From: Candidatus Latescibacterota bacterium
GTDB lineage: Bacteria > Latescibacterota > UBA2968 > UBA8231
Length of the DNA: 64,000 nt
Reading direction: 5' to 3'
Assembly: GCA_965261395.1 (NCBI GenBank)
Contig: OZ253462.1
Coordinates: 4,736,001-4,800,000 of the forward strand
The translations under genes and the position numbers were made by a program. Shown one piece after another: positions 1 through 64,000 of this stretch. Within the stretch, counting starts at the first letter, position 1; each line of letters opens with the position of its first letter. The notes below the pieces were generated by a model. The model saw nothing but the letters and a program-made list of their open reading frames with translations, did no database searches and was not told where the DNA came from.

Positions 1-1067
1 ACTACGCTAGAGCTGCTAAAGAGAGGACCGACGATGGCCACGACCCCTTGGTCCAGTAGCTGCTGGACGCCGTACGCCACGCGCAACAAACCGCTGGCCG
101 GGCTTTCGCTAAGGTCGCTGCCGAGATCGGTACCGATGGGCAAATTCCCATAGTCAACCCCGGTGTCGGCGACTACGAGTTCGAAGGGATTGCCGGCTTC
201 CCTATTGGCCAATTGCACCCCCTCGCGGAGTTCCTCGCCGATCCGGTGGTACGGCCCCGTCACCGGCAGCAGCAAGCCCAACCGGGGCGATCCCGAGCCA
301 ATGCGTGAGCGCTGTGCGGGCTGTCCCCCCCAGACGGCGGCTAACGGAGCGAATATGCCGTTGGCAACGCTATCGCGATAGGCCTGCATCGCCTGGGCGG
401 CTTCCTCTCCCCAGCCGAGGCGCTGGTACCAGCGCACCCGGCCGTAAAACAGGGCCTCGCGCAGACGCCCGGCCCCTACGGCCTGACGCAGACGCGTCAG
501 CTCTTGTTCTTTTACCTGTCCGTTCCAGGCCATGGCCGCCAACCGCTCGGCTGCTTGAGCTTGGATGCCAAGAGGGGCCTGCGTGGCCAACAAACGGCCG
601 TACTGGGACGCGGCCTCGGCGCGATGCTTGCTTTTGAAAAACGAATCGCCGATCAACAGCCGGGCATTGGGCAGGTAGCGGCTCGTGGGAAACCTGCGCT
701 GCAAGGCCAAGGCCGCGTCGATGGCTTCGGCAAAGTGCCCTAGGCGGTACAGGGCTCTGCCCAAGAGGAACTGACCGGCGCTGGACCGCTGGTTGAGCGG
801 AAACTCCGCCAGCTGCCGCAGGTGGTTGAGCGCCTCGTCGAAACGCCCCTGTTGATATGCCGCAAGCCCGTTGCCAAAGATCTTTTCGGCGGCGGCCGAG
901 TACGGCCACGTGCGCACCTGCCCTTCTACAAAGTTCGGTACCAGCACCGCCGCGAGGACCACGCATACGTAGCGAGCAATGCGCTGTACGGCAGCAGGCC
1001 GGGAAAAGGCACGGGGCCTAGGTTGTCCATATCTGAGGGGGCGAGTATATTTTTTGCGCCACTGCAT
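1..1067 (-). CDS. TPR-repeat plus type-1 periplasmic binding protein (LpoA/LivJ-like), 3' end outside window
   Basis: Hand translation from ATG at 1067 (GGAGAGG upstream): hydrophobic stretch YVCVVLAAVLVP, TPR-like AEKIFGNGLAAYQQGRFDEA and FLLGRALYRLGHFAEA, then RLGLLLPVTGPY...GVVAIVGPLFS; open to the window edge; absent from the ORF track. Confidence 0.75.
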   Translation of the reverse strand, partial: MQWRKKYTRPLRYGQPRPRAFSRPAAVQRIARYVCVVLAAVLVPNFVEGQVRTWPYSAAAEKIFGNGLAAYQQGRFDEALNHLRQLAEFPLNQRSSAGQFLLGRALYRLGHFAEAIDAALALQRRFPTSRYLPNARLLIGDSFFKSKHRAEAASQYGRLLATQAPLGIQAQAAERLAAMAWNGQVKEQELTRLRQAVGAGRLREALFYGRVRWYQRLGWGEEAAQAMQAYRDSVANGIFAPLAAVWGGQPAQRSRIGSGSPRLGLLLPVTGPYHRIGEELREGVQLANREAGNPFELVVADTGVDYGNLPIGTDLGSDLSESPASGLLRVAYGVQQLLDQGVVAIVGPLFSSSSV

Positions 1068-1104
1068 TTCCAACCTCTCCTATCCAACCTCTCCTAGGTA
1101 ATAT

Positions 1105-2610
1105 ATGCAACCGCGTGCTGAAAAATTGGAGATCGACCCAGAAAAACTGCGCCGTCTCCTAGCTAGACAAATCGAAGAACAAGAGCAAGCACCAGCCCAG
1201 CCCGAGGCTTCCTCCACCGAGGGCGAAGGTACGCAGACTGCCGAGTCCGAGGCCTTCCACTTCGACCTCAAGCCGGAAGAATTAGAGGCCTATCTCGATC
1301 AATACGTCATCAAGCAGCAAGACGCCAAGGCCATTCTCGCCACCAAGATCTGCACGCACTTTAACCGCCTGAAACTGCCCCCGGAGGAAGACGAGGGGCT
1401 CGTCGGCAACATTAAGAACAACGTGCTGATGGTCGGCCCTACCGGCGTGGGCAAAACCTATCTAATTCGCCTCATCGCCCGCAAAATCGGCGTCCCTTTT
1501 GTCAAGGGCGACGCCACCAAATTCAGCGAGACCGGCTATGTCGGCGGCGATGTCGAAGACTTGGTCCGCGACCTAGTCCGCGAGGCCAACGGCGATATTG
1601 AACGCGCCCAGTGCGGCATCATATACATCGACGAAATCGACAAAATCGCCTCCGCGCAGGGAGTGCACGGCCCGGATGTCTCGCGCTCTGGCGTCCAGCG
1701 CAACCTGCTCAAGCTGATGGAGGAAACCGACGTCGACCTCAAGGCCCCGCACGACATTGCCTCGCAGATGGAATCAGTCATCCAAATGCAGCAGACAGGC
1801 AAGATAGAACGACAGAAGGTCAATACTCGCAACATCCTCTTTATCGTTAGCGGAGCCTTTGGCGGGCTTGACGAAATTATCGGCCGCCGGCTCAACAAAG
1901 GCACCATGGGGTTCCGCTCCCAAGCCGACCCGGCGCACCTCGACGCCGATCAGCTTCTGTCCCACGTGCGAGCTGAGGACCTGATCGAATACGGATTCGA
2001 GTCCGAATTCATCGGCCGCTTGCCCGTCATCGCCGTTCTGCACGACCTCGGCCCCGAAGATCTCCTCGAAATCCTCCGCAATCCCAAAAGCAGCGTCATC
2101 CTGTCCAAGAAGCGAGACTTCCGCGCCTATGACATTGAGGTCGAATTTGTCGACGAGGCCCTAGCCCTTTTAGCCGAGCGCGCCCACACCGAGCACATCG
2201 GTGCCCGCGGCTTGGTCAGCGCCATTGAAAAGGTGTTGCTCAACTACGAAAAAAAGCTCCCCTCCGTCGGCGTCGAGCGCTTTACGGTCGACGCCGATAC
2301 CGTACTCACCCCTGCGGCCGGCCTAGAGCGCTTGCTGCAAGACACCTCGCTGCGCCGCTTTCTCGACAATTTCCAACGCGAACACGACATCGCCTTGGAG
2401 ATCACGCCGGAAGCCTCCGCGCAAATCGAGTCCCTAGCCAGTACGCGAGACATGGCACCCGGCGAACTGTGCGAAGAAATGTTCAGCGACTACGGACACG
2501 GCCTCAAGCTGGCCGGATTGAGCCAGTTCTGCATTGACGCGGATGTGGTCGCCGCGCCCCAAGAGGCACTCAACGCGCTCGTCAAATACCACTACAATCA
2601 ACGCAGCTAA
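1105..2610 (+). CDS. ClpX-like AAA+ ATPase lacking the N-terminal zinc-binding domain
   Basis: Walker A GPTGVGKT, ETGYVG pore loop, Walker B IYIDEIDK, EFIGRLP, GARGL sensor-2. Confidence 0.85.
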   Translation: MQPRAEKLEIDPEKLRRLLARQIEEQEQAPAQPEASSTEGEGTQTAESEAFHFDLKPEELEAYLDQYVIKQQDAKAILATKICTHFNRLKLPPEEDEGLVGNIKNNVLMVGPTGVGKTYLIRLIARKIGVPFVKGDATKFSETGYVGGDVEDLVRDLVREANGDIERAQCGIIYIDEIDKIASAQGVHGPDVSRSGVQRNLLKLMEETDVDLKAPHDIASQMESVIQMQQTGKIERQKVNTRNILFIVSGAFGGLDEIIGRRLNKGTMGFRSQADPAHLDADQLLSHVRAEDLIEYGFESEFIGRLPVIAVLHDLGPEDLLEILRNPKSSVILSKKRDFRAYDIEVEFVDEALALLAERAHTEHIGARGLVSAIEKVLLNYEKKLPSVGVERFTVDADTVLTPAAGLERLLQDTSLRRFLDNFQREHDIALEITPEASAQIESLASTRDMAPGELCEEMFSDYGHGLKLAGLSQFCIDADVVAAPQEALNALVKYHYNQRS

Positions 2611-3977
2611 ATCTCGCCGTATTGCTTTACCTTGCGGTAGAGCGTACTGAGGCCGATTTGCAGGATTTCGGCCGCCCGCCGCCGGTCGTCGCCAACGGCC
2701 TTCAAGGTCTCGGCAATGGCCATCTGTTCGATCTCGGCCATGCTCATGCCAACGCGAAAACCCAACCCGGGAAAGACGCGCTCTTGGCGGTTGATGTAGC
2801 GCGGGATGTCCCCGACCTCGAGCACGCCTTCGCGGGAGCACATGACGACCATGCCCTCGATGCAGTTTTTCAATTCTCGCACATTGCCCGGCCAATCGTA
2901 ATCGCGCAACACGTCTAAGGCTCGCGGTCGAATGCCCTCGATGCGCTTGTTGTTCTCGGCGGCGAACTGCCGGATGAACGCGTCGGCCAGAATGGGTATA
3001 TCCTCCCGGCACTCGCGCAGCGACGGCACTTCGATCTTGATCACGTTGAGCCGATAGAAGAGATCCGCCCGGAAGGTGCCCTCCCGCACCATAGCTTCGA
3101 GATCGCGGTGCGTCGCCGCGATCAAGCGCACATCGGCGCTCCGGGTCTGGGTGCCGCCGATCCGCTCAAAGCGGCCGTCCTGAATCACCCTCAGCAGCTT
3201 TACTTGCGTCGGCAGGGGAATGTCCCCGACTTCGTCGAGGAACAAGGTGCCTTGATCGGCCAGTTCAAAGCGCCCTTTGCGCGCTGCTCCGGCCCCGGTA
3301 TAGGCCCCTTTTTCGTGGCCGAAAAGCTCGTTTTCGACCAAGCTCTCCGGCAGGGCACCGCAGTTTATTTCGACGAAGGCGTTTTCCCGCCGTCGGCTCC
3401 GTTGGTGGATGGCCTTTGCCACCTCGCCCTTGCCCGTGCCGGTCTCGCCGGCAATCAGAACGCTGGTGCGCGATTGGGCTACCTGTTCGATCTGGAGGTA
3501 AATGCGCTGCCAAGGCGATGAGCGGCGGGCGATGTCGTCAAAGCGGTAGCGCTCGTCCAAGCGGCGCTGTAGATCCGAGACCTCCCCCACTAGCTGCTGG
3601 TAGCGCAGGCCCTTTTCCAACACCGCGCCGACCTTGGCCAAATTCAGCGGCTGTAGCTGAAAGTCGTAGGCCCCTTGGCGCATCGCTTCGACCCCCAACT
3701 CAATGTCTTCGGGCCCGGCGATGGCAATCGCGCAAATGGCTGAATTTCGCTTGTGGGCCAGTTGCTGGATCCGCAACCCGTCGATGCGCTTCTCGCGCAG
3801 GGCATAGATCAGTGCGTCAACCGCATCTGCGTCGAGTATGTCATACGCGCTCTGCCCCTCGTGCGCCCAGAGCACTTCGTACGCTCGCTGTTCTAGGTAG
3901 AAAATCAGCGCCCGGGCTTGCTGGGATTCGGGCAACACGACCAACAGCCGCGGCTGCGTATGGCGCTTCTCGCTCAC
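2607..3977 (-). CDS. Sigma54-dependent NtrC-family activator with degenerate receiver domain
   Basis: GETGTGK, ELFGHEKGAYTGA, LFLDEVG, FRADLFYRLNV, WPGNVREL, C-terminal Fis HTH; GTG start chosen because it overlaps the rlmD stop (GTGA). Confidence 0.88.
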   Translation of the reverse strand: MSEKRHTQPRLLVVLPESQQARALIFYLEQRAYEVLWAHEGQSAYDILDADAVDALIYALREKRIDGLRIQQLAHKRNSAICAIAIAGPEDIELGVEAMRQGAYDFQLQPLNLAKVGAVLEKGLRYQQLVGEVSDLQRRLDERYRFDDIARRSSPWQRIYLQIEQVAQSRTSVLIAGETGTGKGEVAKAIHQRSRRRENAFVEINCGALPESLVENELFGHEKGAYTGAGAARKGRFELADQGTLFLDEVGDIPLPTQVKLLRVIQDGRFERIGGTQTRSADVRLIAATHRDLEAMVREGTFRADLFYRLNVIKIEVPSLRECREDIPILADAFIRQFAAENNKRIEGIRPRALDVLRDYDWPGNVRELKNCIEGMVVMCSREGVLEVGDIPRYINRQERVFPGLGFRVGMSMAEIEQMAIAETLKAVGDDRRRAAEILQIGLSTLYRKVKQYGEI

Positions 3978-5332
3978 GGGGCGACCTGCTTGCACAACCC
4001 GACGACCACTTCGCAGTGCGGCGTTTGGGGAAACATATCTACGGGCTGCACGCTGCGGACGCCGTAGCCAGCCTCGCCCAAGGCGCACAAATCGCCGGCT
4101 AGCGTGTGGACATTACAAGAGACGTAAATGATGCGCGGCGGCGCCAATGCACATAGACCAGCCAGCGCCTTTTTGTGGATCCCGGGCCGCGGTGGATCGA
4201 CGACGGCCAAGTCAAAATGCCGGCCTTGTGCTGCCAATTCTCCCAGTATACCCTCGACTGCGCCGACCATAAACTCGCAGTGTTCTATCCGATTGCGCAC
4301 GGCGTTGCGTCTGGCGTCCTCCACCGCTTCAGCGACCACTTCGATGCCCAACACGAACTGGGACTGACGCGCCAAAAGCAGGCTAATGCTGCCCGTGCCG
4401 CAGTACAAATCCAGCACCGCCTTTTGCGGTCCGGCCACGCGGGCTATGACCTCGTAGAGCCGCTCGGCTTGCAGCGAATTCGTCTGAAAAAAGGATTGGG
4501 GAGAAATGTCGAATTCGAGGCCAGCGCACACTTCAGAGATGCGCCCGCTTCCCTTGAGCACAAACTCGCGCTCCCCGGCTGCTACTTGGGCCTTACCGGT
4601 GTGTAAGGTGACGAGCAAGACGTCGATTTCAGGTACGGCATCCAATAGTTGCTCGGCGAGCTGTTGGACGCCTAGGTCGGGATACGAGGACACGACGAGG
4701 TTGACCATCACTTCCCCGCTCCGCTTACCCTCGCGGACGACCAAGAAGCGCAGCAGCCCTTGGTGCCGCTTCAGGTCGTAAACACTGAGGCCCAACGCTT
4801 GGCTGATGCGGCGAGCCGCTCCGACGATGCGGTTGGAAGTGCGCGACTGTAAGTGGCACTCTTCGACGTCGAAGATCCAATTGAAACGCCCGCGTACGTG
4901 CAAGCCCAGTTGCAGCAGCCCCTCGCGATCCGTGCCAAAGGAAAATTCCATCTTGTTGCGATAAAAAAAGGGGGTCGGGCTGGGCAAAATTGGGGCTGCG
5001 ATCGGCAACGCCAGCCCACTAGTCGCCAATGCGCTAGCGACCATCTGCTCCTTGACGGCGAGCTGGGCCGCGTAGGGCAATTCCTGCCAGCGACAGCCAC
5101 CGCAAAGTCCAAAATGGGCACAGCGGGGATCCTCGCGCTTGTAGCTCTCTGCGAGGAACTCCTCCACCTCGGCCTCGAAGCGCCCTTTGCGCTTCTTGAC
5201 GACCCGGGCGGCGACCCGGTCCCCGGGAACGGACTGACGTACGACGACCTCGCGCTGCCCGACATAGGCCAACCCGTCGCCCTTGGCAGTGAGGGCGGCG
5301 ACCTCGACCTCAATGCGATCTCCTCGTTTCAC
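3974..5332 (-). CDS. rlmD: 23S rRNA m5U1939 methyltransferase
   Basis: N-terminal TRAM domain, CAHFGLCGGC Fe-S motif, SFFQTN, DLYCGTG, DPPRPG, YVSCN, DMFPQT. Confidence 0.9.
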   Translation of the reverse strand: MKRGDRIEVEVAALTAKGDGLAYVGQREVVVRQSVPGDRVAARVVKKRKGRFEAEVEEFLAESYKREDPRCAHFGLCGGCRWQELPYAAQLAVKEQMVASALATSGLALPIAAPILPSPTPFFYRNKMEFSFGTDREGLLQLGLHVRGRFNWIFDVEECHLQSRTSNRIVGAARRISQALGLSVYDLKRHQGLLRFLVVREGKRSGEVMVNLVVSSYPDLGVQQLAEQLLDAVPEIDVLLVTLHTGKAQVAAGEREFVLKGSGRISEVCAGLEFDISPQSFFQTNSLQAERLYEVIARVAGPQKAVLDLYCGTGSISLLLARQSQFVLGIEVVAEAVEDARRNAVRNRIEHCEFMVGAVEGILGELAAQGRHFDLAVVDPPRPGIHKKALAGLCALAPPRIIYVSCNVHTLAGDLCALGEAGYGVRSVQPVDMFPQTPHCEVVVGLCKQVAP

Positions 5333-5354
5333 GTGCTCCCTATCTACAATGCAA

Positions 5355-5385
5355 ACGGGGCAAGATGGTCATCATCTTGCCCCGT
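5355..5385 (-). terminator. Hairpin after rplQ (weak terminator or processing site)
   Basis: 13-bp inverted repeat acggggcaagatg / catcttgccccgt with only a short U run. Confidence 0.55.
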
Positions 5386-5408
5386 CGCTACTACCTTGGA
5401 CGCCCACC

Positions 5409-5831
5409 TTATTCTTCGGCCTGCTGAACCTCTTTTGCAGCCGGGGCCTCCTGGGTCTCTTCTGCGGTCACCCCGGGGCGATCCACGAGTTCGACGATGC
5501 TCATAAATGCCCCGTCGCCGCGACGCGGCCCCAACTTGATCATGCGAGTATAGCCTCCGTTGCGGCTTTTGTAGCGCGGGCCTAGTTCGTCAAAGAGCTT
5601 GGCGACCACCTGCTTGTCGGCTATGACGCGCAACACTTGACGCCGGGAGTGCAAGTCGCCTTTCTTGGCGCAGGTCAACACCCGCTCGGCCGTGCGCTTG
5701 AGCTCTTTGGCGCGCGTCTGGGTGGTGGTGACGCGCTCGTTGGTAAACAGCGAGGTCATCATGTTGGACAACATGGCCTTGCGGTGCGGGGCCGTGCGCC
5801 CCAGCTTGGCTATTTTTTTGCCGTGTCTCAT
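5409..5831 (-). CDS. rplQ: 50S ribosomal protein L17
   Basis: [12 protein letters not shown]...GGYTR...RRGDGA; start corrected to the MRH methionine. Confidence 0.97.
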
Positions 5832-5832
5832 G

Positions 5833-6849
5833 CTAGAATTCTTCCGCCAGTGGATTGTCCGCTTTTTGGTCGATCTCAATGTCGGCGTACGGACTCAGGT
5901 CCATGCCCCAGCTAAGATTGTTCTCCTCGAGTATTTTTTCCAACTCGTTGAGCGATTTGCGGCCGAAGTTGCGATACTGAAGCATCTCGGCCTCCGTGCG
6001 CGATACCAAGTCCCTGAGATGGGTGATCCCTGCGGCTTTGAGGCAGTTGGCCGAGCGCACCGTCAACTCAATCTCTTCGACGGGCGTTTGCAAGAGCTGG
6101 GCTATTTTCTTGGCCTCCTCGTCAACTTCCTTTTCCTCGATGCCTTCGGGCTCTTCTATAAAATGAATAAAAAGGCTCAGGTGTTCGGTCAGGATCCGAG
6201 CGGCCTGGGACATGGCGTCTTCGGGATGCACGGAGCCATCGGTCCAGACTTCCATAATCAACTTGTCGTAGTCGGTTCGCCGTCCGACGCGTGCGTTCTC
6301 GATCTCGTAGTGGACCTTGAGGATCGGCGAATAGTTCGTATCGAGCGGAACAGCGCCTATAGGCTGATCGGGGATTTTGTTCTCCTCGGCGAACTGGTAG
6401 CCGCGACCGCAGCCAACCATCAGTTCCATTTTCAGGGAGGCCCCTTTATCCAAGGTGGCGATGTGCTGGTCGGGATTCATCACCTCGACGCTGGAGTCCA
6501 CTTCTAGGTCCTTGGCCACCAAGGCTCCTTCTGTCGTGCGCTCGACGCGCAAGACGCGATCCTCCTCGCCACTATAGCGGATCGCCACTTCCTTGAAGTT
6601 GCGCACGATCTCCGGCACGTCCTCGCGCACCCCGACAATCGTGGAAAACTCGTGATGCACGCCTTCGATATTGACTTGCTTGATCGCCGCTCCTTGGATA
6701 AAGGACGACAATACGCGGCGCAGCGCGTGCCCTATAGAGACGCCAAAACCGCGCTCGAGCGGCTGGACGATAAACATGCCATACGTCTCGCTGAGACTTT
6801 CTTTTTCGACCTCGGCCAGTCTCGGCATCTGGAGACCTTCTAATTTCAT
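5833..6849 (-). CDS. rpoA: RNA polymerase alpha subunit
   Basis: PLERGFG...[27 protein letters not shown]. Confidence 0.98.
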
Positions 6850-6892
6850 ACTTTAGCCTCTTGCCCCTTGATTGATTGGGCGGAGTAAAACT

Positions 6893-7519
6893 TCAAACGC
6901 GAGAATAAAACTCGATGACCAGTTGTTCTTCGGCGACCGTGGGAATGTCTTCGCGTCCGGGGATCTCTGCTACGGTCCCAGTCAAATTGACCTTGTCTAT
7001 GGCCAGCCAAGGCACGATCTCCCGCGAACGCCGCAGTGATTCGTGAATGGCCTCTAGCTGGCGACTGCGCTCGGCGACCTGTACCACATCGCCCATCCGG
7101 GTCAGGTAGGAAGGGATATTGACCCGTTTGCCATTTACCACGATGTGATTGTGGCGCACTAACTGACGCGCGGCCTTGCGCGACGGCGCGAAGCCGAGCC
7201 GATAGACAATGTTGTCGAGGCGACGCTCCAACAGGCGCAACAGATTTTCGCCACTGATGCCCGGCACTCGCGACGCTTCCTTGTAATAGCCCCTGAACTG
7301 GCCTTCGCGGATTCCGTAGAGCCGAGCTAACTTCTGCTTGGCCCGTAGCTGCACGCTGTAGTCGGACTGCTTGCGCCGCAAGCCTTGGCCGTGTTGTCCT
7401 GGGGCATAGCTACGCCGCTCAAAGGAACATTTTTCGAGGTTGCAGCGCTCGCCCTTCAGGAAGAGTTTGGCTCCTTCCCGGCGACAGAAGCGACAATTGG
7501 GACCTGTATGCCTGCTCAT
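6893..7519 (-). CDS. rpsD: 30S ribosomal protein S4 (Cys-containing, Zn type)
   Basis: CRFCRREG...C...C, LERRLDNIVYRLG. Confidence 0.98.
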   Translation of the reverse strand: MSRHTGPNCRFCRREGAKLFLKGERCNLEKCSFERRSYAPGQHGQGLRRKQSDYSVQLRAKQKLARLYGIREGQFRGYYKEASRVPGISGENLLRLLERRLDNIVYRLGFAPSRKAARQLVRHNHIVVNGKRVNIPSYLTRMGDVVQVAERSRQLEAIHESLRRSREIVPWLAIDKVNLTGTVAEIPGREDIPTVAEEQLVIEFYSRV

Positions 7520-7535
7520 AACGTGATTAGCTCCT

Positions 7536-7925
7536 CTAAACGCGGCGACGCTTGGGCGGCCGACAGCCGTTGTGCGGCATGGGCGTCACGTCGCGGATTG
7601 CAGAAATCTCGAGCCCGGCGTTTTGCAGAGCGCGGATTGCGGACTCGCGCCCCACCCCTGGCCCCTTGACCCAGACCTCCACGCGGCGCAACCCCATATT
7701 CATGGCTTCTTGGGCGGCCTTTTCAGCGGCGAGCTGGCCGGCAAAGGGCGTAGATTTGCGACTGCCCTTGATACTCATTTTCCCTGGGGTCGCCCAAGAA
7801 ATCACATTGCCACTAGTATCGGTAAGCGTGATAATCGTATTGTTGAACGTGGCCAGAATGTGGGCCACGCCCACAGCTTCTACCTGTTTTGCTTTTTTGT
7901 GTTTCTTGCGTCTTTCGGGCGGCAA
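7536..7925 (-). CDS. rpsK: 30S ribosomal protein S11
   Basis: [26 protein letters not shown]. Confidence 0.98.
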
Positions 7926-7951
7926 AGGTCAATCCTCTCCGTTTGGGTTAT

Positions 7952-8332
7952 CTACTTGACGGGGGCCTTTTTCTTACCGGCAATGGCTCGCCGCGGCCCC
8001 TTGCGCGTACGGGCATTGGTCTTGGTGCGCTGGCCGTTGGCCGGCAGCCCGCGGCGATGCCGCAAACCCCGATAGCAGCCGATATCCATCAGCCGCTTGA
8101 CATTCATGGTGGTTTCGCCGCGCAGACTACCTTCGACCTTGTGGCTGACCTCAATGATCGAGCGCAAACTGTTGACTTGGTCTTCGCTCAACTCGTTGAT
8201 CCGAGTCTGAGAGTCAATCCTCGCCTGGGCAGCGATGCGATTGGCCATCGTGTGCCCAATGCCAAAGATATAGGTCAATGCGATGGCGACCCGCTTGTCG
8301 CGGGGTAAATCTACACCTGCTATGCGCGCCAT
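7952..8332 (-). CDS. rpsM: 30S ribosomal protein S13
   Basis: [30 protein letters not shown]; start corrected. Confidence 0.98.
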
Positions 8333-8343
8333 AGGGTTATTCC

Positions 8344-8460
8344 TCAGCCTTGTCTCTGCTTGTGGCGGGGATTGCGCTTGCATATAACGCGCACGACCCC
8401 TTGCCGACGGACGATCTTGCACTCGTTACAGCGCTTGCTGACGGATGCTCTAACTTTCAC
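8344..8460 (-). CDS. rpmJ: 50S ribosomal protein L36 (Zn type)
   Basis: Hand translation, GTG start: [38 protein letters not shown]. Confidence 0.97.
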
Positions 8461-8492
8461 GGTACTCGCTCCAAATGGGGTTGAAGTTCGCC

Positions 8493-9836
8493 CTAGCCGC
8501 GGCGTCCCTGGATCTTGCCCCGCTTCATAAATCCCTCGTAGTGGCGAGTCATTAGCTGGGACTCCAACTGCTGCAAGGTGTCTAAAGCCACGCCGACGAC
8601 GATCAAAAGCCCTGTACCACCAAAAAATTGGGCAAAAGAAGGAGCCACGTTGAATTGCCTCGTGATGAAGAAGGGAAAAATCGCCACCATAGCGAGGGCA
8701 ATAGAACCCGGCAGGGTAATGCGCGTCATAATGCCATCAATGTACTGGGCGGTCCGGGGACCGGGGCGGACGCCCGGGATGAATCCCCCGTGCTTTTTCA
8801 TGTTGTCAGAGAGCTGATTGGGATCCATGACGATGGCAGTATAAAAATAACAAAAGAAGATGATCATTAGCCCATAGACGAACCAATAAAACATGGATTC
8901 GGTCGAGAAAAACGAACCAATCGCCAGCATGAATTCATGGCCTGGGAACATCTGAGTGATCGTGCCGGGCAGAAACATGATCGACTGGGCAAATATGATC
9001 GGAATCACGCCCGCCGTGTTGATCCGCAGCGGAATGTGCGTGGTCTGGCCGCCGTAAACCCGCCGCCCGACGACGCGCTTGGCGTACTGAACGGGAATTT
9101 TGCGCAAGCCCTGGGTCAGCAAGATCACAAAGGCCACTACGGCGAACATTAGCGCGACGAGGAAGATCTCTTCAATGATGTTTTTGCTGAAACCGCGATT
9201 GATGATAAAGAGCTTGTATTCCTGATTGATCGCATAGGGCAACTCGGCGATGATACCGATGAATATGATCAGGGAAATGCCGTTGCCAATGCCGCGCTCC
9301 GTGATCTGCTCACCCAACCACATAATAAAGATCGTACCAGTGGTGATCGTCAGCATAGTCGCCAGCGTAAAGCCAATGCCCGGGTCGGCAACGGCCGGCT
9401 GACCCGAGTACGGGGCCTTGATGCTGGTAATGAAGAAACTGACGCCGTAGGACTGAGCGGCCGCTAAAAAGACTGTGCCATAGCGCGTGTACTGAGTGAT
9501 TTTCTTGCGTCCCTCTTCGCCTTCGCGCTGCAGTTTCTGGAAGTGGGGAATAACCGCGCCCAGCAACTGCAAAATAATCGAGGCGCTGATATAGGGCATG
9601 ATGCCCAAAGCGAAGATCGTCCCGCGGGTAAAGGCACCACCCACAAACATGTCGTACAGCCCAAAAAGGGTGTTGCCGGCGCTTTCAAAGTACTCTTTGA
9701 GCACGACCAACTCGACGCCGGGGACCGTGATCTGACCACCGATGCGATAGACGATCAAAAGCCCTAAGGTGAAGAGGATGCGACGCCGCAAATCGGGAAT
9801 TTTGAAGCAGTTTTGAAAACTCTGCAGCAATTGCAT
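8493..9836 (-). CDS. secY: Preprotein translocase SecY
   Basis: [42 protein letters not shown]; TGATG overlap with rplO. Confidence 0.98.
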
Positions 9837-10285
9837 CAAATTACCTCGGCCTGACCGCCCGCTTTGGCGATTTTCTCTGCTGCCGTAGCGGAGAATTTGT
9901 GCGCTTTGACCGTCAGGGACTGACTCAGTTCCCCTTCGCCTAGGACCTTCAGCAGTCCCGATGGCTTGGCGATTAAGCCGGCAGCAGCCATTTCCTCTGG
10001 CCCGACTTCTCCGCTGAGTCCCCTCTCTGCCAGATCTCGCAGATTGACAATCTGATAGATGGTTTTGAATTTGTGGTTGGAAAAACCCACCTTGGGAATG
10101 TGGCGGAACAGTGGTAGCGTACCGCCAGTGAACCCGATGCGGTTACCGCGCCTAGCACCGGACCTAGCCCGCTGACCTTTATGGCCTTTGCCCGCGGTTT
10201 TGCCCGTTCCCGAACCCGGTCCTTGCCCCAACCGCTTGCGGTCCCGCTTAGACCCCGGAGGGCATTTTATATTTTCTAGACGCAT
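9836..10285 (-). CDS. rplO: 50S ribosomal protein L15
   Basis: GSGTGKTAGKGHKGQRARSG, KVLGEG, KFSATA. Confidence 0.97.
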   Translation of the reverse strand: MRLENIKCPPGSKRDRKRLGQGPGSGTGKTAGKGHKGQRARSGARRGNRIGFTGGTLPLFRHIPKVGFSNHKFKTIYQIVNLRDLAERGLSGEVGPEEMAAAGLIAKPSGLLKVLGEGELSQSLTVKAHKFSATAAEKIAKAGGQAEVI

Positions 10286-10298
10286 GATACGCTCTCGC

Positions 10299-10481
10299 TT
10301 ACTTTTCTACTTCCTCAACTGCGACCAAATGCTTGACTTTGGCGATCATACCCCGGATCTGGGGGGTGTCGTCGTGTACGATCTGTTGATATAGGCGCTT
10401 GATGCCCAAAGCCGCGATCGTCGCCTTTTGACCTTTTGCCCGACCGATGGCACTGCGCCGCTGTGTAATGACCAGTTTCAT
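10299..10481 (-). CDS. rpmD: 50S ribosomal protein L30
   Basis: ITQRRSAIGR...DTPQIRGMIAKVKHLV. Confidence 0.96.
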   Translation of the reverse strand: MKLVITQRRSAIGRAKGQKATIAALGIKRLYQQIVHDDTPQIRGMIAKVKHLVAVEEVEK

Positions 10482-10487
10482 TGGCTG

Positions 10488-11066
10488 TTAATCCCAAGCG
10501 CGGAGCGATTCCACCGGCACGCCGCGATCCCGAGCGATCATCTCGGCACTGCGCAATTGGGACAGTGCTTTGACGGTCGCCTTCACTGAATTCTGCACGT
10601 TGTTGGAGCCGAGGGATTTGGTCAGAATATCATGGACGCCGGCTAGCTCCAGCACGATGCGGGTACCACCGCTGGCGATGATGCCAGTTCCCGGGGTAGC
10701 TGGCTTAAAAAGTACCTTAGCCGCGCCAAAGACCCCGACGATCTCATGCGGTATGGTCCCGTCGGTCACTGGAACCTCGACGACGTTCTTTTTGGCCGCC
10801 TCGGCCCCCTTGCGGATGGCCTCGGCGATCTCGCCGGCCTTGCCAGCGCCAAACCCCACGCGGCCATTGCGGTCGCCAACTACGACCATCGCGCTGAAGC
10901 TGAAACGCCGACCGCCCTTGCGCACGTGCGAAACTCGCTTGATGCTGTTTTGGACGACAACTTCGCTCAGTTCCGTACCGCTGGGATCGGATCTCGCTCT
11001 GTCGGATCTCGCTCTGTCGGATCTCGCTCTGTCGGATCTCGCTCTGCTAGTATCTGCTTTCGCCAC
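10488..11066 (-). CDS. rpsE: 30S ribosomal protein S5 with N-terminal repeat
   Basis: [30 protein letters not shown]. Confidence 0.97.
10987..11046. repeat. Perfect tandem repeat, 4 x 15 nt (tcggatctcgctctg), inside the rpsE 5' end
   Basis: Four identical units read directly; encodes (RARSD)4. Confidence 0.95.
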
Positions 11067-11077
11067 GCCGTTCTCCC

Positions 11078-11452
11078 TTAGAAATTCAAGCCAGCTTCCC
11101 GCGCCCCGTCGGCCACGGCTTTGATTACCCCGTGATAGAGAAAGCCGCCGCGATCAAAGACGACCTGCTCAATGCCTTGTTCGCGCGCCTTAGCGGCAAC
11201 TATCTTACCTATCTCGTGCCCCTGCACCACCCGATTGTCAAACTGCCGCTCCCTTAGCTCCTGAGACTGAGTGGAAAGGCCTAAAAGGGAATGGCCCGCC
11301 ACGTCGTCGACGAGCTGCACCTCGATATGGCGCAGGGAACGATGCACCACCATGCGCGGTCGAGCGGACGTACCGGAGACAATCTTGCGCAGCCGGTGCC
11401 GCCGCCGCTGCCGCCGCTGGCGGTTTTCGACTAGGTGTTTTTTGTCTTTCAT
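11078..11452 (-). CDS. rplR: 50S ribosomal protein L18
   Basis: [28 protein letters not shown]. Confidence 0.97.
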
Positions 11453-12006
11453 TCGCCTGCCGTCTTGCCCTGTTTCCAGTGAATAGTCTCGTTCTCATAG
11501 CGGATCCCCTTGCCCTTGTAAGGCTCCGGGCGGCGCTTGAAGCGAATATTGGCGGCCACTTGCCCCACGAGTTGCTTGTCGATGCCCCGGACGACAATGC
11601 GGGCTTGTGCCCCTCCAGCGCCCGCGGACACTTCGACTTGGATCTCCTCGGGCATTTCGTAGATCACCGGATGCGAATAGCCCACGTGGAGCACGAGCTG
11701 TCTGCCCTGAACCTCGGCCCGATACCCTACGCCGAATAGATCCAAGTTCTTAAAAAAACCCTCGGAGACCCCCGCGACCGCATTGGCGATCAAGGTGCGG
11801 GTCAATCCATGTAGGGAGCGAGCCTGTTTGCTCTCGCCTTTGCGCGTCACCGTTAAAGCGCTGTCTTGCTGAGCCACCGCGAGGTGCTCGGCGATAAACG
11901 GCACCTGTAACTGGCCCTTTGGCCCTTTTACGGAAACCTCGGCAGGGGCCAACGCGACTTCAACGCCCTGTGGTAGGGGAAGGGGTTTACTACCTATGCG
12001 CGACAA
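11449..12006 (-). CDS. rplF: 50S ribosomal protein L6
   Basis: MSRIG, GVGYRA, GYSHP, PEPYKGKGIRY. Confidence 0.98.
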   Translation of the reverse strand: MSRIGSKPLPLPQGVEVALAPAEVSVKGPKGQLQVPFIAEHLAVAQQDSALTVTRKGESKQARSLHGLTRTLIANAVAGVSEGFFKNLDLFGVGYRAEVQGRQLVLHVGYSHPVIYEMPEEIQVEVSAGAGGAQARIVVRGIDKQLVGQVAANIRFKRRPEPYKGKGIRYENETIHWKQGKTAGE

Positions 12007-12031
12007 TCTAGCATTCTCCTAGTGACTTCAT

Positions 12032-12430
12032 TTACCAGACGCTACAGAGGATTTCGCCGCCTACGCCGCTCATCCTCGCTTGTTTATCCGTCATCACTCC
12101 CTTAGAGGTGGAGATGATGGCGATGCCCAGCCCGCGGAGCACGCGCGGAATACCGGCTTTGCCCGAATATTGGCGCAAGCCAGGCTTGCTGACGCGCGCT
12201 ATCCCGCGAATGATGCTGTTTTCATTCTTATCGTAGCGCAGATAGAGCCGCAAAATGCCCTGCTTGCTGTCTTCGATAAAGGCGAAGTTGTCGATAAAAC
12301 GGGACTCGGCCAATACGCGGGCCACTTCTCGCTTCAGTCTAGAGGCGGGCACGTCAACTCTCGAGTGCTTGACACTGGAGGCGTTGCGAATGCGGGTCAA
12401 CATATCCGCTATGGGATCCGTCATACTCAT
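12032..12430 (-). CDS. rpsH: 30S ribosomal protein S8
   Basis: TDPIADMLTRIRNA, SKPGLR, STSKGVMT. Confidence 0.98.
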   Translation of the reverse strand: MSMTDPIADMLTRIRNASSVKHSRVDVPASRLKREVARVLAESRFIDNFAFIEDSKQGILRLYLRYDKNENSIIRGIARVSKPGLRQYSGKAGIPRVLRGLGIAIISTSKGVMTDKQARMSGVGGEILCSVW

Positions 12431-12448
12431 ATTGATTTCTCCAACCCG

Positions 12449-12634
12449 CTACCAGCTCGCCTTGCGAACGCCCGGAATCTCGCCCCGGAGGGCCAACTCG
12501 CGGAAACAGATGCGACACAGGCCGAACTTGCGATATACGGCACGCGGGCGTCCACAGCGGTGGCAGCGAGTATAGGCTTGCGAGGAAAACTTGGGTTTGC
12601 GCTGCGCTTTGGCTATCAGGCATTTCTTTGGCAT
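12449..12634 (-). CDS. rpsN: 30S ribosomal protein S14, type Z
   Basis: 61 aa, RCHRCGR...LCRICFRE...PGVRKASW. Confidence 0.97.
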
Positions 12635-12654
12635 TAGCAGGTTCTTTCTTAGCT

Positions 12655-13200
12655 CTATTGACTGAAGGGCATGCCCAACAACCGGAGCAGTTCTTGGCCT
12701 TCATCGTCGCTTTTAGCCGAGGTGACGATGGTGATATTCATACCCCGGACTTGGTCGATCATGTCGTAGTTGATCTCGGGGAATATGATCTGTTCCTTAA
12801 TGCCCAGATTGTAGTTGCCGCGTCCGTCGAAGCTCTTGGGAGAAACCCCGCGAAAATCTCGCACCTGCGGCAAGGCGAAACTGATCAAGCGGTCGAGGAA
12901 CTCGTACATGTGGGTGCCCCGCAAGGTGACCATGCAGCCGATGGGAATGCCGGCGCGCAACTTGAAGTTTGAGATCGCCTTCTTGGCCTGGCGGATGGCA
13001 GGCTTTTGGCCGGTGATCGCCGTCAATTCGGATACCGCACCTTCGAGCACCTTGGGCTCCTGCACCGCCTCGCCAACGCCCATGTTGACGACGACCTTCT
13101 CCAAGCGCGGCACCTGCATGTCGTTCTTAAACGAGAAGCGGGCCTTGAGCTGAGGCATTGCCTCTTCTTTGTATTGTCTTTTTAGTCTGGCTTCGTACAT
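12655..13200 (-). CDS. rplE: 50S ribosomal protein L5
   Basis: [35 protein letters not shown]. Confidence 0.98.
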
Positions 13201-13203
13201 AGC

Positions 13204-13521
13204 TTATTCTGGGTCGATCATTTCGCCACTGCGAATAGAGACGCGCACGCATTTGCCGTTGTCGAGCTTCTTGTGCCCTATGCGCGTTGGTTGGTCGGTC
13301 TTGGGGCAAACGATCATGACATTGGAAACGTGGATCGGGGCCTCGCGCTCAACGATACCCCCCTGGGGATCGCGCGATGTGGGACGGGTGTGATGCTTGC
13401 GCATATTCACACCTTCGACGATGACTCGCCCCCGATCTTTAAACACGCTGAGCACCTTCGAGCGCCGCCCTTTGTCGTTGCCGCTCATGACCTGTATTGT
13501 ATCATCTTTGCGAATATCCAT
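13204..13521 (-). CDS. rplX: 50S ribosomal protein L24
   Basis: KOW-like SGNDKG, VEGVN, EAPIHVSNV. Confidence 0.97.
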   Translation of the reverse strand: MDIRKDDTIQVMSGNDKGRRSKVLSVFKDRGRVIVEGVNMRKHHTRPTSRDPQGGIVEREAPIHVSNVMIVCPKTDQPTRIGHKKLDNGKCVRVSIRSGEMIDPE

Positions 13522-13532
13522 TGCGCTCTTCC

Positions 13533-13901
13533 TCAGACTACCTCGGGTGCCAGCGAGACAATGCGCATGTATTGCTTTTCGCGCAACTCGCGGGCCACAG
13601 GACCGAATATGCGAGTACCTGTTGGCTCCTTGTCGTCGTTGACCAATACAGCGGCATTGTCGTCAAAGCGGATATAGGATCCATCTGGACGACGATATTC
13701 CTTCTTGGTCCGCACGACTACGGCCTTGACGACTTGCCCTTCTTCTAAAGGCCCTTTTGGTGCTACGCCGTGGACGGCAACTACGATCAGGTCGCCAATG
13801 CTGGCATAGCGCTTGCGGGAGCCGCCGAGTACGCGAATGCAGCGGCCTGTGCGGGCCCCGGCATTATCCGCCATTTTTACTACGCTGTATTCCCGAATCA
13901 T
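13533..13901 (-). CDS. rplN: 50S ribosomal protein L14
   Basis: [28 protein letters not shown]. Confidence 0.98.
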
Positions 13902-13929
13902 TTCGTTCCTAACAAGCCTAAGTTTTGAT

Positions 13930-14187
13930 TTACTGCCGCTCTAATACATCGACGAGTCGCCAGCGCTTGGTCTTGCTCATGGGTCGACATTCTTCAATGC
14001 GCACCAAATCGCCAACCTGCGACTCTTCCCGCTCGTCGTGGGCGACGAACTTAGCAGTGCGGCGGATGATCCGGCCGTACAGGGCATGCGGGATGCGCTG
14101 TTCAATCGCCACAATCCGCGTTTTGACGTTGTTGGCCTTGAGCACTCGACCTTCGACCTGACGCCGGCCTCTTTTTTGTTTAGCCAT
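13930..14187 (-). CDS. rpsQ: 30S ribosomal protein S17
   Basis: AHDE...[20 protein letters not shown]. Confidence 0.97.
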
Positions 14188-14192
14188 TTCCT

Positions 14193-14408
14193 TTATTTCC
14201 CACCGGCCAAGGGACGCACCCCGAGGGCGTGCTCTTTGAGCACGGTGTGCGCCTTGGCAATGTCGCGCCGCACTTGCCGCAAGCGAATGGGGCTAGTCAA
14301 CTGGCCGGCTACGTGCTGAAAACGCAGATTGAAGAATTCCTCGTGTAGTTCTTCCAACCTGTTTTGCACTTCCTCTGAACTCATCTCGCGCAATTCGCTG
14401 ACCTTCAT
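14193..14408 (-). CDS. rpmC: 50S ribosomal protein L29
   Basis: MKVSELREMS...FNLRFQ...VRRDIAK; start corrected. Confidence 0.95.
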   Translation of the reverse strand: MKVSELREMSSEEVQNRLEELHEEFFNLRFQHVAGQLTSPIRLRQVRRDIAKAHTVLKEHALGVRPLAGGK

Positions 14409-14412
14409 AACT

Positions 14413-14823
14413 TCATGCAACTCTTTTGACGACCTTGGTCTTGATGGGCAGTTTGTGGCCGGCGCGGCGGAATGCCTCGCGGGCCATGTCTTCGGGCACC
14501 CCTGAAAGCTCAACCATCACCCGCCCGGGTTTGACCACCGCAACCCATCCCTCGGGCGGACCCTTGCCTTTGCCCATGCGGGTTTCGGCCGGTTTCTTGG
14601 TGATCGGTTTATCGGGAAAAATGCGGATCCACATCTTACCTGTGCGGCTCATCGCCCGACTAATCGTCACGCGCATAGCCTCGATCTGGCGGCTGGTGAC
14701 CCAACAAGGCTCGAGGGCTTTGAGGCCGTATTCGCCGAAGGAGACCATGTCCCCACCTTTGGTCTGGCCGCGCATGCGGCCCCGCGCCTGCTTCCTCCAC
14801 TTGGACTTCTTGGGCATTAACAT
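14413..14823 (-). CDS. rplP: 50S ribosomal protein L16
   Basis: [29 protein letters not shown]. Confidence 0.98.
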
Positions 14824-14841
14824 GAGAGTGCCTCGCTGTAA

Positions 14842-15498
14842 TTAGACCGCCCGAGCGGTCCCTTCTTCCTCGGCTACGACTTCGCCGAGGCAAATCCAAA
14901 CTTTTACGCCCACAGTCCCCGAAACGGTATAAGCCGTCGCCATGGCGTAGTCGATATCGGCGCGCAGCGTGTGCAAGGGGACCCGACCGGCTGGCTCGGA
15001 ACGCTCGCGCCGCCCCATTTCCAAACCACCGATGCGCCCGGAGCAAACGATGCGAATGCCCTCGGCCCCCATGCGCATCGACGAGGCGACGGATTTCTTC
15101 ATAGCCCGGCGAAAAGAGACGCGCTGCTCTAGCTGGCGGGCGAGATTGTCAGCCACTAGTTGAGCGTCCAGCTCGGGCTTTTTGATCTCTTGGATATTGA
15201 GCGACACATCTTTGCCAGTCAGTGCCTTGAGCTCGTCGCGAATCTTGTCGACTTCGGCCCCACGGCGACCAATGGCAATACCAGGACGAGCCGTATGTAC
15301 TTCAACGGTAACTCGCTTGGGCTGGCGCTCGATGTTGATCTGGGACACGCCGGCTCGCTGTAGGCGCTGGCGCACATAGCGCCGCAGCATGAGGTCTTCT
15401 TTCAGCAACTCGGAAAAATCCTTTTCGGCGAACCAATTTGAACGCCAAGGCTTGATGACCCCGAGCCGGAAGCCGTATGGATGTGTTTTCTGTCCCAA
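14842..15498 (-). CDS. rpsC: 30S ribosomal protein S3
   Basis: [33 protein letters not shown]. Confidence 0.98.
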
Positions 15499-15508
15499 GC
15501 TGTCCCCC

Positions 15509-15856
15509 TTAGTTGGTCTCGTCGCTGACGACGACCGTGAGATTGCAGTGGCGCTTGCGGATGCGATCAGCCGAGCCGCGGGCCCGCGGACGAATGCGCT
15601 TGAGATCGCGTCCTTCGTCGGCGAAGACGCTAGTTACGCAGAGATCATCGGCGTCGACCGGATTTTCTTCATCCTGATTGATCCCATTGGATATGGCCGA
15701 ACGCAGGGTCTTTTCGACCAGCTTGGCCACCGGGCGCGACGAAAACCGAAGAATAGTGAGGGCCTCAGCGACTGGCTTACCGCGAATCAGGTCGATGAGC
15801 TGGCGCACCTTAGTGGCCGGTACGCCGATTTGTTTGAGGACGGCTTGGGCTTCCAT
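15509..15856 (-). CDS. rplV: 50S ribosomal protein L22
   Basis: MEAQA...[12 protein letters not shown]...KRIRPRARG; start corrected. Confidence 0.96.
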
Positions 15857-15858
15857 GC

Positions 15859-16146
15859 TTATTGAATCCTCGTGCCGCGCTCGGTCAATCGGCCTCCGTG
15901 ACCGCGGAAGGTGCGGGTCGGCGCAAACTCGCCGAGCTTGTGCCCGACCATGTTCTCTGTGATGTACACCGGAATGAATTTGTTGCCGTTGTAAACCGCC
16001 AACGTATGGCCGACGAAGTCGGGCGTAATGGTTGAGCGCCGCGACCAAGTCCGCACGACCTGTTTGTCGCCCGTGCGATTGAGGTACTCGACTTTTTTTG
16101 CTAAATGCCCGTCGATAAAAGGGCCTTTTTTGATCGATCTTGCCAT
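15859..16146 (-). CDS. rpsS: 30S ribosomal protein S19
   Basis: [29 protein letters not shown]. Confidence 0.98.
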
Positions 16147-16155
16147 AATTCCTCG

Positions 16156-16989
16156 CTACTGCGCCTTCCGTCGGCGTATGATCCACTGATTGCTTTGGTT
16201 TTTGCGCTTGCGCGTCTTGTACCCCTTGGTGGGCTTGCCCCAAGGAGTGACCGGGTGCCGTCCGCCCGAAGATCGGCCTTCGCCACCCCCATGCGGGTGG
16301 TCAACCGGATTCATAACTACGCCTCGCACCTTGGGCCTGCGCCCCAACCAACGGGAGCGACCAGCCTTGCCGACGACGATATTGGCGTGTTCTATATTAC
16401 CCACCTGCCCCAAGGTCGCCATGCACTGGACCAGCACTTCGCGATTCTCCCCCGAAGGCAGTCGCAACTGCGCCCGCCCGCTATCACGGCCGAGAAGCTG
16501 CACTTCAGCGCCCGCGCTGCGTGCTAGCTGACCGCCGCGGCCAGGATTGAGCTCGACATTATGAACCGTCGCTCCTAAGGGAATATTGGCCAACGGCAAG
16601 GCGTTGCCAACTTGGATTGGGGCATTGGGACCTGCGGAGATCTCGGCTCCGACCTTCAGGCCCAGAGGCGCGAGAATGTAGCGCTTGTCTCCATCGGCAT
16701 AGACGACAAGGGCAATAAATGCCGAGCGGTTGGGATCGTATTCGATCTCGGCGACCCGACCCGGTACACCGAGTTTGGTACGCTTGAAGTCGATGACGCG
16801 ATAGCGCCTCTTATGTCCCCCTCCGCGCCGACGCATGGTCATGCGGCCCTGATTGTTGCGCCCGCCCGACTTGCCAACGGCAGCAGCGAGCAAGGACTTC
16901 TCGGGCTTGCTGCGCGTTAGCTCCTCAAAGGAGTTGACCGTCTTGTAGCGCAACGTCGGGGTTGTGGGGCGAAATTTCTTGACTGCCAT
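16156..16989 (-). CDS. rplB: 50S ribosomal protein L2
   Basis: [28 protein letters not shown]. Confidence 0.99.
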
Positions 16990-17005
16990 CTCAAGTCCAG
17001 TTTAG

Positions 17006-17290
17006 CTAGATATTTTCAGCAAATTCAATGGAGTCGCCGGCCCGGAGCGTCACATAGGCCTTTTTCCAACCGGCACGCCGCCCTAGGTACATCCCTTGCC
17101 GCTTGGGCTTACTGGGGACTTTGATGGTGCGGACGGATTCAACCTTGACCGAAAAAATGGATTCTACTGCCTGGCGGATCTGGAGTTTGTTGGCCTTGGG
17201 ATGGACGCGAAAGGCGTATTTGTTGCCCTCGCGCAACATGGAGGCTTTTTCGGTAATCACTGGCTCCTGAATAATTGCTCGCGGGTTCAT
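17006..17290 (-). CDS. rplW: 50S ribosomal protein L23
   Basis: PVITEKA, ANKLQI, WKKAYVTL; start at MNP avoids overlap with rplD. Confidence 0.95.
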   Translation of the reverse strand: MNPRAIIQEPVITEKASMLREGNKYAFRVHPKANKLQIRQAVESIFSVKVESVRTIKVPSKPKRQGMYLGRRAGWKKAYVTLRAGDSIEFAENI

Positions 17291-17294
17291 CTTC

Positions 17295-17933
17295 TCAGCC
17301 CCTTTGGCCATGGGTTTCTACGAGCCGATCAAAGGCTTGGCGAGTAAACAAGACCACATCCGTTGCTAGCAAGTCATAGGTAGCTAGCGAACCGAGATGG
17401 GCAATTTTCACCTGGGGCAGATTGCGGCTCGATTTGATCAACACTGGGGAGCTTTCCACCGTGACGAACAGGACCTTGTGGTCTTTGAGACCGCACGCTT
17501 CAATAACCTTCTGAAAGGAACGGGTGCTGGGAGCGGGAAAGTCGAAGTCGGTGACGACCTTGATCTGCCCCTCCGTGCCTTTGAGCGTCAGTGCCGAGCG
17601 AAATGCCAGACGCTTGAGGGACTTGGGCACCTTGGAAGAATAAGAGCGGGGACGGGGACCAAAGGCCACGCCGCCACCGCGCACCAAAGGCGAGCGCAAC
17701 GAACCCCGACGCGCCCAACCCGTGCCTTTCTGGCGGTGGTGCTTCTTGCTCGTGCGGGCTATCTCGGACCGGGTCTTGGCCGAGGCCGTCCCCTGCCGCT
17801 GATTCGTTTGGTGGGCGACAACCGCTCGGTAGAGGGCGTATTCCGAAACCGCAGTACCGAACAAATCCTCGGGCAATTCGACTGAGCCGTTTGCTTGCCC
17901 TTCGCTGTTTAGCACTTCTACCTGCGCACCCAT
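17295..17933 (-). CDS. rplD: 50S ribosomal protein L4
   Basis: RQGTASAKTRSE, RQKGTG, GGGVAFGPRPR, SSRNLP. Confidence 0.97.
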   Translation of the reverse strand: MGAQVEVLNSEGQANGSVELPEDLFGTAVSEYALYRAVVAHQTNQRQGTASAKTRSEIARTSKKHHRQKGTGWARRGSLRSPLVRGGGVAFGPRPRSYSSKVPKSLKRLAFRSALTLKGTEGQIKVVTDFDFPAPSTRSFQKVIEACGLKDHKVLFVTVESSPVLIKSSRNLPQVKIAHLGSLATYDLLATDVVLFTRQAFDRLVETHGQRG

Positions 17934-17940
17934 GGTCCAA

Positions 17941-18249
17941 TCAAACCTTTATGTCAATGCCGATGCCCGCAGGCAAATCGAGCTTCATCAGTGCGTCCAC
18001 GGTCTGCGGCGTCGAATCGTAAATGTCGATGAGCCGCTTGTGGATGCGCGTCTCGAACTGCTCGCGCGATTTCTTGTCCACGTGTGGGGATCGCAGCACG
18101 GTGTATATGGTGCGAGCCGTCGGTAGCGGCACCGGGCCGGCGATGCGGGCCCCGCTCCGCTTGACCGTCTGGACTATCTCATCCACAGATTTGTCCAAAG
18201 CCATGTGGTCGTAGGCTTTGAGGCGAATGCGTATTCTGTCAACTGCCAC
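17941..18249 (-). CDS. rpsJ: 30S ribosomal protein S10
   Basis: [31 protein letters not shown]. Confidence 0.98.
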
Positions 18250-18279
18250 TGGCTCACATCTCCCTAAATGCGGATGCCC

Positions 18280-19470
<1,191 letters not shown>

Positions 19471-19517
19471 TTCCTTAATCCTCTCCTTTCCTTATCCCTG
19501 GGAAGGCGATTACAGCT

Positions 19518-21596
19518 TTAACTTTGAGTGTTATCGACGATTTCTTCGGTGATGTGTTTTGGGACGGCTTGGTACTTGGCAAACTGCATGGTAAAAAGCG
19601 CCCGTCCTTGGGTCAGCGAACGCAGACGAGTGGCATAGCCAAAAGTCTCGCTCAGCGGCACGAAGGCCTTGACGACTTGGGCATCGGAACGGGGATTGAT
19701 GCCTTGTATCTCGCCGCGGTGCGAATTGAGATCGCCCATTACGTCGCCCAAATATTGCTCGGGGACGACGACCTCCAACTCCATAATCGGCTCCATGAGA
19801 TAGGGAGCCGCCTTCAGAGCACCGTCTTTGAAGGCCATGGTCCCGGCGACCTTGAAGGCGACTTCCGATGAGTCAACCTCGTGATACGACCCATCTATCA
19901 GCACAACCTTAACATCCTCGATCGGATAACCGGCAACGGGGCCGGTAGTCATCGCTTCAATGATGCCCTCACGCACTGGATTGATGTATTCCTTGGGGAT
20001 GTTGCCACCGACAATTTTCGACTCGAAGACCAGCCCACTACCCGGCTCGCCTGGCTCGATCTCCAGCTCGACGTGCCCGTACTGGCCACGGCCGCCTGTC
20101 TGTCGTACGAACCGGCCCGTGCTCTCGACAGCCTTGCGCAGGCCTTCTTTGTAGGCCACTTGGGGCTTGCCGACATTGGCCTCGACCTTGAACTCGCGGA
20201 AGAGGCGGTCAATGAGTATTTCTAGATGCAGTTCGCCCATGCCCGACATGATCGTCTGACCAGTCTCGTCGTCAAGCTTAATCTGAAAGGTCGGGTCTTC
20301 CTCGCTGAGTTTGGACAGGGCAATGTATAGCTGCTCCTGATCGGCTCGCGTCTTGGGCTCAATGGCCACATGGACCACCGGCTCGGCAAATTCGATTTTT
20401 TCCAAGACGATAGGATGCTGCTCGTCGCAAAGCGTATCGCCAGTAGTTGTGTTTTTGAGGCCGACCACAGCGACTATATCACCGGCATAGGCGTGAGGCA
20501 GCTCGGTGCGGTCGTTGGCGTGCATCTCCAGCAAGCGCGCGGTCCGCTCGCGGCGCTCAGTAGTCACATTGTATAGATAGGTGCCCGAGCTTAACACGCC
20601 TGAATAGACGCGAACAAAGGTGAGACGCCCGACAAAGGGGTCCGTCATAACCTTAAAAGCCAACCCGGCAAAAGGCGCATCGTCGAGGGCAGGACGCACC
20701 TCTTCCGCGCTGGAATGGGGCAGCAGGCCCTTGATTTCGCCGACGTCGGCTGGGGACGGAAGATAGTGTAACACCGTGTCGAGCAAGCGCTGGACGCCTT
20801 TGTATTTGTACGCACTACCGCACGTTACGGGCACAGCCTTCAGCGCGATGGTGGCCTGGCGCAGTGCAGCTCGGATTTCGTCGGGGTGAATTTCCTCCCC
20901 GTCAAGGAATTTTTCGAGCAGTCCATCGTCGAATTCAGCCACCGACTCGAGCAGTTTTTCGCGGTGTTGCAAGGCATTCTCCAGCAAATCCGCGGGGATC
21001 TCGTCCTCGAAAAACTTGACGCCCTGGCTGGCCTCTTCGTAGGTAATGGCCTTCATCTCGATCAAGTCGATCAAACCGTTGAACGTCTCGCCGACGCCGA
21101 TGGGCAACTGGACGGGCACGAAATTGCTGTTCAACCGCTCTTTGAGCATGCTCAGGACCTGAAAAAAATCAGCCCCATTGCGATCCATCTTGTTGACAAA
21201 AGCAATGCGCGGAACCCCGTATTTGTCGGCTTGGCGCCAGACGGTCTCGGACTGCGGTTCAACTCCGCCGACCGCACAGAAGACGCCTATGGCACCGTCG
21301 AGGACGCGCAGCGAACGCTCGACCTCGGCGGTAAAATCCACGTGGCCGGGCGTGTCGATGATGTTGATGCGGTGATCCTTCCACTCGCAAGCGGTAGCCG
21401 CAGAGGTAATGGTAATTCCGCGCTCGCGCTCTTGCTCCATCCAGTCCATCGTCGCCGTACCGTCGTGGACCTCTCCCATGCGGTGAACTCGGCCCGTATA
21501 GTAGAGAATCCGCTCGGTCGTAGTGGTCTTGCCGGCGTCGATATGAGCCGCAATCCCGATATTGCGCGTGTCTTGTTGGGTAAACTGTCGTGCCAT
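19518..21596 (-). CDS. fusA: Elongation factor G
   Basis: [31 protein letters not shown]; start at MARQF. Confidence 0.98.
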
Positions 21597-21612
21597 TTCG
21601 CTTGAGAACTCC

Positions 21613-22083
21613 CTAAAATCTGTAGTGGGCAAAAGCCTTGTTCGCCTCGGCCATGCGGTGGACGTCTTCCTTCATGCGCACAGCCCCACCTTCCCCCCTT
21701 GACGCCGCGATAAATTCATTGGCCAACCGCTCGGCCATGGTGCGCTCAGAGCGCTCGCGAGCGAAGCGAATCAACCAGCGAATCGAACGCGCCGTGCGCT
21801 CGTCTGGCCGCATTTCGACCGGCACCTGATACGTTTGGCCACCGACTCGACGCGATTTAACCATGACGATGGGCTTGGCATTTTCCAGTGCCTTCTGAAA
21901 GACATCGATCCCGTCTTGGCCACTGCGCTCGGCAGCCAAGTCAATCGAGTCGTAGAATATGCGCTCGGCCACGCTCTTTTTGCCTTGTTTCATCAGCGAA
22001 TTTACGAACCTTGCCGCCAAGACGTTGTGGAACTTCGGGTCCGGTAGCAGCTTGCGTTTTATTGCTCTTTTACGCCGCGACAT
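21613..22083 (-). CDS. rpsG: 30S ribosomal protein S7
   Basis: [27 protein letters not shown]. Confidence 0.98.
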
Positions 22084-22094
22084 TGCTTGTACTC

Positions 22095-22466
22095 TTAGGT
22101 TGGCCGCCGGGTGCCATACTTGGAGCGACTCTGGCGGCGGTCGGCCACGCCCGTCGCATCGAGGACGCCGCGCACGATGTGGTAGCGCACGCCGGGGCAG
22201 TCCTTGATCCGGCCCCCGCGCACCAAAACGATGGAGTGCTCCTGAAGCGTGTGGCCCTCGCCTGGAACATAAGCCGTGACTTCAATCCCCGTAGTCAAAC
22301 GCACGCGGGCCATCTTGCGCAGAGCCGAATTGGGCTTCTTAGGCGTCTGGGTGTAAACGCGCGTACAAACGCCGCGCCGCTGAGGACAACCTCTCAGTGC
22401 TGGAGAGTCCGTCTTTTTTAGTGATTTTTGCCGGCTCTTGCGGACCAGCTGGCTAACCGTTGGCAA
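22095..22466 (-). CDS. rpsL: 30S ribosomal protein S12
   Basis: [21 protein letters not shown]. Confidence 0.99.
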
Positions 22467-22509
22467 GCGCTATTTCTCCTCGCGATTCCGTAATAAACAG
22501 CAAGCTCAT

Positions 22510-22538
22510 AACTTAAATACAAATTCTATAACTGTCAA
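22510..22538 (-). promoter_or_regulatory. Sigma70-type promoter for the str operon
   Basis: TTGACA-17 nt-TAAGTT in the AT-rich rpoC-rpsL spacer. Confidence 0.65.
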
Positions 22539-22540
22539 TA

Positions 22541-25500
22541 CTACTCGCCTAAAATACCCATTTCCGCAGCCGCAACTTCAGGCAATTCGGCTTTGCCATT
22601 GTCTTCTGGCTCCAAGCTCTCATAGGTGATATCTTGGTTGGACTTATCACCCGTACCGGCTGGGATCAAGCGGCCGATGATGACGTTTTCTTTAAGGCCG
22701 CGCAAATGGTCTATCTTGCCTTGCACGGCCGCCTCGGTCAACACGCGCGTCGTCTCTTGAAAGGAAGCGGCAGAGATAAAGCTGTCCGTGCGCAGTGAGG
22801 CGCGGGTAATGCCCAGCAGGATCGGCTGGCAGGTAGCCGGGTCCCCTCCCTCGTAGATGACTTTGTCATTTTCCCTGTTGAAGCGGATCTTATCCACTTC
22901 CTCTCCTTCGAGAAAATTCGTGTCGCCCGGGTCGATGATGCGCACCTTCTGCAGCATCTGCTTGACGATTACCTCAATGTGCTTGTCGTTGATCTCCACA
23001 GCCTGCAGGCGATAGACATCCTGAATCTCGTTGACCAAGTACTCCTGTACCTTATTCACGCCTTGGACCCGCAAAATATCGTGCGGATTGACCGAACCCT
23101 CGGAGAGGCGCTCGCCGGCTTCGACCCGGTCGCCTTCGTGTACGCGCAGATGCTTACCGTAGGGCACCGAGTATTTCTTTTTTTCACCGTCTAGCGGGGT
23201 AACGAACAATTCGCGGTTACCGCGCACTAGGCCGCCAAAACTGACAGTGCCGTCGATTTCCGATATTACCGCAGGTTCCTTGGGCCGGCGTGCCTCGAAG
23301 AGTTCGGCAACGCGCGGCAAGCCGCCGGTGATATCGCGCGTCTTGGAACGCTCACGTGGGATCTTGACCAACACCTGCCCCGGTGCGACTTGATCGCCGT
23401 CTTGGACCAAAAGACGAGCACCGACCGGAATGATATTGGAACGGAGCCCATGTTCCTCGCTCTCGATCTCGATCTGCGGGCTCAGCGAGCGGTCGCGCTG
23501 TTCGACGATGCCGCGGACGCTCATGCCCGTGCTTTCGTCAAACTCCTCGCGCATAGTTACCCCGGCAATGATATCGTTGAACTTAATTTTGCCCGGGCGG
23601 TCGGTGAGGATCACAGTATTGTATGGATCCCATTCGTACAGCACCTGGTCCATCTCGACTTGCTCGCCGTCTTCGACCTTGAGCACCGCGCCGTAAGGGG
23701 CGATTTGTCGCACCCGCACTCGATTCTGTTCGTCGAGCAGCTCGATTTCGCCGTTGCGTCCGATGACCGTGACGCCGGTTGTCGGGTTGTGCACCGTATC
23801 GACGTTGGAAAATTGGACGAGGCCGGCCCGGCGCGCGGTGATCTGCGACTGCTCGGCGATGCGGCTGGCCGTACCGCCGATGTGAAACGTGCGCAACGTT
23901 AGCTGAGTACCTGGCTCGCCAATGCTCTGCGCGGCCACGACCCCAACCGCCTCGCCGACATTGATCTCGCGGCCAGTACCCATGTTGCGCCCGTAGCACT
24001 TGATGCACACACCGCGTTCGGACTCACATGTGAGCACCGAGCGGATGAGCACTTCTTCAATGCCGGCTTGGGCAATGCGATTGGCGTCTTCATCTTCCAA
24101 CAGGACGCCGGTTTGGGCGACCACATTGTCGTCGTCGTCGCGGGCGTCCTCTTGTAATACGCGGCCGACGATGCGGTCGGCCAGCGGCTCGATTACCTCC
24201 TCGCCATCCTTGAGAGCGCTAATATGCAGCCCTTGGCTGGTCATGCAGTCCTCTTCGCTAATCACCACATCTTGGGCCACATCAACCATCCGACGAGTCA
24301 GATATCCGGCTTCGGCCGTCTTTAGAGCCGTATCGGCCAAACCCTTGCGTGCCCCGTGGGTCGAGATGAAGTACTCGAGCACCGACAGCCCCTCTTTGAA
24401 AGAGGCGATAATCGGCGTTTCGATAATTTCGCCGACGGCACCGGTCAGCTTTTTCTGCGGCTTGTTCATTAGGCCACGCATGCCGCCTAGCTGTTTGATC
24501 TGATCCTCACTGCCGCGCGCGCCGGAATCCTTCATAATGTAAACCGAGTTAAATCCCTCTTCGGCTTCCTCGAGCGCGCCCTGCACAGCGCGCGAGACCG
24601 TAGATGTGGTATGCATCCAGATGTCGATGATCTTGTTATAGCGCTCGCCGTCAGTGATGATGCCGTTGGCGTACTGATCGCGGACTTTCTCCACTTCCTT
24701 GAGTGCCCCGTCAATGAGCTTGGTTTTAGTATCGGGTACGACTACGTCATCAACGGCAATGGATACACCAGACAGCGTCGCGTAGTGGTAGCCCATGTTT
24801 TTGAGCTGATCCACGAACTCGGCTGTGCGTCTGTTGCCCAATAGGCGATGCACCTCAGAGGTAATTTTCTTAATATCGCCCTTGTCGACCGTGCGGTTGA
24901 TGAAGCCGATTTCCTCCGGGAGCACCTCGTTGAAGAGCAAGCGACCGACGGTCGTATTCACCATCTCGCCATCGATGCGCACCACAATCGGCTGGTGCAA
25001 GGTAATGCGGCCCGATTCAAAGGCCGCAACCGCCTCGATCTTATTGGCAAAGCTGCGCTCGACTCCACCGGCTTCGCTAAAGCGCACCTTGGTCAGGTAG
25101 TAACTGCCGAGTACGATGTCCTGAGGATTATCCATAATCACCGGCTCGCCATCGGCCGGTTTGAGGATGTTGTTGGTAGAGAGCATTAGGAGCCGCGCCT
25201 CGATCTGGGACTCGAACGAGAGCGGGACATGCACAGCCATCTGGTCGCCGTCGAAGTCGGCGTTAAAGGCGGCGCAGACCAGCGGGTGTAGGCGAATGGC
25301 CTTACCCTCGACGAGAATGGGCTGAAAAGCCTGAATGCCCAACTTGTGCAACGTCGGCGCCCGATTGAGCAATACGCAGTGGTCGCGAATGATCTCCTCG
25401 AGAATGTCCCAGACCTCCGAGCGCTCGCGCTCGACCAACTTCTTGGCGCTTTTGACGGTTTGCACCAGCCCTTTTTCTTCTAATTTTTTGATCACAAAGG

Positions 25501-26629
25501 GCTTAAACAGCTCTAGTGCCATGCCCTTGGGCAGGCCACACTGGTACAATTTGAGTTCTGGACCGACGACGATGACTGAACGGCCCGAATAGTCGACGCG
25601 CTTACCCAGCAAGTTTTGGCGAAAACGGCCCTGCTTACCCTTGAGCAAATCGCTGAGTGACTTGAGCGAGCGATTGCCGTCACCGCGTACAGCCCGCGAG
25701 CGACGCCCGTTGTCGAAGAGGGCGTCAACGGCTTCTTGGAGCATCCTCTTCTCGTTGCGCAGAATGACCTCGGGAGCCTTGATGTTGATTAGCTTCTTCA
25801 AGCGGTTGTTACGGTTAATGACTCGGCGGTAGAGGTCGTTGAGGTCGGAAGTGGCAAAGCGACCGCCCTCTAGGGGCACCAAGGGACGCAGATCCGGCGG
25901 AATGACTGGGATGTTGTCGAGAATCATCCACTCGGGCCGGTTTTCGGACTGGCGGAAGGCCTCGACGACCTTGAGCCGCTTGAGCGCCTCTTGCTTGCGC
26001 TGGATCGAACTCTCCATCCTGACCAAGGTTCGCAATTCGGCCGAGAGCTCTTCGATATCGATCTGCTCTAAGAGTCGCCTGACCGCTGGTGCTCCCATAT
26101 CAACATCGGGATCGCCACCCTCTTCCCCTACCTCAAAGAGCTCCTCCTCAGTCAAAAGCTGCAACTTCTCCACAAGTGCACCCCGCGGATCGATGACGAC
26201 ATAGGACTCGTAATAGAGGATGCGCTCGAGGTTGCGCATCGAGATGTCGAGCAGAGCACCGATGCGCGAAGGCAGCGACTTAAAATACCAAATGTGTGAG
26301 ACTTGGACGGCTAGCTCAATGTGGCCAAGACGCTCACGGCGCACCTTGACCTGCGTGACCTCAACGCCGCAACGGTCGCATACTACGCCGCGATAGCGGA
26401 TGCCCTTGTACTTGCCACAGTGGCAGTTCCAGTCCTTGACCGGACCGAAAATGCGTTCGCAGAACAACCCGTCGCGCTCCGGTTTGAAGGAGCGGTAGTT
26501 GATCGTCTCGGGTTTGGTGACCTCACCTTGAGACCAAGCGCGGATGGTCTCAGGAGAAGCGAGCTGAATGCGAATGGAATCGAAATCAGTCGGTTTGCGC
26601 GATGCATTGGCAATCTGTAACACTGGCAC
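22541..26629 (-). CDS. rpoC: RNA polymerase beta' subunit
   Basis: KPETINYR, Zn finger, [11 protein letters not shown], catalytic [15 protein letters not shown]. Confidence 0.99.
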
Positions 26630-26661
26630 CCCCTTTGCGCTTTATGCGAATGCTCTGCGAT

Positions 26662-30441
<3,780 letters not shown>

Positions 30442-30476
30442 AGTCCAACTCCTCAACTGGTGGTTTAAGGCAAATG

Positions 30477-30508
30477 CTCATGGAGCTATCGACCAATAGC
30501 TCCATGAG
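30477..30508 (-). terminator. rplL-rpoB attenuator-like hairpin
   Basis: Perfect 13-bp inverted repeat ctcatggagctat / atagctccatgag with a poor U tract. Confidence 0.55.
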
Positions 30509-30565
30509 TGCGCACTGCAGAAAAGCAGGTACGAATAGATGAACTACTGTGTCCGCAGCAGTTCC

Positions 30566-30967
30566 CTATTGAAGTTCTACCGTGGCTCCGGCGTCCTGCA
30601 ACCGGCTCTGGATTTCTTCAGCTTCTTCCTTGGTCGCTCCTTCCTTGACGGGCTTGGGTGCCTCGTCGACGAGAGCTTTGGCCTCTTTCAGCCCCAAGCT
30701 GGTAATCTCGCGGACGACCTTGATGACTTGAATTTTCTTCTCGCCGACACTAGTGAGCACGACGTCAAAGGAATCCTTCTCCTCAGCGGCCTCTTCGCCG
30801 CCATCGCTGGGCATTGCGCCAGCCATCATCACCGGTGCTGCGGCCGACACACCGAACTTGTCTTCAAGGGCTTTGACCAACTCGGCCAGCTCTAGGACAG
30901 TCAGGCCGCCGATGGTCTCAATGATTTCGCCTACCTTGCTGGTGGTGGCAGTGGTTTCTTCGGTCAT
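30566..30967 (-). CDS. rplL: 50S ribosomal protein L7/L12
   Basis: [32 protein letters not shown]. Confidence 0.98.
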
Positions 30968-31032
30968 GGGATACAGCCTCCTGTATATCCTTTGAGTTTG
31001 TTAAAAGATGTTATTAAAGAAACAAATGGGAG

Positions 31033-31566
31033 TCAGGCGTTTTCCCTGCCTTCTCCCCGTTGCTTTTCGATGGCCGACAACGCGCCGACCAAGCCTCTGA
31101 GCAACCCACTCAAGACGCCGCTCAGCCCATAGAGCGGGCTCTGGACGCCGGCAGCTACCTGACCTAGCAATTCTTCCTTAGAGGGCAGCTTGGCCAACGC
31201 CTCGACTTTATCGGTGGCGAGGATCTCGCCTTCCATAAAGCCGGTCCTGATATGAATTTTTCCACCGTCGGCGACGAAGTCTTGCAGAATTTTAGCCGGT
31301 GCGATGGGATCTTCTTTTGAGTAGGCTATGGCCGTAGGCCCGGCGAAATACTCTTTGAGACCGGCGATGCCCGCTTCCTCGGCTGCGCGAATAGCTAGGC
31401 GATTTTTGATCACTTGGTATTGGACGTCGGCATCGCGCAGCTTGTTGCGCAGTTCGGTCACTGCAGCTACGTCAATACCCGTAAAATCGGCCAGATAAAA
31501 GCCCTTAGCCTCGGCCATAATGGCCTTCAATTCTTCTACTTTTGCCTCTTTCTCTACCGTCGCCAT
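31033..31566 (-). CDS. rplJ: 50S ribosomal protein L10
   Basis: ELRNKLR, VIKNRL, GPTAIA, LAKLPSKEEL. Confidence 0.96.
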   Translation of the reverse strand: MATVEKEAKVEELKAIMAEAKGFYLADFTGIDVAAVTELRNKLRDADVQYQVIKNRLAIRAAEEAGIAGLKEYFAGPTAIAYSKEDPIAPAKILQDFVADGGKIHIRTGFMEGEILATDKVEALAKLPSKEELLGQVAAGVQSPLYGLSGVLSGLLRGLVGALSAIEKQRGEGRENA

Positions 31567-31581
31567 AGTACAGAGCTTCCT

Positions 31582-32280
31582 TTACGCAGCGAACTGGGCG
31601 CGGTCAATCTTTATGCCCGGCCCGATTGCCGACGAGAGGACTAACTTGCGGATGTACTGCCCTTTCGACGCGGCCGGCTTGGCGCGCAAAATGGCATCCG
31701 TAAACGCTTGGGCGTTTTCGATAAGTGCCTGATCGGCAAAGGACAGCTTGCCGATAGGGCCTTGGGCATTGTTGCCGGACTTGCTGTCGGCGCGGTATTC
31801 TATGCGGCCGGCCTTGGCCTCGCGGACGGCCTGGGCTACTTCGCGCGTCACCGTACCGGTCTTGGGATTGGGCATCAAGCCCCGAGGTCCTAAGATCCTC
31901 CCCAGCTTACCTACCTGCCCCATCATATCTGGAGAGGCGATGACTATGTCGAAATTGAGCCAACCGCCCTGGATTTTCTCGGCCATATCGGCCCCGCCGA
32001 CGAAATCGGCCCCAGCGTCTTGGGCCTCTTGCACTAGCGGTCCTTGGGTAATGACTAAGACCTGGAGTTCCTTCCCGGTGCCGTGAGGCAACATCACCGT
32101 GCCGCGCAGCGCTTGGTCGGCCTGTCGGCCATCGATCCCTAGATTGCAAGAAAGCTCGATGGTCGGGTCGTAATTACACGTTGGGAATCCCCGGAGAATA
32201 TTGATACCCTCTTCCCACGAATAGGCCCTGTCGCGGTCGAAAGACGCCAAGGCGTTCCTGTATTTTTTTCCTCTGGCCAT
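31582..32280 (-). CDS. rplA: 50S ribosomal protein L1
   Basis: LPHGTGK, LGRILGPRGLMPNPKTGTV. Confidence 0.97.
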   Translation of the reverse strand: MARGKKYRNALASFDRDRAYSWEEGINILRGFPTCNYDPTIELSCNLGIDGRQADQALRGTVMLPHGTGKELQVLVITQGPLVQEAQDAGADFVGGADMAEKIQGGWLNFDIVIASPDMMGQVGKLGRILGPRGLMPNPKTGTVTREVAQAVREAKAGRIEYRADSKSGNNAQGPIGKLSFADQALIENAQAFTDAILRAKPAASKGQYIRKLVLSSAIGPGIKIDRAQFAA

Positions 32281-32317
32281 ATCTTAAACCTCTTATGAGG
32301 GTTGCGATGCGAAGCAA

Positions 32318-32740
32318 CTACTCGATCAGGAGCCCCATGCTACGGGCCGTCCCCGCGATCATCGACATCGCGGCTTCCATTGAGGCAGCGTTCAAATCAG
32401 GCATTTTCAATTCGGCGATTTCGCGCACTTGGTCCGAAGATACAACGCCGATGTGGTCCCTGTTGGGCACGCCCGACCCCTTGGGTTTCCCTGCAGCCCT
32501 CAAAAGCAGCACCGCAGCCGGCGGCGTCTTGGTGATAAACGAAAACGTGCGATCGGCGTACACTGTAATGATTACGGGAATGATCAACCCCTGCTGGTCT
32601 TGGGTCTGGGCATTGAAGGTCTTGCAGAATTCCATGATATTGACGCCGTGTTGACCCAACGCCGGCCCAACGGGCGGCGTCGGATTCGCCTGACCGGCCG
32701 GAACCTGCAGTTTTATTTGGGCTATTTCCTTTTTAGCCAT
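32318..32740 (-). CDS. rplK: 50S ribosomal protein L11
   Basis: [28 protein letters not shown]. Confidence 0.98.
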
Positions 32741-32762
32741 TTATTTTTTATCCCTCTGAAAA

Positions 32763-33308
32763 TCAGCCGACCGTCTCTTGGACCGGCTCGACCTGCAACA
32801 CGTCCAATTCCACCGATGTACCACGTCCAAAAATGCTCACCATGATTTTCAACCGGCGCTTCTCCGGCAGCACCTCCTGCACGGTGCCGATAAAATCCTT
32901 GAACGCGCCGTCGTTGACCTTGACCTGATCGTCAACGGCAAAGGGAATCTCCTCGACCTCTTGGTCTTTGCGGCGATCGACATGCCCCAAGATGCGGTCG
33001 ATTTCCTCTTGCCGCAGCGGTTGCGGCTTGCGCGCTGGGCCGACGAAGTTGGTCACCCCGGGAATGTTGGTCACCTGGTACCAAGCGTCCTTGGACATTT
33101 CCATTTCCACTAGCACATAACTAGGCAAAAACCGCTTCCTAGTCTTGGTCTTCTTGCCGGCGCGGAGTTCAACCACTTCCTCGGTCGGCACAACAACCTG
33201 AGCAATTGCACCGTTGGCAGCCTCCGACTCAATCAGCGACTCCAAGTAGGTCTTTACTTTATTTTCGTGCCCCGAATACGTATGCAGAGCGTACCAGCGC
33301 TGTGCCAT
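32763..33308 (-). CDS. nusG: Transcription factor NusG
   Basis: WYALHTYSGHENKV, PGVTNFVG, KOW domain, VSIFGR. Confidence 0.97.
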   Translation of the reverse strand: MAQRWYALHTYSGHENKVKTYLESLIESEAANGAIAQVVVPTEEVVELRAGKKTKTRKRFLPSYVLVEMEMSKDAWYQVTNIPGVTNFVGPARKPQPLRQEEIDRILGHVDRRKDQEVEEIPFAVDDQVKVNDGAFKDFIGTVQEVLPEKRRLKIMVSIFGRGTSVELDVLQVEPVQETVG

Positions 33309-33353
33309 GGCCTCAATCCGGTGTTAGCTCCCGTTTGCCGGGCGTAAACAAGG

Positions 33354-33384
33354 AAAAGAAGCGGTGCATGCGATGCGCCGCTTC
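33354..33384 (-). terminator. Terminator-like hairpin between secE and nusG
   Basis: Minus-strand RNA GAAGCGGCGCAU-CGC-AUGCACCGCUUC (one mismatch) followed by UUUUCCUUGUUU. Confidence 0.55.
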
Positions 33385-33407
33385 CCTTAGATAGGCCCTA
33401 GCGGGAA

Positions 33408-33596
33408 TTACTGCCCTAGAAGTATCCCCCAAACAAAGGAGATAATCAGGTCGAACATGCCGATAAAAACCGCAAAGACCGCCGAAAAGACTAATACTAC
33501 TCCGGTGGAACTGACCAAATCCTCGCGAGTGGGCCAGCTCACTTTGGAGAATTCGGTCCGCACATCTTTGACGAAATTAGTAAGTTTATTCCACAT
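33408..33596 (-). CDS. secE: Preprotein translocase SecE
   Basis: EFSKVSWPTRE followed by one TM helix; start corrected to MWNKL. Confidence 0.95.
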   Translation of the reverse strand: MWNKLTNFVKDVRTEFSKVSWPTREDLVSSTGVVLVFSAVFAVFIGMFDLIISFVWGILLGQ

Positions 33597-33619
33597 CCCG
33601 TTCCCTAAATACAGAAGCC

Positions 33620-33695
33620 TGGCAGGGCAGACAGGACTTGAACCTGCAACCGCCGGTTTTGGAGACCGGAGCTCTACCAATTGAGCTACTGCCCT
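33620..33695 (-). tRNA. tRNA-Trp(CCA)
   Basis: AGGGCAGTAGCTCAATTGG...CTCCAAA...GGTTCAAGTCC...CCA cloverleaf, 76 nt. Confidence 0.97.
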
Positions 33696-33699
33696 ATGC

Positions 33700-33852
33700 C
33701 TAGCGGGCTTCCTTGTGGGCCGTGTGCTTGTGGCAAAAGCGGCAATATTTTTTGTACTCCACGCGGCTTGGCTGGCTTCGTCTATTTTTAGTTGTAGTGT
33801 AATTTTGCTGGCTGCATACTTCACATTCCAGCGTTATTTGATCTCTTGGCAT
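33700..33852 (-). CDS. rpmG: 50S ribosomal protein L33 (Zn type)
   Basis: Hand translation [50 protein letters not shown]. Confidence 0.96.
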
Positions 33853-33890
33853 CAGAATTTGTCGTGTTTAGATAGAAGCACTTAGGAAAG

Positions 33891-33966
<76 letters not shown>

Positions 33967-33985
33967 TGCTATTGTTTTGGCGATC

Positions 33986-34062
33986 TGGAGCGGGAAACGG
34001 GACTCGAACCCGCGACCCCGAGCTTGGAAGGCTCGCGCTCTAGCCAACTGAGCTATTCCCGC
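33986..34062 (-). tRNA. tRNA-Gly(TCC)
   Basis: GCGGGAATAGCTCAGTTGG...TTCCAA...GGTTCGAGTCC...CCA, 77 nt. Confidence 0.97.
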
Positions 34063-34101
34063 TCGAGCTGGATCAGTGCCCGTTTAATTTACAGAAGGCA
34101 T

Positions 34102-34130
34102 AATGTACAATAGTTTTTTTAATATGTCAA
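34102..34130 (-). promoter_or_regulatory. Sigma70-type promoter heading the tRNA/ribosomal super-cluster
   Basis: TTGACA-17 nt-TACATT, about 40 nt upstream of tRNA-Gly. Confidence 0.75.
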
Positions 34131-34139
34131 GAAGACTCG

Positions 34140-34214
34140 GCGCGGATCCAAAACGCGAAACTCCCGGAAAGACGCGAGCCTTTCCGGGAGTCGCCAAGTA
34201 AACTGGATCCGCGC
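34140..34214 (-). terminator. greA terminator nested in a longer inverted repeat
   Basis: Inner 12-bp stem actcccggaaag / ctttccgggagt (34160-34191); outer 11-bp arms gcgcggatcca / tggatccgcgc. Confidence 0.65.
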
Positions 34215-34216
34215 GT

Positions 34217-34687
34217 TCAGCGCGTGATCTTGACAATCCTGTAGTGCAGCTTGCCAACGGGCACTTGAATCTCGATTTCTTCCCCTTCTTCATGCCCGAG
34301 CAACCCCCTGCCTATCGGCGAAACCGTGGATATTTTCCCCGCTTCAAAATCCGCTTCCTCGGGCGCGACGAGCGTGTAGGTGAGCTGCCGCGCTTTCGCG
34401 AGGTCCTCTAGCTCTACGGTGGCACCGATGTAGACCTTGTCTTCTGGGATCGCCTCGTTTTCTAGCAGGCGGGCCCGGCTGAGTGTCTCTTCGAGCTTGC
34501 TGATGCGCTGTTCTAGGAAGAGCAACCTTTCTTTGGCCGCCGAATACTCGGCGTTCTCGGACAAGTCGCCAAACTCCCGCGCTCGCTGCAGCGCCTGGCG
34601 CACGGCCGGGCGTTCGGTCTCCTTGAGTCCCTTCAACTCGCCCTGAAGTTTTTCGTAGCCTTCTCGCGAAAGATATACTTCACTCAT
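34217..34687 (-). CDS. greA: Transcription elongation factor GreA
   Basis: AREFGDLSENAEY, ISTVSPIGRGLLG; start corrected to MSEV. Confidence 0.96.
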   Translation of the reverse strand: MSEVYLSREGYEKLQGELKGLKETERPAVRQALQRAREFGDLSENAEYSAAKERLLFLEQRISKLEETLSRARLLENEAIPEDKVYIGATVELEDLAKARQLTYTLVAPEEADFEAGKISTVSPIGRGLLGHEEGEEIEIQVPVGKLHYRIVKITR

Positions 34688-34728
34688 ACCAAGCCTATAG
34701 CAGGAGAACAACATGCGCTATTCAATAC

Positions 34729-34758
34729 AAAAAGCGGAAGCGCGCTACCGCTTCCGCT
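34729..34758 (-). terminator. Intrinsic terminator in the greA leader
   Basis: GCGGAAGCG-GUAGCG-CGCUUCCGC followed by UUUUUGUAUU. Confidence 0.75.
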
Positions 34759-34771
34759 GCTCAAGTAAATT

Positions 34772-34800
34772 AATGTACTAAAAACGGTGCCCAGGTGCAA
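34772..34800 (-). promoter_or_regulatory. greA promoter
   Basis: TTGCAC-17 nt-TACATT (same -10 hexamer as the tRNA promoter). Confidence 0.65.
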
Positions 34801-34809
34801 GTAAGGGAC

Positions 34810-34849
34810 TTGCCCAAGTTCGCCGCTCTCCTTTTAATAAATTTATAAT
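34810..34849 (+). promoter_or_regulatory. Candidate sbcD promoter
   Basis: TTGCCC-17 nt-TTTAAT, with a perfect TATAAT at 34844-34849. Confidence 0.45.
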
Positions 34850-34903
34850 CCGATAACCCGAAACCCGAGCCATCCCTTCCCCAACAACGCACTCGCGCGT
34901 CTC

Positions 34904-36172
34904 ATGACCTTGACACTCCTGCACTTTGCCGATCTGCATCTAGGCGTCGAAAACCACGGCAGCCTGGACCCCAGCACCGGCCTGCATTCGCGGGTTCAAG
35001 ATTTTGCTGCCAGCCTAGAAGCGGTCTTCGACCTAGCCATTGAAAAGGCGGTCGATTTGGTCCTCTTCGCTGGCGACATGTACAAGAATTGCGATCCGAC
35101 CCCTACCCATCAGCGCGTCTTTGCCCGCCAACTCCAGCGCCTGCAAGCGGCCCGCATCCCCATCGTGCTGGTGGTGGGCAACCACGACGCGCCGGGGGCT
35201 TTCGGCAAAGCCACTTCGGTCGATATTTTCAGCACCCTACAGCTAGAGGGCATCCATGTCATCCGCCGCCCCGAGCTTCTGCGGATCGAAACAGCCAATG
35301 GCCCGGTGCAACTGGCCGGTCTGCCTTGGCCGACGCGCCATACCTTACTCACCCGCGACGAATACCGCGACCTGTCTATAGAGGAAATCCGCGTCGAGAT
35401 CCAAAAGATCTACGCGGCCCAGATCGACGAGTACGCCCGGCAGTTCGACCCAAAGCTGCCGGGCGTACTCATCGCCCACCTCGCCGCTGCCGATGCCGTC
35501 TATTCTGGGGGCGAGCGCACCGCCATCATCGGCCAAGACCCCGTTTTGCTCACCAGCACCCTTGCCAATCCCGCCTACGACTACGTCGCCTTGGGGCACA
35601 TTCACAAATATCAAGACCTCAACCCCGGCCAACATCCACCCGTGATCTATTCGGGCAGCCTAGAGCGTATTGACTTCGGCGAGGAAGGCGAAGACAAGGG
35701 CTTCTGCCTCGTACGCATCGAAGAGGACACAACCGCGCCGAGGGGCCGAGCAACTACTTTTGAGTTCGTCCCCGTCCCGTCCCGGCGCTTTGCGACCATC
35801 AAGCTAAAGGTGCTCGACGGCCAAGACGCCACCGAGCGCATCGTCGCGGCCTGCGCTAAGGCCGATCTGGCAGACGCCGTAGTCCGCGTCCTCTACGACC
35901 TGCCCGCAGGCTACACCACACCGGTGGACTTACAACAGGTGCGGCAGGCACTCGAACCGGCCTTCCACGTCGCCTCCATCCAGCCGCGCTTTGCCCCGGA
36001 AGTGATCCAACGCCGCGCCGAAATCAGCGAGGAGGCCGAGCTAGGCGATGCCCTCGACCGCTACATCGACAACAGCCCAGACCTGCAAGTACACCGTTCC
36101 GAGCTCAAAAACTACGCGCTCCACCTAGAGCGCGAGCTCGAATCCGGTCAACGCGACGAAGACGACGGATGA
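34904..36172 (+). CDS. sbcD: SbcD/Mre11 nuclease
   Basis: ADLHLG, AGDMY, GNHD, LGHIH, YSGSLERIDFGE. Confidence 0.93.
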   Translation: MTLTLLHFADLHLGVENHGSLDPSTGLHSRVQDFAASLEAVFDLAIEKAVDLVLFAGDMYKNCDPTPTHQRVFARQLQRLQAARIPIVLVVGNHDAPGAFGKATSVDIFSTLQLEGIHVIRRPELLRIETANGPVQLAGLPWPTRHTLLTRDEYRDLSIEEIRVEIQKIYAAQIDEYARQFDPKLPGVLIAHLAAADAVYSGGERTAIIGQDPVLLTSTLANPAYDYVALGHIHKYQDLNPGQHPPVIYSGSLERIDFGEEGEDKGFCLVRIEEDTTAPRGRATTFEFVPVPSRRFATIKLKVLDGQDATERIVAACAKADLADAVVRVLYDLPAGYTTPVDLQQVRQALEPAFHVASIQPRFAPEVIQRRAEISEEAELGDALDRYIDNSPDLQVHRSELKNYALHLERELESGQRDEDDG

Positions 36173-39100
36173 TCCCCCTCTCCCTTTCGCTACGCAATTT
36201 TCTCAGCTACGGCGAGGAGGTGCCGACGCTCGACTTTACCCAGTTCCACGTCGCCTGCCTCACGGGCGGCAATGGCCACGGCAAGTCCGCCCTGCTCGAC
36301 GGGATTACCTACGCCTTGTGGGGCCAAGCCCGCAAAAGCCGCAGCGACGAAGAACTGTGTCGGATCGGAGCCATAGAAATGCGGGTTGACTTCGACTTCG
36401 CCCTCGGCGAAAAGCACTTCCGCGTCATCCGCAGTTGGCGCCGCACCAAGCGAGGCGTTCCGGCCCTAGACCTGCAAGTAGAAAGCGACGGCGTCTTCCG
36501 CACTCTCAGCGAAGGTGAGGGCATTAATCCCACCCAGCGGCGCATCAACGAACTCCTATCCATGGACTACGACACCTTTGTCAACTCGGCCTTCATTGTC
36601 CAAGGGCGCGCCGACGAGTTCACCCAGAAAAACGCTAGACAGCGCAAGGAGGTCCTAGGGCGCATTCTCGGCCTAGGACGCTACGACCAACTCCAGGGCA
36701 TGGCTCGGGTCCGCTATCAAGAGCACCAGCGCCAGAGCGAGGCTCTGCAAACCCGCCTCGGCGAGCTCGATGCCGAATTGGCCAAGCGCGAAGGCTACGA
36801 ATCCGATTTGCGCACCGTCGACGATCACCTCGCTCTACTCGGCAGCGAAATCAGCAATCGAGAAAAAGCGCAAGCCGAGTTGGATGCCCAGCGCCTAGCG
36901 CTGACGCAGATCCGCCAGCGCGTCGCCGAGCTAGTGAGGGAGCAGCAGCGCGTTGCCGAACGGGCGCAGCAGGTCGCCGCCGAACTCGAAAACCTGCGGG
37001 AGCAGCAGCGCCAAGACGGCGAAATCCTAGCGGCCGCTGAATCCATCGAGCGGGACTTTGCGACCTACAACCAGCTTCGCACGCAAATCCGCCTAATCGA
37101 ACAAAAAGCTCAAGAGCACGGCGAGTTAGAGGCCCGCCGCCGTCAGCTAGAAGAGCGAATCGCCCAGGCGCGCCAAGAAGTGGAGCGACAGCAAGAGCGC
37201 TGGGCGGCCACCCTCGGCGAGCGACAGCGACAGCTCGACGAGCACCGAGCCTTGCTCAATCGAGAACAGACCATCGCCATCCGCTACGTCCAATTCAAAA
37301 CCCTGAGCGAGCAGTACCAAGCGTTCGAGCAGGCGCGGATTCGCTATGAGGATCTCCTCGGCGAGCGCCGTCGCCTCGAACACGAACTATCACTCGCAGA
37401 GGAACGCCGCAAAAGCCAGCGCCAAGCACTAGCCAAGCAATTGTCTCAGTTAGAACGAGCCATCGCCGAAGGGGAAACTCTAGCAGCCCACAACCGTCAG
37501 TTACAAGCGCAACGGACCCAATTGCAGGCCAAAGTCGAGGAACAGGATCGCCTTAAGGACGAGGGCCACGATCTCAATGCCCAGATCATTGAACGGCAGC
37601 AGAAGCTCCGCGCCGAAGAGGAAGAACTGGCCAACGAGCGCCAACAGGCTCAGGTCTTGGCTAGTTCCGAGGACGCCAATTGCCCATTGTGCGGCAGCGC
37701 CCTCGACGTCGAACACCGCCAGCGGGTCGCGGCAGAACTCTCGCAGCGGGAAGACCGCCATCAAGAGCGCATCGCCGCCCTCGGTAGAGAACTCGTCACT
37801 CTCGACGACCAGTTGCAAAAGATGCGCGCGCACTACAAGACCCTCGGCGAGGAAATCGCTCCTCTCCAGCAGATACACCAAGAACTGGCCGCCGGGGAGG
37901 CCCGTCTTGGGCAATTGCGAGAGTCGGCCGCCGAGGCCCAGTCGCTAACCGAGCAATTAGCCACTCTCGACCGCGAACTCAGCGACCAATCATACGCCCC
38001 CAGCGAACGCGAACGCCTACACAAACTAGCCGGGGAAATCGAGCTATTGGGCTACAGCAGCGCCGAGCACGAGGCGCTGCGCCAAAAGCTCGCCGAGTTG
38101 CGCCCGGTCGAGGCCGAGCACGCCCGCTTGCAGGACGCCAAAAGCCAAGCCGAGCGGCTCAACAGCGATCGGGCCGAAGCCCAGAACCAACTCGACCAAG
38201 CAGACCGCCAGCTCGCCGAGGCCCGCTATGCCCAAGAGGAACGGGAACAACTCGGCCAAGTCGAGCAGCAGCTCGCAGCCCTAGGCTACGATAGTGCCGA
38301 GCACCAGCAGTTGCGCCTGCAACAAGACGACCTGCGCGACAGCGCGCGGCAATTCGAGCGCCTGCAAAACGCCCGCGAACGCCGTGCTTCGGCCAGTGAA
38401 TCGCGGGTGCGCTACGAGGCCGAAGCCTCTACTCTAGCTGAACAATTGCAGGCCGCGCAAAAAGAACAGGAAAGGTTACACCAACGAGCCTGTGAGTTGG
38501 AAGGCGTCGATAGGCAACTCGGCGAAAGCCAAGCCCTCTTGGAAAAGTTGCGGGTCGAGCGGGACCAACACCTCCAGCGCCGGGGCAGTATAGAAGCCCT
38601 GTGCGCGCGCTGCGCCGAACTGGCGCAGGAACGGGACGCGTTGCGCCAAGACCTGCAAGGCACCCAGCGACAGGCCTGGATCTACCAGCAGCTCGACAAG
38701 GCATTCGGCAAGGATGGGATCCAAGCGCTGATCATTGAAAATGCCGTACCGCAGATCGCCGACGAAGCCAACGCCATCCTCGCACGCCTAACCGACAACC
38801 GCATCCAAATCGCCTTTGAATCGCTGCGCGACCTCAAAAAAGGCGGCACCCGCGAAACTCTCGACGTCAAGATCGCCGACGAGATTGGCGAGCGCTCCTA
38901 TCACCTCTATTCCGGGGGCGAGGCATTCCGCACTAATTTCGCCTTGCGCATCGCGCTCTCCAAGGTGCTGGCCATGCGCTCGGGCACCCGTTTGCACACG
39001 CTCTTTATCGACGAGGGCTTTGGCACCCAAGACGAGCAGGGGCTGGAACAACTCATCGAAGCCATCCAAAAAATCAGCGAGGATTTCAAAAAGGTGTTGA

Positions 39101-39204
39101 TCGTCACGCATCTCGACCAACTTAAGGAGGCCTTTCCAGTGCAAATCGAAGTCGCCAAACACCCCGACTTAGGCTCGCGTTTCTCCGTGACGCAGCACGC
39201 CTAG
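36169..39204 (+). CDS. sbcC: SbcC/Rad50 SMC-like ATPase
   Basis: GGNGHGKS, long coiled coil, CPLCG zinc hook, SGGE, FIDEGFG, H-loop; ATGA overlap with sbcD. Confidence 0.93.
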   Translation: MIPLSLSLRNFLSYGEEVPTLDFTQFHVACLTGGNGHGKSALLDGITYALWGQARKSRSDEELCRIGAIEMRVDFDFALGEKHFRVIRSWRRTKRGVPALDLQVESDGVFRTLSEGEGINPTQRRINELLSMDYDTFVNSAFIVQGRADEFTQKNARQRKEVLGRILGLGRYDQLQGMARVRYQEHQRQSEALQTRLGELDAELAKREGYESDLRTVDDHLALLGSEISNREKAQAELDAQRLALTQIRQRVAELVREQQRVAERAQQVAAELENLREQQRQDGEILAAAESIERDFATYNQLRTQIRLIEQKAQEHGELEARRRQLEERIAQARQEVERQQERWAATLGERQRQLDEHRALLNREQTIAIRYVQFKTLSEQYQAFEQARIRYEDLLGERRRLEHELSLAEERRKSQRQALAKQLSQLERAIAEGETLAAHNRQLQAQRTQLQAKVEEQDRLKDEGHDLNAQIIERQQKLRAEEEELANERQQAQVLASSEDANCPLCGSALDVEHRQRVAAELSQREDRHQERIAALGRELVTLDDQLQKMRAHYKTLGEEIAPLQQIHQELAAGEARLGQLRESAAEAQSLTEQLATLDRELSDQSYAPSERERLHKLAGEIELLGYSSAEHEALRQKLAELRPVEAEHARLQDAKSQAERLNSDRAEAQNQLDQADRQLAEARYAQEEREQLGQVEQQLAALGYDSAEHQQLRLQQDDLRDSARQFERLQNARERRASASESRVRYEAEASTLAEQLQAAQKEQERLHQRACELEGVDRQLGESQALLEKLRVERDQHLQRRGSIEALCARCAELAQERDALRQDLQGTQRQAWIYQQLDKAFGKDGIQALIIENAVPQIADEANAILARLTDNRIQIAFESLRDLKKGGTRETLDVKIADEIGERSYHLYSGGEAFRTNFALRIALSKVLAMRSGTRLHTLFIDEGFGTQDEQGLEQLIEAIQKISEDFKKVLIVTHLDQLKEAFPVQIEVAKHPDLGSRFSVTQHA

Positions 39205-39217
39205 CCTCTTGCCCATT

Positions 39218-40183
39218 ATGACCCATTACGACGAATACCACGCCGCCCGCACTGGCGCGGCCCTACGCGACGCGCAAGCCTCGTTTCGCTTGTACATGCG
39301 CGGTGCCGATCATCTCGATTTCCTGCACCGCATGACCTCCAACGACTTCCATAACCTGCAACTAGGGCACGGCCTCGAAGCGGTCTTTATCGAACAGCGG
39401 GCGCGGATTCTCGACCTCGCCACCTGCTATCGCAGCCCAGACTCCACCGCCTTGATCCTAAGTCCCGATTCGCGCGCCACAATTCCCGCTTGGTTGGACC
39501 GCTTTATCTTTGCCGAGGCCCTCGAATTGGCAGACCGCACAGACGAGACGGCCATGTTCGAGCTTATCGGCCCACACGCCGTCCGGCTAGTCGCCCACCT
39601 ATTGGACGCGGATCTGGCAAAATTTCAGGATCACCAACTGCTCGATCCACAGGTTGTGGACGGCCTGTGGCTGGCGCGCACGGCCGAGCCAGGGCTGCGC
39701 GCCTTCGGGCCACCCGCCGCCGTGGATCCCCTTTGGCAGCGTCTTACCGCCGCAGGTGCTCATCCAATAGGGGCGGCGACGTGGGAAATCCTGCGCGTCG
39801 AACAGGGCCTTCCCCTGCTCGAGCGGGAGTTGACCCAAGATTACAACCCCTGGGAAGCGGGGCTTGATCGCGCTATTCATTTAGATAAAGGCTGCTATAT
39901 CGGCCAAGAAGTCATCGCCCGCCTAGACACCTACGACAAAGTCAAGCAGCATCTAGTCGGGCTGCGGCTCTCCGACGCCGAACTACCGGCAACGGGGCAA
40001 CCGCTGCGCGATGGAGCGCGCGAAGTAGGGCGCATCACTTCTGCGGTCCATTCTCCAAGCCTCGGCCCGATTGCTCTCGCCTATGTGCGGCGGAGCGCTT
40101 GCGCCGAGGGCACTGCGCTAGATGCGGCCGGAGCGCAGGCCACCGTAGTTTCCCTGCCTTTTTTGTTGCATGAGTCCCGCTAG
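39218..40183 (+). CDS. ygfZ: YgfZ/GcvT-like folate-binding Fe-S cluster repair protein
   Basis: Signature KGCYIGQEVIAR, GcvT-like C-terminus VGRITSA...IALAYV. Confidence 0.85.
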   Translation: MTHYDEYHAARTGAALRDAQASFRLYMRGADHLDFLHRMTSNDFHNLQLGHGLEAVFIEQRARILDLATCYRSPDSTALILSPDSRATIPAWLDRFIFAEALELADRTDETAMFELIGPHAVRLVAHLLDADLAKFQDHQLLDPQVVDGLWLARTAEPGLRAFGPPAAVDPLWQRLTAAGAHPIGAATWEILRVEQGLPLLERELTQDYNPWEAGLDRAIHLDKGCYIGQEVIARLDTYDKVKQHLVGLRLSDAELPATGQPLRDGAREVGRITSAVHSPSLGPIALAYVRRSACAEGTALDAAGAQATVVSLPFLLHESR

Positions 40184-41075
40184 GACCGGCGGACACCGCA
40201 AGATAGTCCACATTGGGATTGATAGCGGCCCGCCCAGCCGCGACACCCGGGTTTGCGCCGAATTCGCCGCGCTCCTGCGCGAATACACCGATTGGATCGA
40301 ATGGGGCGACGGCTACGCCATCCTCGACGTCACCGACAATAAGCTCGACATCCCCTTCGGAATGCGCGTCGCCAAGATGATCAAGAGCGATATCAAGCGG
40401 CAGCTAGGCTGGAGCGTTTCCGTGGGGTTAGCGCCCAGCAAGTTCTTGGCGCGGCTGGCCATGGAGCGCCAGCGGCCCGATGGCCTGACGGTCGTGCTGC
40501 CCGAACAGATACGGGAATTTCTCGCCGACGTGCCCATTGACCAACTCCCCGGCGTGGGGGCCATTACGCGCCAGCAACTCGCGGCCATGCAAATAGAGCG
40601 CGTCGGTTCGCTAGCCCAAGTGCCGCTGAACGAACTCGTGCGCCGCTTTGGCCAGCGGGGCAGCAGCTTTTGGCACCTCGCCCAAGGCTGGGACGACGAC
40701 CCCGTCTCCCCGGTCGAGCAACTCAGCCAAATCCGTGAGGAAACCTCCTTTGCCGCCCCGATGTACACCCGTGAGGAAATGCGCGATGCCTTGCGCGAAC
40801 TCGCCGCCGTGCTCTGTGGGCGCTTGCGGCGCAGGGGACTACAAGCGCGCGACGTCATCCTAGAGGTGCGCTATCCGGATTTTCGCACCGCGACGCGCAC
40901 ATCGCGCTTAGCCACCTTTACCGACCGCGCCCAAACCGTCTTCGCGGCCGCCTGCGAGCTGTTAGAGGACACAGAGGCCAGCGACTTGGGCACGCGCCTG
41001 CTCGGCATTGGGTTGGGGGGATTTGCCGACGGGGAGATCGAACAGCTCGATCTGTTCACCGGTGAAAAACGCTAG
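40170..41075 (+). CDS. DinB-like Y-family polymerase homologue, fingers deleted and catalytic residues lost
   Basis: SVGLAPSKFLA, RPDG, LPGVG HhH, little-finger domain, C-terminal QLDLF; the DxD and DE motifs are degenerate. Confidence 0.85.
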   Translation: MSPARTGGHRKIVHIGIDSGPPSRDTRVCAEFAALLREYTDWIEWGDGYAILDVTDNKLDIPFGMRVAKMIKSDIKRQLGWSVSVGLAPSKFLARLAMERQRPDGLTVVLPEQIREFLADVPIDQLPGVGAITRQQLAAMQIERVGSLAQVPLNELVRRFGQRGSSFWHLAQGWDDDPVSPVEQLSQIREETSFAAPMYTREEMRDALRELAAVLCGRLRRRGLQARDVILEVRYPDFRTATRTSRLATFTDRAQTVFAAACELLEDTEASDLGTRLLGIGLGGFADGEIEQLDLFTGEKR

Positions 41076-42334
41076 GCCGCGGCCTGCGGCAATACCGAAT
41101 CTCCATAGGGCAGCGTCCAGATCCGGGCCTCGGGGCCGACCACCTCATACGCGGCCGCCACAGCTTGGCCTAGGTCGTCAAAGGGCACTAAGCCGATGCG
41201 GCCGATGGCCTCAGCCGACAACGACGAGACCAAATGCACGCGGGCCTTTTTCAGTACCGCGGCAATGGCTGCGGCCTTGTGCCCACCCAAGACGAATTCC
41301 CGCTCAATGCGCGCGAGAATCCCGTCGGCCGAATCTGCCTCCTGCAACCAAGAGGCAAAGGTAGCGCTGCCTAGCCCCTCTCGACATTCGGCCACCCAAA
41401 CGATGACGCCTCCCTCACGCACGGCATGCACGGCGTTGTCGAGGGCCTTTTGCGCCTGGTACATATTGACATCTAGTGGATAGCCGCCCGCGCTGACGAG
41501 GACGATATCAGCGCATCGCGCAATGGGCACGGCCCCGCGCTCGGCCACCCGCTCGCACCCTTTGCAGTGGGCCTCTCGCGCGTGCCCGGCAAAGGCAGCG
41601 ACAATACGGTGGCGATCGTCGACGATCACATTGAGGATGAAGTCGATCCCCAGCATGGCCGCCCCTTCTTCTAAATCTTCCCGCACCGGGTTGCCCTCAA
41701 GTCGCCCGGTCTCCGCGCCAGGCCGGGCCATCAGGCCGTGGTTGGCCGCTATGGCGCTGGGAGAGGCACAGCCGGGCAAGACCGCCTTGGCCCCGCCCGA
41801 AAAGCCGGCGAAGTAGTGGAATTCCAAGTTGCCCAAACAGATCCGCACATCAGCCTCCACCAGGGGACGGAAGAGCTCCACGGGCGTACCGCGGGAAGTG
41901 ACGCCTAGCCGCACCACGTCTTGTGGATCGTGGTTCACCACCCGCACCCGAGCATAGACCTCCGACCCGACCAAGGCGGCCAGTTCGGCTGCGGTCTGCG
42001 CTCGGTGCAGCCCCAAGGCCACGACCACGGTCACGTCAGCGTCTGGCACGCCGGCCGCGGCGAGTTCCTCCAGCACCGGCGGCAACAGGCGACCCGTCGG
42101 GCAGGGCCGGGTCATATCACTTACGACAATCGAGACCTGCTGGCCGGGCCGCACCAGCGTGCGCAATGCCGACGTGCCCACGGGCCGGGCCAGCGCATCC
42201 TGCACCAATGCGTGCTCCGCGCCGTCGTTGCATTGTTCCGCTCTCGGCAGAACGATGCCTAGCAGGTGCTCACTAGGCACCGCGACTTGCAGGTGGGAGT
42301 CGCCAAAGGGCAACTCGATTTGAGTCACAGCCAT
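41072..42334 (-). CDS. larA: LarA-family nickel-pincer racemase/epimerase
   Basis: SDMTRP, ALGLH, NHD, HYFAGFSGGAK, NH, YQAQK. Confidence 0.88.
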   Translation of the reverse strand: MAVTQIELPFGDSHLQVAVPSEHLLGIVLPRAEQCNDGAEHALVQDALARPVGTSALRTLVRPGQQVSIVVSDMTRPCPTGRLLPPVLEELAAAGVPDADVTVVVALGLHRAQTAAELAALVGSEVYARVRVVNHDPQDVVRLGVTSRGTPVELFRPLVEADVRICLGNLEFHYFAGFSGGAKAVLPGCASPSAIAANHGLMARPGAETGRLEGNPVREDLEEGAAMLGIDFILNVIVDDRHRIVAAFAGHAREAHCKGCERVAERGAVPIARCADIVLVSAGGYPLDVNMYQAQKALDNAVHAVREGGVIVWVAECREGLGSATFASWLQEADSADGILARIEREFVLGGHKAAAIAAVLKKARVHLVSSLSAEAIGRIGLVPFDDLGQAVAAAYEVVGPEARIWTLPYGDSVLPQAAA

Positions 42335-42347
42335 AGCTCCTCCTCAA

Positions 42348-42569
42348 TTAGTCGAGGGCGCAGGCACCAGCACCGCGTGGATCGCCGCAGGTTCCACACG
42401 GCCCTATTGGCTCGCGCTCGCTGGCGGCGCGGCCGGCAACGGCAAAACTCGACAGCTTCTTCTCCAACCGCACGCTCTCACAAGACGGGCAAGCGGGCCT
42501 AGCCGCCCCTTGTATGAGCACGTCGAACTCCGCGCCGCACTCCTTGCAGGCGTATTCAAAAATCGGCAT
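42348..42569 (-). CDS. FmdB-family zinc-ribbon protein
   Basis: MPIFEYACKECG...CPSC...KKLSSF, Cys-rich tail CGTCG...C. Confidence 0.88.
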   Translation of the reverse strand: MPIFEYACKECGAEFDVLIQGAARPACPSCESVRLEKKLSSFAVAGRAASEREPIGPCGTCGDPRGAGACALD

Positions 42570-42572
42570 GGC

Positions 42573-43097
42573 TCAGGCTCCGTGTAGGGCCGGCTGATAC
42601 AGGCCCACGCTGTAGAATTCATAAGAAGCAGCTTTGTCCGGGAAATCAACTACGTGCACCGTGAAGCGGGCTGGCACCCCGGTGTCGGGCATACAGTCGC
42701 GGAAAAAGCGGCTATAGGCTTGGGCGTATTCCTGATAAATGCGCTGTTGTTCCTCGTGAAAGCGCTGCGGATCAGTCAGCGGATTGACGTCCTTGGGCTG
42801 AGCGCCGAAAGCGTGTACCTCGATAAAATCTATCTGGGCAATCGAGTCGCAAATCTCGGCTTCCTGCAGCCACTTCTCCCAACAGCGGAAGACCAGCTCA
42901 ACCTCGACGGCAGGCGTCATCCTCACCAACTCGTCGCGGCCGAGGATCCCATGCGCCGAATGCCCGCCGGTCAAGCCGGCGAAATAGATCTTCAAGTCGC
43001 CATTGCCCAGCGCCTCGATCACCAAGGCCGATAAGGTGGGGTGGCCCCCGTTGTAGTAATAGGTCACTCGGCCGCGTTGCTTGACGTTAAATGCCAT
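42573..43097 (-). CDS. Hypothetical protein, divergent RidA/YjgF-like fold
   Basis: C-terminal YSRFF...PARFTVHVVDFP...YEF resembles the Rid PAR..V.V..LP....VEI motif; start at MAFNV. Confidence 0.55.
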   Translation of the reverse strand: MAFNVKQRGRVTYYYNGGHPTLSALVIEALGNGDLKIYFAGLTGGHSAHGILGRDELVRMTPAVEVELVFRCWEKWLQEAEICDSIAQIDFIEVHAFGAQPKDVNPLTDPQRFHEEQQRIYQEYAQAYSRFFRDCMPDTGVPARFTVHVVDFPDKAASYEFYSVGLYQPALHGA

Positions 43098-43116
43098 AAA
43101 AGCCCTTTCGCTTGGG

Positions 43117-45972
43117 TTAGAGTGCTTCGACAAAAATCTCGGCCCAATGCCGCGCCCGACGCCCGGTAAAATCGGCAATCTGATGGCGGCACGAGGTGCC
43201 TACGGCCGCGATCTCCACGTCCTCCGCTGCCGCCTCTAGCACGGCAAAAAGCCGCTCCTGCCCCACCGCGCGCGATATTTCAAAGTGCTCTTTCTCATAG
43301 CCGAAACTGCCGGCCATCCCACAACAGCCCGACGGGATTTCCTCGGCGCGAAAGTAGGGTGGCATGTTGAGCACGGCCAATGTCGCGGCCGTGCCCGTCA
43401 GGGCCTTTTGATGGCAGTGGCCATGCACCAAAATATGGCGGATGGTCCCGGTAAACTCCAAATCGAGCGGGGATTCGCGGACGAGAAAGTCCTCGAGCAG
43501 GACCACCTGCTCGGCCACGAGTCGGCTTTGCGGATCGTCAACTAAGTCTAGGTAATCGTCGCTGAGAGCCGACGCGCAACTCGGCTCCAGCCCGATGATC
43601 GGCACCCCTTCCTCGGCCCAAGGCGCGAGTACCTCCACATTGTGCTGCGCCAAGGCGCGAGCGCGGTCGAGAAAGCCTTTGGATATGAACGGCCGGCCGC
43701 AACAGACCTTGTTGGCGACCAAGACGACCTCGTACCCGGCGCGCTCCAAGATAATCGTCGCCGCCATGCCAATAGCCGGCTCATTGTATTCGACGAAGGT
43801 GTCGTTGAACAGCACGACGCGCCCTTTGGTGCCTCGGGCCGGACGCCGCCCGGCAAACCAGCGCGAAAACGGCTGGCGGGCAAAGGCCGGCAGTCGCCGC
43901 CGCCGGTCAATGCCCAAAAACGCATCCAACAGCCAGCGATTGAACCGACTGCGACCGATCCAATTCGACAGCGGTGCCAACGCCGATCCCAAGCGGCTAA
44001 TGCGGGCTATGTTGGCAAAGAGCCGCGACCGCAGCGGATAGCCGTGTTCGCGATGGTAGTGGGCGAGAAATTCGTACTTGAGCTTGGCCATATCCACGCT
44101 CGACGGACACTCGGTCTTGCAGGCTTTGCACTCCAAGCAGAGATCCATCACGCGGTGGACTTCATGGCTGTGCAGGCCGTCGGGCAACGTGCCAGCGAGC
44201 GCGGCGCGCAAGGCATTGGCGCGTCCGCGAGTGGTGTGTTCCTCATCCAAAGTCGCCATGTATGAAGGGCACATCGTGCCCACCAGCTTTTTGCGACAGT
44301 GTCCCACCCCAGAGCACATTTCAACGGCTTCCTGAAAGCCACCCGCCTCGCTAAAGCTGAAAAACGTCTCCACTTGGGGCGTCTGATAATCCTCGTGGTA
44401 GCGCAGGTTCTCGTCCATCCGCGGGGGGCGGGTGATCTTGCCGGGGTTCATAATCCCCTGTGGATCAAAGGCGTCCTTAACCTCGACAAAAGCCGCGACC
44501 AGCTCCGGGCTAAACATCTTGGCGATCCACTCGCTGCGAGCCAAGCCATCGCCGTGCTCGCCCGACATGGCTCCGCCGTATTCGCGCACCATATCGCTCA
44601 TCCGCTCCTCGATCTGGCGCAGGAGCTTTATGCCCTCGGGATCTTTGAGATTGAAGATCGGCCTGATGTGCAACAGGCCGACGCTCGCGTGCCCATAGAA
44701 TTCGGCCTCAATCCCCAATTCCGCCATCAGCGCGACCACCCGGCGGACGTACTCGGGCAGCTTGGCCACCGGGACGCAGGTATCCTCCACCCCAGGTTGG
44801 GGCTTGGGGTCGCCCTTCATGCCCATCAAAAGTCCCAATCCGGCCTTGCGTATCCCCCAAATCGCCTGCTGGTCTGCCGGATCGACAGACTGCACCCAAG
44901 CGTAGCCCATCCCGCGCTCCCGCAATCGCTCTTCCAATCCGTCCAGCTTGCGGCCCAGCTCGGTGGCCGAATCCGCGTAGTACTCGACGACGAGCAGGGC
45001 GGCTGGGTCGCCCTGCAAAAAGCGGCGACCCGGGGCGTGTTCGCTGGAGTCCTTGGTCTGGTCGAGCAGGATGTCGTCCATCAGCTCGCTGGCGACGGGC
45101 GAGGTCTCCAACGCGGCCAAATTGGCCTCCGTGGCCTCGACTAAGTCGTGGAAGTGAACGGCCACCAAGCCCTTATGAGCGGGTAGCTCCACCAAGTTCA
45201 ACCGCGCTTCGACCACCGCGCAGAGTGTGCCTTCCGAGCCGACGACTAGCTTGCTCAGATCAAAGGGAGCGCCGTCGATGAACTCGTCGAGATTGTAGCC
45301 CGAGACGCGGCGCATCACCTGTGGGAAGCCCGCGCGGATCTGCGCTTCGCGCTCGCGGACGATGCGGCGCACTTCGCGGTAGATGCGACCTTCGAGGCTG
45401 TCCAAGCCCGCGCGGCGGTCGCACTCTTCGTCGTCTAGCGACCCGAATACCGCTTGCGAGCCGTCGGCCAGCACCACCTTTAGCTCCTGCACATGGTCGA
45501 TGGTCTTGCCGTATATAATGGAGTGCGCACCGCAGGAATTGTTGCCGATCATTCCGCCGATATTGGCCCGGCTACTCGTGGAGACATCGGGCGCGAAAAT
45601 CAGGCCATAGGGCTGCAAGTAGGCATTGAGCTCATCGAGCACTAAGCCCGGCTGGACCCGGACCCAGCGCTCGTCCGGATCGAACTCCAAGATCCGGTTC
45701 ATGTATTTGGAAAAGTCGAGATGGACCGCGGCCCCCACCGACTGGCCCGCCAAACTCGTACCGCCACCCCGTGGCAAGACCGCCGCCCCGTGCTCAGCGG
45801 CAATTTTTACCGTGGCGACTACATCGGCCTCGTCTTTAGGCACGACCAGCCCCAAGGGCTCCATCTCGTAGATGCTGGCGTCGGTGCGGTAGAGCATGCG
45901 CGAAACAGCGTCAAAGCGCACTTCGCCTTGGATGGCCTGCTGCAAGGCCATCTCCAATATATTTCTATCCAT
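43117..45972 (-). CDS. FAD-binding and Fe-S oxidoreductase (GlcD-GlcF fusion, YdiJ/D-2-hydroxyacid dehydrogenase-like)
   Basis: PRGGGTSLAGQ, GSEGTL, GEHGDG, MNPGK, CSGVGHC, CLECKACKTECP, two CCG domains; start at MDRN. Confidence 0.9.
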   Translation of the reverse strand: MDRNILEMALQQAIQGEVRFDAVSRMLYRTDASIYEMEPLGLVVPKDEADVVATVKIAAEHGAAVLPRGGGTSLAGQSVGAAVHLDFSKYMNRILEFDPDERWVRVQPGLVLDELNAYLQPYGLIFAPDVSTSSRANIGGMIGNNSCGAHSIIYGKTIDHVQELKVVLADGSQAVFGSLDDEECDRRAGLDSLEGRIYREVRRIVREREAQIRAGFPQVMRRVSGYNLDEFIDGAPFDLSKLVVGSEGTLCAVVEARLNLVELPAHKGLVAVHFHDLVEATEANLAALETSPVASELMDDILLDQTKDSSEHAPGRRFLQGDPAALLVVEYYADSATELGRKLDGLEERLRERGMGYAWVQSVDPADQQAIWGIRKAGLGLLMGMKGDPKPQPGVEDTCVPVAKLPEYVRRVVALMAELGIEAEFYGHASVGLLHIRPIFNLKDPEGIKLLRQIEERMSDMVREYGGAMSGEHGDGLARSEWIAKMFSPELVAAFVEVKDAFDPQGIMNPGKITRPPRMDENLRYHEDYQTPQVETFFSFSEAGGFQEAVEMCSGVGHCRKKLVGTMCPSYMATLDEEHTTRGRANALRAALAGTLPDGLHSHEVHRVMDLCLECKACKTECPSSVDMAKLKYEFLAHYHREHGYPLRSRLFANIARISRLGSALAPLSNWIGRSRFNRWLLDAFLGIDRRRRLPAFARQPFSRWFAGRRPARGTKGRVVLFNDTFVEYNEPAIGMAATIILERAGYEVVLVANKVCCGRPFISKGFLDRARALAQHNVEVLAPWAEEGVPIIGLEPSCASALSDDYLDLVDDPQSRLVAEQVVLLEDFLVRESPLDLEFTGTIRHILVHGHCHQKALTGTAATLAVLNMPPYFRAEEIPSGCCGMAGSFGYEKEHFEISRAVGQERLFAVLEAAAEDVEIAAVGTSCRHQIADFTGRRARHWAEIFVEAL

Positions 45973-46142
45973 TTTTAAGGCATTGATCGGTTGTGCGCTA
46001 CTCCTTCGCCCTGCAGAGGGCTGGTGCGCACTTTGGTCTTGTTGGTAGGGACACCTCAATAACTAAGACCGCACTCCACGGGCCGTCAAATTCCCGCACT
46101 GGCCGCGTTCCTCATTTTTATGAAAAAATATCCAATATGTAG

Positions 46143-46171
46143 TTGACAAACATTTTCGACCCCAATAGATT
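46143..46171 (+). promoter_or_regulatory. Sigma70-type promoter upstream of zapA
   Basis: TTGACA-17 nt-TAGATT. Confidence 0.65.
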
Positions 46172-46197
46172 GGTTACTTGCCACGTGGTTAGCGCGC

Positions 46198-46249
46198 AAA
46201 AGAGGGGGCTTCCGGGACAAGGGGAGATCGCGGAAGTCCCCACTTTTTT
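46198..46249 (+). terminator. Hairpin with U tract in the zapA leader
   Basis: ggggcttccg ... cggaagtcccc followed by actttttt. Confidence 0.55.
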
Positions 46250-46264
46250 ATCTCCCAAAATCTC

Positions 46265-46594
46265 ATGTCGCAAGCACAGCCTGTCGCTGTCCGCATCTAC
46301 AATCAGACCTATCGTCTCGTCAACAGCGATGGCCAAGACCCCGAGTACATTCGGCTCGCTGCGGCCTATCTCGACGAGAAGATGCAGCAGACCGCCGCTA
46401 AGGTCGGGAACCGGTCACCGCTCGATATTGCCATCTTGGCCGCGCTCGACATCGCCGAAGAAGTGATCCGCGCCCGCCAGCACAAAGACGCGCTAATCAA
46501 CAGAGCCGATGCCCGCATCGACTCCTTCACCCAGTTGCTGTCCGACGATCCCCCCGCCACAGACAGCCCCTCCACCGATACCAAGCGGTTCTGA
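46265..46594 (+). CDS. zapA: Cell division protein ZapA
   Basis: VRIYNQTY, AAYLDEKM, AILAALDIAEE, C-terminal coiled coil. Confidence 0.85.
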   Translation: MSQAQPVAVRIYNQTYRLVNSDGQDPEYIRLAAAYLDEKMQQTAAKVGNRSPLDIAILAALDIAEEVIRARQHKDALINRADARIDSFTQLLSDDPPATDSPSTDTKRF

Positions 46595-46601
46595 CTCTTT
46601 C

Positions 46602-48341
46602 TTATATATAGTACTGAATTTCCCGATCCACAGACTCTTGGGAGTGAGGTACATTGAGCGGACACCGCTCTTTGTAATCGGGATGGAGCCGCGCCCATAA
46701 GAACTCGAGCGCGTGTTGATTCCAGCGAAAAAAGTGATCGCGGCCAATCTGCTCCATCAGCCCTGACCGCTCCAGCGCGTCGGTAAGCTGCCGTTTGGCC
46801 CGCGTGAAGTACAGGTCCAGCCCAACTTCGCGCAGGCGTTCAACCACGTCGCGCAACGCTTGTTCGCCAGAAGCGTCAATCCGGTTGATCCCGTCTGCAT
46901 CGAGAATCAAGTACCTTAGCTCGGGTGCCGAAGCGATCGTTTCGAGCACCTTATCCTCAAAATAACGGCCAGAACCAAAGTACAATTGGCCGTCAAAGCG
47001 CATAATCGCGATCTGCTGATCCGGCCTCAGGCCCGCGTCGCTCTCGCGCATCGTGCCGTCGAGGTGCCGGGCGAGAAAAACCACTCGGGGCCGCATGGTG
47101 CGGTAGAAGTTGAGCACTAGCGAGGCCCCCACCCCGAGGGCAACCCCCAAGTGCAGGTCCGGTGCCAAAACCAGCGTACCGACAAAAGTCGCGACCCCAA
47201 TCAACCCGTCGTGGACCTTAATGCGCCAAGCTGTCACTAGAGGCTGGATGCGCACCAAGCCGACCACAGCGGCGATGATAACAACGGCGAGAGTCGCCTG
47301 TGGCAGATAGTACAACAGCGGCGTAAGCCAAAGCAGCGTCGCGGCGATGACCAGCGACGCCACGACCGACGCAAAACCCGTCCGTGCTCCGCTTTGGTAG
47401 TTGACGGCCGACCGCGAAAACGAGCCCGAAGTTGCATAGCTTTGGAAGAGCCCGCCGATCACGTTGGCCATACCCTGGCCGATGAGTTCCTGATTGATGT
47501 CGAGATGCTGCCGCGTCCGAGCAGCGAGGGTTTTGGCAATGGCCATGGCCTCCATCAGGCCGAGCATGGTCAAGGTCAAGGCCCCCACGAAGAGCTGGGA
47601 CAGGATCTCCACGTCTAAGTCCGGCATCAAAGGCCGCGGCAAACCGCGCGGTACCTCGCCGACCACTTCTCCGCTGAACCCGACCAGCCAAGAAACGAGC
47701 GTGGTGACCGCCAGCGTCGTCAACATGCTCGGCAGATCCCAGCGCACGCGGCGCAAAACCACCAGCAGCCCCCCGGCCAACGCCGCCATCCCCAGCGTCG
47801 GCCAATGGACCTCTAACAGCGCCACGTCGATGACGCGGAGGGCTGCCAGCAAATGCCCCCCCTGTTGGGGCTCTACACCGAACACCTTGTGCAATTGGGA
47901 GATGGCGATGATAAAGGCCGCGGCATTGGTAAAGCCGACGACCACCGGGCTGGACAGCAGGTCGATTAACAAGCCCAATCGCAACGCGCCCAAGGCGATC
48001 CGTATCAGGCCGACGAGCAAGCCCAAGACCAGCGAGTAGGCGATATATAGCCCACCGTTCTCAGGGGCGAGCCCTTGCACGGTCGTCGCGCTGATGAGCG
48101 AAGCTATGGCCACCGGACCGGTGGACAAATGCCGGGAAGAGCCAAAGAGTGCGGCTACAGCCGGCGGCAGAAAGGCCGCGTACAGCCCATAGACCGGCGG
48201 CAGCCCCGCCAACTCGGCGTAGGCCATGGCCTGGGGCACGAGGATCGTCGCCACGGTGAGGCCCGCGACCAAATCGGCGCGCAAGACGCCCGGCTGGCCG
48301 AGTTCGGGCAGCCAACGGATAAATGGAAAAAATCGCTTCAT
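46602..48341 (-). CDS. SulP-family anion transporter with STAS domain
   Basis: DLVAGLTV...PQAMAYAELAG, GSSRHL, NQELIGQG, SFSRS, STAS IDASG. Confidence 0.92.
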   Translation of the reverse strand: MKRFFPFIRWLPELGQPGVLRADLVAGLTVATILVPQAMAYAELAGLPPVYGLYAAFLPPAVAALFGSSRHLSTGPVAIASLISATTVQGLAPENGGLYIAYSLVLGLLVGLIRIALGALRLGLLIDLLSSPVVVGFTNAAAFIIAISQLHKVFGVEPQQGGHLLAALRVIDVALLEVHWPTLGMAALAGGLLVVLRRVRWDLPSMLTTLAVTTLVSWLVGFSGEVVGEVPRGLPRPLMPDLDVEILSQLFVGALTLTMLGLMEAMAIAKTLAARTRQHLDINQELIGQGMANVIGGLFQSYATSGSFSRSAVNYQSGARTGFASVVASLVIAATLLWLTPLLYYLPQATLAVVIIAAVVGLVRIQPLVTAWRIKVHDGLIGVATFVGTLVLAPDLHLGVALGVGASLVLNFYRTMRPRVVFLARHLDGTMRESDAGLRPDQQIAIMRFDGQLYFGSGRYFEDKVLETIASAPELRYLILDADGINRIDASGEQALRDVVERLREVGLDLYFTRAKRQLTDALERSGLMEQIGRDHFFRWNQHALEFLWARLHPDYKERCPLNVPHSQESVDREIQYYI

Positions 48342-48360
48342 GCGTTCGCTTAGAGATTAG

Positions 48361-48390
48361 TTGACACCTAGTCAGCGGCCAGTGTACACT
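48361..48390 (+). promoter_or_regulatory. Candidate promoter for the first PhyH gene
   Basis: TTGACA-18 nt-TACACT. Confidence 0.5.
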
Positions 48391-48424
48391 TAGCGAGTAA
48401 TCACCTCGACAGCGGGAGTGCCGC

Positions 48425-49225
48425 ATGGACCCACACAAGCAGCGAGCCTTTTTCGAGCAGCAGGGCTACTTAATCGTCCCCGACCTGCTCAACAGCCGCG
48501 AAATCGCCGAATGCCAGCGCGAAATCCAACGCCTGCACCAACTAGCCGCCGCCCTAGAGGACCGCCAAGACCCGCTTAGCAGTCACTTTCAGCGCGAGCC
48601 TTTTTCTAAGGATCAAAACCGCAATGGTCTGCCGGTGCTGCGCAAAATCGAGAACACTCGCGCGCTATCGCCGTGCTTTGCCCAACTCGCGGCTCATCCC
48701 CGCCTCGTCGCCATCGTGCAATCGCTCCTCGGGGACGACCTGCTCCTCTTCCGCAGCACCCTAATGCTCAAGCCCGCCTTCCACGGCTCGGCCCACGCCT
48801 TGCACCAAGACTCGGCTTATTGGCCAATGGAGCCGCCCGCTCTCGCGACCGCGAGCATCGCCCTCGACGACGCCACCCCGGACAACGGCTGTATTAAAGT
48901 CATTCCCGGCAGCCACCACTGGGGCTTACAGGAATGGGGCCACATCGCCCAACAGCAAGGGGCACCGCTGACTAACCGCGAGGACATCGACCGCTCGCAC
49001 CAGATCGACGTGTCGCTCGCGGCCGGGTCCGCCGTGCTGTTCCACAGCTTGATGGTCCACGGTTCCGGCCCCAACCAGACGGACCGCTCGCGCAACACCG
49101 CGCTCTATGCCTATTTCTCACCGCACGTGCGCTACACACCCGGTGCCAACGGCCCGCGGTCGAAGTCCTTCCCGGTCATCGCCGGCCTCGACGGAGCAGC
49201 CGAACACGTGCTAGTCGCCTCCTGA
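48425..49225 (+). CDS. PhyH-family Fe(II)/2-oxoglutarate dioxygenase
   Basis: FFEQQGYL, HQD, NGCIKVIPGSH, distal HGSGPN...R. Confidence 0.9.
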   Translation: MDPHKQRAFFEQQGYLIVPDLLNSREIAECQREIQRLHQLAAALEDRQDPLSSHFQREPFSKDQNRNGLPVLRKIENTRALSPCFAQLAAHPRLVAIVQSLLGDDLLLFRSTLMLKPAFHGSAHALHQDSAYWPMEPPALATASIALDDATPDNGCIKVIPGSHHWGLQEWGHIAQQQGAPLTNREDIDRSHQIDVSLAAGSAVLFHSLMVHGSGPNQTDRSRNTALYAYFSPHVRYTPGANGPRSKSFPVIAGLDGAAEHVLVAS

Positions 49226-49307
49226 AGAAACCAAGATAAAAAAAGAGTTCTATCCCTAAGTGCCAAAACCCTTGACGCGAGGCGGGCGACGGCAGAAGAG
49301 AAAAAAT

Positions 49308-49347
49308 AAAAAAGGCCGACGCCCGCAGTGCGGACACCGGCCTTTTT
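49308..49347. terminator. Bidirectional terminator between phyH and infC
   Basis: aaaaaaggccg ... cggccttttt with A and T tracts on the two sides. Confidence 0.7.
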
Positions 49348-49365
49348 GCGCTCCCCGGATCAACC

Positions 49366-49887
49366 TCAGATAGGCCTGAGAATGAGCGACATTTCGCGGC
49401 CCTCCATTTTTGGATCCTGATCAACGACGGCTACATCCTCGAGCTTAGTAGCCAACTCTCGCAGAAGCTGGTGCCCCCGTTCCTGATAGGCCATCTGCCG
49501 CCCTTTGAAGCGGACGCTGACTTTGACCCGGTTCCCCTTTTCGATAAACGTGCGGATGTGGCCCATCCGGTATTCAAGATCGTGCTCAGAGATGTTGGAC
49601 CCGGCGATGCGGATGCCCTTCATCTGCACGTTTTGCTGCTTCTTGCGAGCTTCCTTGGCCTTTTTCTCTTGGTCGTAGCGGAACTTGCCGTAGTCGATAA
49701 TCCGGCAGACCGGCGGGCGCGCTTCGGCGGCCACTTCTACTAGGTCGAGATTGGCTTCCTCCGCCATGGCCAAGGCACGGGCCGTTTCGATGATTCCCAC
49801 CTGCCCTCCATCGGACCCGATGAGCCGAATTTGGGGCACGCGAATATCATCGTTTACTCTGGCAAAACTCTTTTTCTTTGCTGCGAT
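49366..49887 (-). CDS. infC: Translation initiation factor IF-3 with ATC start codon
   Basis: RVNDDIR, LDLVEVA, PPVCRIIDYGKF, FKGR; GGAGG-8 nt-ATC in frame. Confidence 0.93.
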   Translation of the reverse strand: MAAKKKSFARVNDDIRVPQIRLIGSDGGQVGIIETARALAMAEEANLDLVEVAAEARPPVCRIIDYGKFRYDQEKKAKEARKKQQNVQMKGIRIAGSNISEHDLEYRMGHIRTFIEKGNRVKVSVRFKGRQMAYQERGHQLLRELATKLEDVAVVDQDPKMEGREMSLILRPI

Positions 49888-50047
49888 TGCATCAACCTCC
49901 GTAAAGGATGGAAAGTGCGGGCGTTTCCCGCAGAAGTTTTAATATATTCGCAGTGCGAATTAAAACAAGCAAAGATTTGACCCTTCCTTCTTTGGCAGCC
50001 ATGAGCGAATAGGTTATTTTGCCTATTTTCCACCCGAAGGAAAGCCC

Positions 50048-51049
50048 ATGGCCCGCACGTACGATGTCTATGGAGTCGGCCACGCCCTAGTGGACATCCA
50101 ATATCAAGTCGCCCCAGAGTTTCTCGCCGAACATCAGGTCGAAAAGGGGATTATGACCCTCGTTGATGAGGCGCGGCAACGCAATCTCACCGCCGCGGTC
50201 GGCGGCGAGCCGGTCGCCTCGGCTTCGGGCGGCTCGGCGGCCAATACCCTCATCGGCGTCGCCCGCTATGGCGGCCTAACCTATTACGCCTGCCTGACCG
50301 GCCGCGACGCTTGGGGCGACTTTTACCAACGCGATCTCGAAGCAGCCGGTGTGGCCACTCATCCGGCCAACCGAGGCGCGGGCAAGACCGGCCAGTGCTT
50401 GGTTTTTATTACTCCAGACGCCGACCGCACCCTCAACACCTTTTTGGGCATCAGCAGCGCCATCGGCCCGGCCCAGCTCCAAGAGGAGGTCATCGCCGAC
50501 AGCCAATACCTTTATATAGAAGGGTATCTCCTCGGCTCGGACGACGGCTTTGCCGCCGCGTGCCAAGCACAGCAAATGGCCCAGCGGCACAGCACGGCCG
50601 TCGCCCTAACCCTGAGCGATCCCTTTGCCGTCCGGGCCTTTCGGGAGCGCTTTGACGTGCTCCTACAGCGTGGTGTAGATCTGTTCTTCTGCAATGAGGA
50701 AGAGGCCCTCGCCAGTACCGGGGTCAGCGACCGCGAGGCCGCTGGCGCGGCCTTAGCCTCCCAAGTCAGTACGGCCTACGTAACGTGCGGAGCCGACGGT
50801 GCCCTAGTGTACGCCGCCGGGGCCCACTACCAAGTCCCCGGCGTCCCCGTGCAAGCTATCGACACCAATGGTGCCGGCGATCTCTTTGCCGGTGGCGTGC
50901 TCTACGGGCTGTCCCACGGGTACAGCCCCTTAGACGCGGCGCGCCTAGGCTGCTATGCTGCCGCCCAAGTAGTAACCCGCTTCGGGCCGCGCCTAGAACA
51001 ATCGCTCGCCGATCGCATCAATCACATCCTATCCCATTTCTCAACCTAG
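50048..51049 (+). CDS. PfkB-family (adenosine/inosine kinase-like) carbohydrate kinase
   Basis: GHALVD, SGGSAANT, IEGYL, CNEEEA, DTNGAGDLFAGG. Confidence 0.88.
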   Translation: MARTYDVYGVGHALVDIQYQVAPEFLAEHQVEKGIMTLVDEARQRNLTAAVGGEPVASASGGSAANTLIGVARYGGLTYYACLTGRDAWGDFYQRDLEAAGVATHPANRGAGKTGQCLVFITPDADRTLNTFLGISSAIGPAQLQEEVIADSQYLYIEGYLLGSDDGFAAACQAQQMAQRHSTAVALTLSDPFAVRAFRERFDVLLQRGVDLFFCNEEEALASTGVSDREAAGAALASQVSTAYVTCGADGALVYAAGAHYQVPGVPVQAIDTNGAGDLFAGGVLYGLSHGYSPLDAARLGCYAAAQVVTRFGPRLEQSLADRINHILSHFST

Positions 51050-51062
51050 TTTGGAGGCTCGC

Positions 51063-52019
51063 GTGAAAATCCTAGTCCACTACCCATTCACCGACGAACA
51101 GCACGACCACTTGCGCCAAATAGCACGCGAAAACGGCGGCCACGAAGTCTTTGTGGCCAACGACGAGCAAGAGGCCATCGCCGTAGCCGGCGGGATCGAC
51201 ATCATTGTCGGCCACTTCCCGCCCGCAGTCTGCGCCGCCGCCCCCAACCTGCGCTGGGTCCAGTCCTTCAGCACCGGCATGGACAAGTTCCTCTTCCCCG
51301 AAATCATCGCCCGCGACGAAGTCGCCATTTCCAACGTGGCCGGGCTATACGCCCCCCAAGGCGGCGAACACGCCTGGGCCTTGCTCCTCGCCCTGACCCG
51401 AGGCATCAATCAGTCGATTCGCCAAAACGACCAGCGCAAGTGGGCCGGCGGTTCCACCGTCGAGTTGACTGGACAGACGTTGGGCCTTGTAGGGCTCGGA
51501 GGCTTTGGGCTTGAAATGGCCAAGCGGGCCGCCGGGTACGACATGCCGATCATCGCCATCGACCCGGTGCGCCGCGACTTGCCGCCGGGCATTTCCGAAC
51601 TCAGGGATAACAGCCGCGAAAACCTGCACGACCTCCTCCGTCGCGCCGACGTGGTGATGATGGCCTGTCCGCTCACCAAGGAGACGCACCATCTCATCGG
51701 GAGTGAAGAACTAGCACTGATGAAGGAGAGCGCCTATCTGATCAACGTGACGCGGGGCGGAATCATCGACGAGGACGCGCTCTGCCAAGCACTGCACGAC
51801 GGGCAGATCGCCGGGGCCGGTATCGACGTCACTGAGATCGAGCCGTTGCCCCCAGAATCCCCGCTGTGGGACGCGCCCAACATCATCCTCACTCCGCATC
51901 GGGCCGGAGCCTCACAGCACCGACCGCGCAAAGTCTACGAGTTCTTCTGCACCCAATTAGAGCGCTACCTCAAGGGCGAGCCGGTGCTCAATATTATCGA
52001 TAAGAAGAAAGGGTACTAG
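51063..52019 (+). CDS. NAD-dependent D-2-hydroxyacid dehydrogenase
   Basis: GLGGFG, INVTRG, IDVTEIEPLP, TPH; GTG start after GGAGG. Confidence 0.9.
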   Translation: MKILVHYPFTDEQHDHLRQIARENGGHEVFVANDEQEAIAVAGGIDIIVGHFPPAVCAAAPNLRWVQSFSTGMDKFLFPEIIARDEVAISNVAGLYAPQGGEHAWALLLALTRGINQSIRQNDQRKWAGGSTVELTGQTLGLVGLGGFGLEMAKRAAGYDMPIIAIDPVRRDLPPGISELRDNSRENLHDLLRRADVVMMACPLTKETHHLIGSEELALMKESAYLINVTRGGIIDEDALCQALHDGQIAGAGIDVTEIEPLPPESPLWDAPNIILTPHRAGASQHRPRKVYEFFCTQLERYLKGEPVLNIIDKKKGY

Positions 52020-52136
52020 GGCATGGCATTTGCCCTAGGCGACGTCGTCTGCTTCGTCTCCAATCCGTCTGCCTGAACAACAGCCGCTGACCGCTTTGAT
52101 CGTCCGGCCAATTCGCCCCGACGAGGAGACTGTTAA

Positions 52137-52292
52137 ATGAACATTGGACTATTTACTCGCGAGGGAAAGAATTTGGTCGGACGCATCGGCCCGCTCGCGT
52201 TGGCTTGGGATCGGCACGAGGGCGGCAGACTGGCCATATCCCGGCTAGTCGCCGGAGAGCCGCTGCCGGTCGGTCGCTTCGCCATACCCTGA
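52137..52292 (+). CDS. Small hypothetical protein (51 aa)
   Basis: GAGGAG-8 nt-ATG; MNIGLFTREGKNLVGRIGPLALAWDRHEGGRLAISRLVAGEPLPVGRFAIP; below the ORF-track cutoff. Confidence 0.5.
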   Translation: MNIGLFTREGKNLVGRIGPLALAWDRHEGGRLAISRLVAGEPLPVGRFAIP

Positions 52293-52335
52293 AGTTATGA
52301 TCAGTCCGTTCCGAATGCCATTGTCGTAAATATCA

Positions 52336-52381
52336 GGCATGAAACTGACTGAATTAACGTTAGTTCAGTCAGTTTCATGCC
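52336..52381. repeat. 46-bp near-perfect palindrome
   Basis: ggcatgaaactgactgaa-ttaacgttag-ttcagtcagtttcatgcc, one mismatched pair. Confidence 0.9.
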
Positions 52382-52404
52382 CGTAATTACAGAGCGAGCA
52401 CCCG

Positions 52405-53160
52405 ATGGAACTGGAAATAACCTCCCTGCACCAAGAACAGTACGAGCGCGACGGCTATGCGATCGTCCGCAGCGGCTTTACCTACGACGAGTGCGATCGC
52501 TTTGTCGCCTACATGATGGATCTCCACACCGGCCGTTCCAGCGTCGAGGGCTATCCCCCGCGCCAGCCGGACGATTGGAGCCGCTTAATCAGCCGCAGCC
52601 TGCACCATCCCGCCGGCCTAGCCTGGATGCTCGATCCCAGGCTGCGCCAGCCGCTGCGCACCTTTCTCGGCGAGGATCCCGACGGAGTTCAGAGCATGTA
52701 CTTTTACAAGGGTTCCGAGCAACGCCGACACCAAGACGCCTTTTTCCTACCGGGCTGCATGTCGGCTTGGGTCGCTCTCCAGCCAGTCAGCGCCCGCAAC
52801 GGCAGCATTCACATTCAGGTAGGCTCCCACAAGGGGGACCTAATAGAAAAGCGCCATTTCCGCCGTGATGAAAACGACGAGCCAGGCCCTTGGTATGGCT
52901 GGGACCAGGACGACGCCTTTGACGCCCTTTTCGCGCGCAATGGGTTGCCGGAAATTGCCATTGAAGCAGACAAAGGCGACATCGTGTTCTTCAACGGCCG
53001 CTTAATCCACCGCGGCGGCCCCATTCTGGACGAGGGATCTTTTCGCCATAGCTGGGCCGGCCACTATATTCCCCACTCCTACAATCCGTGGCCCTACGAG
53101 AGCCACCCCAGATTGCGCGTCTTCTTCGACGGCGTGTGCCGCTTTACGCCCACCCACTGA
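52405..53160 (+). CDS. PhyH-family Fe(II)/2-oxoglutarate dioxygenase
   Basis: YERDGY, HQD, AWVAL, NGSI...GSH, GDIVFF...IHRG. Confidence 0.88.
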   Translation: MELEITSLHQEQYERDGYAIVRSGFTYDECDRFVAYMMDLHTGRSSVEGYPPRQPDDWSRLISRSLHHPAGLAWMLDPRLRQPLRTFLGEDPDGVQSMYFYKGSEQRRHQDAFFLPGCMSAWVALQPVSARNGSIHIQVGSHKGDLIEKRHFRRDENDEPGPWYGWDQDDAFDALFARNGLPEIAIEADKGDIVFFNGRLIHRGGPILDEGSFRHSWAGHYIPHSYNPWPYESHPRLRVFFDGVCRFTPTH

Positions 53161-53163
53161 GAC

Positions 53164-53262
53164 CGCTTCGCCGGATTATTTATGAGATTCTTCGGTATGT
53201 GGCTGGTTATCGACTATTTCACGGGTATGCAGGAAAACCGGAGCCTTCGTTTGAGAGGCTAA
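53164..53262 (+). pseudogene. Relic 3' end of a third copy of the large membrane-transporter gene
   Basis: Translates to RFAGLFMRFFGMWLVIDYFTGMQEN...stop; GMWLVIDYFTGM is identical in both paralogues at 61-64 kb. Confidence 0.8.
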
Positions 53263-53289
53263 AACCAAAAGACAAGGAGGAGGTTGACC

Positions 53290-54660
53290 ATGAAACTATG
53301 GATGGATGTAATGCGCGATCTCGAGAGCGTGATGAACAATCACGAGCGCATACTCGATGCTTGGGCAGAGGGCGGCGTCGATGGAGTCGTGTTCGGTCCA
53401 CTCGTTTTCGGCACTTCGAAACTGTCGAAGGATACAGTGTCCGCTCCCACCGGCAATATCGTGGCGGAGGCGTACGATCCAAACCCGGCGGTGTACGCGC
53501 GGCTCGGAGTCGAGCCACCGCCACCACCGGCACAGAAGCTGCCCGAGAAAAGAGCCTTGTTAGAAAAGACGATGAACGCCGCCAAGGACCGCGGCATGCA
53601 AGTTTACTGCATGTACGCCGACGGTGGTGCCGGTCCAGGGGGTACGGGCCATCACCTGCACGACGATAAGACGCTGGCATCGCGGGTGGCGCGCATGGTC
53701 GATACGCTAGAGCACTTCCCGATGGCGGACGGCGCCGTGATGGACGGGCCGGAGTGGGGGTACGAAATCGCCCCCCATCACATGAATCACCGCTCCTATT
53801 TCTTTCACGACCTGCCAGAATCTGTGGCACCGATGGCCGAGGACCTGGGGTACGACTACGAGGCCATGGTGGCTGCAAAAGACAGGCTCCTGTCCCTGTT
53901 CCACAACCTCGATCCGGTGCGCATCCGCGGACACGCCCGCGGCGGCTTGGTCGGAGCCCACCGCATGCTCGGAGCCGATCCCGACCTGATGGCTTGGCTG
54001 TCGTTCCGCGCCGACTCGCTGACGCGCTATTTTCGCCACATCCGCGCAGGCGTCGCCGCCGAGCTAGAGCGCCCGGTGCGCCTCGGATGCGGCCCGCGCT
54101 CGGCCGCCTTCGCGCCCTTGTGCGGGTACGACTTCGTCGATCTGGCCCAGTTCATGGATTTCCTGCTGCCGAAACACTACTTCTTCCAGCGCGGCTTCGA
54201 CGGTTTCCTCGGCACGGTTTATCGCTACTCGCAGACACTCTTGGAGTGGAATCCGGGGATTAGTGTGGCCGACACCCTCGATGTCGTGCAGGCTCTCTTC
54301 GGCATCGTCCTACCGGGCGTAGGCGACGACATGCTCGACTTCGAGAGCGCCCTCAGTCCGGAGTTTTTCGAGCAGGTGGTAACGCAGGAGACGCGACGGG
54401 CGCTGGCCTCGGTTGACGACCCGGAGCGCATCGTGCCCTGGCTCGACACCGGTCGCTTTCCCCACGACGGCGACCCGATGTCGGCGCGCGACCTCAAGAT
54501 GTTGCTCGACGCCGCCGAAGCTGCGGGGCTGCGGCGCTTCAACTACCATCACCAAGGGAACCTTAGTCCAGGTGAATGGGTGGTCATTAGCGACAAATGC
54601 GGAACCCGCTGGGACCCGCGCAAGAGCGACTACGAGCCGCCGGACGAGTTGGTGTTGTAG
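53290..54660 (+). CDS. Hypothetical soluble protein, possibly TIM-barrel hydrolase-like
   Basis: Long ORF with AGGAGGAGG SD; alternating beta/alpha pattern (GVDGVVF, GMQVYC, DGAVMDGPE); fold is a guess. Confidence 0.7.
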   Translation: MKLWMDVMRDLESVMNNHERILDAWAEGGVDGVVFGPLVFGTSKLSKDTVSAPTGNIVAEAYDPNPAVYARLGVEPPPPPAQKLPEKRALLEKTMNAAKDRGMQVYCMYADGGAGPGGTGHHLHDDKTLASRVARMVDTLEHFPMADGAVMDGPEWGYEIAPHHMNHRSYFFHDLPESVAPMAEDLGYDYEAMVAAKDRLLSLFHNLDPVRIRGHARGGLVGAHRMLGADPDLMAWLSFRADSLTRYFRHIRAGVAAELERPVRLGCGPRSAAFAPLCGYDFVDLAQFMDFLLPKHYFFQRGFDGFLGTVYRYSQTLLEWNPGISVADTLDVVQALFGIVLPGVGDDMLDFESALSPEFFEQVVTQETRRALASVDDPERIVPWLDTGRFPHDGDPMSARDLKMLLDAAEAAGLRRFNYHHQGNLSPGEWVVISDKCGTRWDPRKSDYEPPDELVL

Positions 54661-54662
54661 CT

Positions 54663-56228
54663 CTACTCTTCCCTAGGTCCGATGACGCGGCGGGCGCGGT
54701 CGCTCAATCGCTGCGGGGTCCATTTCGGCTCGCGGACGAGGCGCACCTCGATTTCGCCGACGTCCTGCAAACGAGCGCGGAGCTGCTCCTCAATGCCAGC
54801 GGAAAACCAATCGAACCACGTTTCGCGTCCCGCGTACGGTATGACGATGTCGACGCGGATGTCGCTCCCTTGGATGACGACATCGCGCACGATTCCGATA
54901 TCTACGAAGCTAAGCTGGCGCTGTCCCCAGGGTGATCCCTGAACGTAGAGCTCGAATTCGTTGGTGGCCCGCAGCGCGTCCATGACATTGTCGAGGTTGA
55001 TCGGCCTAGGAGCTGGGAGGACCTCGCCTTGGGTGATCGGGTTGAGCAGGCGTTGCTGGTGGCTGACGAGGTCGGCGAGGCCGCCGTGCTCTCCCCCCTC
55101 TTCGTACCGATGCAGGACATAGGCGTTCCTTTCGTACACGTGCTCGCCAGCGCGCATCGCCGCGTGCTGTACCGGATAGCGGACCCAAGTGCCGGTGTGC
55201 GAGAATCCAGCGTGGGCCGGCTGCGGCCAACTTGGGTTGGTATTCTCGAATTCGAGGTGAATGCTGCCGAATCCTTCGCCGGTTTCGCGGTTGAAATGGG
55301 TCACCCAGCTCGGGTCCTCGCGCTGCCAGCCCCGGGCCCCAAAACCGATCTCTCCCTCCGGTCCCATCCAAGCTCGTTCGGGCAGGTGTTCGCCGATGAC
55401 GAACTCGTCGTTGCGGCAGTCGCGGAAACGCACATCCTCGAGAACCTCGAGTTTCGATTCCATAACGACGTAGGGCTGACCGGCCCAGAAGCTGTAAGTC
55501 ACGGTAGCCATGACCTTGTGGAGCCGACCGACTTGGGGCCCGATTGACAAGATCGGGTGGCCCCAGCGGCGGATGCGCACGCAGACCGGTCCCCTGACCA
55601 CATCGTAGTCGAACATGGGTGGACCATCCCAGTTGGTGAGCCGGTAGCGGCCGACGCGCTCGTCGCTCCAGTCAGGCCCCCAGTGAATGGTGCCTTCGAC
55701 TCCGTGGCCATGCCGATTTACGAGTTCTGCTGGCCCCCTTTTCGAGTAGTGATTCTTCCAGTTGCCGTTCATCTTCCCGAGGACAGCCCGATAATACTCG
55801 TTTTCCACCTCAAGGGCATACCCTTCGCCCGAGACCTTGAGCTCGGTGTCGTAGCAGGGTTCGGGTGCCTCCGGGTTGCCGTATAGCAGGAGGTAGGTCG
55901 CCGAACCCCTGGCGGCCACATCGGCAAGGAAAAACAGCCGACAGCGCAGCAGCTCGTCCTCGCGGTCCATGAGATGAGCCTGACTCGGCACGACTTCTAT
56001 AGGACCGTTTTCGCCGGAGAGACGAGCGACGCGGACCTCTCGGCCGAGGTCGGTGACGTGGGCGGCGTGAATGTCCACGTCCGCTTCGACCGGTTCGTCC
56101 CGGCGGTCGTGTGCGGTGTCGTTCACCAGCATCAGGCGCTTGGCGTACTGCCAGCCAAGAAGCGATTGCGGCAGGGATGCGGTCGAGTCCCAGTCGCAGG
56201 CGGGAATGTAGATCGAAGAGTCCTTCAT
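54663..56228 (-). CDS. Beta-sandwich protein fused to a C-terminal DUF59/SufT-like domain
   Basis: C-terminus VMDALR...SFVDIGIVRDV...VRLVREPKWTPQRLSDRAR matches the DUF59 pattern; N-terminus DEPV...VPSQ...VENEYY resembles carbohydrate-enzyme beta domains. Confidence 0.7.
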   Translation of the reverse strand: MKDSSIYIPACDWDSTASLPQSLLGWQYAKRLMLVNDTAHDRRDEPVEADVDIHAAHVTDLGREVRVARLSGENGPIEVVPSQAHLMDREDELLRCRLFFLADVAARGSATYLLLYGNPEAPEPCYDTELKVSGEGYALEVENEYYRAVLGKMNGNWKNHYSKRGPAELVNRHGHGVEGTIHWGPDWSDERVGRYRLTNWDGPPMFDYDVVRGPVCVRIRRWGHPILSIGPQVGRLHKVMATVTYSFWAGQPYVVMESKLEVLEDVRFRDCRNDEFVIGEHLPERAWMGPEGEIGFGARGWQREDPSWVTHFNRETGEGFGSIHLEFENTNPSWPQPAHAGFSHTGTWVRYPVQHAAMRAGEHVYERNAYVLHRYEEGGEHGGLADLVSHQQRLLNPITQGEVLPAPRPINLDNVMDALRATNEFELYVQGSPWGQRQLSFVDIGIVRDVVIQGSDIRVDIVIPYAGRETWFDWFSAGIEEQLRARLQDVGEIEVRLVREPKWTPQRLSDRARRVIGPREE

Positions 56229-56558
56229 GCGGGGTTTTTCCTTGGCAAGAGAGTAAACTTCGTCAGATGGTCAAAGGCGGAGAGTACGCAGAACCTGTAG
56301 AGCCGTTTCAAAACCCGTTCTGTTTTAGGAACGCCTAGAAAGGACTATCCATTAAGCGACCTTTAGGTTTCCGCACAAAGTCTGCTTCAACCCGCCTACA
56401 CAGGCAGGGAAAGGTGCTATTGAGTACGTCTTCCCACGAATATGTAACGGATGTGACCGATACACAATGACAGCAGCCTGATCGACTGTTGCTGACGCAC
56501 CGATAGGTGATCGAATGGACGTTTCGGTGTGCCGTTGCGAAGTCCGCTGATCCCGCGG

Positions 56559-58772
56559 TCAGCCGAGCTGGCGTTGAACGTAGATTGGGCTGCTCCAAGC
56601 GCGGTGCTGATCGCACTGCGTCAGTTGCACCCAGTAGGGACATAGACCATTTGCCGTCCGCGCGTCCCGGAACGCGAGTTCTACTCGCCGCGGCAAGTTC
56701 GGGTTCGGAGCCGGTCCGACGATGACGTGCCGACTGACGCCCCCGGCATCCACTCTCATCGGTTGTTCTCGCACCTGAGCCAAGCCAAATTCAAAGGTCG
56801 CCGGGCAGGATTCAAAGCGGCACGATGTCGCCGCGTCTGCTTCGATTTCTAGGCACATCCCCATGCGGTTGCCGGCAGTGACCGTGTCGAAACAGACCGT
56901 TTGGTCGTCGGCCTGTTCGATGCGGTCGAAGGGAGAGACCAAAGCGACTGGCTCGACGTTGGCGATTCGTCCGTTTTCGACGACGAACCGGCCCTTCCAG
57001 CAGACGCGCTGATCGGGAGCACTGCCGTGCCGTTCGGTTCCTCCCCAAAGGATGCGCAAGGCTCCTTCGGCAGATGCCACCGTCGGTCGCCAGGTCCACA
57101 GCAGGTCGGGGCCGCACAGCAGGTCAATCTGCTCAATCCCCGCCGTTCCCTCGGCCTCGATTGACACAAGGGGAGCATCCGCGGTCGCGTATTCGCTGCC
57201 CATGAGATGGCCGTCGGCTCGGACGTCGAGCAGTATGCGGGGTCCGTCAGTAGCGTAACACCGCCGCGCTGCAATCGCTTCCCACAACGCATCCTGGGTG
57301 AGTTCGGAGGCTAGAAAAGCGGTGCCACCGCTGCGCGCGTTGCGGATAAGCCGGCTACCGGGATGGTCGCATCCGGGCCGGCCGGCAACGCCGTCGGTTC
57401 CAGCGGTTATTCCGACGCGGTAACCGCGACGCAAGGCGTCGAGCACGAACCAGTCCGAAGTGCCGTGGGTGGAGTGGATCTCGGCGAGGGTTTCGATTCC
57501 CGGCTCGTGGAAATCGAGATTAGTCGGCCGGCCGCCGGCGTGCATGTTGATGAATACCTCTTCATTTCGCATAACAGCCAAAAACTCGGTCGCTGTTTCG
57601 AGGTCGGGCTCCGGATCGGGCACGTCTTCGGTGAAGAAGCGACCAGAACGCCGCAAGCGCGGCTCATCGCGTCGGTACATGACGTTGCGGTCGCCGCCGT
57701 CCGGTGTGTAGGCGCTCCACTCGCACCCGAGAAAGGCGATGAAGCTTCCCTCCTCATTGGCGGCGGCTGACTCGCGGCGCGTTTGCTCCCACAGGTCCAG
57801 GCTGACGTGGTGGTCGTTCCCTTGGTGCGAGCAGACCTGCAGACCGGCTACGTAACGGGCGTAGTCGAAGTGGTGGCGCACCGAGCCAACGCCGCAGCCG
57901 ATTCGGCCCTGGCCAGCATGCAGGTCGCCCCAGAAGATGCGCAACGGAGGGGGCTTAGCGGCGATGCGCACCGGATTGGTTTCTGCCCGCAGTTGGCAGC
58001 GAGGAACAGCGACCGCAATGCGATGGATCCCCGGGCTGGCGATGCGCACCCGTGCTTGGTAAGCAGGCATGTCTCCAACCCTTTCGACGGCGACCACTCT
58101 GACCCCGTCGGCAGGGATTACCTCTGGAACGGAATCCTCAAGGAGCAAGGGATTTCCCCACTCGTCCTCAACGCGCAGCGTCAGTACGAGATCTTCGTCG
58201 ACGAGCCCGTCTGCCGGAGCGAGGGCGAACAGCCGCGCCGGGACTCCAGCTACAATGGGGAATCCGCGCACAGGCGGGAGCTGGATCCAACGGTCGCCGC
58301 CGTCCGGATTAATTAGAAAGAGCAGCTCGGCATCGGGCACTACAAAGGTGGGAGAACGCCACTCCCGGCAGATCAGTTCAACCACATCTCCCTCGGTCAG
58401 CACACCGGAGAGGACTTCGACATCGATATGGTGATTCCACGGAATCAGGTCGCCCCGGAAGGCAAAAGTCACCCGCAAGGCGACCTCGCGCCGCGAGCAG
58501 AATGCGTGGACGTACCCCGGAGCGCTGGGATCACTCGTCTGTAGCATGGCCCAGTCGAACGGCCACAGCCAAGCGACCCGTACGTGGCCGCCTGCGGGGA
58601 TTGCCGTCTCGCCAAGATCGAACCGCAGGGTCAGCTCGATATTATCTCCCGCCTGCACCGCGGTGGACCGCGCTATGTGACCGCTGCCGTGCAGGCGACG
58701 GCGTTCTTCGAGGTCGATAGCGGGAAAGTGGTGGATTTGAGGCCGGTTGGGGAAACCGCTTTTCACCAACAT
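56559..58772 (-). CDS. DUF3604-type PHP-like metallohydrolase
   Basis: TNP, FWGDLH, GCEWS, GDRNV, EIHSTHG, GTD, RRCYATDG, AWSSPI. Confidence 0.78.
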   Translation of the reverse strand: MLVKSGFPNRPQIHHFPAIDLEERRRLHGSGHIARSTAVQAGDNIELTLRFDLGETAIPAGGHVRVAWLWPFDWAMLQTSDPSAPGYVHAFCSRREVALRVTFAFRGDLIPWNHHIDVEVLSGVLTEGDVVELICREWRSPTFVVPDAELLFLINPDGGDRWIQLPPVRGFPIVAGVPARLFALAPADGLVDEDLVLTLRVEDEWGNPLLLEDSVPEVIPADGVRVVAVERVGDMPAYQARVRIASPGIHRIAVAVPRCQLRAETNPVRIAAKPPPLRIFWGDLHAGQGRIGCGVGSVRHHFDYARYVAGLQVCSHQGNDHHVSLDLWEQTRRESAAANEEGSFIAFLGCEWSAYTPDGGDRNVMYRRDEPRLRRSGRFFTEDVPDPEPDLETATEFLAVMRNEEVFINMHAGGRPTNLDFHEPGIETLAEIHSTHGTSDWFVLDALRRGYRVGITAGTDGVAGRPGCDHPGSRLIRNARSGGTAFLASELTQDALWEAIAARRCYATDGPRILLDVRADGHLMGSEYATADAPLVSIEAEGTAGIEQIDLLCGPDLLWTWRPTVASAEGALRILWGGTERHGSAPDQRVCWKGRFVVENGRIANVEPVALVSPFDRIEQADDQTVCFDTVTAGNRMGMCLEIEADAATSCRFESCPATFEFGLAQVREQPMRVDAGGVSRHVIVGPAPNPNLPRRVELAFRDARTANGLCPYWVQLTQCDQHRAWSSPIYVQRQLG

Positions 58773-58787
58773 GGGATGGACTCCATA

Positions 58788-60212
58788 CTATAAAGCCAGA
58801 TGCTCATCGAGCGCGGCGCTGAGCCGGTGCAGAACCTCGGGAAACGCGGAGGACACATCGTCCCTTTCGTTGTGCTCGAGATCGTACAGTATTTGGGGTC
58901 GATCGCGCTGAAGGCGCTTTGTCTCCTCAGGCGGAATATGCATCGGCTCGAAGATGTCTCCTCCGATGCGCTTCCCCGGGTCGTAGCCGCGAACCAACTT
59001 GAAACGGCCGTCGAAGACCATGCGCCAAGCACTCAGGCCAGAAAACACCAAATCGCGGTGTATGTCCCCACCTCCTCCGAGATAACCGACAAGGGAGCGA
59101 CTGTCGAAATCTTCACCAAGCATCAGCCCGGCCCACTCGAGGAAGCTAGCGGTCAGGTCGAGGGTCGTCATCGGAGCGTCGTCGCGACCGGCCGCAGCCA
59201 CCCCCGGGCCTGCTATTACCAAGGGGACCCCGACCGATGCCTGCAGGGGGGACAGCTTTTGCCACTGATTGTAATCCCCGAGCATCTCGCCGTGGTCGCT
59301 GGTAAAAACAACGACCGTGTTCTCTAGGTCCCCCCTCTCGCAAACACGCTCTACCAAGCGTCCGAGGCACTGATCGAGGTGTTCGACGGTGGCAGCCCAG
59401 CTGCGGCGCACCTCCTGATGAGTCTCAGGGGAAATATTCTCGGTGTTGAACAGGGGAAGAGGAAAATCGACCGGTGGTTCGCGGTACCACCGGTGCATCG
59501 ACTCGGTGACGTCCCAGGGGTGATGGGGATTCTGTAGATTCACCTCTAGGTACCACGGCTTGTCGTTGGGTGCCCAATCGATCAGGGTGAGGGCGTTGGT
59601 AGTAATCCAAGTATCGAAGTAGGCGTCGTCGGGCAACGTCGTTGGAAAAGTAGCTGTCCACACTCCCTCTTGGCTGCGGCGCACGTAGTCGGCAATGTGC
59701 TCCTGTGCCAAGCCGCGCTCGTGTAGGAACGCCATGTACGAATCCTGAGGAACCATGTCGTTGCGGCGCATCAGGATGGTCGCTTGGTTCAGGCCGGCGT
59801 TGAAGATGGCGTCGGAAAACCCCCATTCTTCCAGCCCCTGTCGGCCGTTGATCCCCCGGTGGAACTGTGGAGGGTTGCCAGATTGATTGCGGCCCACGTG
59901 GTGTTTGCCGGCCGCCATGACGTGGTATCCAGCCTCGTCGCGCAGACGCAGGTGGTACTTGGGCAGATTGTCAGGGGGGTAGGTGTCGTTGCCCCACACT
60001 TGGGTGCGGTCGTACTCCTGCCCGGCCACCAAGCAGGAGCGCGAAGGAGCGCAAACAGGCGACGGACAGATGGTATTGGCGAGCCAGATCCCGCGGTCAG
60101 CGAGTTGCCGCAGATGCGGGGTACGCACCGGGATGTCTGGGTTCATCTCGACCCACTCCGGCCGCTGCTGATCGGTGAGGACAAATAGTATGTTGGGGCG
60201 TTTGTTAGGCAT
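58788..60212 (-). CDS. Formylglycine-dependent sulfatase
   Basis: RPNILFVLTDQQR, CAPSRS (CxPxR), GKHH, PHHP, FTSDHGEMLG; start at MPNK. Confidence 0.92.
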   Translation of the reverse strand: MPNKRPNILFVLTDQQRPEWVEMNPDIPVRTPHLRQLADRGIWLANTICPSPVCAPSRSCLVAGQEYDRTQVWGNDTYPPDNLPKYHLRLRDEAGYHVMAAGKHHVGRNQSGNPPQFHRGINGRQGLEEWGFSDAIFNAGLNQATILMRRNDMVPQDSYMAFLHERGLAQEHIADYVRRSQEGVWTATFPTTLPDDAYFDTWITTNALTLIDWAPNDKPWYLEVNLQNPHHPWDVTESMHRWYREPPVDFPLPLFNTENISPETHQEVRRSWAATVEHLDQCLGRLVERVCERGDLENTVVVFTSDHGEMLGDYNQWQKLSPLQASVGVPLVIAGPGVAAAGRDDAPMTTLDLTASFLEWAGLMLGEDFDSRSLVGYLGGGGDIHRDLVFSGLSAWRMVFDGRFKLVRGYDPGKRIGGDIFEPMHIPPEETKRLQRDRPQILYDLEHNERDDVSSAFPEVLHRLSAALDEHLAL

Positions 60213-61038
60213 GTGTAAGCTCTTGGGCGAGCAAGGCGGCGATATTAGGCCGACCCGGATTGTAAGGAGGCTCCATGATCGCCTGCTGCAGCGGTGTGAG
60301 TTCATCGTAGAACGGGCAGTACTCTTCGAGGCGGTTCATTCCCTTGGCGTTGACGAAGGGGCCAGCAGCGTAGCGGTAAAGGAGGGTACGGCGCTCGTGC
60401 TTGCCCTTCCAAGGCAACGTGCCATGGGTGAGCCCCTCAGTGAAGATGAGGGCGTCTCCAGCTTCCATTGCAACGTGGTGGTAGCAGCCGAGATCGTACT
60501 TCATGGTCCGGACATCGGCCGGAGTATCGAAGTTCGCCTTGTGGCTACCGGGAATGCAGACGAAGCCGCCGTCTCCGGGATTGACGTCGGCGAGTTGATA
60601 ACAAACGCCGACGAGATTATTCCACATGCGGCCATTGACGTAGCGATAGGTGTGCTTGTGGACGAGGGTGCCGCCCCCATGCAGCACACAACCTTCTGCC
60701 CCCTCGGTCATGCTGATACCATTGGCATTGCCAAAACGGAATTCGTCGCCGATCAGGTCGAACATGTAGCGCAGCGCCGGTGGGTGCGAAAGTAGATCGC
60801 GAAACGGCTGGCACCAAGGTTTCGGCCAATTGAGAATTCCCATGATGTCCCCGCGACCGTGGTCCCCTTTCAGCACGGGGGAATTTGCCGACAGCGATTG
60901 CTCTCCCTCGCGCAGTCGCACCCTATTCTGGTTGTGATCGATCGCCTCGTTCAAGGCCGCGACCAGATCCGGGCTCAGTATTTTCTGCACGACTAGGTAG
61001 CCGTTCACATCAAAAAAGTATTTCTCGTGTTCGTTCAT
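60205..61038 (-). CDS. PhyH-family Fe(II)/2OG protein with HxG motif
   Basis: FDVNGYL, LHGG in place of HxD, GGFVCIPGSHK, AGDALIF...HGT...R. Confidence 0.85.
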   Translation of the reverse strand: MNEHEKYFFDVNGYLVVQKILSPDLVAALNEAIDHNQNRVRLREGEQSLSANSPVLKGDHGRGDIMGILNWPKPWCQPFRDLLSHPPALRYMFDLIGDEFRFGNANGISMTEGAEGCVLHGGGTLVHKHTYRYVNGRMWNNLVGVCYQLADVNPGDGGFVCIPGSHKANFDTPADVRTMKYDLGCYHHVAMEAGDALIFTEGLTHGTLPWKGKHERRTLLYRYAAGPFVNAKGMNRLEEYCPFYDELTPLQQAIMEPPYNPGRPNIAALLAQELTHA

Positions 61039-61064
61039 AAAAGCTCTCCAACTTTATTCGATTT

Positions 61065-63101
61065 TCAGACGAACGAGCCTCCGATGGGCTGGTTGCCGAC
61101 CATGCCGGTGAAATAGTCGATGACCAGCCACATCCCCGCGACGAAGATCTGTCCCATGATCAGACCTAGAAAAAACGGTTTGGTGCTATTGTACAGCGCC
61201 GGTCCTCCGTATTTGAGCACCACCGATTTGATCGCCCACGCTATGAATACACTGAACCATACATAGTTCATGATGAAGAAAGTACTGGTGGCGAAACCCA
61301 GAGGATGCACGGGCCACCACACGAAACGCGCCCTGATATAGGCCAGCAGGCCCATCACCAACGCTCCTAAGCCGGTGAACAACCAGCCCCCGATATGAGC
61401 GGAGGTGGGATTGGACAGGATGACGGCCATGTAGTTGGCCGCGTTTCGGGGTACGCCAATGAACCAGAACCCGTGGAGATTGACGCCCCCATAGGTGTAG
61501 GACAGCGTCATGACGCTCCATATAGAACTGGCTAAGGCGATCACCACGGCCAGAGCCACACCCCAGATCAGCATCCTCCTATCCCCTTTGAGCAGTTCGG
61601 CGATTTTCAAGGCGTTGGCAAAACAGGGCATAAAAAAGATGCGGATATTGGCCGCCCATACATAGGTAAAGCCCAGCGCCACGATGCCCGAGGCACCCAG
61701 CGCGCTGGTGCCCAAGCCCGACACGACGAAATCCGCCGGTGTCAGCGGCGTGCGGATGACTGCCACCCCCCCTTCCACCACGGCCCGAGTCAAGGCCATG
61801 AAGACGACGAAGACCGCAAAGAGAAAAACCGGGACGACCCACAGGGGGAGGCCCGACTTCCACAGCCAAGCACTGATGATCAGTAGGCCGACGAGCAGGC
61901 CCCAGACCGCGGTTCGGTAAGACAAGATTTCATCCCTGTCGTCTACCGCCTCATCCCCTTTGAAAGCCTTGCTAAATACACCCTTGAGGTGGCTTCTGCC
62001 CATCCACAGGCCAGACAGTACCAGCACGATCATGGCCCCCATAGCTTGGTGCGCTAAGTAGGGGCCGCTGGAATTGGCAAAGCGGCTCAACTTTTCGGCG
62101 CTCTGGATGCCCAGAATGTTGAAGACGCCCCGCTCGATATTGGATAAAAGGAAAAAAGACCAGAGCCCCAAGGCCACATCTCGGCTGAGCAGATAGGCAA
62201 ATCCGACCAAGCCCAAATTGAACATGACGATGAGCACGGTCGTATTCCTGAAGATGGTAAACTGGCTCGTCAGAATACCTTGGTCGCTGAACTGGCTCAT
62301 GCCCGGGATGAAGGGAAAATAGTTGTACAGAGCGCTGTACGAGCCCAACAGGAAGGGGATGGAAAAGCCTATCCACATGACCGGATTTTTGAAGAAAGGC
62401 TTGATCCAAGAACGCTTTTCGTCATGGCTGCCCCCCCCTCGCTCTTCATCCCGCATCATCTCGAGTGGGACCTGGACTAGCGGATAGAGCAGCTTTTCGT
62501 GTTCAATCCACTGCCGGCGCACCATGACCATCAGGCATATAGATACCCAATAGCTGGCGATAATGAACAGACACCAGTACAGAATGGGCTCGATCCAGAC
62601 GTTCCAAGGCACGGAGAGGCCCTTGGGCAACCCCTCATAGAAATACCTAATGGCGTCGGGATCCTGGGGGGCCATCCACTTGGGCACATAGGGGTGGATG
62701 ATCTCTTCCCATCTGTTTTCGGGCGAAGCATAATAGTAGATTCCGGCGACAATAGGCAGCAAATACTCGGAAAAACCGATAGTCGGGATGGCCGTGGCCA
62801 GCATCGCCATGATATAAATTACGGCCAACTCGGGAGGTGAAAGAGCATACTGCCGTCTGATGAAGCCCAAAACCACATTGACAATGCCGACAAAAATAAA
62901 AAAGACGAAGATCGCAGCCGGTGTATTGAGGTTGTGGGCCAGGAGCGAACCCTTGATGATCATATTGGTGTAGGGCAGGACGATGCCGATAAAAAGGGCC
63001 ATGAGTGAGCCGATTAGCAGAGACCGGAAAGTCACGCCTGGCTCGCCCATCCCGTCGTCATCTGGAAGGGCTGGGTGTCCTGCGCGGATATCTTTTCGCA
63101 T
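61065..63101 (-). CDS. Large multi-pass membrane protein, OPT-like putative transporter (DUF6785/DUF6784-type, name from recall)
   Basis: Many TM segments, RRQWIEHEKLLYPLVQVP, WWPVHPLGF, KYGG, PFFLGL; start uncertain (63101 or 63050). Confidence 0.75.
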   Translation of the reverse strand: MRKDIRAGHPALPDDDGMGEPGVTFRSLLIGSLMALFIGIVLPYTNMIIKGSLLAHNLNTPAAIFVFFIFVGIVNVVLGFIRRQYALSPPELAVIYIMAMLATAIPTIGFSEYLLPIVAGIYYYASPENRWEEIIHPYVPKWMAPQDPDAIRYFYEGLPKGLSVPWNVWIEPILYWCLFIIASYWVSICLMVMVRRQWIEHEKLLYPLVQVPLEMMRDEERGGGSHDEKRSWIKPFFKNPVMWIGFSIPFLLGSYSALYNYFPFIPGMSQFSDQGILTSQFTIFRNTTVLIVMFNLGLVGFAYLLSRDVALGLWSFFLLSNIERGVFNILGIQSAEKLSRFANSSGPYLAHQAMGAMIVLVLSGLWMGRSHLKGVFSKAFKGDEAVDDRDEILSYRTAVWGLLVGLLIISAWLWKSGLPLWVVPVFLFAVFVVFMALTRAVVEGGVAVIRTPLTPADFVVSGLGTSALGASGIVALGFTYVWAANIRIFFMPCFANALKIAELLKGDRRMLIWGVALAVVIALASSIWSVMTLSYTYGGVNLHGFWFIGVPRNAANYMAVILSNPTSAHIGGWLFTGLGALVMGLLAYIRARFVWWPVHPLGFATSTFFIMNYVWFSVFIAWAIKSVVLKYGGPALYNSTKPFFLGLIMGQIFVAGMWLVIDYFTGMVGNQPIGGSFV

Positions 63102-63132
63102 GTCTTTTAGGATATAGATGTTCGTCTTGAAC

Positions 63133-64000
63133 TTACAAGTAGCCCAAGACATTCCCCGTCATACCGGTGAAGTAGTCAATCACCAACCACATGCCCGCCA
63201 CCACTACTTGGCCTAGGATTAATCCGAGAAAAAAGGGCCGAGTCCGGCTGTAGGCGGCTGCTCCCCCGTACTTGAGAACGATTGTTTTGAACAGCCAAGC
63301 CAAAAAGATACTAAACCACACCCAATTCATAATGTAGAATGTGCCGGTGGCGAAGCCCAAGGGATGGATCGGCCACCACACAAAGCGGTAGCGAATATAG
63401 GTGAACAGACTCATCAAGAAGGCTCCCAGGCCAGTGAAGGCCCAGCCCGCTAGGCTGGCGGGTACGGGGCTGTCGAACTTGGGGCCTATATAGGTGAAAG
63501 CCATCTGCGGAACGAAGATGAAGAAGAAATTGTGCAGGTTGATGCCGCCGTGGGCATACGCCATTTCCATAACCAGATAGATAGAGCTGGACAAGGTGAG
63601 GACAATGGCTAGCAATACAGCCCAGAGCAGCTTTCTTTTGCTGCCTTTGATCTCTTCGGCCAGTTTGAGGGCATTGGCGAAGCAGGCCATAAAGAAAATG
63701 CGCACATTGGCGCTCCATACGTAGGTGAAGGCCACGCCGATCAATCCGGAGGCTCCCAAGGCGGTCGTACCTAGGCCGGAGATGGTAAAATCAGCGGGGG
63801 TGATAGGCGTGCGCAGGACGGAAATCCCCCCTTCGACCACAGCCCGAGTAAGCGCTATAAGGACAACGGCAGCCCCGAAGAGAAACACCAAGACGATCCA
63901 CAGCGGGATGCCCGACTTCCACAACCAGCCGATCATCACCGCTAGGCCAGCCACCAAGCCCAGTACGGCGTTGCGGTAGGATAGGACCTCTCCAGAATCG
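63133..64000 (-). CDS. Paralogous membrane transporter, 5' end outside window
   Basis: Collinear with the C-terminal part of the 61065-63101 protein (TRAVVEGG, WSANVRIFFM, WWPIHPLGF, GMWLVIDYFTGM). Confidence 0.8.
   Translation of the reverse strand, partial: DSGEVLSYRNAVLGLVAGLAVMIGWLWKSGIPLWIVLVFLFGAAVVLIALTRAVVEGGISVLRTPITPADFTISGLGTTALGASGLIGVAFTYVWSANVRIFFMACFANALKLAEEIKGSKRKLLWAVLLAIVLTLSSSIYLVMEMAYAHGGINLHNFFFIFVPQMAFTYIGPKFDSPVPASLAGWAFTGLGAFLMSLFTYIRYRFVWWPIHPLGFATGTFYIMNWVWFSIFLAWLFKTIVLKYGGAAAYSRTRPFFLGLILGQVVVAGMWLVIDYFTGMTGNVLGYL

Follow-up and report, generated by a model that had tools for sequence, protein, structure and literature searches.

The gene for ribosomal protein L3, rplC, is not lost from this Latescibacterota genome but relocated: its canonical position in the S10 operon, directly between rpsJ and rplD, is empty, and a single copy is found on the same strand, 79 kb upstream of rplD. 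The rpsJ-rplC-rplD adjacency is among the most stable in prokaryotes. The reading that we consider very likely is that rplC was cleanly removed from the operon and persists as a single full-length upstream gene with its own promoter, following a duplication and the loss of the operon copy, with vertical descent of the gene throughout.

The window, a stretch of 64,000 nucleotides (G000:C1:4736001-4800000) from a single-contig genome of 6.55 Mb, carries the following genes and intervals around the junction and in the cluster downstream of it.

18280..19470, minus strand: tuf, encoding EF-Tu (Pfam GTP_EFTU, D2 and D3 domains), with a 30-nt gap to rpsJ
17941..18249, minus strand: rpsJ, encoding S10, 102 aa, intact (PF00338, 129 bits; NF001861, 159.4 bits against a cut-off of 85)
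17934..17940, minus strand: rpsJ-rplD spacer read from the sequence, TTGGACC, 7 nt, the site of rplC in other bacteria
17295..17933, minus strand: rplD, encoding L4, 212 aa, intact (PF00573, 206.6 bits; TIGR03953, 207.9 bits against a cut-off of 130.1)
17006..17311, minus strand: rplW, encoding L23 (Pfam match)
16156..16989, minus strand: rplB (Pfam match), the operon continuing normally past rplW
Window cluster: rpsS, rplV, rpsC, rplP and rpmC, open reading frames named by order and length only, not by profile scan
Window cluster, in this order: rpsQ (by NCBIfam), rplN, rplX, rplE, rpsH, rplF, rplR, rpsE, rplO, secY, rpsM, rpsK, rpsD, rpoA and rplQ

The gap of 7 bp that the initial annotation had reported from the rpsJ stop to the rplD start is exact at the level of the sequence, with the TGA of rpsJ at 17943-17941 and the ATG of rplD starting at 17933, and both genes are intact by Pfam and NCBIfam. 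Its observation that the window holds no L3-like open reading frame is borne out by a six-frame search of the whole genome with the Pfam Ribosomal_L3 model (E<=10), which gave no match within the window. The remaining S10-spc-alpha cluster is complete and in the usual gene order, rplC alone being missing after tuf; moreover, no terminator-like site was seen on the minus strand from rpsL to rplW, and no S10-leader RNA was detected in the window. Such leaders are described as having a narrow distribution, confined to Gammaproteobacteria (PMC3616713). Further along the cluster, secY (8493-9839) is almost directly followed by rpsM (open reading frame 7952-8422, model match from residue 33), so that adk, map and infA are absent between the two and a short rpmJ at most fits. 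Three tRNA genes occupy positions 33,623-34,062 of the window on the minus strand, upstream of the rpoBC region.

Outside the window, the same search, which the initial annotation had put forward as a check, returned one Ribosomal_L3 match above cut-off in the entire genome (G000:C1:4832874-4833230); a second match, at 516051-516185, scores 8.5 bits and is at chance level. The single locus comprises a gene together with what appear to be its own expression signals.

G000:C1:4832802-4833416 (L001:1426-2043), minus strand: relocated rplC, 205 aa (TIGR03625, L3_bact)
L001:2116-2088, minus strand: predicted rplC promoter, TTGCCC-N17-TAATTT, a sigma-70-like motif with a predicted start near L001:2081
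Upstream of the ATG, minus strand: rplC Shine-Dalgarno sequence AAGGAG, a strong site
L001:1401-1364, minus strand: predicted intrinsic terminator of rplC, an 11-pair GC-rich hairpin (1401-1374) plus a T-run (TTTTTTT), 22 nt after the stop

The encoded protein scores 256.7 bits against TIGR03625 (cut-off 142.9), its residues 4-203 of 205 covering profile positions 2-202 of 202, and is thus an ordinary full-length bacterial uL3, present as the sole copy in the genome. Beside its gene are a GT9 heptosyltransferase-like gene in divergent orientation, a HinT-like histidine-triad gene in convergent orientation and a GT2 glycosyltransferase gene. The two properties that the initial annotation had inferred for L3, a precise relocation and a separate regulation, agree with this single upstream gene and its own promoter motif, Shine-Dalgarno site and terminator.

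A gene dropped or misplaced during assembly or binning could in principle give the same picture, and the initial annotation had named an assembly artefact as possible. The collection holds 76 genomes of the order, which belong to one family and 18 genera. L3_bact matched 72 of them, the four misses being 58-86% complete, and rplD_bact and rpsJ_bact matched 73 of 76 each. In 72 of the 76, S10 and L4 were matched on the same contig, 53-106 nt apart (median 61), a figure that measures the gap between the two model matches as opposed to the sequence-level spacer and leaves no room for a gene of 0.6 kb; the remaining four are not evaluable, one (G007) having fragments at contig ends and three (G033, G082 and G085) being without an S10 or L4 match. 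All 15 genomes compared at the sequence level, from 13 genera, have an rpsJ-rplD spacer of 3-44 nt, and since the spacer sequence varies among genera, these count as independent observations. One L3 match in the order (G048:C66:35192-35785) contains a single in-frame TGA, for which sequencing error, a pseudogene or recoding could account.

The new surroundings of rplC recur in the same manner. All 18 loci of the window's genus have the order GT9, rplC, HIT, in some cases followed by GT2, with S10, L4, L23 and EF-Tu absent nearby, and GT9 stands upstream of rplC in 12 of 12 further loci of the family. Among public records whose L3 is at least 67% identical, none of 53 has S10, L4, L23 or EF-Tu in its flanks (up to 6 kb), and in the same 53 GT9 or HIT adjoins L3 wherever the contig extends that far. 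The titles of these records designate them as Candidatus Latescibacterota or Gemmatimonadota MAGs. Public runs holding the rplC locus include sponge metagenomes, and the source bacterium is probably sponge-associated. The one junction recurs in 72 of 76 assemblies from the order, including many single-contig genomes, the spacers differ from genus to genus, and 53 of 53 public records have the one new context. Nothing was found in favour of an artefact, which is therefore excluded and given a negligible probability.

Beyond the order, the canonical arrangement tuf-rpsJ-rplC-rplD-rplW is found in three sister families of the class (12 of 12 loci and another 12 of 12 loci), in 19 of 19 genomes from nine further families in other classes of the phylum, and in other phyla at 26 of 27 loci, the remaining one being truncated by a contig end. 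The relocated state, being common to the whole order and absent from the sampled relatives outside it, thus arose once, on the stem leading to the order's ancestor. The initial annotation had taken an rplC between rpsJ and rplD in close relatives as the observation that would speak against it; this arrangement does exist, but only outside the order, and inside it the rpsJ-rplD adjacency holds in 72 of 76 genomes, so that the comparison dates the event and does not refute it. In five loci from other classes of the phylum (L161, L171, L172, L177 and L178), draft contigs have their first bases inside the tuf 3' end, immediately upstream of rpsJ, a pattern to be expected if assemblies break at two near-identical tuf copies.

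The ancestor of the order could also have taken up a foreign rplC at the GT9/HinT site and later lost the copy in the operon, in line with the horizontally acquired L3 that the initial annotation had offered as one alternative. This was addressed by an L3 tree of 66 rows and 205 columns, including 27 outgroup rows, with which a quick version agrees, and by a quick tree of concatenated S10, L4 and L23 with 61 rows and 405 columns, from which out_L104 (in-frame stop) and four rows with missing genes had been dropped. The L3 tree supports the family at 100/99 and the three sister families together at 100/99; the family and its sister families form one side of a branch supported at 71/0 (71 ultrafast bootstrap, 0 SH-aLRT; recovered in 66% of 200 bootstrap trees). 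Both L3 trees make the L3 of the family sister to that of these three same-class families, and none of the rows from other phyla groups with it, no outgroup row being nested. The S10+L4+L23 tree agrees with this topology, its supports being 96 for the class and 100 for the family.

Sequence divergence gives a similar picture: the L3 of the window's genome is 46-55% identical to that of class relatives, which makes it no more divergent than L4 (41-48%) or L23 (47-55%). The points in favour of a foreign origin are the class node in the L3 tree, on which the matter turns and which is weak (71/0), and the best L3 identity outside the order, 55%, which is shared equally by class members and one MAG labelled Deltaproteobacteria. 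Against it stand the position of the family in both L3 trees, the identical topology of the S10+L4+L23 tree, the ordinary divergence of L3 and the lack of any mobile-element gene seen beside the relocated rplC. A horizontal replacement thus finds no support, and, the deciding node being weak, we hold it to be quite unlikely. The simplest reading of these sequence comparisons is that rplC would have descended vertically. Across the family, identity to the proteins of the window is 90-99% for S10 and only 47-89% for L4, and the family stem branch measures 0.60 in the S10+L4+L23 tree against 0.31-0.33 for L3; on that long stem, the rate of change seems to have been higher for L4 and L23 than for L3.

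Thirty-nine genomes of the order have L3 and L4 on a common contig, 28.9 kb to 1.35 Mb apart (median 45.9 kb), and by strand and coordinates L3 is upstream of L4 and co-oriented with it in 38 of these 39, G008 being the exception. The distance from rplC to rplD is 29-47 kb in the other genera and mostly 41-131 kb in the window's genus, where additional DNA has thus come to separate rplC from the rpoBC-str-S10 cluster. For the ancestor, a distance of about 30 kb is probable, with later growth in that genus. Two members of the window's genus, G008 and G006, have rplC 1.0 and 1.35 Mb from rplD, in G008 on the opposite strand, and these positions look like secondary rearrangements after the original move.

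Under the preferred reading of duplication followed by loss, a route also concluded by Brandis (PMC8046335) for single genes "deleted" from this cluster in Gammaproteobacteria and Bacilli, a second copy of rplC would have arisen about 30 kb upstream of the operon, either through a small ectopic duplication or through tandem duplication of a segment followed by reciprocal losses; the upstream copy would then have gained an independent promoter, after which the operon copy would have been deleted. Tandem duplication of a segment of about 30 kb ending in rplC, together with reciprocal losses, is a possible route that would explain why the gene is upstream, co-oriented and nearby. No two-copy L3 intermediate was found among the 76 genomes of the order, the double match in G031 consisting of two fragments at contig ends. 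Nor was an "empty" target site found: five genomes of the sister families have a HinT orthologue without GT9 or GT2 within 1.5 kb, and in these five the orthologue is far from the S10 cluster and has differing neighbours.

At its present site, flanked by the divergent GT9 gene and the convergent HinT gene, rplC should form a monocistronic unit, and the promoter predicted for it is conserved. Of 56 distinct upstream regions in the family, 55 contain the pattern TTGCnn-N17-TAnnnT, each of them exactly once, compared with a mean of 0.58 of 56 in mononucleotide shuffles; since the motif was read off the same sequences post hoc, this comparison is generous, its margin is nonetheless very large, and it amounts to consensus-level evidence. 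The single region without the motif has just 65 nt available. A strict sigma-70 scan missed the rplC promoter because its -10 element, TAATTT, matches three of six consensus positions. Between the -10 element and the ATG there are 43-152 nt across the family, the upper value belonging to L079 (CBDBIJ010000029.1), in which direct repeats like CTGAGTCAACTGACATA at about 5850-6000 lie between the promoter motif and the rplC start and stretch this distance to 152 nt.

Metatranscriptome contigs cover rplC in four of four runs from two studies. One study contributes the spans L001 1364-2068 and 1406-2056, the other 1042-2026 and 700-2026; these being assembled contigs, they attest presence in RNA libraries and not transcript ends, strand or level. 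One contig ends at 1364, the end of the terminator T-run, and none extends past 2068, positions that fit the terminator and the predicted start near 2081; in one study the RNA contig extends into the convergent HinT gene. The interval L001 2069-2423 is uncovered in all four runs, which fits a start downstream of the promoter, with the qualification that contig gaps are not evidence. On the preferred reading, the supply of L3 would now be set by its own promoter and ribosome-binding site instead of co-transcription with S10 and L4.

An alternative reading is that the move was itself selected, for dosage control of L3 or for an extra-ribosomal role, in place of being a neutral accident of duplication and loss. 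L3 acts early in 50S assembly. Across the 18 genera both the promoter motif and the context are retained, as selection would have it, but conservation of a promoter is expected anyway for an essential gene, and the protein itself is an unremarkable uL3. A structured or autoregulatory rplC leader was considered and rejected: 49 distinct leaders (from the predicted start to +30) have a mean z of +0.64 against mononucleotide shuffles, 0 of 49 falling below -2, and a search of L001 against Rfam (E<=1) was without a match. Adaptive uncoupling in this sense is, in our estimate, very unlikely. A related and broader conjecture, that rplC is the weak link of the S10 operon and that its order-wide exit with a private promoter was selected and not neutral, strikes us as a long shot; if true, the benefit would be own dosage control of L3 in slow-growing, host-associated bacteria.

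Even the rpsJ-rplC-rplD adjacency can be broken and stay broken through the diversification of a whole order. The relocation of rplC is a clean rare genomic change marking this order of Latescibacterota- or Gemmatimonadota-labelled, largely sponge and marine MAGs. It also has a practical side, in that methods expecting the ribosomal-protein block on one scaffold will meet L3 elsewhere: of the 68 genomes in the order with both L3 and L4, 29 have them on separate contigs. Finally, the order offers a natural case for how L3 stoichiometry holds without co-transcription.

Set beside the canonical S10 operon, the operon of the window has all genes except rplC, after tuf and in canonical order, and differs from it in that position 2 is without rplC, rpsJ and rplD being 7 nt apart here. 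A literature search, with most subscription journals outside its coverage, turned up no publication that treats rplC away from the S10 operon or Latescibacter together with rplC. An older survey of S10/spc/alpha organisation is that of Coenye and Vandamme (2005). The closest published comparison is Brandis 2021, which counts 48 single-gene exits from the cluster in 204 Gammaproteobacteria and Bacilli (PMC8046335). The genes analysed there are rplJL, rpmJ, rpsN and secY, and the source of the exited copies is given as new duplications or pre-existing homologues, not long-distance transfer (PMC8046335); the name rplC has 0 occurrences in its main text. Departure of a single gene from the S10 cluster is therefore a published kind of event, and the relocation of rplC is unusual yet not unprecedented and calls for no new mechanism. 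The events described in the main text of Brandis 2021 resemble the present one in that one essential gene is gone from an otherwise intact operon and is found as a single copy elsewhere in the chromosome; they differ from it in that here the gene is rplC, the phylum is another one, the change is fixed in a whole order and the new promoter is conserved.
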